DNA of 35,817 nucleotides from an uncultured Clostridia bacterium (GCA_934771675.1 CAKVMF010000001.1:1-35817), one strand, 5' to 3'. Counted from the stretch's first letter, positions 1 to 35,817 are shown. The notes: generated by a model not told the origin, from the sequence alone. Numbers and translations are program-made.

Positions 1-835
1 TGTCTGTAATGTAGCCGCAATAGATATCAAGTTTTGGTGTTGCAAAAGTTGTTTCAAGTTTTTTGAGTGAACCATTTTTGAGATCCGGTGCAACATAATC
101 TTCTTGAATGTAGCCAACACCATTTCCTGATTTTACAAATTTTATCATTGCGTCAGTTGTCCAAGCTTCAATAACAGGGTTGATTTTTAAGTCATTAATA
201 GATTTTTTCAAAACCTTGACTTCTTCAGAACTGATTGATGAAACAATAAGTGGAAGATTGTTGAGTGCTTGAACGCTGAGTGGTTTGTCGGTATAAAACT
301 TGTCGGTTGTAACAAAACAGTGTGAAAAACTCTTCAAGTATTTAACTTCAGTTTTTGTTTTTTCAGTTGCAATAGGGCAACTGTCAAGAACAATATCAAG
401 ATTTTGAGTTTGTAGCATACCCACAAGTTCTGGTAGTGGTTTGCTTACGATTTCAATTTTGATGTTTGGATAGTTTTGTCTGAACTCGGTTACAATGTCT
501 GCAAGAAAGATAACTGAAATATATGATGGTGCGCCGATTTTTACAACGCCAGTCTTGAGCCCAGCCATGTCAGAGATTGTGAGTTCGCCTTTCCAAATTG
601 AGTTGAATGCACTTGAAATATATTTATATAAAATTTCCGCTTCGTTTGTTGCGTTCATACCATTTGCTTTTTTGTAGAAAAGTTGAATGCCAAGTTGTTT
701 TTCAAGTTCTTTAATATTATGGCTAACTGCAGGCTGTGAAATATAAAGCAAATCTGCCGCTCTTGAAATGTTTCCTGTTTCATAAACAACAAGGAAACTT
801 TTGTAAAGGTTATAGTTAATATTTGAAAACTGCAT
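1..835 (-). CDS. LysR-family transcriptional regulator (C-terminal end runs off the window)
   Basis: Reverse-strand ATG at 835-833 gives MQFSNINYNLYKSFLVVYETGNISRAADLLYISQPAVSHNIKELEKQLGIQLFYKK..., a typical LysR wHTH. I translated on to about position 360 with no stop. It is absent from the ORF track because it is open at the window edge. Confidence 0.85.
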   Translation of the reverse strand, partial: MQFSNINYNLYKSFLVVYETGNISRAADLLYISQPAVSHNIKELEKQLGIQLFYKKANGMNATNEAEILYKYISSAFNSIWKGELTISDMAGLKTGVVKIGAPSYISVIFLADIVTEFRQNYPNIKIEIVSKPLPELVGMLQTQNLDIVLDSCPIATEKTKTEVKYLKSFSHCFVTTDKFYTDKPLSVQALNNLPLIVSSISSEEVKVLKKSINDLKINPVIEAWTTDAMIKFVKSGNGVGYIQEDYVAPDLKNGSLKKLETTFATPKLDIYCGYITD

Positions 836-1013
836 GATTTTCCCCCTTTTGTAAAACATCCATATTATAAATTCAAATAATGATAAAGTCAATAGGTATA
901 AACAAAATTTATTGTGTAAAAATTTTTGTGGGTTATTTTCTGACAAAAGATGTGGTGAAATGAACTTCAGGGGTATTGTGGTTTTGCTTGATTGTAAAAA
1001 CTTGAAATTTTGC

Positions 1014-1047
1014 AAAGAAAAAACAGCAAATTGATATTTTTTGCTGC
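1014..1047 (-). terminator. Rho-independent terminator downstream of folD
   Basis: Stem cagcaaa (1024-1030) pairs with tttgctg (1040-1046). The A-rich run 1014-1023 is a T-run on the minus strand. Confidence 0.55.
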
Positions 1048-1091
1048 TTTTCTATTGATTTTTAATTATTTTTTTGTTAATTTTGCGTTTT

Positions 1092-1922
1092 TTATTTGTT
1101 TTCCATTGAGTTAATTGCTTCTGCTGTTTGGCTCATAAGTGAAGCAATTGTCATTGGACCGACACCGCCTGGGACTGGGGTGTAGTAAGATGCTTTTTCA
1201 TATGCCAAGTGGTCAACGTCACCGACATTGCCTTCGTTGTAGCCAGCGTCAACAATAATTTGACCTTCAGTGAACCAATCCGCTTTAACATATTCCTTTT
1301 TGCCAATTGCAACAATAACAATCTTGTAGTCTTTAACCATGTCTTCAAGATTGAGAGTTCTTGAATGGGCAACGGTTACTGTTGCACCTGCTTTCATAAG
1401 CATAACGGCAAGTGGAAGCCCAACAATTTGGCTTTTCCCAATCATCAAAACAGATTTTCCTGGTAAAGATATATTATATTTTTCAAGAAGTTTCATAATT
1501 CCAAGAGCGGTTGCTGGAACAAAAACTTGTTTGCCTTGAGCCATAAGTCCAAAGCTTTCAGCTGAAAGTCCGTCAACATCTTTTTGATAAGGGATAAGGT
1601 TGAAACATCTTTGTTCATCAATATTTTTTGGAAGTGGATGTTGAATCATAATTCCTGCGACATTGTCGTCAGCACCAAGTTCTTTGACTTTTGCTTCAAT
1701 TTCTTCTTGAGTTGCAGATTCTTCAAAGTGAAAAACTTCACAGCCGATTCCAATATATTCTGCTTTTTTCTTTTTCATATTGCAATAAACTTCACTGCCA
1801 TAATCATCACCAACTGAAATGATTGCAAGTTTTTTTGTTGTTGGGTGAGATTCAAAGTGAGCTTTTAAGTTTTCAATAATTTCTTTTGATGTTTCTTTTC
1901 CGTTCAAAACCACATTTTCCAT
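1092..1922 (-). CDS. folD: Bifunctional methylene-THF dehydrogenase / methenyl-THF cyclohydrolase
   Basis: MENVVLNGKETSKEI...VGDDYGSEVYCNMKKKKAEYIGI...IMIQHPLP...KDVDG...GKSQIVGLPLAVML...TVAHSRT...TPVPGGVGPMT are typical FolD blocks. I chose the ATG at 1922 (MENVV) over the track start at 1943, because the upstream gene stops at 1924. Confidence 0.9.
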   Translation of the reverse strand: MENVVLNGKETSKEIIENLKAHFESHPTTKKLAIISVGDDYGSEVYCNMKKKKAEYIGIGCEVFHFEESATQEEIEAKVKELGADDNVAGIMIQHPLPKNIDEQRCFNLIPYQKDVDGLSAESFGLMAQGKQVFVPATALGIMKLLEKYNISLPGKSVLMIGKSQIVGLPLAVMLMKAGATVTVAHSRTLNLEDMVKDYKIVIVAIGKKEYVKADWFTEGQIIVDAGYNEGNVGDVDHLAYEKASYYTPVPGGVGPMTIASLMSQTAEAINSMENK

Positions 1923-1923
1923 A

Positions 1924-3267
1924 TTAGTTCTCCATGTTATCAAAGATTTTTTTCATTTCGACTTGTTTTCCACAGCAAAGTCTGCCTTCAGGGCAAACGC
2001 CATAAGTGTAACAACTTGGGCCGTAATTCATGAACATTTTTTTGTCAACAGTTTTTAGTTGTTTAAGCATATCGGTTATAAGTTCACGGATTTCCCATTG
2101 TGCTCTGTTGCAGGTTCTTAAGTTGCACAAATGCAAAAGTTCTCTTGCATTTACGGTAGAAATAAAATCAATTGCTGTTGCATGTGGGGTTGCAAAAATC
2201 AAAAGATATGGATTAACTTTTTCTTCAACAAGTTTGTTGTAAACTCTGCGGTTTTCCTTTATTGCCTTTTCAAAGTCAGCTTTGAGTTCGGCGTTTGATA
2301 GAATTGTTTCAGGAACAACAAATTTATTTATTGTTGCCATTTTTGCAATTGGTTGGGTTGAAAGTGATTGCATACGATGTCTGGTGTAATGCTTCAAAAT
2401 GATAAGTGCGAAGTTTTCAACTTTAAAGGTGTAGTTGAAGTGCTCAAGAAGTTTTGAAAGTTTGTCATCTTTGAGTGCTGCTTTAAAATCAAAATGATCA
2501 TAGCCACAAACTTTTGCATATTCTTCAATTGCTTCGCCAGCATTTTCTGCATAACTTACAAGTTTTGCAGAGTGGGTCACATATTCAATATTCTTGCAAG
2601 GGGTTGGGGTAAGGTCGATCAAACTTTCTGCGTCTGCTGAATAATACTTTGCGTTGTCTTCAACAAGATTTGGATAAATTTTGTCGAGTTGTGATTTAAG
2701 TTGCAAACCGAGAGCTTTGATTTCAGAATAGTTTGAACCCCTTCCATAAATCATTGTGCAAACAACATGAACAAGTTCTCTTGCGTTCAAACTCATGTAG
2801 ATGTTTGTTTTCAAGCCATAAGGCAAAACAAAACGTGCATCTTCAACAGGGACTCCTGCTTGAACAAATTTGTCATAAAGTTTAAACATGTTTTTGTAAT
2901 GTTTTTTGAGCATCGATTTTTGCGAATCTGTAAATTCGTCAGGAAGATTGAATCCTGCGTTTGAAAAATTTACATATCTTCCAGATTTGATTGTGAATGA
3001 TGCGAGTCTAAATTCAATCAAGAATTGTTCAACAAATATGCTGACATTGTTGAAAGCCAAGTTGAAATAATGATGTTCAAGAATTGTTTTGTGGCCAGAT
3101 GCAACGACCTTTGAAATAAGATTTAAGTTTTTTGTTTTGTCGGTTGCCTTTTTGTAAAGTTCAACTGCACTGCCCGGTCTTGTTGAAATTCTACCACCAC
3201 AAGATACGATTCGCTCGCCACTTTTTGTTTCGCTTAAAATAAAAGCACCTGTTTCATTTTGTTTCAT
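1924..3267 (-). CDS. thyX: FAD-dependent thymidylate synthase (ThyX)-like protein with two tandem ThyX-like halves and a C-terminal Cys cluster
   Basis: Half 1 has SGHKTILEHHYF and ARFVLPYGLKTNIYMSLNARELVHVV. Half 2 has HYTRHRMQSLS (the RHRxxS ThyX signature) and NARELLHLCNLRTCNRAQWEIRE. GGAGGGG lies 6 nt upstream of the ATG at 3267 (MKQNETG), so the track start at 3282 sits inside the RBS. Confidence 0.7.
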   Translation of the reverse strand: MKQNETGAFILSETKSGERIVSCGGRISTRPGSAVELYKKATDKTKNLNLISKVVASGHKTILEHHYFNLAFNNVSIFVEQFLIEFRLASFTIKSGRYVNFSNAGFNLPDEFTDSQKSMLKKHYKNMFKLYDKFVQAGVPVEDARFVLPYGLKTNIYMSLNARELVHVVCTMIYGRGSNYSEIKALGLQLKSQLDKIYPNLVEDNAKYYSADAESLIDLTPTPCKNIEYVTHSAKLVSYAENAGEAIEEYAKVCGYDHFDFKAALKDDKLSKLLEHFNYTFKVENFALIILKHYTRHRMQSLSTQPIAKMATINKFVVPETILSNAELKADFEKAIKENRRVYNKLVEEKVNPYLLIFATPHATAIDFISTVNARELLHLCNLRTCNRAQWEIRELITDMLKQLKTVDKKMFMNYGPSCYTYGVCPEGRLCCGKQVEMKKIFDNMEN

Positions 3268-3402
3268 TTGTAACCCCTCCAATTTTTCTCTAATATCAAT
3301 TGTATGATATTCAAAAAAATAAAGTCAAATCAAAATTTGTTGCACTTGAACAAAGTCTAATAATTTTGATTTTGTTCTTAGAGCAATTTTTTTAAACAAA
3401 AA

Positions 3403-3422
3403 GGGTGGGGATAATCCCACCC
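3403..3422 (-). terminator. Hairpin terminator after the XRE gene
   Basis: gggtgg/ccaccc stem around an ataat-type loop. The minus strand continues with ttttt. Confidence 0.55.
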
Positions 3423-3426
3423 TGTG

Positions 3427-3642
3427 TTAGTTTTCAAGTCCAATCAAATAATCTGCTGAAACTCCAAAAAACTTTGCTATCAAAAACAAAGTTTCAATAT
3501 TTGGTGTTCGTTTTTGGTTTTCCCATCGGCTGATTGCGATTGGGCTAACAGACAGTTGTTTTGCGAGTTCGGCAATCGAAAGATTGTGTTCTTCGCGTAG
3601 TTCCTTTAGTCTTTCAGCAAATATTATCTTTACATTATTCAT
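3427..3642 (-). CDS. XRE-family helix-turn-helix transcriptional regulator
   Basis: FAERLKELREEHNLSIAELAKQLSVSPIAISRWENQKRTPNIETLFLIAKFFGVSADYL is a canonical HTH_3/XRE pattern. Confidence 0.85.
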   Translation of the reverse strand: MNNVKIIFAERLKELREEHNLSIAELAKQLSVSPIAISRWENQKRTPNIETLFLIAKFFGVSADYLIGLEN

Positions 3643-3656
3643 GCTATTATTTTATA

Positions 3657-3697
3657 CCAAATGGTTATAAATTATTTTACTTTAACCAATTGGTTAT
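3657..3697. promoter_or_regulatory. Two direct 12-nt repeats (ccaaatggttat / ccaattggttat) in the divergent promoter region; candidate operators
   Basis: The repeats lie at 3657-3668 and 3686-3697, between the divergent HTH genes. The core ccaattgg is palindromic. Confidence 0.45.
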
Positions 3698-3720
3698 GAT
3701 AAAATGCAGGTGAGGTAAGT

Positions 3721-3963
3721 ATGGATTTTGGTTTGGAAGCAATCAAATTGTTTTTGGTTGAACAAAAAATTTCAGTTGAAGAGTTTTGTAAAATTTGTGA
3801 AATTTCAAAAGAAGATTACTTGATGATAATGGATGATATTTCAAATGTTAAACTTGGGACAATTTTTAAAGTTTTAAAGACAATTGATATGAGTCCATCA
3901 CAATTTTTTAAGACAATAAATGAATTGACTTATGATGAGATAAACAAAAGATTTAATATTTAA
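3721..3963 (+). CDS. Small Cro/XRE-like HTH protein
   Basis: 80-aa ORF with GGTGAGG 6 nt upstream of the ATG. KISVEEFCKICEISKEDYLMIMDD...LGTIFKVLKTIDMSPSQFF resembles an HTH_3-type fold. It is divergent from the XRE gene. Confidence 0.55.
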   Translation: MDFGLEAIKLFLVEQKISVEEFCKICEISKEDYLMIMDDISNVKLGTIFKVLKTIDMSPSQFFKTINELTYDEINKRFNI

Positions 3964-4024
3964 CAAAAAATGAGCCTTACAAAATGTAAAGCTCATTTTT
4001 TATATACCAAGTATTTATAAGAAT

Positions 4025-4172
4025 TAGATTCTCACGTCAGCCTTACGGCTTCCTCAGAATGACACATATTGTAAATCGTTAAAAAAAGAGTCATAGTTTA
4101 AAAATTTGTTATATTAATCAATATAATAAACATGTCGCCCTGAGTCGTGCGTAAGCACGGCGTGAGGGTCTA
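4025..4172. repeat. Inverted pair of ~42-nt GC-rich imperfect palindromic units (REP/REPIN-like doublet)
   Basis: Unit 4025-4066 is tagattctcacgtcagccttacggcttcctcagaatgacaca. The reverse complement of unit 4131-4172 is tagaccctcacgccgtgcttacgcacgactcagggcgacatg. The blocks taga..ctcacg...cttacg...ctcag...gaca are conserved, and the stem positions co-vary. Confidence 0.75.
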
Positions 4173-4186
4173 TTCCATTAAAAACA

Positions 4187-6235
4187 TTAATTGTCAGTTG
4201 GGGTGGTTGGGTCGCTTGGGGTTTTGCTTGCAAGCGGTTCAGCTGGAGCTGCCAGCTCTTCTTGTTTTGGAGCTAAAACTTCTTCGAGCTTTGAGAGTTT
4301 TTCGCTGAGTTCAAGCCACTCATCTGCAAGTTTGTCAATTGTGATTTGAGTTGTTTCCATATCACCCTGAATCTCCATAAGTTTTTTGAAGTCACTGGCG
4401 ATTTCAGGATTTACAAAATCGTTTTGAAGTTGTTTCAAATGGCCTTCGGCTTTTGCAGAAGTTTCTTCAACTTTTTTCAAGCGGTTTGTTATTTTGTTTT
4501 TCTCTCTTGATGCAAGATATGGTGAAAGTGACAAGATTGGATCGGGTTCTTTTGGGTCATCAAAATCAACAGGATATTCTTTTTTTTCAGGTTTTGGAGT
4601 TTCAACTTTAGGTTCAAGTTTCATCTTTTTTGAAACAGGGTCACAGTACTCGGCAAATGTTCCATCAAAAAACTTTATTTCTGCCTGCTCAAAAACCAAA
4701 AGTTTGGTTGCAATTTTTTTTGTGAAATATCTATCATGAGAAACAAAAATAATTGTTCCTGTGTAATTCAAAAGCAAGTCTTCAAGCGTTTCTTTACTCA
4801 CAATATCCATATGGTTTGTGGGTTCATCCAAAATCAAAAGATTTGGTTTTTTCTGCAATATTTTTGCAAGTTCAAAGCGAACAAGTTCTCCGCCAGAAAG
4901 TGAGTTCATTTGTTTTGTTACGTCTTTTCCAGAGAACAAAAATGCACCGAGTGCGGATCTAACTTCATTTCCTGAAAGGTCTGGAAAGTCGTCTTGAAAT
5001 TCTTGAAAAACACTTTTTGTGCTCGAAAATTTTGATGCGAGCTGGGCAAAATAACCATATTCAACATGATAGCCAAACTTGAAATAGCCTGAAAGTTCAG
5101 GGATTTTTCCTGTTATGGTTTGAAGGAATGTTGATTTTCCAAGTCCATTTCCGCCAATAACGCCAAGACGTTCGCCACGCATGAGTTTTAAATTGACAGT
5201 TCCAAGTGGTTTTGATTTGTCGTAGCCAATTTTGAGATTTGTGCAACTCAAAACTTCGCTTCCACTTTCAATATCTGGCTTGATTTTTTTATGAAATGTT
5301 TTGCCGTCGGCTCGTTCTGGTGGTGGCAAAATATCAAGTTTTTCAAGATATTTAACTCTTGATTGAACAGCAGCGGCCTTTGTTGCTTTGTATCTAAAAC
5401 GCTCGATAAATTCATTTATATCAGCAATCTCACGCTGTTGAGCTTCATAATGTTTCAAAGCAATATCATAGTTTGCGTTTTTTGTTTCAATAAATTTTGT
5501 GTAGTTGCCGACATATTTTGTTAGTCTTTTATGTTCAATTTCATAAACAATATTTATTGTGTTGTCCAAAAATGCACGGTCGTGCGAAACAATAATAACG
5601 GCACTTTTATATGCTGAAATATAATCTTCAAGCCAAGCAACAGCCTTTATGTCCAAGTGGTTTGTTGGTTCGTCAAGAATAAGCAAGTCTGGTTTTGAAA
5701 GCATCAATTTTATAAATGCAATCTTTGTTTTTTGACCGCCAGAAAATTCTGAAAGTTTCTTTGCTTTGTCGTATTCACTAAAACCGAACGATGAAAGGGC
5801 TTTGTTGTATTCCGCGATATATGTGTAGCCGCCGAGCCTTTCAAATTCATCATGGAGTCTTGAAAACGTTTCAACCATTTTGTCGGTTGGATTTGTTTCA
5901 AGTTTGATTTGAATATCATCAAGTTTCGTTTTTAAATCTAAAATATTTTTGTAGCAAGTTTTGATTTCGTCTTCAAGAGAAATATTTTCATTGTCAAAAG
6001 TCATCTGCTTTAATGATGAAATTGAAGGGTTTCCCGTTTTAACAAAAACTGGAGCAGAATTATCTGGCTGGTGAAGTTCGATTTCGCCTGTTAAAATTTT
6101 AAGCAGGGTAGTTTTTCCTGAGCCATTTCTTCCAATGATTGCAATTTTGTCATGAGTGTTTATTTCAAACGAAAAGTTTTCGAGCAGTGATTCACCGCCA
6201 AACCCAAAATTCGCTTTGTTAATTTTTATTTGCAT
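4187..6235 (-). CDS. ABC-F family ATPase (two ABC cassettes, no TMD) with a coiled-coil and Pro/Thr-rich C-terminal tail
   Basis: Two Walker A motifs (GRNGSGKTTLL, GGNGLGKSTFL). Two signature/Walker B sets (LSGGQKTKIAF...LLILDEPTNHLD, LSGGELVRFEL...LLILDEPTNHMD). The inter-domain linker is typical of ABC-F. Confidence 0.9.
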   Translation of the reverse strand: MQIKINKANFGFGGESLLENFSFEINTHDKIAIIGRNGSGKTTLLKILTGEIELHQPDNSAPVFVKTGNPSISSLKQMTFDNENISLEDEIKTCYKNILDLKTKLDDIQIKLETNPTDKMVETFSRLHDEFERLGGYTYIAEYNKALSSFGFSEYDKAKKLSEFSGGQKTKIAFIKLMLSKPDLLILDEPTNHLDIKAVAWLEDYISAYKSAVIIVSHDRAFLDNTINIVYEIEHKRLTKYVGNYTKFIETKNANYDIALKHYEAQQREIADINEFIERFRYKATKAAAVQSRVKYLEKLDILPPPERADGKTFHKKIKPDIESGSEVLSCTNLKIGYDKSKPLGTVNLKLMRGERLGVIGGNGLGKSTFLQTITGKIPELSGYFKFGYHVEYGYFAQLASKFSSTKSVFQEFQDDFPDLSGNEVRSALGAFLFSGKDVTKQMNSLSGGELVRFELAKILQKKPNLLILDEPTNHMDIVSKETLEDLLLNYTGTIIFVSHDRYFTKKIATKLLVFEQAEIKFFDGTFAEYCDPVSKKMKLEPKVETPKPEKKEYPVDFDDPKEPDPILSLSPYLASREKNKITNRLKKVEETSAKAEGHLKQLQNDFVNPEIASDFKKLMEIQGDMETTQITIDKLADEWLELSEKLSKLEEVLAPKQEELAAPAEPLASKTPSDPTTPTDN

Positions 6236-6243
6236 AGTTCACC

Positions 6244-6278
6244 TAAAAAAATAAGCTTAGCATAATTGCCAAGCTTAT
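6244..6278 (-). terminator. Terminator after degV
   Basis: ataagctt (6251-6258) pairs with aagcttat (6271-6278), followed on the minus strand by a T-run (plus A-run 6244-6250). Confidence 0.6.
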
Positions 6279-6322
6279 TTTAACATACATATTATATTTT
6301 TGCTATATTTTTGAATAAGATT

Positions 6323-7171
6323 TTAGTTTTTGCCACCATCATTAATATAAATGATTCCAAGAACGTGTTCGCCGCAGTGTGATGTTATAGTTCCGCCAGC
6401 AACGGTTTCATAAATATTTTCAAAACCGGCATTTTTGAGCGCTGTTCTTGCAGCTTCAAGCATATCAGGGGTTGCTGTTGTGTAAGTTATAAATCCAATT
6501 GATTTGTCTGGATTGTTAAACTCAGTCAGCACGTCTTTGGTGTATTCTTCAATAACTTTGCCCATTTTTCCACGATATTTTTTTGCTGGTTTCATCTTTC
6601 CATCAATAAGTTCAATTTGTGGACGAAGCTTTAACAGGTTTGCTCCAAAAAGTGAAAGTGCGTTACATCTTCCGCCTTTATAGAGATAGTCAAGACGTTC
6701 AATAACAAAACTGGTTTGAACTGCTGGCACACGCTTTTCAACAAGTTCGGCAATTTCTTTTGGCTGTTTACCAGCATCGGCAAGATTTCTGGCATAAATT
6801 GCAAGAAGTCCAATTCCGGTTGAAAGGGATCTTGAGTCAACAACAAAAACATTGTCAAAATGGTTAGATGCATGTTTTGCATTTTCAACAGAACTTGTTA
6901 TTCCACCACTAAGTGTGATGTGAATAACAGCGTCATATTTTTCAAGCAATGAGTTGAAGTATGCTTTGTAAATTTCTTCATTGATGGCACTGGTTTTTGG
7001 GAGAATGCCAGTTTTTTCAACATAATCAAAAATTTCAGCAGGGACGTTTTCATTGTCATCAATAACCTTATCCCCTAAAATTATACTATATGGAATTATT
7101 GATACATTATATTTTTCAATCAACTCTTTTGACAAGTCGCAGGTTGATTCACAAGAAATTGCTATTTTCAT
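6323..7171 (-). CDS. DegV-family fatty-acid-binding protein
   Basis: MKIAISCESTCDLSKELIEKYNVSIIPYSIILGDK...TSAINEEIYKAYF...HITLSGGITSS... has DegV-like layout and length (282 aa). Confidence 0.85.
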   Translation of the reverse strand: MKIAISCESTCDLSKELIEKYNVSIIPYSIILGDKVIDDNENVPAEIFDYVEKTGILPKTSAINEEIYKAYFNSLLEKYDAVIHITLSGGITSSVENAKHASNHFDNVFVVDSRSLSTGIGLLAIYARNLADAGKQPKEIAELVEKRVPAVQTSFVIERLDYLYKGGRCNALSLFGANLLKLRPQIELIDGKMKPAKKYRGKMGKVIEEYTKDVLTEFNNPDKSIGFITYTTATPDMLEAARTALKNAGFENIYETVAGGTITSHCGEHVLGIIYINDGGKN

Positions 7172-7438
7172 ATTTTAACCTCTACATCAAATTATATACA
7201 AAATTTACTTATTTTCAAAAGAAATTTTGATATTATAAAAAATTTTTTAATCTAGCACAAAAAACCAATTTAAAAATGTTACAAACCACTCCATTTTGAA
7301 AATCTAAAAAAAAGTGCTTTCAAGCAAAAATTACCAAAACTAAAAAATTTAACAATTTTCTTTTGCAAGATTTTGCCATTTGTTATAAAATGAGTGTGGC
7401 GAATTTTTCGCTTAAAACATTGCTAAAAAGGATTATTT

Positions 7439-9679
7439 ATGGAAATTTCAAAAGCACTAGCCGCAGAATTTAATATTAAAGAAGAATATTCAAACAACCT
7501 TATTTCACTTCTTGATGAAGGGGCAACAATTCCATTTATTGCGAGATACAGAAAGGAAATGCATGGAAGTTTGGATGATCAGGTTATACGTCAATTTGCT
7601 GACAGACTCACATATCTTCGCAACTTTGAAGATAGAAAAAAATCTATTATAAAAAACATTGATGAGCAAGGTAAACTCACTGATGAAATTGTTAAAAAAC
7701 TTGATGCCGCAAAAACATTAACGGAACTTGAAGATATATATAGACCATTCAAGCCAAAACGTCAAACAAGAGCAACAATTGCTATTGCAAAAGGTTTGGA
7801 GCCACTGGCAGAAATCATTATGGCTCAAAAACCAGACGGCAAAACTTTGGAAGAACTTGCAACTCCATTTGTTGATGTAGAAAAAGGTGTTGAAACAGTT
7901 GATGATGCAATTGCAGGAGCAAAAGATATTATTGCAGAAAAGATTTCAGATGACAGCGACCTTCGAAAAGAACTCAGAACATTCATGCAAAAAACAGGGT
8001 TCATTTCAAGCGTTCTCAAAAAAGCAAAGGAAGAAAAGAAAACCAAAAAGCAGGTTATTGACAATAGCAACAAGTATGAAGACAAAGAAGGCAGCGAAAA
8101 AGCAAAAGATGCTGACACATATTTGGTTTATGATGGATTCAAACAAGAAATCAGCAAGATTCCTTCACACAGAATTTTGGCTATCAACCGTGGTGAAAAT
8201 GAAGGTTTCTTGAAAGTTACTTTGGAATATAATGAAGATAAATGTTTGGAAATCATTGAAAAGAATTACAAGATTAAAGACACAATTTTCAAAGATTTGC
8301 TTGCAGAAGTTCAAAAAGATTCTTTTGAAAGACTTATTGAACCAAGCCTTGAAAGAGAAATTAGAGCAGAACTTACTGACGCTGCAAACGAACAAGCAAT
8401 AAAGAATTTTGAAATTAACTTAAAGCCACTTTTGATGGAAGCTCCACTTAAAGGCAAAAGAATTTTGGGCTTTGACCCAGGATACAGAATGGGTTGCAAA
8501 CTTGCAGTTATTGATGAAAACGGAACAGTTTTGGATACAAACGTTATCTATCCAACCGAGCCATTCAAAAAGATTGATGAAAGCAAACGCATCATGACAG
8601 AACTTATTTCAAAATGGAAAGTTGATGTAATTTCAATCGGAAACGGAACAGCTAGCAAAGAAAGTGAAATTTTTGTTGCTGACCTTATCAAAACCCTTTC
8701 AAGAAAAGTTGGCTATGCAGTCGTTTCAGAGGCTGGTGCTTCAGTTTATTCAGCAAGCAAACTTGGTGCTGAAGAATTTCCAAACTTCAATGTAAATTTG
8801 AGAAGTGCGGTTTCAATTGCAAGACGTCTTCAAGATCCACTTGCCGAACTTATTAAAATTGATGTTAAGTCAATTGGTGTTGGTCAATATCAACATGATA
8901 TGCCACAAAAACGTTTAACTGAAGTTCTTGATGGTGTTGTTGAAGATTGCGTTAACGCTGTTGGTGCTGATGTAAACACTGCAAGTGTAAGTTTGCTTAA
9001 AAGAGTCGCTGGTTTAAATGAAGGCATTGCAAAAAATATTGTAGCTTACCGTGAAAAGAATGGTGCTTTCAAAGTTAGAGCCGATTTATTGAATGTTTCA
9101 AAACTCGGCGAAAAAGCATTTGAACAATGTGCTGGCTTCCTTAGAATTGTAAACGGCTCTGAAATTTTGGATAACACTTCAGTTCACCCTGAAAGTTATG
9201 AACCAGCAAGAGAACTTTTGAAAATCTTCAAGATGACGGAAGAAGATGTTAAAAACGGAAAAGTTTCAAGACTTCCTGAACTTGTTGAAGATGCAGGTGA
9301 AGAAAAAATTGCAAAACAAGTTGGTGTTGGTGTTCCAACGTTAACAGATATTGTTGCTGAACTTGTAAAACCAGGTAGAGATATTCGTGAAGAAGCAGAG
9401 CATTTGGAACTGAGAACTGATGTGCTTGGAATTGAAGATCTTAAAGTTGGTATGGTTTTGAAAGGAACAGTTAGAAACGTTATTGACTTTGGTGCGTTTG
9501 TTGATATTGGTGTTCACCAAGATGGACTTGTTCACATAAGTGAAATTTGTGATAGATACATCAAACATCCAAGTGAAGAACTCACTGTTGGTCAAATTGT
9601 TAAGGTAAAAGTTATTAGCCTTGATCTTGCAAAAAAACGTATTGGTCTTTCAATTAAAAAAGCAACCGATGAAGAATAA
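7439..9679 (+). CDS. tex: Tex-like transcription accessory protein (YqgF-like, HhH and C-terminal S1 domains)
   Basis: The N-terminus ...LLDEGATIPFIARYRKEMHGSLDD is the classic Tex start. ILGFDPGYRMGCKLAVIDENG is the YqgF/RuvC-like part. The C-terminus GMVLKGTVRNVIDFGAFVDIGVHQDGLVHISE is an S1 domain. Confidence 0.9.
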   Translation: MEISKALAAEFNIKEEYSNNLISLLDEGATIPFIARYRKEMHGSLDDQVIRQFADRLTYLRNFEDRKKSIIKNIDEQGKLTDEIVKKLDAAKTLTELEDIYRPFKPKRQTRATIAIAKGLEPLAEIIMAQKPDGKTLEELATPFVDVEKGVETVDDAIAGAKDIIAEKISDDSDLRKELRTFMQKTGFISSVLKKAKEEKKTKKQVIDNSNKYEDKEGSEKAKDADTYLVYDGFKQEISKIPSHRILAINRGENEGFLKVTLEYNEDKCLEIIEKNYKIKDTIFKDLLAEVQKDSFERLIEPSLEREIRAELTDAANEQAIKNFEINLKPLLMEAPLKGKRILGFDPGYRMGCKLAVIDENGTVLDTNVIYPTEPFKKIDESKRIMTELISKWKVDVISIGNGTASKESEIFVADLIKTLSRKVGYAVVSEAGASVYSASKLGAEEFPNFNVNLRSAVSIARRLQDPLAELIKIDVKSIGVGQYQHDMPQKRLTEVLDGVVEDCVNAVGADVNTASVSLLKRVAGLNEGIAKNIVAYREKNGAFKVRADLLNVSKLGEKAFEQCAGFLRIVNGSEILDNTSVHPESYEPARELLKIFKMTEEDVKNGKVSRLPELVEDAGEEKIAKQVGVGVPTLTDIVAELVKPGRDIREEAEHLELRTDVLGIEDLKVGMVLKGTVRNVIDFGAFVDIGVHQDGLVHISEICDRYIKHPSEELTVGQIVKVKVISLDLAKKRIGLSIKKATDEE

Positions 9680-9684
9680 TTATA

Positions 9685-9709
9685 AGCACCAAAATTTTGG
9701 TGCTTTTTT
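9685..9709 (+). terminator. Terminator after tex
   Basis: agcaccaaaa/ttttggtgct perfect hairpin followed by ttttt. Confidence 0.7.
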
Positions 9710-9758
9710 ATTGTTAATTTTTTTTGTTTTGTGATAATATAATTTTAAGGAGAAAACT

Positions 9759-10298
9759 ATGAAATATTTAATTGCAACAGATATTCACGGAAGTTCAATT
9801 TCGGCAAAAATAATCAAGGAAAAATTTGAAAAAATCGGTGCAAACAAACTGGTTTTGCTTGGCGATATTTTGTATCATGGTGCAAGAAATGATTTGCCAG
9901 AAGGTTACGCTCCAAAAGAAGTAACTGAAATTTTAAACTCACTTGCAGACAAAATTATTGCAGTTCGTGGAAATTGTGATAGCGAAGTTGACCAAATGGT
10001 TTTAAATTTCATGATAAATGAAAATGCTGCGATTGATATTGGCGGAAAATTTGTTTTTCTTACTCATGGTCATCATATAAATCCTGAAACTCCAGCAAAA
10101 CTTGCAAATGGAAGTATTGTGCTTTATGGACATTTTCATGTTACAAAGAAAACCGTTGTTGATGGAGTGACTTACATCAATGTTGCAAGCATAACGTTGC
10201 CAAAAAACGGCTGCGAAAAATGCTATGGAATATTGGATGAAAAAGGTGTTCAAATATTCAACTTAAACGACCAATTGATTCTTGAAGAAAAATTCTAA
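9759..10298 (+). CDS. YfcE/MJ0936-like metallophosphoesterase (phosphodiesterase)
   Basis: Metallophosphoesterase motifs are present in order: ATDIHGS, LGDILYHG, RGNCD, THGH, GHFH. GGAG RBS. Confidence 0.8.
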   Translation: MKYLIATDIHGSSISAKIIKEKFEKIGANKLVLLGDILYHGARNDLPEGYAPKEVTEILNSLADKIIAVRGNCDSEVDQMVLNFMINENAAIDIGGKFVFLTHGHHINPETPAKLANGSIVLYGHFHVTKKTVVDGVTYINVASITLPKNGCEKCYGILDEKGVQIFNLNDQLILEEKF

Positions 10299-10379
10299 AA
10301 ATCGCAAAAAATTAAAATAAATAGTGAAAAATAATATAAATTTATGCAAAAAATCAATATTTTTGCAAAAAAGGACTGT

Positions 10380-10577
10380 ATGAAAGTAATTTTTAATCCA
10401 GACAAAGAGATTGTTAAACTGGTTCAAGAAGGTTTAAAAAGGACCGGCGGTTATTGCCCTTGCGTTGTCAAAAAAAGTGAAGATACAAAATGCATGTGCA
10501 AGGAATTTAGAGAACAAATTAAAGATTCAGAATTTGAAGGATTTTGTAGATGCAGACTTTACTATAAGGAAAAATAA
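10380..10577 (+). CDS. Small Cys-rich protein resembling the ferredoxin-thioredoxin reductase catalytic subunit
   Basis: GGYCPCVVKKSEDTKCMCKEFREQIKDSEFEGFCRCRLYYKEK carries a CPC...CxC...CxC pattern like FTR-B domain proteins of anaerobic Firmicutes. The start is uncertain (10344 or 10380). Confidence 0.5.
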   Translation: MKVIFNPDKEIVKLVQEGLKRTGGYCPCVVKKSEDTKCMCKEFREQIKDSEFEGFCRCRLYYKEK

Positions 10578-10578
10578 T

Positions 10579-11352
10579 ATGGAAAAAATATTCAATGCAA
10601 AAGATGAACTTGAAAATCTTGTAAATTTCATTCGTGATTATTACAAAAAATGTAATCTTGGCGGTACAGTTATTGGGCTTTCTGGCGGAAAGGATAGCGG
10701 TGTTGCTCTTGGTGTGCTTGTAAAAGCTCTTGGTAGTGAAAACGTTGTTGCAGTAACGCTTCCATGTCATTCTGGTGAAGAAGATAAACTTTTAGCCGAA
10801 AAAGTTGCAGAACATTTTGGTGTAAAGACCTACAATTTTGACCTTACAAATGTTAATGATGAGTTTGAAAAATCTTTTGAAAAAACTCATGGAAAGCTTA
10901 ACAAAGATGATTTGAAAAATAGCAATATAAATTTAAAACCAAGGCTTCGAATGGCAAGTTTGTATTATTATTCTGCAATGCTTTCAAGTGTGAAAAAAGT
11001 GCCATATCTTGTTGCTGGAACTAGCAACAAATGTGAACTTTATGTTGGTTATTTCACAAAAGGTGGCGATCAAGTTTGCGATATTGCAATCCTTTCAAGT
11101 TTTACTGTTAGTGAAGTTATTGAAATTGGAAAAGAACTTGGTGTTCCTGAATCTGTTTTGTTTAGAGCTCCAAGTGATGGGCTTTCTGGACAAACTGATG
11201 AAGACAAATTGGGTGTAACTTACGCAGATATTGAAAAGGTTATAAATGGAACTTTGACTTCAGGTGATGTGTATGAAAAAATAAAAAAAATGCACGCCGC
11301 TGCTAGCCATAAGTTTTCTGTTCCTGCATACCAAAGAAAGGAGAATTGTTAA
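10579..11352 (+). CDS. nadE: NH3-dependent NAD+ synthetase
   Basis: GLSGGKDSGVAL is a PP-loop (SGGxDS) and the length is NadE-like. I chose the ATG at 10579 (MEKIFNAKDEL), because the track ORF start at 10465 overlaps the upstream gene. Confidence 0.85.
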   Translation: MEKIFNAKDELENLVNFIRDYYKKCNLGGTVIGLSGGKDSGVALGVLVKALGSENVVAVTLPCHSGEEDKLLAEKVAEHFGVKTYNFDLTNVNDEFEKSFEKTHGKLNKDDLKNSNINLKPRLRMASLYYYSAMLSSVKKVPYLVAGTSNKCELYVGYFTKGGDQVCDIAILSSFTVSEVIEIGKELGVPESVLFRAPSDGLSGQTDEDKLGVTYADIEKVINGTLTSGDVYEKIKKMHAAASHKFSVPAYQRKENC

Positions 11353-11933
11353 TGAAAATTGGAGTTTATGTTGGAAGTTTTAATCCTATTCACTTTGCTC
11401 ATTTAAAGATTGCTTCGCAGTTTTTGAATTCAAAATTATTGGACAAGATTATTTTTGTGCCAGCAGGGGATGAGTATGAAAAGAGGGGACTTGAAAGTGG
11501 AAAACATAGATTTCAAATGGTAAAGATTGCAACTCAAAACAATCCAAATTTTTTGGTTTCTGATATAGAGATAAAGCATCGAAAATTATCAACTTACAAA
11601 ACCCTTGAGATTTTTAGAGAAGAATATCCAAATGATGAAATTGTTTTGATTATGGGTGCGGATAACTTAAAGGAAATTTATTGGTGGGATCATGCAGATG
11701 TTTTGCTCAGTCAATATATAATTTATGTTATGACACGAAATGGTCTTCATCAAGAAAATTTCCCAGAGTATAATGACAATAAAAACATTTTGTTTATAAA
11801 TTTTGACATTGATATATGCGCAACAAATATTCGAAAAGATATCGAAAATCAAAGGTTTGATGACGCAATAAAAAATGTTCCACTTGAAGTTGTGGAATAT
11901 ATAAAAACTAACAAATTGTATGGAGCAAAATAA
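11352..11933 (+). CDS. nadD: Nicotinate-nucleotide adenylyltransferase
   Basis: MKIGVYVGSFNPIHFAHL carries the (T/H)xGH-type nucleotidyltransferase motif. The AAGGAG RBS lies upstream and the start overlaps the nadE stop as TAATG. Confidence 0.85.
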   Translation: MKIGVYVGSFNPIHFAHLKIASQFLNSKLLDKIIFVPAGDEYEKRGLESGKHRFQMVKIATQNNPNFLVSDIEIKHRKLSTYKTLEIFREEYPNDEIVLIMGADNLKEIYWWDHADVLLSQYIIYVMTRNGLHQENFPEYNDNKNILFINFDIDICATNIRKDIENQRFDDAIKNVPLEVVEYIKTNKLYGAK

Positions 11934-12406
11934 TGAAAACAATTGAGCAAAAAGTCTATGAAAAATTAAAAGAAAAAAATTACAAAGTGTCAACTGCTGA
12001 AAGTTGCACTGGCGGGATGCTTGCAGGAAGAATAATCAATGTTTCTGGTGCTTCCGAAATTTTTGATTTTGGAGCGGTAACTTATGCAAATGAGTTTAAG
12101 GTTAGTGAACTTGGTGTAAGCGAAAAATCAATTGAATCAGAAGGCGTGGTTAGTGAGCTTGTTGCTGGCGAAATGGCTGAGGGGATTGCGAAAAAATCTG
12201 GCGCAAATGTTGGTTTATCAACATCCGGAATTGCTGGCCCATCTGGCGGAACAGCAACCAAACCTGTTGGAATGGTTTGCTTTGGAATTTGTATAGATGG
12301 AGAAGTTTTTACATTCACAAAATATTTTAAACCAAAGTCAAGAAAATATGTTAGAACTCAAAGTGTAAAGTTTATTCTTGAAAAACTTTTAGAATTGTTA
12401 AAGTAA
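11933..12406 (+). CDS. pncC: CinA C-terminal-type nicotinamide-nucleotide amidohydrolase
   Basis: TAESCTGGMLAG...GVSEKSIESEGVVSELVAGEMAEG...TSGIAGPSGGT...KPVGMV are canonical CinA/PncC blocks. The start overlaps the nadD stop as TAATG. Confidence 0.8.
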   Translation: MKTIEQKVYEKLKEKNYKVSTAESCTGGMLAGRIINVSGASEIFDFGAVTYANEFKVSELGVSEKSIESEGVVSELVAGEMAEGIAKKSGANVGLSTSGIAGPSGGTATKPVGMVCFGICIDGEVFTFTKYFKPKSRKYVRTQSVKFILEKLLELLK

Positions 12407-12545
12407 AAAACGCAAAATTATGTTTTTATTATTAAAAAATAGTGCAAAAAATATAAAAAATACCTAAAAATCCAGAAATTAGATATAAATCCACTTAAAA
12501 GGCAAAGAGGGTGGGCAAGTGTTTCACTTTAAATTTAAAAACCAC

Positions 12546-12575
12546 TTGACAAACATGCCAACAATTCATTATACT
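12546..12575 (+). promoter_or_regulatory. Sigma-70-type promoter upstream of tRNA-Thr
   Basis: TTGACA (12546-12551), an 18-nt spacer, then TATACT (12570-12575). Confidence 0.55.
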
Positions 12576-12645
12576 ATGTGCGTTGGTGATTGATCTTTCA
12601 AAAGGCGAATATATGTTTTTGAAATCAACACAGCAAATATACTAT

Positions 12646-12720
12646 GCTGGTGTGGCTCAGCGGTAGAGCACCACCTTGGTAAGGTGGGGGTCACGGGTCC
12701 GATTCCCGTCACCAGCTCCA
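12646..12720 (+). tRNA. tRNA-Thr (anticodon GGT), CCA encoded
   Basis: Manual cloverleaf: acceptor gctggtg/caccagc, D arm gctc-agcggta-gagc, anticodon arm ccacc-ttGGTaa-ggtgg, T arm acggg-tccgatt-cccgt, then t-cca. Confidence 0.9.
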
Positions 12721-12723
12721 TTA
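12676..12723. repeat. attL: 48-bp direct repeat (3' half of tRNA-Thr plus 3 nt)
   Basis: ttggtaaggtgggggtcacgggtccgattcccgtcaccagctccatta is identical at 12676-12723 and 23145-23192, checked base by base. Confidence 0.9.
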
Positions 12724-12730
12724 TCAAAAA

Positions 12731-12771
12731 CCCTTGAAAACCTAGTAAAATAGGCACTTTCAAGGGTTTTT
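12731..12771 (+). terminator. Hairpin terminator directly after tRNA-Thr (island-borne)
   Basis: cccttgaaa ... tttcaaggg stem followed by ttttt. Confidence 0.55.
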
Positions 12772-12855
12772 CTTTTGCTCAAAATTTTGCTTAATTTTAG
12801 GCTAAAAATACAATAGGTATAGTAAACTGCTCCAAAAAGTGTAGTAAATTTGCAT

Positions 12856-12894
12856 AAAAAAAGACCGAGAGTTCAATTTTTAAACTCCCAGTCT
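12856..12894 (-). terminator. Minus-strand hairpin terminator near attL
   Basis: agaccgagagtt (12862-12873) pairs with aactcccagtct (12883-12894), allowing G-U pairs. There is a T-run on the minus strand (plus A-run 12856-12862). A homologous element lies at 23326-23364. Confidence 0.5.
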
Positions 12895-12942
12895 AATTCT
12901 TCTTAAATTAAATAAATATTCTATACGAAGTCAATTGGTGCT

Positions 12943-13295
12943 AAAAAAAATAAGCATGTTCATCAAGTATGCTTATTTCCCAATATTTTTTTACTGCTCT
13001 CTGCATCCTCGGGTGGATTTTTTTCGTACGATAGCGCATGATACTCTTCGTATTGCAAGCCCCGGCGTTGCCAGTTCTATATCCATCAATCGTAAAAGTT
13101 GCATATTGTTTTAGCCCCCTTTACCACCCTACAAACAAGCTGATGAAACTTGTTTCTTCGAGTCGTCCTCCTTGATGTAGTTATTGTTCTACATTGTTTT
13201 TTTGTTGCCCTTTAGCTCAGACGATTAAGCAGAACGGGCAATTTCAAAAATTGTGTCATAAAGACACCTCCTTATTGCCTCATTGGCTTATTAAA
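12943..13295 (-). other. Promoter- and terminator-bounded ~340-nt GC-enriched unit with no long ORF (small protein(s) or structured RNA)
   Basis: Minus-strand TTGAAT, 17 nt, then TATTAT at ~13270-13298. The terminator is aataagcat...atgcttatt plus T8 (plus 12943-12977). Inside are AAGGAGG-led mini-ORFs (15 codons: MTQFLKLPVLLNRLS) and a 54-codon basic ORF that runs into the terminator. Confidence 0.4.
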
Positions 13296-13421
13296 TAATA
13301 TCATAATACATTAGAAAATTCAAGTCCGCATTTAATTTTTTTGTGTTTGTGTCTTTTTTGTATTGTTAAAGGATTCCTTGTCGTTTGATAAAATTTGATC
13401 TTTTTAAGCTTATTGGCAAAA

Positions 13422-14357
13422 CTAGACAGCAAGCATTTTGCCCATTTTGTTCATCATATCTGTTTTGTAAGACATCATTGAATGGGTATATCTTGTAAGA
13501 GTTACAACTGGATTTTTATGTCCAAGAATTTCGGATAGGGTTTTAACGTCCATTCCCATTTCAATAGCACGAGTTGCAAAGGTATGGCGAAGTGAGTGAA
13601 AGTTTTTATAACCAACACCAATTTTGCTCAAAATTCTTTCATAAGTCCTTTGATAAGCTCTCGTTCCAACAATTCCGCCAGTGCGGGTTGAAATAACATA
13701 TTTTGAATTAGATGTTTTCTTAATTTTTTTCAAAATATCTAATAATGCTTTAGGAAGTGGGATAACTCTGCTTGAATTTTTTGTTTTAGGATTATCTATC
13801 ACAATTCTAGGCACACCATTCTCTTTTATTCTATAACTAGTTTTCGTAATGCTCATAATTCCTGTTTGAAAATCCATATCTTCCCAAGTGAGAGCTAATA
13901 GTTCTCCTAGTCTAATTCCAGTATAAAGGCAAATTATAATTCCTACATAATTGTTTTTGTTTGAAGCAAGACAATATTTTTCAATTTTTTCTTGCTCGTG
14001 TTTTTCAAAAGCCGTAACAGGTTTTTCGGTTGGACTTGGCAACTTAATTTTCTTTATTTCATCTCTTTGCACTTTGTCCAATGATTTAGCGAGTGCCATA
14101 CTTCCTTTCAAAACATTCACAATTCCAATAACTGAGTTGTTAGCAAGTTTTCCGTTGTTATTTAGATTACCATTTTCAAGTTCACTCAAAACAAAATCTT
14201 GAAAAATCTCGCCATTTAGGTCATCTAATTTATAACTCCCAAGCTTAGGATTGATGTGTTTTTCTATGATGTATTTGTATCTATCATAGGTTCTGAGTTT
14301 CACAGTGTGTTTTGTGTATTTTTCTAGCCATACACTTAGCCATTCTTTAAGTTTCAT
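13422..14357 (-). CDS. Tyrosine-type site-specific recombinase / integrase
   Basis: N-terminal SAM-like core-binding region. Catalytic blocks are YTGIRLGELLALTWEDMD (Arg I), HSLRHTFATRAI (HxxR) and LGHKNPVVTLTRYTH (His...Tyr). GGAGG RBS. Confidence 0.9.
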   Translation of the reverse strand: MKLKEWLSVWLEKYTKHTVKLRTYDRYKYIIEKHINPKLGSYKLDDLNGEIFQDFVLSELENGNLNNNGKLANNSVIGIVNVLKGSMALAKSLDKVQRDEIKKIKLPSPTEKPVTAFEKHEQEKIEKYCLASNKNNYVGIIICLYTGIRLGELLALTWEDMDFQTGIMSITKTSYRIKENGVPRIVIDNPKTKNSSRVIPLPKALLDILKKIKKTSNSKYVISTRTGGIVGTRAYQRTYERILSKIGVGYKNFHSLRHTFATRAIEMGMDVKTLSEILGHKNPVVTLTRYTHSMMSYKTDMMNKMGKMLAV

Positions 14358-14495
14358 ATAAAAATCCTCCTTATTTATTTTAACTTGTAAAGGTTGTCCT
14401 TCTATCTCTATAAGGACATCTAAAGTTAAAAAATTAAGGAAGTAAATTCATATTTTGAAAATTTCTTAAAATTATTTTTAAAAAACATATAAAAA

Positions 14496-14648
14496 GACCA
14501 CCTACTATTGCGACAGATGTATAAAATTTTTTTAAAAAGCCATAAATTTTCAATTTTTCAATACAAATTTTAATAAAGTATGTTATACTCAATGTGTATT
14601 GAATTAAAAAATATGTAAAAGAGACCATCTGTCGCAATAATAGTAGGC
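14496..14648. repeat. Imperfect inverted repeat pair flanking a ~100-bp promoter-containing segment upstream of the methyltransferase
   Basis: Left arm 14496-14519 is gaccacctactattgcgacagatg. The right arm 14623-14648, reverse-complemented, is gcctactattattgcgacagatggtc (19 matched nt plus a 3-nt indel). Between them is an extended -10, TGtTATACT, at 14581-14589, pointing at the M gene. Confidence 0.6.
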
Positions 14649-14698
14649 TTTTATTAAATGACAAAAAATCATCTATTTCTCTTTTACACAAGGGAGAT

Positions 14699-15784
14699 AT
14701 GATGGAAAGTAATAATGTTTTACGAGTATTTGAAGGATTTGCTGGTTATGGTGGTGGAAGTTTTGCTTTGCGAAATTTAAAGAAAAAACATAAAAATTTT
14801 AACTATGAAGTCGTAGCATTTTCAGAAATTGACAAGTATGCAATAGATTTGTTCAATGCTAATCATAAAGATAGTCATGGTGGACTAATTAAAAATTATT
14901 CAGATATTACAAAAGCAAATCCTAATGACGACGATTTTCCAGATTTTGATTTATTTACTGGGGGCTTTCCTTGCCAACCATTTTCTACCGCAGGTATGCA
15001 AAAAGGTGTGGATGACCCTTATGGTCGCGGAACATTGTTTGAACATATTATGAGAATTTGTAAAGTTAAAAAACCAAAATACATTCTTTTAGAAAATGTT
15101 AAAGGGTTGCTTTCTAAAAAATTTGATGAAACAAGAAAACAGATGTGTAATATGTTGCGTGACATGGGTTATGTTTCTGATAAAAATGACCCAAAGGAAT
15201 CTCCATTGGCTATGGCAGTATTGAATAGTAAAGATTATGGAATTCCACAAAATCGAGAAAGAGTTTGGATGTTTGCAAGACTTGGTGGTTTACCAAAGGA
15301 TTTTTCTATGATTCCGCCACAAAGAAAAAATGAATTAAGACTTGGCGATTTTTTAGACCCAGTCGATAAAATTCCTAAAAACTTATATCTATCAGACAAA
15401 CAAATTGAGCATTTAAAAGAAAAACATAATATTAATAGTTTTATTGTTGATAAACCACTTTGTTTTGATGTTTATAACAAAAAAATTAAAACAGATGGGT
15501 ATTCCATAACTTTAACAATGCCCGAGCATAATAGCATCAGAGTAATTGAAGCACATAAAGACAAAGAAGTAGTCCGAAAAATGTCTGTCACTGAACAATT
15601 TAGACTTATGGGATTAGAAGGGTTAGAAAATAATGGACGAGAAGTAGACATTTATTTTAATAATCAATCTTATACACAACTTTCTAAAAGAGCAGGCAAC
15701 GGCTGGGATGTTAATTTAGTAACCATTTTACTTGAACATATTTTTTCTCAACTTAAAGATGATGATATATTCTCAGATTTTTAA
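14699..15784 (+). CDS. DNA (cytosine-5)-methyltransferase
   Basis: Motif I FEGFAGYGG, motif IV GGFPCQPFS, motif VI LLENVKGL, motif VIII QNRERVW and motif X GNGW. The true start may be the second ATG (14702), which has better spacing from GGGAG. Confidence 0.9.
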   Translation: MMESNNVLRVFEGFAGYGGGSFALRNLKKKHKNFNYEVVAFSEIDKYAIDLFNANHKDSHGGLIKNYSDITKANPNDDDFPDFDLFTGGFPCQPFSTAGMQKGVDDPYGRGTLFEHIMRICKVKKPKYILLENVKGLLSKKFDETRKQMCNMLRDMGYVSDKNDPKESPLAMAVLNSKDYGIPQNRERVWMFARLGGLPKDFSMIPPQRKNELRLGDFLDPVDKIPKNLYLSDKQIEHLKEKHNINSFIVDKPLCFDVYNKKIKTDGYSITLTMPEHNSIRVIEAHKDKEVVRKMSVTEQFRLMGLEGLENNGREVDIYFNNQSYTQLSKRAGNGWDVNLVTILLEHIFSQLKDDDIFSDF

Positions 15785-15793
15785 TTAAGGAGT

Positions 15794-16879
15794 ATGTTGA
15801 TGAATATAAAGTTTAAAATAGATGAAAAATCTTTATTTTATGGAATAAAAAATGATTTTGAGCGTGGACAAACAGCAACTGTTCACACTCCAATTAATCA
15901 AGCTTCAAACCCAAAAGATTGGCATAATGATATTTTACAATTAACAAAGCATAATTTGGCGGTCAAATTTTTACCAGATATGCTTTTGTCAAGATGTTTA
16001 AAAAATACTACTTCGCAAGCAAAAAGTATAATTAAACAATTTTTTGAATTTAAAAGCATATTTCTTGATGGAGTTAAATTAAATTGCAACTCTTCATTTG
16101 GGATGTATATCAAAGAAGAAACAGATGAATTTATTATCAAGAGAGATGGAACAAGAACAAAAAATACACATTTAGGTAGAATGAAATTGCATTACCCTAT
16201 AACTTTAAAATTCAAAAGCGATGGATTCAATGTGGATAACAAAGATGTTTTAGATTGCATTTTAAAGCAGAATGGTGGATTTGCTTATGTTGTCAGGGGC
16301 TTTGAATATAATCTTGAAAATTCAACATTAAATTTTATAACAACAATGGTCGGGCCAGAAAATATTTTACTTTCAAATGTGTTTAAAAGAGCAAAAGGAA
16401 CAGGCAAAAAACTATTACTTGAAGAATTTGATGCAAATGATTTTGAATTTGTAAATGATTATTTAGTAAACAAAACTGAAAGCGTTACAGATATCCAAAG
16501 TGTTTTTGAATTAGCAAATAAAACAAAAGTTGAAAATGGTGCTCGCGGGGAACAAATAATTTTAAATATGCTACATGACAATAATCCAAATATAACAGAT
16601 ATTTATCATACAAGTGTTGACTACCCAACATCTCCATACGATATTGAATATGTTGAAAATGGAATTAAAAAATATATTGAAGTGAAATCAACACAGGGCT
16701 CTAAAAAAGTATTTAATATGTCTGCTGGTGAAATTAAATTTATGAACACATATCAAAATAATTATATTTTATATCTTGTAACAAATGTTAGAGATTCTTC
16801 TTGTAAAATATTTAAATTTGTAAAAGGACAAATTGAAAAATTAAAATTTGAACATCCTAGCACAAGATTTTTTGCGTAA
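15794..16879 (+). CDS. Putative cognate restriction endonuclease with a C-terminal PD-(D/E)xK (DUF3883-like) domain
   Basis: It begins 9 nt after the methyltransferase stop. The C-terminus GARGEQIILNML...SPYDIEYVENGIKKYIEVKSTQGS...FNMSAGEIKF fits the D...E-x-K nuclease pattern seen in DUF3883. The likely start is the ATG at 15800, 7 nt after AAGGAG. Confidence 0.6.
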   Translation: MLMNIKFKIDEKSLFYGIKNDFERGQTATVHTPINQASNPKDWHNDILQLTKHNLAVKFLPDMLLSRCLKNTTSQAKSIIKQFFEFKSIFLDGVKLNCNSSFGMYIKEETDEFIIKRDGTRTKNTHLGRMKLHYPITLKFKSDGFNVDNKDVLDCILKQNGGFAYVVRGFEYNLENSTLNFITTMVGPENILLSNVFKRAKGTGKKLLLEEFDANDFEFVNDYLVNKTESVTDIQSVFELANKTKVENGARGEQIILNMLHDNNPNITDIYHTSVDYPTSPYDIEYVENGIKKYIEVKSTQGSKKVFNMSAGEIKFMNTYQNNYILYLVTNVRDSSCKIFKFVKGQIEKLKFEHPSTRFFA

Positions 16880-16884
16880 TTAAA

Positions 16885-16918
16885 AGACCACCTATTCTAA
16901 CGATAGATGGTCTTTTTT
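16885..16918 (+). terminator. Terminator after the R-M operon
   Basis: agaccacctat...atagatggtct hairpin followed by tttttt. Confidence 0.7.
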
Positions 16919-17032
16919 ACTGAATTTTATTAAATTTTTATGATATTTTCGCAAAATTTTAACCATTTTACTATAAATTTGCGATTTTTTATTTGATTTC
17001 CTTTATCTTTTGATTACACCTATCGTTAGAAT
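16885..17032. repeat. Second inverted repeat pair, related to 14496-14648, flanking ~105 bp upstream of the SLOG gene
   Basis: 16885-16913 (agaccacctattctaacgatagatggtct) shares 24/29 nt with the 14492-14520 copy. The partner 17017-17032 (cacctatcgttagaat) is the reverse complement of attctaacgataggtg. Confidence 0.5.
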
Positions 17033-17100
17033 TGATGTTTAGTAATGTTTGAAATTTAGCCGTCAATTATTTGCTCTTTTTTACTTAAAAGGAGCAAACC

Positions 17101-17556
17101 TTGAACGAGTTTAAAGATGATAAAGTTGTGGCTTTTACTGGTCATAGATACGAGTGGCATTGCATTGGCATAGAAAACAAATTGCCCGAAGTTCTAGAAG
17201 ATTTAATAAATAAAGGATACACCATCTTTTATGACGGACACTATGGTGCTTTTGATGAAAAGTGTGCACACGCAGTCTTACAATTAAAACATAAATATCC
17301 GCACATCAAACTAATTCGTATTTTAACATATTATCATCACGACAAAGAAAAATATGATTTGCCATCGTGCTATGATGGTTCAATATTTCCAGAGATAGAA
17401 GAATTGCATTACAAACAAAAAATCACAAAAAGGAACGAGTGGATAATAGACCACTGCGACATTCTCGTTTGCCACATAGAAGAAACCTATAAAAGCGGAG
17501 CCTATCGCACTTTAAAATACGCTCAAAAACAAAACAAACCAATAATTTACATCTAA
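17101..17556 (+). CDS. SLOG-fold protein of the YpsA/DUF1273 (SPbeta YoqJ-like) type
   Basis: VVAFTGHRYE..., DGHYGAFDEKCAHAVLQLKHKYPHIKLIRILTYYHH and the C-terminal SGAYRTLKYAQKQNKPII match the DUF1273 layout (TGHR, GxxGxD, LK..YP.IKL). The start is TTG, 6 nt after AAGGAG. Confidence 0.55.
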   Translation: MNEFKDDKVVAFTGHRYEWHCIGIENKLPEVLEDLINKGYTIFYDGHYGAFDEKCAHAVLQLKHKYPHIKLIRILTYYHHDKEKYDLPSCYDGSIFPEIEELHYKQKITKRNEWIIDHCDILVCHIEETYKSGAYRTLKYAQKQNKPIIYI

Positions 17557-17566
17557 AACTTAGTTT

Positions 17567-20212
17567 TTATATTTTTTTTGGATGAGTCAAATTATACTTA
17601 TTATAGTTTAGCAAAATGTCTTTTTCTTCATTTGTCATATCTAATTTTAATATTTCATCTTCTATACTTTTTAATGAATTGTAGAAATTTAATTTCTCTT
17701 GTTCACCATTAATTTCACCATAGCAAAACTCAGATTTAATATATTTGACTATATTATCTTTTTCTTTACTCAACATTTTTAGAGCAAAAGGTTTATTTAT
17801 TTGTATCATATTAATTATTGCATTTGTCATCACATAATCATTTCTAACTTCATTTTTACTTAAAGATTTACCTTTGTTACTTAAATATATTGCTCCATGC
17901 GGACACCAATAGCACAAATTCAATGATATTTTATTTATATGATTTTCTGAAATTTTAATTAAATCGAAAAGAAATTTACTATCATAAGAAAAGGCCATTA
18001 AAATCTCAAATTCATTTTCTGTATTCCATAATAATTTAATTGTATTTGATAATTTATTAATATTTACATTTTTAATAATTTCTTTACATTTATTCTTATC
18101 TAATAAATAAATAATTCTCATAAATTCAGATATGCTTTGCCAATGAAAAATATAATTATTTTCAATTTCTTGTGACAACTTGGAAAGTGAAATACTATTT
18201 ATAAATTTGCTTTTTATATCTGTATATTGTTTTTTTCTAATAAATCGTTGTTCATACTTATTATACCCTAAAATGGTAAATAAGAAAAGGTCATCTAAAT
18301 TAACCCAAACCTTCAATGGATTTAAATTAAGCAACGAGCATGTTTTTTCTATAATTGCATTTTCTATGTTCTTTAAGCCATTATTCTCATTGATAAAAAT
18401 AGCTGACAAATATGAAAGAACATACAAGTTATCCAAATTAGCATTATTTATTTTTAAAATAAATTTTTCGACGTCTAAATGCTGAGTAAATGTAATTCCT
18501 ATATACTTACTTCTATAAAGTATTCTATCAAAAAAACGAATAAACACATACAAATCTTTTGTTGAACTTCCATTAAATAATTCAAATATTCTTTTAAAGT
18601 CTATGCCTTTAAGATAATAATCAAGTATCTCATAGTTTTTTCTACCCGCTTCATTAATTAACATGTTTATAAAATCACCAACACAAATAAAATCTTCACC
18701 AACACATGAATTAATAACAGATAGCAATGCTTTCCTCGTGCTATCATCATGAACTATTTTATGATAGTAAGAAATTCTTTCTATTACAGAGAAAAAATAT
18801 GGTTCATTTTTCTTTTCAAAAACTTTATTATATATCTTATCTATTTCTTCTTTTGTAAACAATGAATAATAAACTCTATTAGTTTTATACTTAATTGAGA
18901 TTTCGTGGGGACTATTAATAATAAACCATAACAAACCAAGATTGCAAAAAGTGTTATTATCTATTAATGTTAGAAAACATTTATTTGCAAAGTCTTGATT
19001 GTCAAACGAAGATAAAATATAACTATTCAAAAATGAAATTGCTGTATAAATATGTGAAAACTTATAACTTTCATTTTCTTTTATTATAAATTTATCTTGT
19101 ATAATAAGTTTTTTCTCAAATTCATCATAATTAAATATTTTACTTGAAATTAATTCATTTAACTTCGAAATTAGTATAAAGTTATCTGCTGACAAAATTT
19201 GATAAATAGCTATTACAGCCAACAAGTCAAGAAATTCATCTTTTTTATAATCTTCCATTTTTGTTTTTATATAATCAGATGCTCCTCTGATTATATAATT
19301 AAAATAGTATGGTGACTTTTGACTTGCCGCTTTGTTGATTAACCATGAAAATGATGTATCGCCAAAATTGAATCCAACTTTTTTATTAATTTTTTTAACT
19401 ATTGGAATTATTTGTTCAGCATTTTGAGTATAATATTCATACAAGATATTTACCGATTGTTTTGATGTTATTCTTACACTATTCTCGTTTGAATTAATTA
19501 CATCTGTAAATACACAAATAACTTTACATTCCTTTTTTGCCTGCTGTTGAATTGTATTTGCAATATTTTTATATAAATGTGCATTATCTAAAATGTATAT
19601 TGCAGGAGAGAGCTCACTATATAAGGTTGGATTATCTTTTCCATTATATTTATAGACTTTATATCCTTTTTTTGAATATTCATATGCAATTTGAAATGCT
19701 GTAAGTGATTTTCCTGAACCAGATTCTCCAATTATATTTACATAATTTAATAATTCTAAACAGTTTATTGCATCCTGAAAAATATTTAATTTAGGGCATG
19801 CTTCTACATAATTTTGATTTAATCCCACACCAAGTATTGCACCTTCAATCCCTTGTTGGTTGTCAAAATTAATGTCATCCCAACATTGTTGTTTGTCTAA
19901 TGATTGAATTCCTTTTGCTAGGTTATCATTCCTATCTTTCACTATTTTTAGCCATTCATTTTTATATTTTATTACTTGACCGGACGTTAATTTTTTACCA
20001 AAACCTCCAGTAACTTGTGTATCGTTATGACATTGAAGACATAGAACAGCAAGGTTTTCGATTGAATTGTTAGATGGGTTTTCATCAATATGATGAATTT
20101 GAACATCTTTTCCTTTCTCTCTGCATACACAACAAGTTCTATCAGATAGTTTTAATACTTCATCTGAAAGTTCTATTGGAATCGGAATCCTTTGTTTTTT
20201 TGTTTTTTTCAT
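17567..20212 (-). CDS. HNH endonuclease + P-loop NTPase + long helical-repeat protein (881 aa), STAND/Avs-like architecture
   Basis: aa 27-62 is CCVCREKGKDVQIHHIDENPSNNSIENLAVLCLQCHN (Zn-bound HNH). Walker A is GESGSGKS (aa 162-169) and Walker B is AIYILDN (aa 204-210). About 640 aa of I/L/N/K/Y-rich predicted-helical sequence follows. AAGGAGG RBS. Confidence 0.7.
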   Translation of the reverse strand: MKKTKKQRIPIPIELSDEVLKLSDRTCCVCREKGKDVQIHHIDENPSNNSIENLAVLCLQCHNDTQVTGGFGKKLTSGQVIKYKNEWLKIVKDRNDNLAKGIQSLDKQQCWDDINFDNQQGIEGAILGVGLNQNYVEACPKLNIFQDAINCLELLNYVNIIGESGSGKSLTAFQIAYEYSKKGYKVYKYNGKDNPTLYSELSPAIYILDNAHLYKNIANTIQQQAKKECKVICVFTDVINSNENSVRITSKQSVNILYEYYTQNAEQIIPIVKKINKKVGFNFGDTSFSWLINKAASQKSPYYFNYIIRGASDYIKTKMEDYKKDEFLDLLAVIAIYQILSADNFILISKLNELISSKIFNYDEFEKKLIIQDKFIIKENESYKFSHIYTAISFLNSYILSSFDNQDFANKCFLTLIDNNTFCNLGLLWFIINSPHEISIKYKTNRVYYSLFTKEEIDKIYNKVFEKKNEPYFFSVIERISYYHKIVHDDSTRKALLSVINSCVGEDFICVGDFINMLINEAGRKNYEILDYYLKGIDFKRIFELFNGSSTKDLYVFIRFFDRILYRSKYIGITFTQHLDVEKFILKINNANLDNLYVLSYLSAIFINENNGLKNIENAIIEKTCSLLNLNPLKVWVNLDDLFLFTILGYNKYEQRFIRKKQYTDIKSKFINSISLSKLSQEIENNYIFHWQSISEFMRIIYLLDKNKCKEIIKNVNINKLSNTIKLLWNTENEFEILMAFSYDSKFLFDLIKISENHINKISLNLCYWCPHGAIYLSNKGKSLSKNEVRNDYVMTNAIINMIQINKPFALKMLSKEKDNIVKYIKSEFCYGEINGEQEKLNFYNSLKSIEDEILKLDMTNEEKDILLNYNKYNLTHPKKI

Positions 20213-20231
20213 TTTTCCTCCTTAGCAAATT

Positions 20232-20468
20232 TCAATCTTCCAAAACAACTACATTCACTTTATGTGAATAAATAGTGCAAGCGTCTATGGCTATCATATT
20301 TTTTGTTGTAAAAGGTTCAAAATTGGCTTTATCTCCAAATTCTTCGTATTTAATTGGGTTTTGTTCGTGCCAAAGTGCTGAACAATGCCAATGACCACAA
20401 ACTATTGGTTTATTTGGCTCGTAGATTTCATAGCAACCTTTAATTTTAAACTGGCTGTAATTTTTTTG
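20232..20468 (-). pseudogene. 5'-truncated remnant of a metallophosphoesterase (Ser/Thr phosphatase-like)
   Basis: The minus-strand frame ending at the TGA (20234-20232) reads ...KIKGCYEIYEPNKPIVCGHWHCSALWHEQNPIKYEEFGDKANFEPFTTKNMIAIDACTIYSHKVNVVVLED. This has a GHxH block and an IDAC block with a C-terminal beta-strand. There is no start codon, and the frame closes upstream at 20469-20471, inside the abiEii 3' end. Confidence 0.45.
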
Positions 20469-21312
20469 TTATCTCAATAAAAAATTCTTTACTCCACAAA
20501 TCAAGTTTTGTTTTGTCTTTTATGAAAGGCAAGACATCTTGTTTTGCTTGTTCTATATCTAGACTTTCAAATCTTTCGTTTAGTAATGCTTTTAGATTAT
20601 CAATAGTTAAATCATAATCTTCATTAATAAACTTTGATTGAACCAACTTTGCTTTCAAATTTTCCAAATTCACTCTTGCTCCAATTGACAAAAAGAAAAT
20701 ATAATCGTAAAAATCTCTACCTTTCACTCTTGATTTCCAATTCCTGCAAAGGCAAGCATGAATTTTACCTGCAAATAATGATTGCAAATCATATAATCTT
20801 ACTTGATAAGGAGAAGGCAACAATCCAAACTTAGTTTCATAAGTTGCACCAGTTGGTGGGTTAATGTCCACTTCAAACTTAATTCGTATAGCTTCTTCTT
20901 TATTGATAAATTTAGAATCTTCACTATCTTCATAGAAAGATAAAATATGTTCTTTTGTGTTACCCTTTAAGAAAGCAGATTTTATATTGGAATCAACAGA
21001 TTTAATTTTCTCTGTCACATTGAAATTTAAGCCAAGTGATTTTGTCTCGTTTTCAATATATTGAAAATATTTGGTTAAATCGAAATCTGGATTTTGTGTA
21101 ATTAATGAAAAATCTAAATCTTCACTAAATCTATCCAATCCATAAAATATTCTTAGTGCAGTTCCACCATAAAATGCCGCTTCTTTAAAAAATCCACCAC
21201 GAGATAGTCCACAAAGAACTATTTCTTGAACAATCTCTTTTATGGCATTCTTCTTGTCTTCGATATTGTTAATTTGATATTTTGATAACATCTGGCTTAA
21301 TACTTGTTGCAT
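20446..21312 (-). CDS. AbiEii/AbiGii-family nucleotidyltransferase toxin (type IV TA)
   Basis: FKEAAFYGGTALRIFYGLDRFSEDLDFSL is the G(G/S)...D-x-D Pol-beta NTase motif in the AbiEii context. It is followed by ...RIKFEVDINPP... and RVKGRDFYDYIFF. The ATG at 21312 lies 8 nt after AAGGAG. Confidence 0.8.
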   Translation of the reverse strand: MQQVLSQMLSKYQINNIEDKKNAIKEIVQEIVLCGLSRGGFFKEAAFYGGTALRIFYGLDRFSEDLDFSLITQNPDFDLTKYFQYIENETKSLGLNFNVTEKIKSVDSNIKSAFLKGNTKEHILSFYEDSEDSKFINKEEAIRIKFEVDINPPTGATYETKFGLLPSPYQVRLYDLQSLFAGKIHACLCRNWKSRVKGRDFYDYIFFLSIGARVNLENLKAKLVQSKFINEDYDLTIDNLKALLNERFESLDIEQAKQDVLPFIKDKTKLDLWSKEFFIEITKKLQPV

Positions 21313-21313
21313 T

Positions 21314-21901
21314 TTACTTTTCTCCTTTAATAAATTTTGCAAGTAAATTTAAGTTTGTTGAGTGATATAGTGGCGCAAGTTTTAAAATGTCTTGCTTGGT
21401 TAATTCGTTAAACTTGTCTTCATCTATTCTTAAATCTTCAAATAGCAATCTTTCTAAATCTTTAATAGTTTTCACGGGAGATATAGTATAAAGTTTATCG
21501 CAAAGCGCTTTTTCTGCTGTTGCCATTTGATATGAATATTCTTCATCTTGAAAAGCAAGGACTCCCAAACTAAATACCGCTTTAGGAATATCTCTATAAA
21601 TAAAAGTTCCAAAACAATTTGTATATGTCTTAATTTTTTTCTTATTGTAGGTTGCACATGTAAATGTGTTGTAAACCGCTTCGGGAATTAATCCTTGCTG
21701 ATACAAAACATAATCAAATGATAAATAAGATGGACCATAAATAAATTGTGCAAGCCTTGAACCATTAGTATTTGAATTGGTTTCATAGATTCCTTTTACC
21801 AAAGGAAATAACTTTCCTTGCTTTACATCTCTATTTATTTTTGCTAATGGATTCGAATAATCAGCATATTGTTCTTTTAATTGTTGAGTTGTGACTATCA
21901 T
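21314..21901 (-). CDS. AbiEi-family antitoxin / transcriptional autoregulator
   Basis: 195 aa, directly upstream of abiEii with a 1-nt gap. The N-terminal region MIVTTQQLKEQYADYSNPLAKINRDVKQGKLFPLVKGIYE is wHTH-like and typical of AbiEi_4-type antitoxins. The ATG at 21901 has a GGAGGG RBS. Confidence 0.7.
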   Translation of the reverse strand: MIVTTQQLKEQYADYSNPLAKINRDVKQGKLFPLVKGIYETNSNTNGSRLAQFIYGPSYLSFDYVLYQQGLIPEAVYNTFTCATYNKKKIKTYTNCFGTFIYRDIPKAVFSLGVLAFQDEEYSYQMATAEKALCDKLYTISPVKTIKDLERLLFEDLRIDEDKFNELTKQDILKLAPLYHSTNLNLLAKFIKGEK

Positions 21902-21910
21902 ATATTCCCT

Positions 21911-22010
21911 CCAGATAATGCAATTATATAATATTATCTGGGGAAAATCAACCAATTTCACGATATTTTCTCCAAATAATGCAGAAAAAGTGCATTTTCT
22001 GGAGAAAATA
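21911..22010 (-). promoter_or_regulatory. abiE promoter with two related palindromic operators
   Basis: Minus-strand -35 TTGATT (plus 21946-21951), a 17-nt spacer, then -10 TATAAT (plus 21923-21928). IR1 is ccagataat (21911-21919) with attatctgg (21933-21941), straddling the -10. IR2 is tattttctcca (21964-21974) with tggagaaaata (22000-22010), plus an inner aatgca/tgcatt pair. Confidence 0.6.
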
Positions 22011-22156
22011 TGGTTTTGTAAAAAATCATTTCACATAGTTTAATGATATAAACTAAACTGCTTTTAATAATTTTTATATCATTGCAATGATACAAGCAAC
22101 GATAATTTTTTACAATTACAAATAAAATAACACCAGAAAAATTCTGGTGCCACTTT

Positions 22157-22795
22157 TTATTGGAAGTTTCTATGATAAATTGTTTCAAGAGTTTGATAAT
22201 AAACAATTCTTGATTTCTTGTATGGTTCTTTGTCTTTGTTGTTAAGATATAAGACTTTTACATCTTCCCACAAATTCTTTTCTTTAATTAAGTCTTCAAC
22301 ATGTCTATGATTTGTTGCAACTTTTCTTAAAGCCCACGAGTAATTACCAGTATTTTTATCAAATCTAATATATTTTTGTCTTTCCATACCCCCTTCATCT
22401 TCATAGTAATTAACAATTGCAAAATCAACACTACAAATAACTTTATTTCTTTGTGCATTTAGTTTTTTTATTGTTATTACGGAAGTTGAATCTTCGGAGT
22501 AATCATAACTATCATCAAAATATTTATTAAATAAATCAATAAACTTTTGTTTTAGTAATTTTGCATTATTATATCTGTTGTTAAAAACTTTTTGAATTAC
22601 AATATTATAATCCAAGTCAAAGCCTTGATTACCATTTTCTACTCTTGTAATCAATTTTCTTTTAGCACTTCCAATTAAGTTGAATTGAAAAGTTAAAATT
22701 CCATTTTCTCTCAAATCTCTTTGAATAGATTTCAAAATTTCATCAACCTCCAACTTAAAAGGTTGATATTCACTTTTCGGTACATATTCAAACAT
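22157..22795 (-). CDS. Pol-beta-superfamily nucleotidyltransferase, family unassigned (212 aa)
   Basis: LIGSAKRKLITRVENGNQGFDLDYNI gives G-S ... D-x-D, and a later ICSVDFAIV strand supplies a third acidic residue. AAGGAGG RBS and an extended -10 upstream. Confidence 0.55.
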   Translation of the reverse strand: MFEYVPKSEYQPFKLEVDEILKSIQRDLRENGILTFQFNLIGSAKRKLITRVENGNQGFDLDYNIVIQKVFNNRYNNAKLLKQKFIDLFNKYFDDSYDYSEDSTSVITIKKLNAQRNKVICSVDFAIVNYYEDEGGMERQKYIRFDKNTGNYSWALRKVATNHRHVEDLIKEKNLWEDVKVLYLNNKDKEPYKKSRIVYYQTLETIYHRNFQ

Positions 22796-23020
22796 ATTTT
22801 TTTTACCTCCTTAAAGTTTGAATTGGAGGGGGATTGATAAATAATTTACCAATCAGGGAGCAAATAAATTTCATAGCCAATCCATTTGCAAGACAATTAT
22901 AACATAATATTTTTAATATGTCCATATCCGTTGCAATCAAATTTAACTAGCAAAGTATTAGATATTTTTAGGCAATTTTAGATAGTTTTAAACAGCCAAA
23001 GTATTGCTCAAAAATGGCCG

Positions 23021-23063
23021 TAGGTGTCAATAGGTGTCAACTTTTTTGAAAGGTTAACACCTA
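23021..23063. repeat. Clustered 10-nt repeats next to attR (candidate integrase arm-type sites)
   Basis: taggtgtcaa occurs twice in tandem (23021-23040), with an inverted copy ttaacaccta at 23054-23063. Confidence 0.45.
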
Positions 23064-23144
23064 AACTATTTTTACATCTAAAAAAACTAGTAAAATCAAG
23101 GGCTTTAAGACATAGGGTTATAGTTTTTCAAAAATATTTTTAAG

Positions 23145-23192
23145 TTGGTAAGGTGGGGGTCACGGGTCCGATTCCCGTCACCAGCTCCATTA
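23145..23192. repeat. attR: displaced 3' fragment of tRNA-Thr (48 bp, identical to 12676-12723)
   Basis: Base-by-base identity. The upstream nucleotide differs (g vs c), so the repeat ends there. Confidence 0.9.
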
Positions 23193-23200
23193 AACAAAAG

Positions 23201-23241
23201 TCGCTAAAACGCCTAAAATCACAGGCTTTTAGCGATTTTTT
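23201..23241 (+). terminator. Hairpin terminator after the attR tRNA fragment (probably the ancestral or previous tRNA terminator)
   Basis: tcgctaaaa ... ttttagcga stem with an inner gcct/aggc pair, followed by tttttt. Confidence 0.5.
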
Positions 23242-23282
23242 ATTTACAAATTTTAAGGACACGACTCTCTTCAAAAAACACA

Positions 23283-32705: not shown

Positions 32706-32730
32706 CATAGGTGATTGCCTGTGTTTTTTT
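32706..32730 (+). terminator. Terminator after the PEP-utilising gene
   Basis: catagg/cctgtg stem (one G-U pair) followed by ttttttt. Confidence 0.5.
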
Positions 32731-33017
32731 GTTCTATTTTAATTCTTTTTTTTCTAAATCATCATTGAGTTTAGCGGCGGAGCATTTTTTGCTGTCTTTT
32801 GAGCCTAAAAATAACAAACTGGTCAGTTTGTTTTCATCAGCTTGCAAGATGATTTCTCCGAGCGGAGAAACGTAAGTCGTTTGAAATTTTATAATTCACC
32901 TTAAAACTTATTTGCAATGTCATTATAACACAAAAAGATTGTAAGGCTAGAAATGTAAAAACAATTTTGAAAATCAAAAAAAATATGATAACATAAGAAT
33001 AACAAAAGGAGTTTATT

Positions 33018-33731
33018 ATGAAATTAAAAAAGATTTTTACAGCAATTGCAATTGTTTTATGCATAATTTTTCCAGCTACGATTTTAACTGCTTGTGGAAA
33101 AAATGAACAAGATACTGTTTGGGGAAAAGATTTTAAATATCAAGGTCAAATCTCACAAAATTTATATGGCCATGGTGGAAAAAATGGGTCAAAGTATATT
33201 GATCTTTTGAAATCAGAATTTGTTAAAGGAAATTTGGATTTAGCAAATTCAACCATAAATGGAATTAAGGTTGATATGTCAAATGCAAGTGCGTTGTCTT
33301 TTGAAAATTTTGTTGAGATGCTCGAATCAAAAGCAAAGGAATATTTTGATACTAACTATGCTGGAAAAGTTTATGTTAAGGTTGGTTCAAAAGAAGAAAG
33401 TGTTGTTACAATAAATCAAGAAACATACAAGATTTCTCTTGGTGCAAATGGCGCAATAAGTATATTGGATACAAAAAATGAAAATCTTAAAATTGGTTCA
33501 ATAAATGAATATTTGCTTACAAATGTAAACGGCACAGAAGTTGATAATTGCCTTGGAATATCTTTTGATAAATTTAGTTATAACAACAATTCAGATCTCT
33601 CAATAAGCATTCCAACACATGAAATTGTTGATGATGAGTCGGCTGGGAAAAACATTGACGCAGATGGAACTACGGTTTTATCAACATGTATAAATCTTCA
33701 ATATTTTGCATTATTGAGTGAAGTTAAATAA
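33018..33731 (+). CDS. Lipoprotein of unknown function
   Basis: MKLKKIFTAIAIVLCIIFPATILTAC-GKNEQ is a signal peptide with an L-T-A-C lipobox. AAGGAG RBS. Confidence 0.8.
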   Translation: MKLKKIFTAIAIVLCIIFPATILTACGKNEQDTVWGKDFKYQGQISQNLYGHGGKNGSKYIDLLKSEFVKGNLDLANSTINGIKVDMSNASALSFENFVEMLESKAKEYFDTNYAGKVYVKVGSKEESVVTINQETYKISLGANGAISILDTKNENLKIGSINEYLLTNVNGTEVDNCLGISFDKFSYNNNSDLSISIPTHEIVDDESAGKNIDADGTTVLSTCINLQYFALLSEVK

Positions 33732-33750
33732 TCCATAAAAATTTGGCACA

Positions 33751-33783
33751 AAAAAAAGACTTGAAAATTTCAAGTCTTTTTTT
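33751..33783. terminator. Bidirectional terminator between convergent genes
   Basis: gacttgaaa/tttcaagtc perfect hairpin flanked by A7 and T7. Confidence 0.7.
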
Positions 33784-33799
33784 GTTGTTTTTAATCTTC

Positions 33800-34387
33800 T
33801 TATTGTTGTTTTTCAAGATCTTTTTGATAATCCTCAACGATTTTGATCAAGTTATTGTATTGTTCAAGATGTTTTGGATATTGCAAATTTGAACTCATGA
33901 AATTTGCAATTTCACGCATTGCTTCGTTTGCAGCTCCTGAAGCATGAATGCCATTTTCATTTTTTGAATATGGTTTGTTCATGCGGCGAAAGAGCTCATT
34001 TCTCATTGTTCCTGATTCTGGATTTCCTGTTGCACCACAATTTGATTTTACAAGTGGAATTGTGTCTACATTTTTGTCAATGCTTTCACAAACAAAACCA
34101 AAAATTGGTCCACGAGTTAAATATTCTTCAAGTTCTGGATAGAATTTTGCTTCGCCTTTAAGATATTTGTCATAAATTTCCTTGTAGTGGATTTGCACAT
34201 TTTTTGGTAAATAGATTGCTGGTCCGCAATAAACGACCCTAACATTTTTGTCGTTCAAGATTTCCATGATGACATTGGTTGTGAGTTCGTTGACTGAACC
34301 TGGCTTTTCAGCAACAAATGAAAGCAATGCATTATTTTTCCCAGCCAAACAATCTTCGATATACTTTATATCTTCTTTAGTGTTCAT
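33800..34387 (-). CDS. Divergent nucleoside-diphosphate-kinase-like protein
   Basis: The ATG at 34387 follows AAAGGAGAAA. GATGNPESGTMRNELF and NGIHASGAANEAMREIANF align with the NDK blocks GATNP..A.PGTIRGDF and N.VHGSDS.ESA.REI. The N-terminal 50 codons of the track ORF lie upstream of the RBS and were dropped. Confidence 0.55.
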   Translation of the reverse strand: MNTKEDIKYIEDCLAGKNNALLSFVAEKPGSVNELTTNVIMEILNDKNVRVVYCGPAIYLPKNVQIHYKEIYDKYLKGEAKFYPELEEYLTRGPIFGFVCESIDKNVDTIPLVKSNCGATGNPESGTMRNELFRRMNKPYSKNENGIHASGAANEAMREIANFMSSNLQYPKHLEQYNNLIKIVEDYQKDLEKQQ

Positions 34388-34609
34388 AAGTTTCTCCTTT
34401 TTGATGTTTTTATTATCACATAGTAATGGTGATTTTGTCAATATTTGTTTTTCAAAAACGGATGTTTTTTGCAAGATAACAAATTTTCGGCTTTCAAAAT
34501 ATAATATAAAAGTTATTTGTGGTAGCAAGTTTTTCAAAATTTTTCAAAAATTAGGTGGCTAAAACTTATTTTTTGCTAGGCAGATAACATGATATTTTTG
34601 GAGATAAAA

Positions 34610-35254
34610 ATGGAAAAACAAGTTGATGAAACAAACAATCAAACATCGAAAAACCAAGGTCAGTTTGAAAATGATGTTCAAATTGAGTCCGGTGCAAAAA
34701 TTTATCCAAATGTTTATTTTATTGGAAAATGCAAGGTGGGTAGTGGCACAAAAATCTATCCATTTTCAACGATTGAAAATTCAGAAATTGGAAAGGACTG
34801 CGAAATAAAAAGCAGCCACATTGAAAATTCTGTGATTGGAAACAATGTTAAAATTGGGCCGTTTGCACATCTTCGCCCAAACTCAAAAATTGGTGATGAT
34901 TGCAAACTTGGAAACTTTGTTGAAGTGAAAAACAGCAATTTAAAAAGGGGAACAAAGGCTGCACACTTATCATATATTGGTGACGCTGAAATTGGTGAAA
35001 ATTGCAATATTGGTTGTGGGGTAATCTTTGCAAATTATAATGGCAAAACAAAAAGCAAAATCATTGTTGAAGACAGCTGCTTTATTGGTAGCAACTCAAA
35101 TCTGATTGCTCCAGTTGTGGTCAAAAGTCACACTTATATTTGTGCGGGAACAACGCTCACAAAAAGCACGCAGCCTTATGATTTTGTTATTGGAAGATCA
35201 AGAGAAATTATCAAGCCGCTTCGAAGTCAAAACTATCTAAAAGGAGAAAACTAA
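34610..35254 (+). CDS. Left-handed beta-helix acetyltransferase equivalent to the C-terminal (GlcN-1-P acetyltransferase) domain of GlmU, lacking the uridylyltransferase domain
   Basis: IGPFAHLRPNSKIGDDCKLGNFVEVKNSNLKRGTKAAHLSYIGDAEIGENCNIGCGVIFANYNGKTKSKIIVEDSCFIGSNSNLIAPVVV matches the GlmU C-terminal consensus closely. Only ~30 low-complexity residues precede it. The start is 34610 or 34589. Confidence 0.75.
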   Translation: MEKQVDETNNQTSKNQGQFENDVQIESGAKIYPNVYFIGKCKVGSGTKIYPFSTIENSEIGKDCEIKSSHIENSVIGNNVKIGPFAHLRPNSKIGDDCKLGNFVEVKNSNLKRGTKAAHLSYIGDAEIGENCNIGCGVIFANYNGKTKSKIIVEDSCFIGSNSNLIAPVVVKSHTYICAGTTLTKSTQPYDFVIGRSREIIKPLRSQNYLKGEN

Positions 35255-35817
35255 TGGGTATATTTTTTGGAACGGATGGACTTCGTGGAAGGGTTAATGA
35301 TGAACTTTCGGTTAATGTTGCTTACAAGTGCGGTAATGCACTGGCAGGGAAACATCAAAAAGCAAAAATTTTAATTGGTCGTGACACCAGACTTTCTGGT
35401 TCACTTTTTTCGATTGCGTTTGCAAGCGGTGCGGTTAATGCGGGCGCAAGTGTGATTGACGTTGGAGTCTGTCCAACGGCTGGTATAAGCTTTTTGACAA
35501 AGAAACTGGGGTTTGATTTTGGTGTGGTGATAAGTGCGTCGCACAACCCTGCAGAGTTTAATGGAATAAAGATTTTAAATGGCGAGGGTGAAAAAATCGG
35601 CAGTGAAAAAGAAGAAGAGTTAGAGCGTAGTTTTTTGAGAGAGTATGTGAAGCCAAACGCAGAGCTTGGTAGTTACAGTTTTAACACACAACTTGTCAAA
35701 AAATATAGCGAGTTTTTGCAAAACAGCATAAGCCATTCGCTTGAAAAATTAACAATTGTTTTGGACTGTGCAAATGGTGCTGCTTTCAAGATTGCACCAG
35801 CGGTTTTTAGAAAATGC
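35254..35817 (+). CDS. glmM: Phosphoglucosamine mutase (N-terminal 188 codons; continues past the window)
   Basis: MGIFFGTDGLRGRVNDEL..., GRDTRLSG and the active-site GVVISASHNPAEFNGIK. The start overlaps the upstream stop as TAATG and follows AAGGAG. The frame is open to 35817. Confidence 0.9.
   Translation, partial: MGIFFGTDGLRGRVNDELSVNVAYKCGNALAGKHQKAKILIGRDTRLSGSLFSIAFASGAVNAGASVIDVGVCPTAGISFLTKKLGFDFGVVISASHNPAEFNGIKILNGEGEKIGSEKEEELERSFLREYVKPNAELGSYSFNTQLVKKYSEFLQNSISHSLEKLTIVLDCANGAAFKIAPAVFRKC

Follow-up and report, generated by a model that had tools for sequence, protein, structure and literature searches.

Avs5 combines a SIR2 effector, an nSTAND3 NTPase (PF20720) and helical repeats (Mol Cell/bioRxiv Avs5 paper), and Avs1–4 are antiviral STAND proteins with nuclease effectors (Gao et al. 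2022) in which recognition of a phage protein by the C-terminal sensor leads to NTPase-driven oligomerisation and to activation of the N-terminal DNase (reviewed in PMC13276650). The stretch of DNA analyzed in this study (hereafter the window) comprises 35,817 nucleotides from an uncultured Clostridia bacterium (GCA_934771675.1 CAKVMF010000001.1:1-35817) and encodes an 881-aa protein. It shares with Avs5 (EfAvs5 and PaAvs5) the nSTAND3 family, the effector-NTPase-helical-repeat layout and the single-gene organization, and the closest relatives of its NTPase/sensor body bear SIR2-like heads. In contrast to Avs5, the effector of which is a SIR2 NADase and which is hosted by Proteobacteria, the protein from Clostridia has no SIR2 match and carries a predicted Zn-HNH DNase. 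With Avs1–4 it would share the working logic, and it has a fold match to Avs4, but its NTPase clade and sensor are different ones, no model-level match was obtained, and terminase or portal triggers are not to be assumed for it. The 881-aa protein is a candidate for phage defence, probably a one-gene system of the Avs type (STAND NTPase); it has an HNH head and is carried as exchangeable cargo in the second variable slot of a 10.5-kb tRNA-Thr island (Table 1).

Table 1. Features of the tRNA-Thr island and segments of the 881-aa protein encoded in it
Feature	Coordinates	Strand	Basis
attL, 48-bp repeat over 3' part of tRNA-Thr (gene 12646-12720), left boundary	12676..12723	+	ARAGORN, direct repeat
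attR, second copy of the 48-bp repeat, right boundary	23145..23192	+	
Tyrosine integrase, 311 aa, backbone	13422..14357	-	Pfam Phage_integrase, Phage_int_SAM_3
Variable slot 1: Dcm C5-methyltransferase (14699-15784) and NOV_C putative restriction nuclease (15794-16879)	14699..16879	+	
Backbone block: conserved 215-bp spacer and YpsA-type SLOG gene (17101-17556, 151 aa)	16886..17556	+	
Variable slot 2 cargo: 881-aa HNH-nSTAND3 protein, Avs-like candidate defence gene	17567..20212	-	
Residues 1-100, Zn-stabilised HNH nuclease effector (CCxC...HH...N...CxxCH)	19913..20212	-	
Residues 101-145, family-specific conserved pre-NTPase segment (W111, NQxGIExAIxGxGLNQN, C139-P)	19778..19912	-	
Residues 146-250, nSTAND3 P-loop NTPase core (Walker A G162-S169, Walker B D209-N210, T236)	19463..19777	-	
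Residues 251-440, helical and winged-helix-like arm with invariant Q338, D343, H387, G426	18893..19462	-	
Residues 441-881, α-solenoid C-terminal region, presumed sensor	17570..18892	-	
Phosphoesterase 3' remnant, backbone, non-functional	20232..20447	-	translation
AbiEii toxin (20446-21342) and AbiEi antitoxin (21314-21961), backbone	20446..21961	-	
212-aa protein without assigned function, backbone	22157..22795	-	weak CD-NTase-like match

Island boundaries and the exchangeable second slot

A perfect 48-bp direct repeat, one copy of which lies in tRNA-Thr, bounds the island; the GC content falls within it, and housekeeping genes lie outside. The setting described in the initial annotation, a tRNA defence island between a restriction-modification (R-M) pair and AbiE, was confirmed by these repeats together with Pfam matches in slot 1 (DNA_methylase, 4.7e-59; NOV_C, 5.7e-16) and PADLOC matches to the toxin-antitoxin pair (AbiEii, 9e-109; AbiEi, 2e-58). 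The integrase shares 95.5% amino acid identity with that of the sister island L029 and 64% with that of L007, and the AbiE pair is 95–98% identical in L029 and L031. The 212-aa protein, 92% identical in L029, matched the PADLOC model 'Cyclase' at 4.8e-4 and had no match in a Pfam search.

Comparison with the sister islands L029–L032 delimited the cargo. Their backbone is 92–96% identical at the nucleotide level and keeps YpsA, the phosphoesterase stub, AbiE and the integrase; the spacer and YpsA block alone shares 95.1% nucleotide identity with L029 7786–8456. Slot 1 of the sister islands holds EcoRI_methylase and GmrSD/HNH genes instead, with conserved flanks on either side, and exactly the same slot 2 is occupied by PDC-S06 (2e-119), an unrelated single-gene candidate of PADLOC. 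PDC-S06 is a non-homologous AAA_13/SMC-like ATPase and hence an allelic alternative to the 881-aa protein, not a relative. Homology to the sister island ends at 17556 and restarts at 20210, indicating that essentially only the 881-aa ORF and its short flanks have been swapped. The 881-aa gene is an exchangeable single-gene cargo cassette in a tRNA-Thr integrative defence island.

A defence-gene neighbourhood was also found for the homologues of the 881-aa protein (13 proteins, 43–98% identity), which adjoin integrases and R-M, Fic, GmrSD, IetA-like and PD-(D/E)xK genes; distant relatives on plasmids adjoin TIR, a restriction enzyme and Hachiman. The constant location on integrative or mobile DNA, beside integrases, resolvase, TnpV and Fic, and the occurrence of relatives on plasmids, with none found in phage genomes, would also fit a STAND-regulated nuclease that serves the mobile element through maintenance, addiction or inter-element competition rather than host anti-phage immunity. 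Such a role is unlikely, however, as the slot alternates with the defence candidate PDC-S06, the rest of the island is filled with R-M and Abi genes, and the architecture and effector shuffling described below are those of Avs immune proteins.

The YpsA gene and the phosphoesterase remnant

The YpsA gene converges on the 881-aa ORF with a gap of 10 bp. Its product scored 28.1 bits against the Pfam YpsA model (cutoff, 27.7), and its AF2 model (pLDDT 88.4) matched B. subtilis YpsA best among PDB entries (2NX2; TM 0.77, E 4.6e-8). In the GxD motif, G49 is nearly invariant and D52 is invariant. The Rossmann-like SLOG fold is thus shared with 2NX2, but at 19% identity and with no gpsB or PRTase partner in the island. 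The fold is also shared with ShosA, the second-best fold match (TM 0.66). Across 11 homologue contexts, YpsA is the convergent 3' neighbour in four (the window, L007, L011 and L001; gaps of 10–44 bp) and is absent from seven; one distant pair keeps the adjacency at 45% identity for the STAND protein and 27% for YpsA.

YpsA is kept beside the slot in every version of the backbone, the conserved spacer of approximately 210–220 bp travels with it, and its fold resembles that of ShosA of the ShosTA system, all of which would be compatible with a generic trans-acting partner (a regulator, an antitoxin-like brake or a nucleotide sensor) for any slot-2 cargo. We consider this improbable, to about the degree given above for a nuclease serving the mobile element: no shared feature connects the two alternative cargos, the genes after YpsA in L019–L028 are unrelated and do not look like defence genes, and linkage by descent in the backbone accounts for the pattern without any function.

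On the other side of the slot, the stub frame reads KPIVCGHWHC...IAIDAC...VVVLED-stop and stops 19 nt short of the ATG of the 881-aa ORF. This remnant of a calcineurin-like phosphoesterase aligns with 91% identity to residues 175–240 of a full-length Metallophos protein (240 aa) in L017; it retains 66 codons of the 3' end and lacks the start codon and the DxH, GD and GNHE motifs that the intact protein carries. Over the 5' part of the 881-aa gene, L017 matches the window at 97.6% identity; immediately upstream of the homologue lies the intact Metallophos gene, and after it comes another abiE pair, the AbiEii of which is only 20% identical. This near-identical locus supports the earlier proposal that the phosphoesterase was clipped by the abiE cassette.

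The same earlier reading had also proposed an ancestral operon of phosphoesterase and HNH-NTPase and, as a hypothesis, a functional link to the SLOG protein. Both amount to a module of several genes: the HNH-NTPase would act with the decayed upstream phosphoesterase and/or the convergent SLOG protein, and the latter would sense or process a nucleotide signal. The four convergent YpsA contexts, the intact phosphoesterase directly upstream of the L017 homologue, the ties of SLOG proteins to conflict systems in the literature and the fold match to ShosA are consistent with such a module. Nevertheless, it is very improbable, being largely refuted by the sister islands, in which a 96%-identical YpsA converges on the unrelated PDC-S06 and the same stub lies upstream of it (L029–L032). 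Neither neighbour is conserved: seven of the 11 contexts are without YpsA, and this phosphoesterase was found in no homologue locus among them beyond the window's own lineage. The YpsA subfamily is also about ten times commoner than the HNH-STAND subfamily (more than 145 clusters versus 13), occurs with other neighbours as well, and has homologues in Bacillus phages. Because most homologues are without both neighbours, the three genes do not form a module; the YpsA/SLOG gene and the phosphoesterase stub are parts of the backbone on either side of slot 2, not system components.

Domains and family of the 881-aa protein

All features described in the initial annotation (the 881-aa ORF, Zn-HNH, P-loop, stub and YpsA) were present where it had placed them. 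The ORF is intact and is preceded by the SD sequence AAGGAGG (20223–20217; ATG, 20212–20210). In the HNH head, C27/C28/C30, H40, H41, N53, C58/C61 and H62 are invariant in the 13 homologues. Single HNH models matched the head weakly (Pfam HNH_3, 23.4 bits with a cutoff of 24.8; PADLOC ZorE HNH, 4e-6; NCBIfam IscB HNH region, 2e-6), and a family profile over residues 3–107 retrieved dozens of HNH proteins at approximately 1e-35. The head is 58% identical over residues 5–102 (98 aa; E 1e-33) to that of the HNH-NB-ARC-TPR protein P0069. The same HNH subtype is thus found on NLR-like NB-ARC/TPR proteins and on nSTAND1 proteins (e.g., P0112), but the NTPase (NB-ARC or nSTAND1) and sensor (TPR) of these proteins are unrelated to those of the 881-aa protein.

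The remainder of the protein has a different set of relatives. An exhaustive profile search returned hundreds of proteins of 900–1100 aa that match residues ~105–860 only and whose heads are SIR2, other HNH types, HSDR_N or Cap4-like nucleases, or SMEK_N. Residues 111–823 align to the SIR2-headed P0016 with 31% identity (E 2e-89). With a body resembling that of SIR2-headed relatives and a head resembling that of an NB-ARC/TPR protein, the 881-aa protein is probably an effector-swapped Avs5-like protein and not a separate family.

The Pfam model nSTAND3 matched residues 143–213 with 35.4 bits (gathering cutoff, 27.2), and it matched 45 of the 48 sequences in an alignment of the window protein with 47 relatives. 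The NTPase motifs are conserved (Walker A GESGSGKS, 162–169; YILDN, 205–210; KVICVFTD, 230–237): Walker A follows the consensus GxxxxGK[ST], G165, G167 and K168 are each present in 48/48 sequences, and D209 is present in 47/48. The preceding segment is modelled with low pLDDT and is conserved at W111 (44/48), A125 (46/48), L131 (47/48) and C139 (45/48). A Foldseek search with the predicted structure returned SAMD9, EfAvs5, 6mfv, Avs4, AVAST5, NAIP/NLRC4 and Dark at probability 1.0; the best PDB matches were SAMD9 (9zjr, E 9.6e-9), EfAvs5 (9jap, 5e-6), a STAND-TPR protein, Avs4 (8dgf, 7e-5) and AVAST5 filaments (9nc9), with low whole-chain TM-scores of 0.15–0.25. The effector-NTPase-sensor order of Avs/STAND proteins, noted initially, therefore holds, whereas the accompanying statement that STAND signatures were missing, so that the protein might form a separate family, is contradicted by the nSTAND3 match above cutoff, its presence in 45/48 sequences and the fit to solved STAND folds.

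Human SAMD9, to which the whole model matched best in structure, likewise has a STAND-type NTPase and a helical-repeat arm and is likewise antiviral, but it is eukaryotic and carries other effector/accessory domains, with ~10% identity and a whole-chain TM of 0.17. HMM searches with the single sequence and with the family profile, run up to E ≤ 10, retrieved no solved chain of Avs5, Avs4 or SAMD9, and in PADLOC v2 no model, including the Avs models, matched the NTPase/sensor body. Kinship with the characterized Avs5 thus rests on the shared Pfam family and fold. Septu, too, brings together an ATPase and an HNH nuclease, and PtuB-like HNH heads occur on some relatives of the NTPase/sensor body; however, Septu consists of two genes with an ABC/SMC-type PtuA, whereas the window protein is a single STAND-type polypeptide with no match to PtuA or PtuB.

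The second acidic position of Walker B, for which the consensus is hhhhD[D/E], was correctly read as Asn (N210), suggesting that hydrolysis may be weak, but it does not mark a separate family: position 210 is Asp in 39/48 sequences and Asn in 9/48, P0016 among the latter. An inactive relic with an impaired ATPase and a decaying gene, as the non-acidic position 210 and a stop at codon 280 in the 99%-identical L017 copy might suggest, is the least probable explanation of all and hardly credible, since a strong SD sequence precedes an uninterrupted ORF, the catalytic and Zn residues are all invariant across homologues with 43–98% identity, and 'DN' is common to those nine sequences.

STAND winged-helix arms carry a conserved His at an MHD-like position, as in NLRs and Apaf-1. 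In the 881-aa protein, H387 is invariant (48/48) and directly follows a predicted β-hairpin (376–385) in the AF2 model; Q338, D343 and G426 of the same arm are likewise invariant across the 48 sequences.

The domain identities, family membership, effector shuffling and catalytic-residue conservation of the 881-aa protein are established. By analogy with Avs proteins, the resting monomer would be auto-inhibited, and its fast-evolving C-terminal α-solenoid would bind a phage-derived trigger. The nucleotide-bound nSTAND3 module may then drive oligomerisation, gathering the N-terminal Zn-HNH heads so that DNA cleavage is switched on and infection is aborted.

The presumed sensor is the part of the protein that diverges fastest, with 34–36% identity between clades compared with 52–58% for the rest. 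In the AlphaFold2 model (mean pLDDT 75.8), in which the HNH head and residues 270–313 are poorly modelled, residues ~250–875 (~630 residues) are almost wholly helical, and pLDDT is mostly above 80–90 from approximately residue 450 onward. The fold matches of this α-solenoid tail are TPR, ARM and HEAT repeats and STAND sensor arms.

Domain composition of the 881-aa protein

The gene encoding the 881-aa protein (HNH-STAND) is an intact ORF preceded by a strong Shine-Dalgarno sequence, AAGGAGG. The Zn/HNH residues C27, C28, C30, H40, H41, N53, C58, C61, and H62 were invariant among 13 homologues of 43–98% identity, as were Walker A (G162–S169), the YIxDNAH strand containing D209, and T236. The AlphaFold2 model had a mean pLDDT of 75.8, mostly above 80–90 beyond approximately residue 450, and was predicted to contain a P-loop core of five strands at residues 157–248 and nearly pure helix onward to residue 875. 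The motifs quoted in the initial annotation, the converging SLOG gene, and the upstream phosphoesterase frame were all found as described. Scans for promoters and terminators near the gene gave no useful signal: 31 promoter-like sites were counted, with 28.5 expected, and the convergent gap between the SLOG gene and the HNH-STAND gene contained no terminator.

The NTPase had initially been regarded as a possible separate family, without visible STAND signatures and with an Asn in Walker B. Pfam analysis demonstrated that the protein passes the cutoff for nSTAND3 (PF20720; 35.4 bits versus 27.2), and this domain was matched in 45 of 48 aligned sequences, which comprised the window protein and 47 relatives of its NTPase/sensor body (residues ~105–860). 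Avs5 (AVAST type 5), as published, is composed of SIR2, nSTAND3 (PF20720), and helical repeats. When the PDB was searched with Foldseek, human SAMD9 ranked first (9.6e-9), followed by EfAvs5 (5.4e-6); a STAND-TPR protein, portal-bound Avs4, and AVAST5 filaments were also in the top group, and NAIP/NLRC4 and the Dark apoptosome ranked lower. Residues G165, G167, K168, Q338, D343, H387, and G426 were invariant in all 48 sequences, and D209 was kept in 47. Position 210 was D in 39 sequences and N in the other nine, so the "DN" of Walker B is not peculiar. STAND winged-helix domains have a conserved His located after a β-hairpin; H387 sits directly after a predicted hairpin and may be this residue. 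The alignment also contained a conserved, family-specific segment ahead of the NTPase (W111...NQxGIE...C139-P). The C-terminal 440 residues were the fastest-diverging part of the protein (34–36% versus 52–58% identity, two subclades compared), as expected for a sensor.

The solved chains of Avs5, Avs4, and SAMD9 had no HMM link to the protein, even at E ≤ 10, and PDB sequence searches with the single protein or the 48-sequence profile (also at E ≤ 10) returned P-loop noise and SIR2 heads only. The NTPase/sensor body is not represented by any PADLOC v2 model; PDC-S65 and PDC-S73 were rejected as its identity, as their matches in relatives were confined to SIR2 heads or the P-loop. Because of the missing HMM link and PADLOC v2 model, the protein is described as Avs-like and not as Avs5 proper. 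It is a rare variant of Avs5-like nSTAND3 immune proteins that carries an HNH effector, and its NTPase does not constitute a family of its own. Septu, a homing endonuclease, and a transcription-factor-type STAND were also considered and dropped, since the NTPase is of nSTAND3 type, the HNH catalytic residues are intact, and the swap boundaries of the gene lie within conserved flanks.

Effector exchange and distribution

A profile searched exhaustively against 1.84 billion representatives (E ≤ 1e-3) yielded 4354 matches in two groups. The first consisted of 900–1100 aa proteins with differing N-termini, in which the match was limited to residues ~105–860, and the second of short or unrelated proteins matching only the HNH head (residues 3–107). 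A single representative matched end to end at 50% clustering, and only 13 near-full-length clusters were present in 5.8 billion sequences; the HNH-nSTAND3 combination is therefore rare. Relatives of the body carried SIR2-like, PtuB-like HNH, HSDR_N or Cap4-like nuclease, and SMEK_N heads. For example, residues 111–823 were 31% identical to a SIR2-headed relative, P0016 (E 2e-89), and residues 5–102 were 58% identical to the head of an HNH-NB-ARC-TPR protein (E 1e-33). The HNH head also recurs on an nSTAND1 protein. The pattern is a textbook case of effectors being shuffled among antiviral STANDs. Avs5 has a SIR2 NADase head, whereas the 881-aa protein has a predicted HNH DNase head. What is new here is this rare HNH effector on an Avs5-like nSTAND3 protein, with a body clade that PADLOC v2 does not cover and that lacks solved relatives recognisable by sequence. 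A degenerate DNA pattern for NQxGIExAIxGxGLNQN detected three genome loci and nothing in metagenome or viral collections, and tblastn of the protein against phage genomes gave no match.

The examined neighbourhoods of close and distant relatives were defence-rich. At locus L009 (3602–10441), the STAND homologue converges on an operon encoding a 486-aa unknown protein, an IetA-like AAA protein (PADLOC 1e-28), an HSP70-like 821-aa protein, and a 131-aa protein, followed by an integrase 47% identical to that of the window; this operon may be a further uncharacterised defence cassette at the corresponding site. A distant 1040-aa relative of the body, which had no PADLOC match, was found in a defence island of Klebsiella IncFIA plasmid NZ_AP021931.1 (locus L034, 5407–10356). 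It is accompanied there by a restriction endonuclease, a 549-aa metallophosphoesterase + HAD pair, and Hachiman; this phosphoesterase is a larger protein, different from that of the window stub.

Cargo slots of the tRNA-Thr island

The gene had been placed in a tRNA island of unstated boundaries, which was borne out by the att repeats that bound a 10.5-kb low-GC integrative island (see the table below). Ordinary chromosomal genes flank it: its left side borders ABC-F, Tex, NAD synthase, and CinA, and its right side DUF2130, a UvrD/RQC/HRDC helicase, and PPDK.

Features of the tRNA-Thr island and one chromosomal gene, in window coordinates, with nucleotide identity to sister island L029
Feature	Position	Strand	Remarks
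Metallophos_2 gene	9759-10298	+	179 aa, intact; chromosomal, outside island
att repeat, 3' 48 bp of tRNA-Thr	12676-12723		perfect 48-bp direct repeat
Integrase	13418-14504	-	~92.5%
Slot 1: Dcm methyltransferase + NOV_C nuclease-like gene		+	non-homologous; EcoRI_methylase + GmrSD/HNH in L029
R-M-to-YpsA spacer	16886-17100		7786-8000 in L029
Spacer + YpsA	16886-17556		95.1%
YpsA-type SLOG gene	17101-17556	+	151 aa; converges on HNH-STAND, 10-bp gap
Slot 2	17557-20209		non-homologous; essentially HNH-STAND ORF + short flanks
HNH-STAND gene	17567-20212	-	881 aa; ATG 20212-20210
Shine-Dalgarno sequence	20223-20217		upstream of HNH-STAND
Stub, AbiEii, AbiEi, 212-aa gene, attR	20210-23192		95.8%
Phosphoesterase stub	20232-20447		
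AbiEii		-	
AbiEi	21314-21961	-	listed start GTG
212-aa protein gene	22157-22795	-	92% aa identity in L029
att repeat, right	23145-23192		perfect 48-bp direct repeat

Sister islands L029–L032 were reached by look-up of a 96%-identical YpsA. L029 4340–14119, like L030–L032, shares a backbone of 92–96% nucleotide identity with window 13418–23192. Slot 2 of L029 contains an 835-aa ATPase, corresponding to PADLOC candidate PDC-S06 (E 2e-119), and a 44-aa ORF. Junction alignments demonstrated that, on the YpsA side of the slot, homology stops at the stop codon of that gene and, on the other side, a few bases past the stop codon of the phosphoesterase stub; therefore, both YpsA and the stub belong to the island backbone and border a cargo slot. 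Slot 2 holds alternative single-gene defence candidates, and the undescribed module proposed earlier, with several genes, gives way to a single-gene cassette swapped with PDC-S06. This near-single-ORF exchange is strong natural evidence for defence cargo in the slot and a naturally occurring case of cargo replaced gene for gene within a tRNA-Thr island. The layout of integrase, R-M slot, YpsA, cargo slot, and AbiE also provides a lead for understanding cassette exchange.

Several other features of the island were observed. The 212-aa backbone protein had no Pfam match, resembled the PADLOC CD-NTase "Cyclase" model only weakly (4.8e-4), and may be a minimal nucleotidyltransferase. For AbiEi, the PADLOC match starts at residue 22, and codon 21 is an ATG (MIVTTQQ...); the true start of this gene is probably at ~21901. 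At L017 (3405–3581 and 3839–7553), a related locus in a Clostridia MAG, tRNA-Thr is complete, an extra 44-bp 5' tRNA fragment lies at the right island end, and a Gabija-like pair (UvrD-like helicase + AAA_15/OLD-TOPRIM) occurs just past the island. The tRNA-Thr locus resembles a hotspot where islands lie in tandem or have been rearranged.

Proposed mode of action and the flanking genes

Domain identities, conserved catalytic residues, effector modularity, the fast-evolving C-terminus, and single-gene cassette behaviour in a defence island were established. By analogy with Avs proteins (Avs5 paper, Mol Cell/bioRxiv; review PMC13276650), the α-solenoid would bind a trigger, the protein would then oligomerise in a nucleotide-dependent manner, and the HNH heads, thereby brought together and activated, would cleave DNA and so abort the infection. 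We consider this Avs-like mechanism likely. The protein is a compact single-gene candidate for extending Avs5-type (nSTAND3) immunity to gut Clostridia, and its value lies in being a clean, tractable experimental candidate.

Another reading, which we regard as unlikely, is that the NTPase/sensor body represents an unnamed Avs clade, and/or that YpsA licenses or regulates the island cargo in trans. The body, with its own pre-NTPase segment, may have a sensor trigger new for Avs proteins, and the YpsA-type SLOG gene, which forms the hinge between two readily exchanged defence slots, may license or regulate their cargo in trans. Sequence and model agree that the 151-aa protein is a genuine YpsA-type SLOG protein: it scored 28.1 bits against a Pfam YpsA cutoff of 27.7, and its AlphaFold2 model (pLDDT 88.4) best matched Bacillus subtilis YpsA 2NX2 (TM 0.77), followed by ShosA, MCP, DprA, and LOG. 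Among 11 independent homologue contexts whose 3' flanks were surveyed, YpsA was a convergent neighbour in four, namely the window, L007 (74% STAND identity), L011 (61%), and L001 (45%; YpsA only 27% identical), and was absent in seven. HNH-STAND has 13 clusters and the YpsA subfamily more than 145, some of which contain over 1000 sequences; in L019–L028 YpsA follows a type I R-M cassette and is itself followed by unrelated genes, and homologues of YpsA are present in Bacillus phages, all of which is consistent with island backbone. The suggested functional SLOG link is thus not upheld, as YpsA also flanks PDC-S06 in L029–L032. A role of YpsA as a generic slot regulator is very unlikely.

We give similarly little credence to a three-gene module of the 881-aa protein, the phosphoesterase, and the SLOG protein. 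The stub is the C-terminal end of a calcineurin-like phosphoesterase (GHWH...IAIDAC...VVVLED-stop) terminating 19 nt upstream of the HNH-STAND ATG. L017, 97.6% identical to window 19336–20432, has an intact 240-aa Metallophos gene (DIHG, GDLFDRG, GNHE) directly upstream of its STAND homologue, preceded by an abiE pair that differs from that of the window, the two AbiEii proteins sharing 20% identity. The window retains only codons 175–240, with the breakpoint 13 nt from the AbiEii stop codon. These findings support the earlier suggestion that an incoming abiE clipped the gene. The "ancestral two-gene operon" fared otherwise: the stub also precedes PDC-S06 in L029–L032, and a phosphoesterase of this type was not found at any other homologue locus. 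The SLOG gene and the stub illustrate that a close and recurring neighbour can be a passenger of the backbone and not a component of the system. It is also highly improbable that the protein serves the mobile element itself, or that its intact ORF is a decaying gene.

The intact Metallophos_2 gene outside the island was rejected as kin of the stub, being 27% identical to the L017-type phosphoesterase. L017 38–40 contains, in a 99%-identical STAND copy, a stop at codon 280 replacing the conserved G280, which indicates either a pseudogene or an assembly error.

YpsA always followed a same-strand R-M cassette (window, L029, L007, L011, and L019), which varied by island among type II, type IV-like, and type I. 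The intervening spacer, which members of the island family conserve, measured approximately 210–220 bp in the window, L029, L007, and L011; L019-type YpsA lies farther off, behind an HTH gene. The spacer and YpsA may together form a recombination anchor between the two variable slots.
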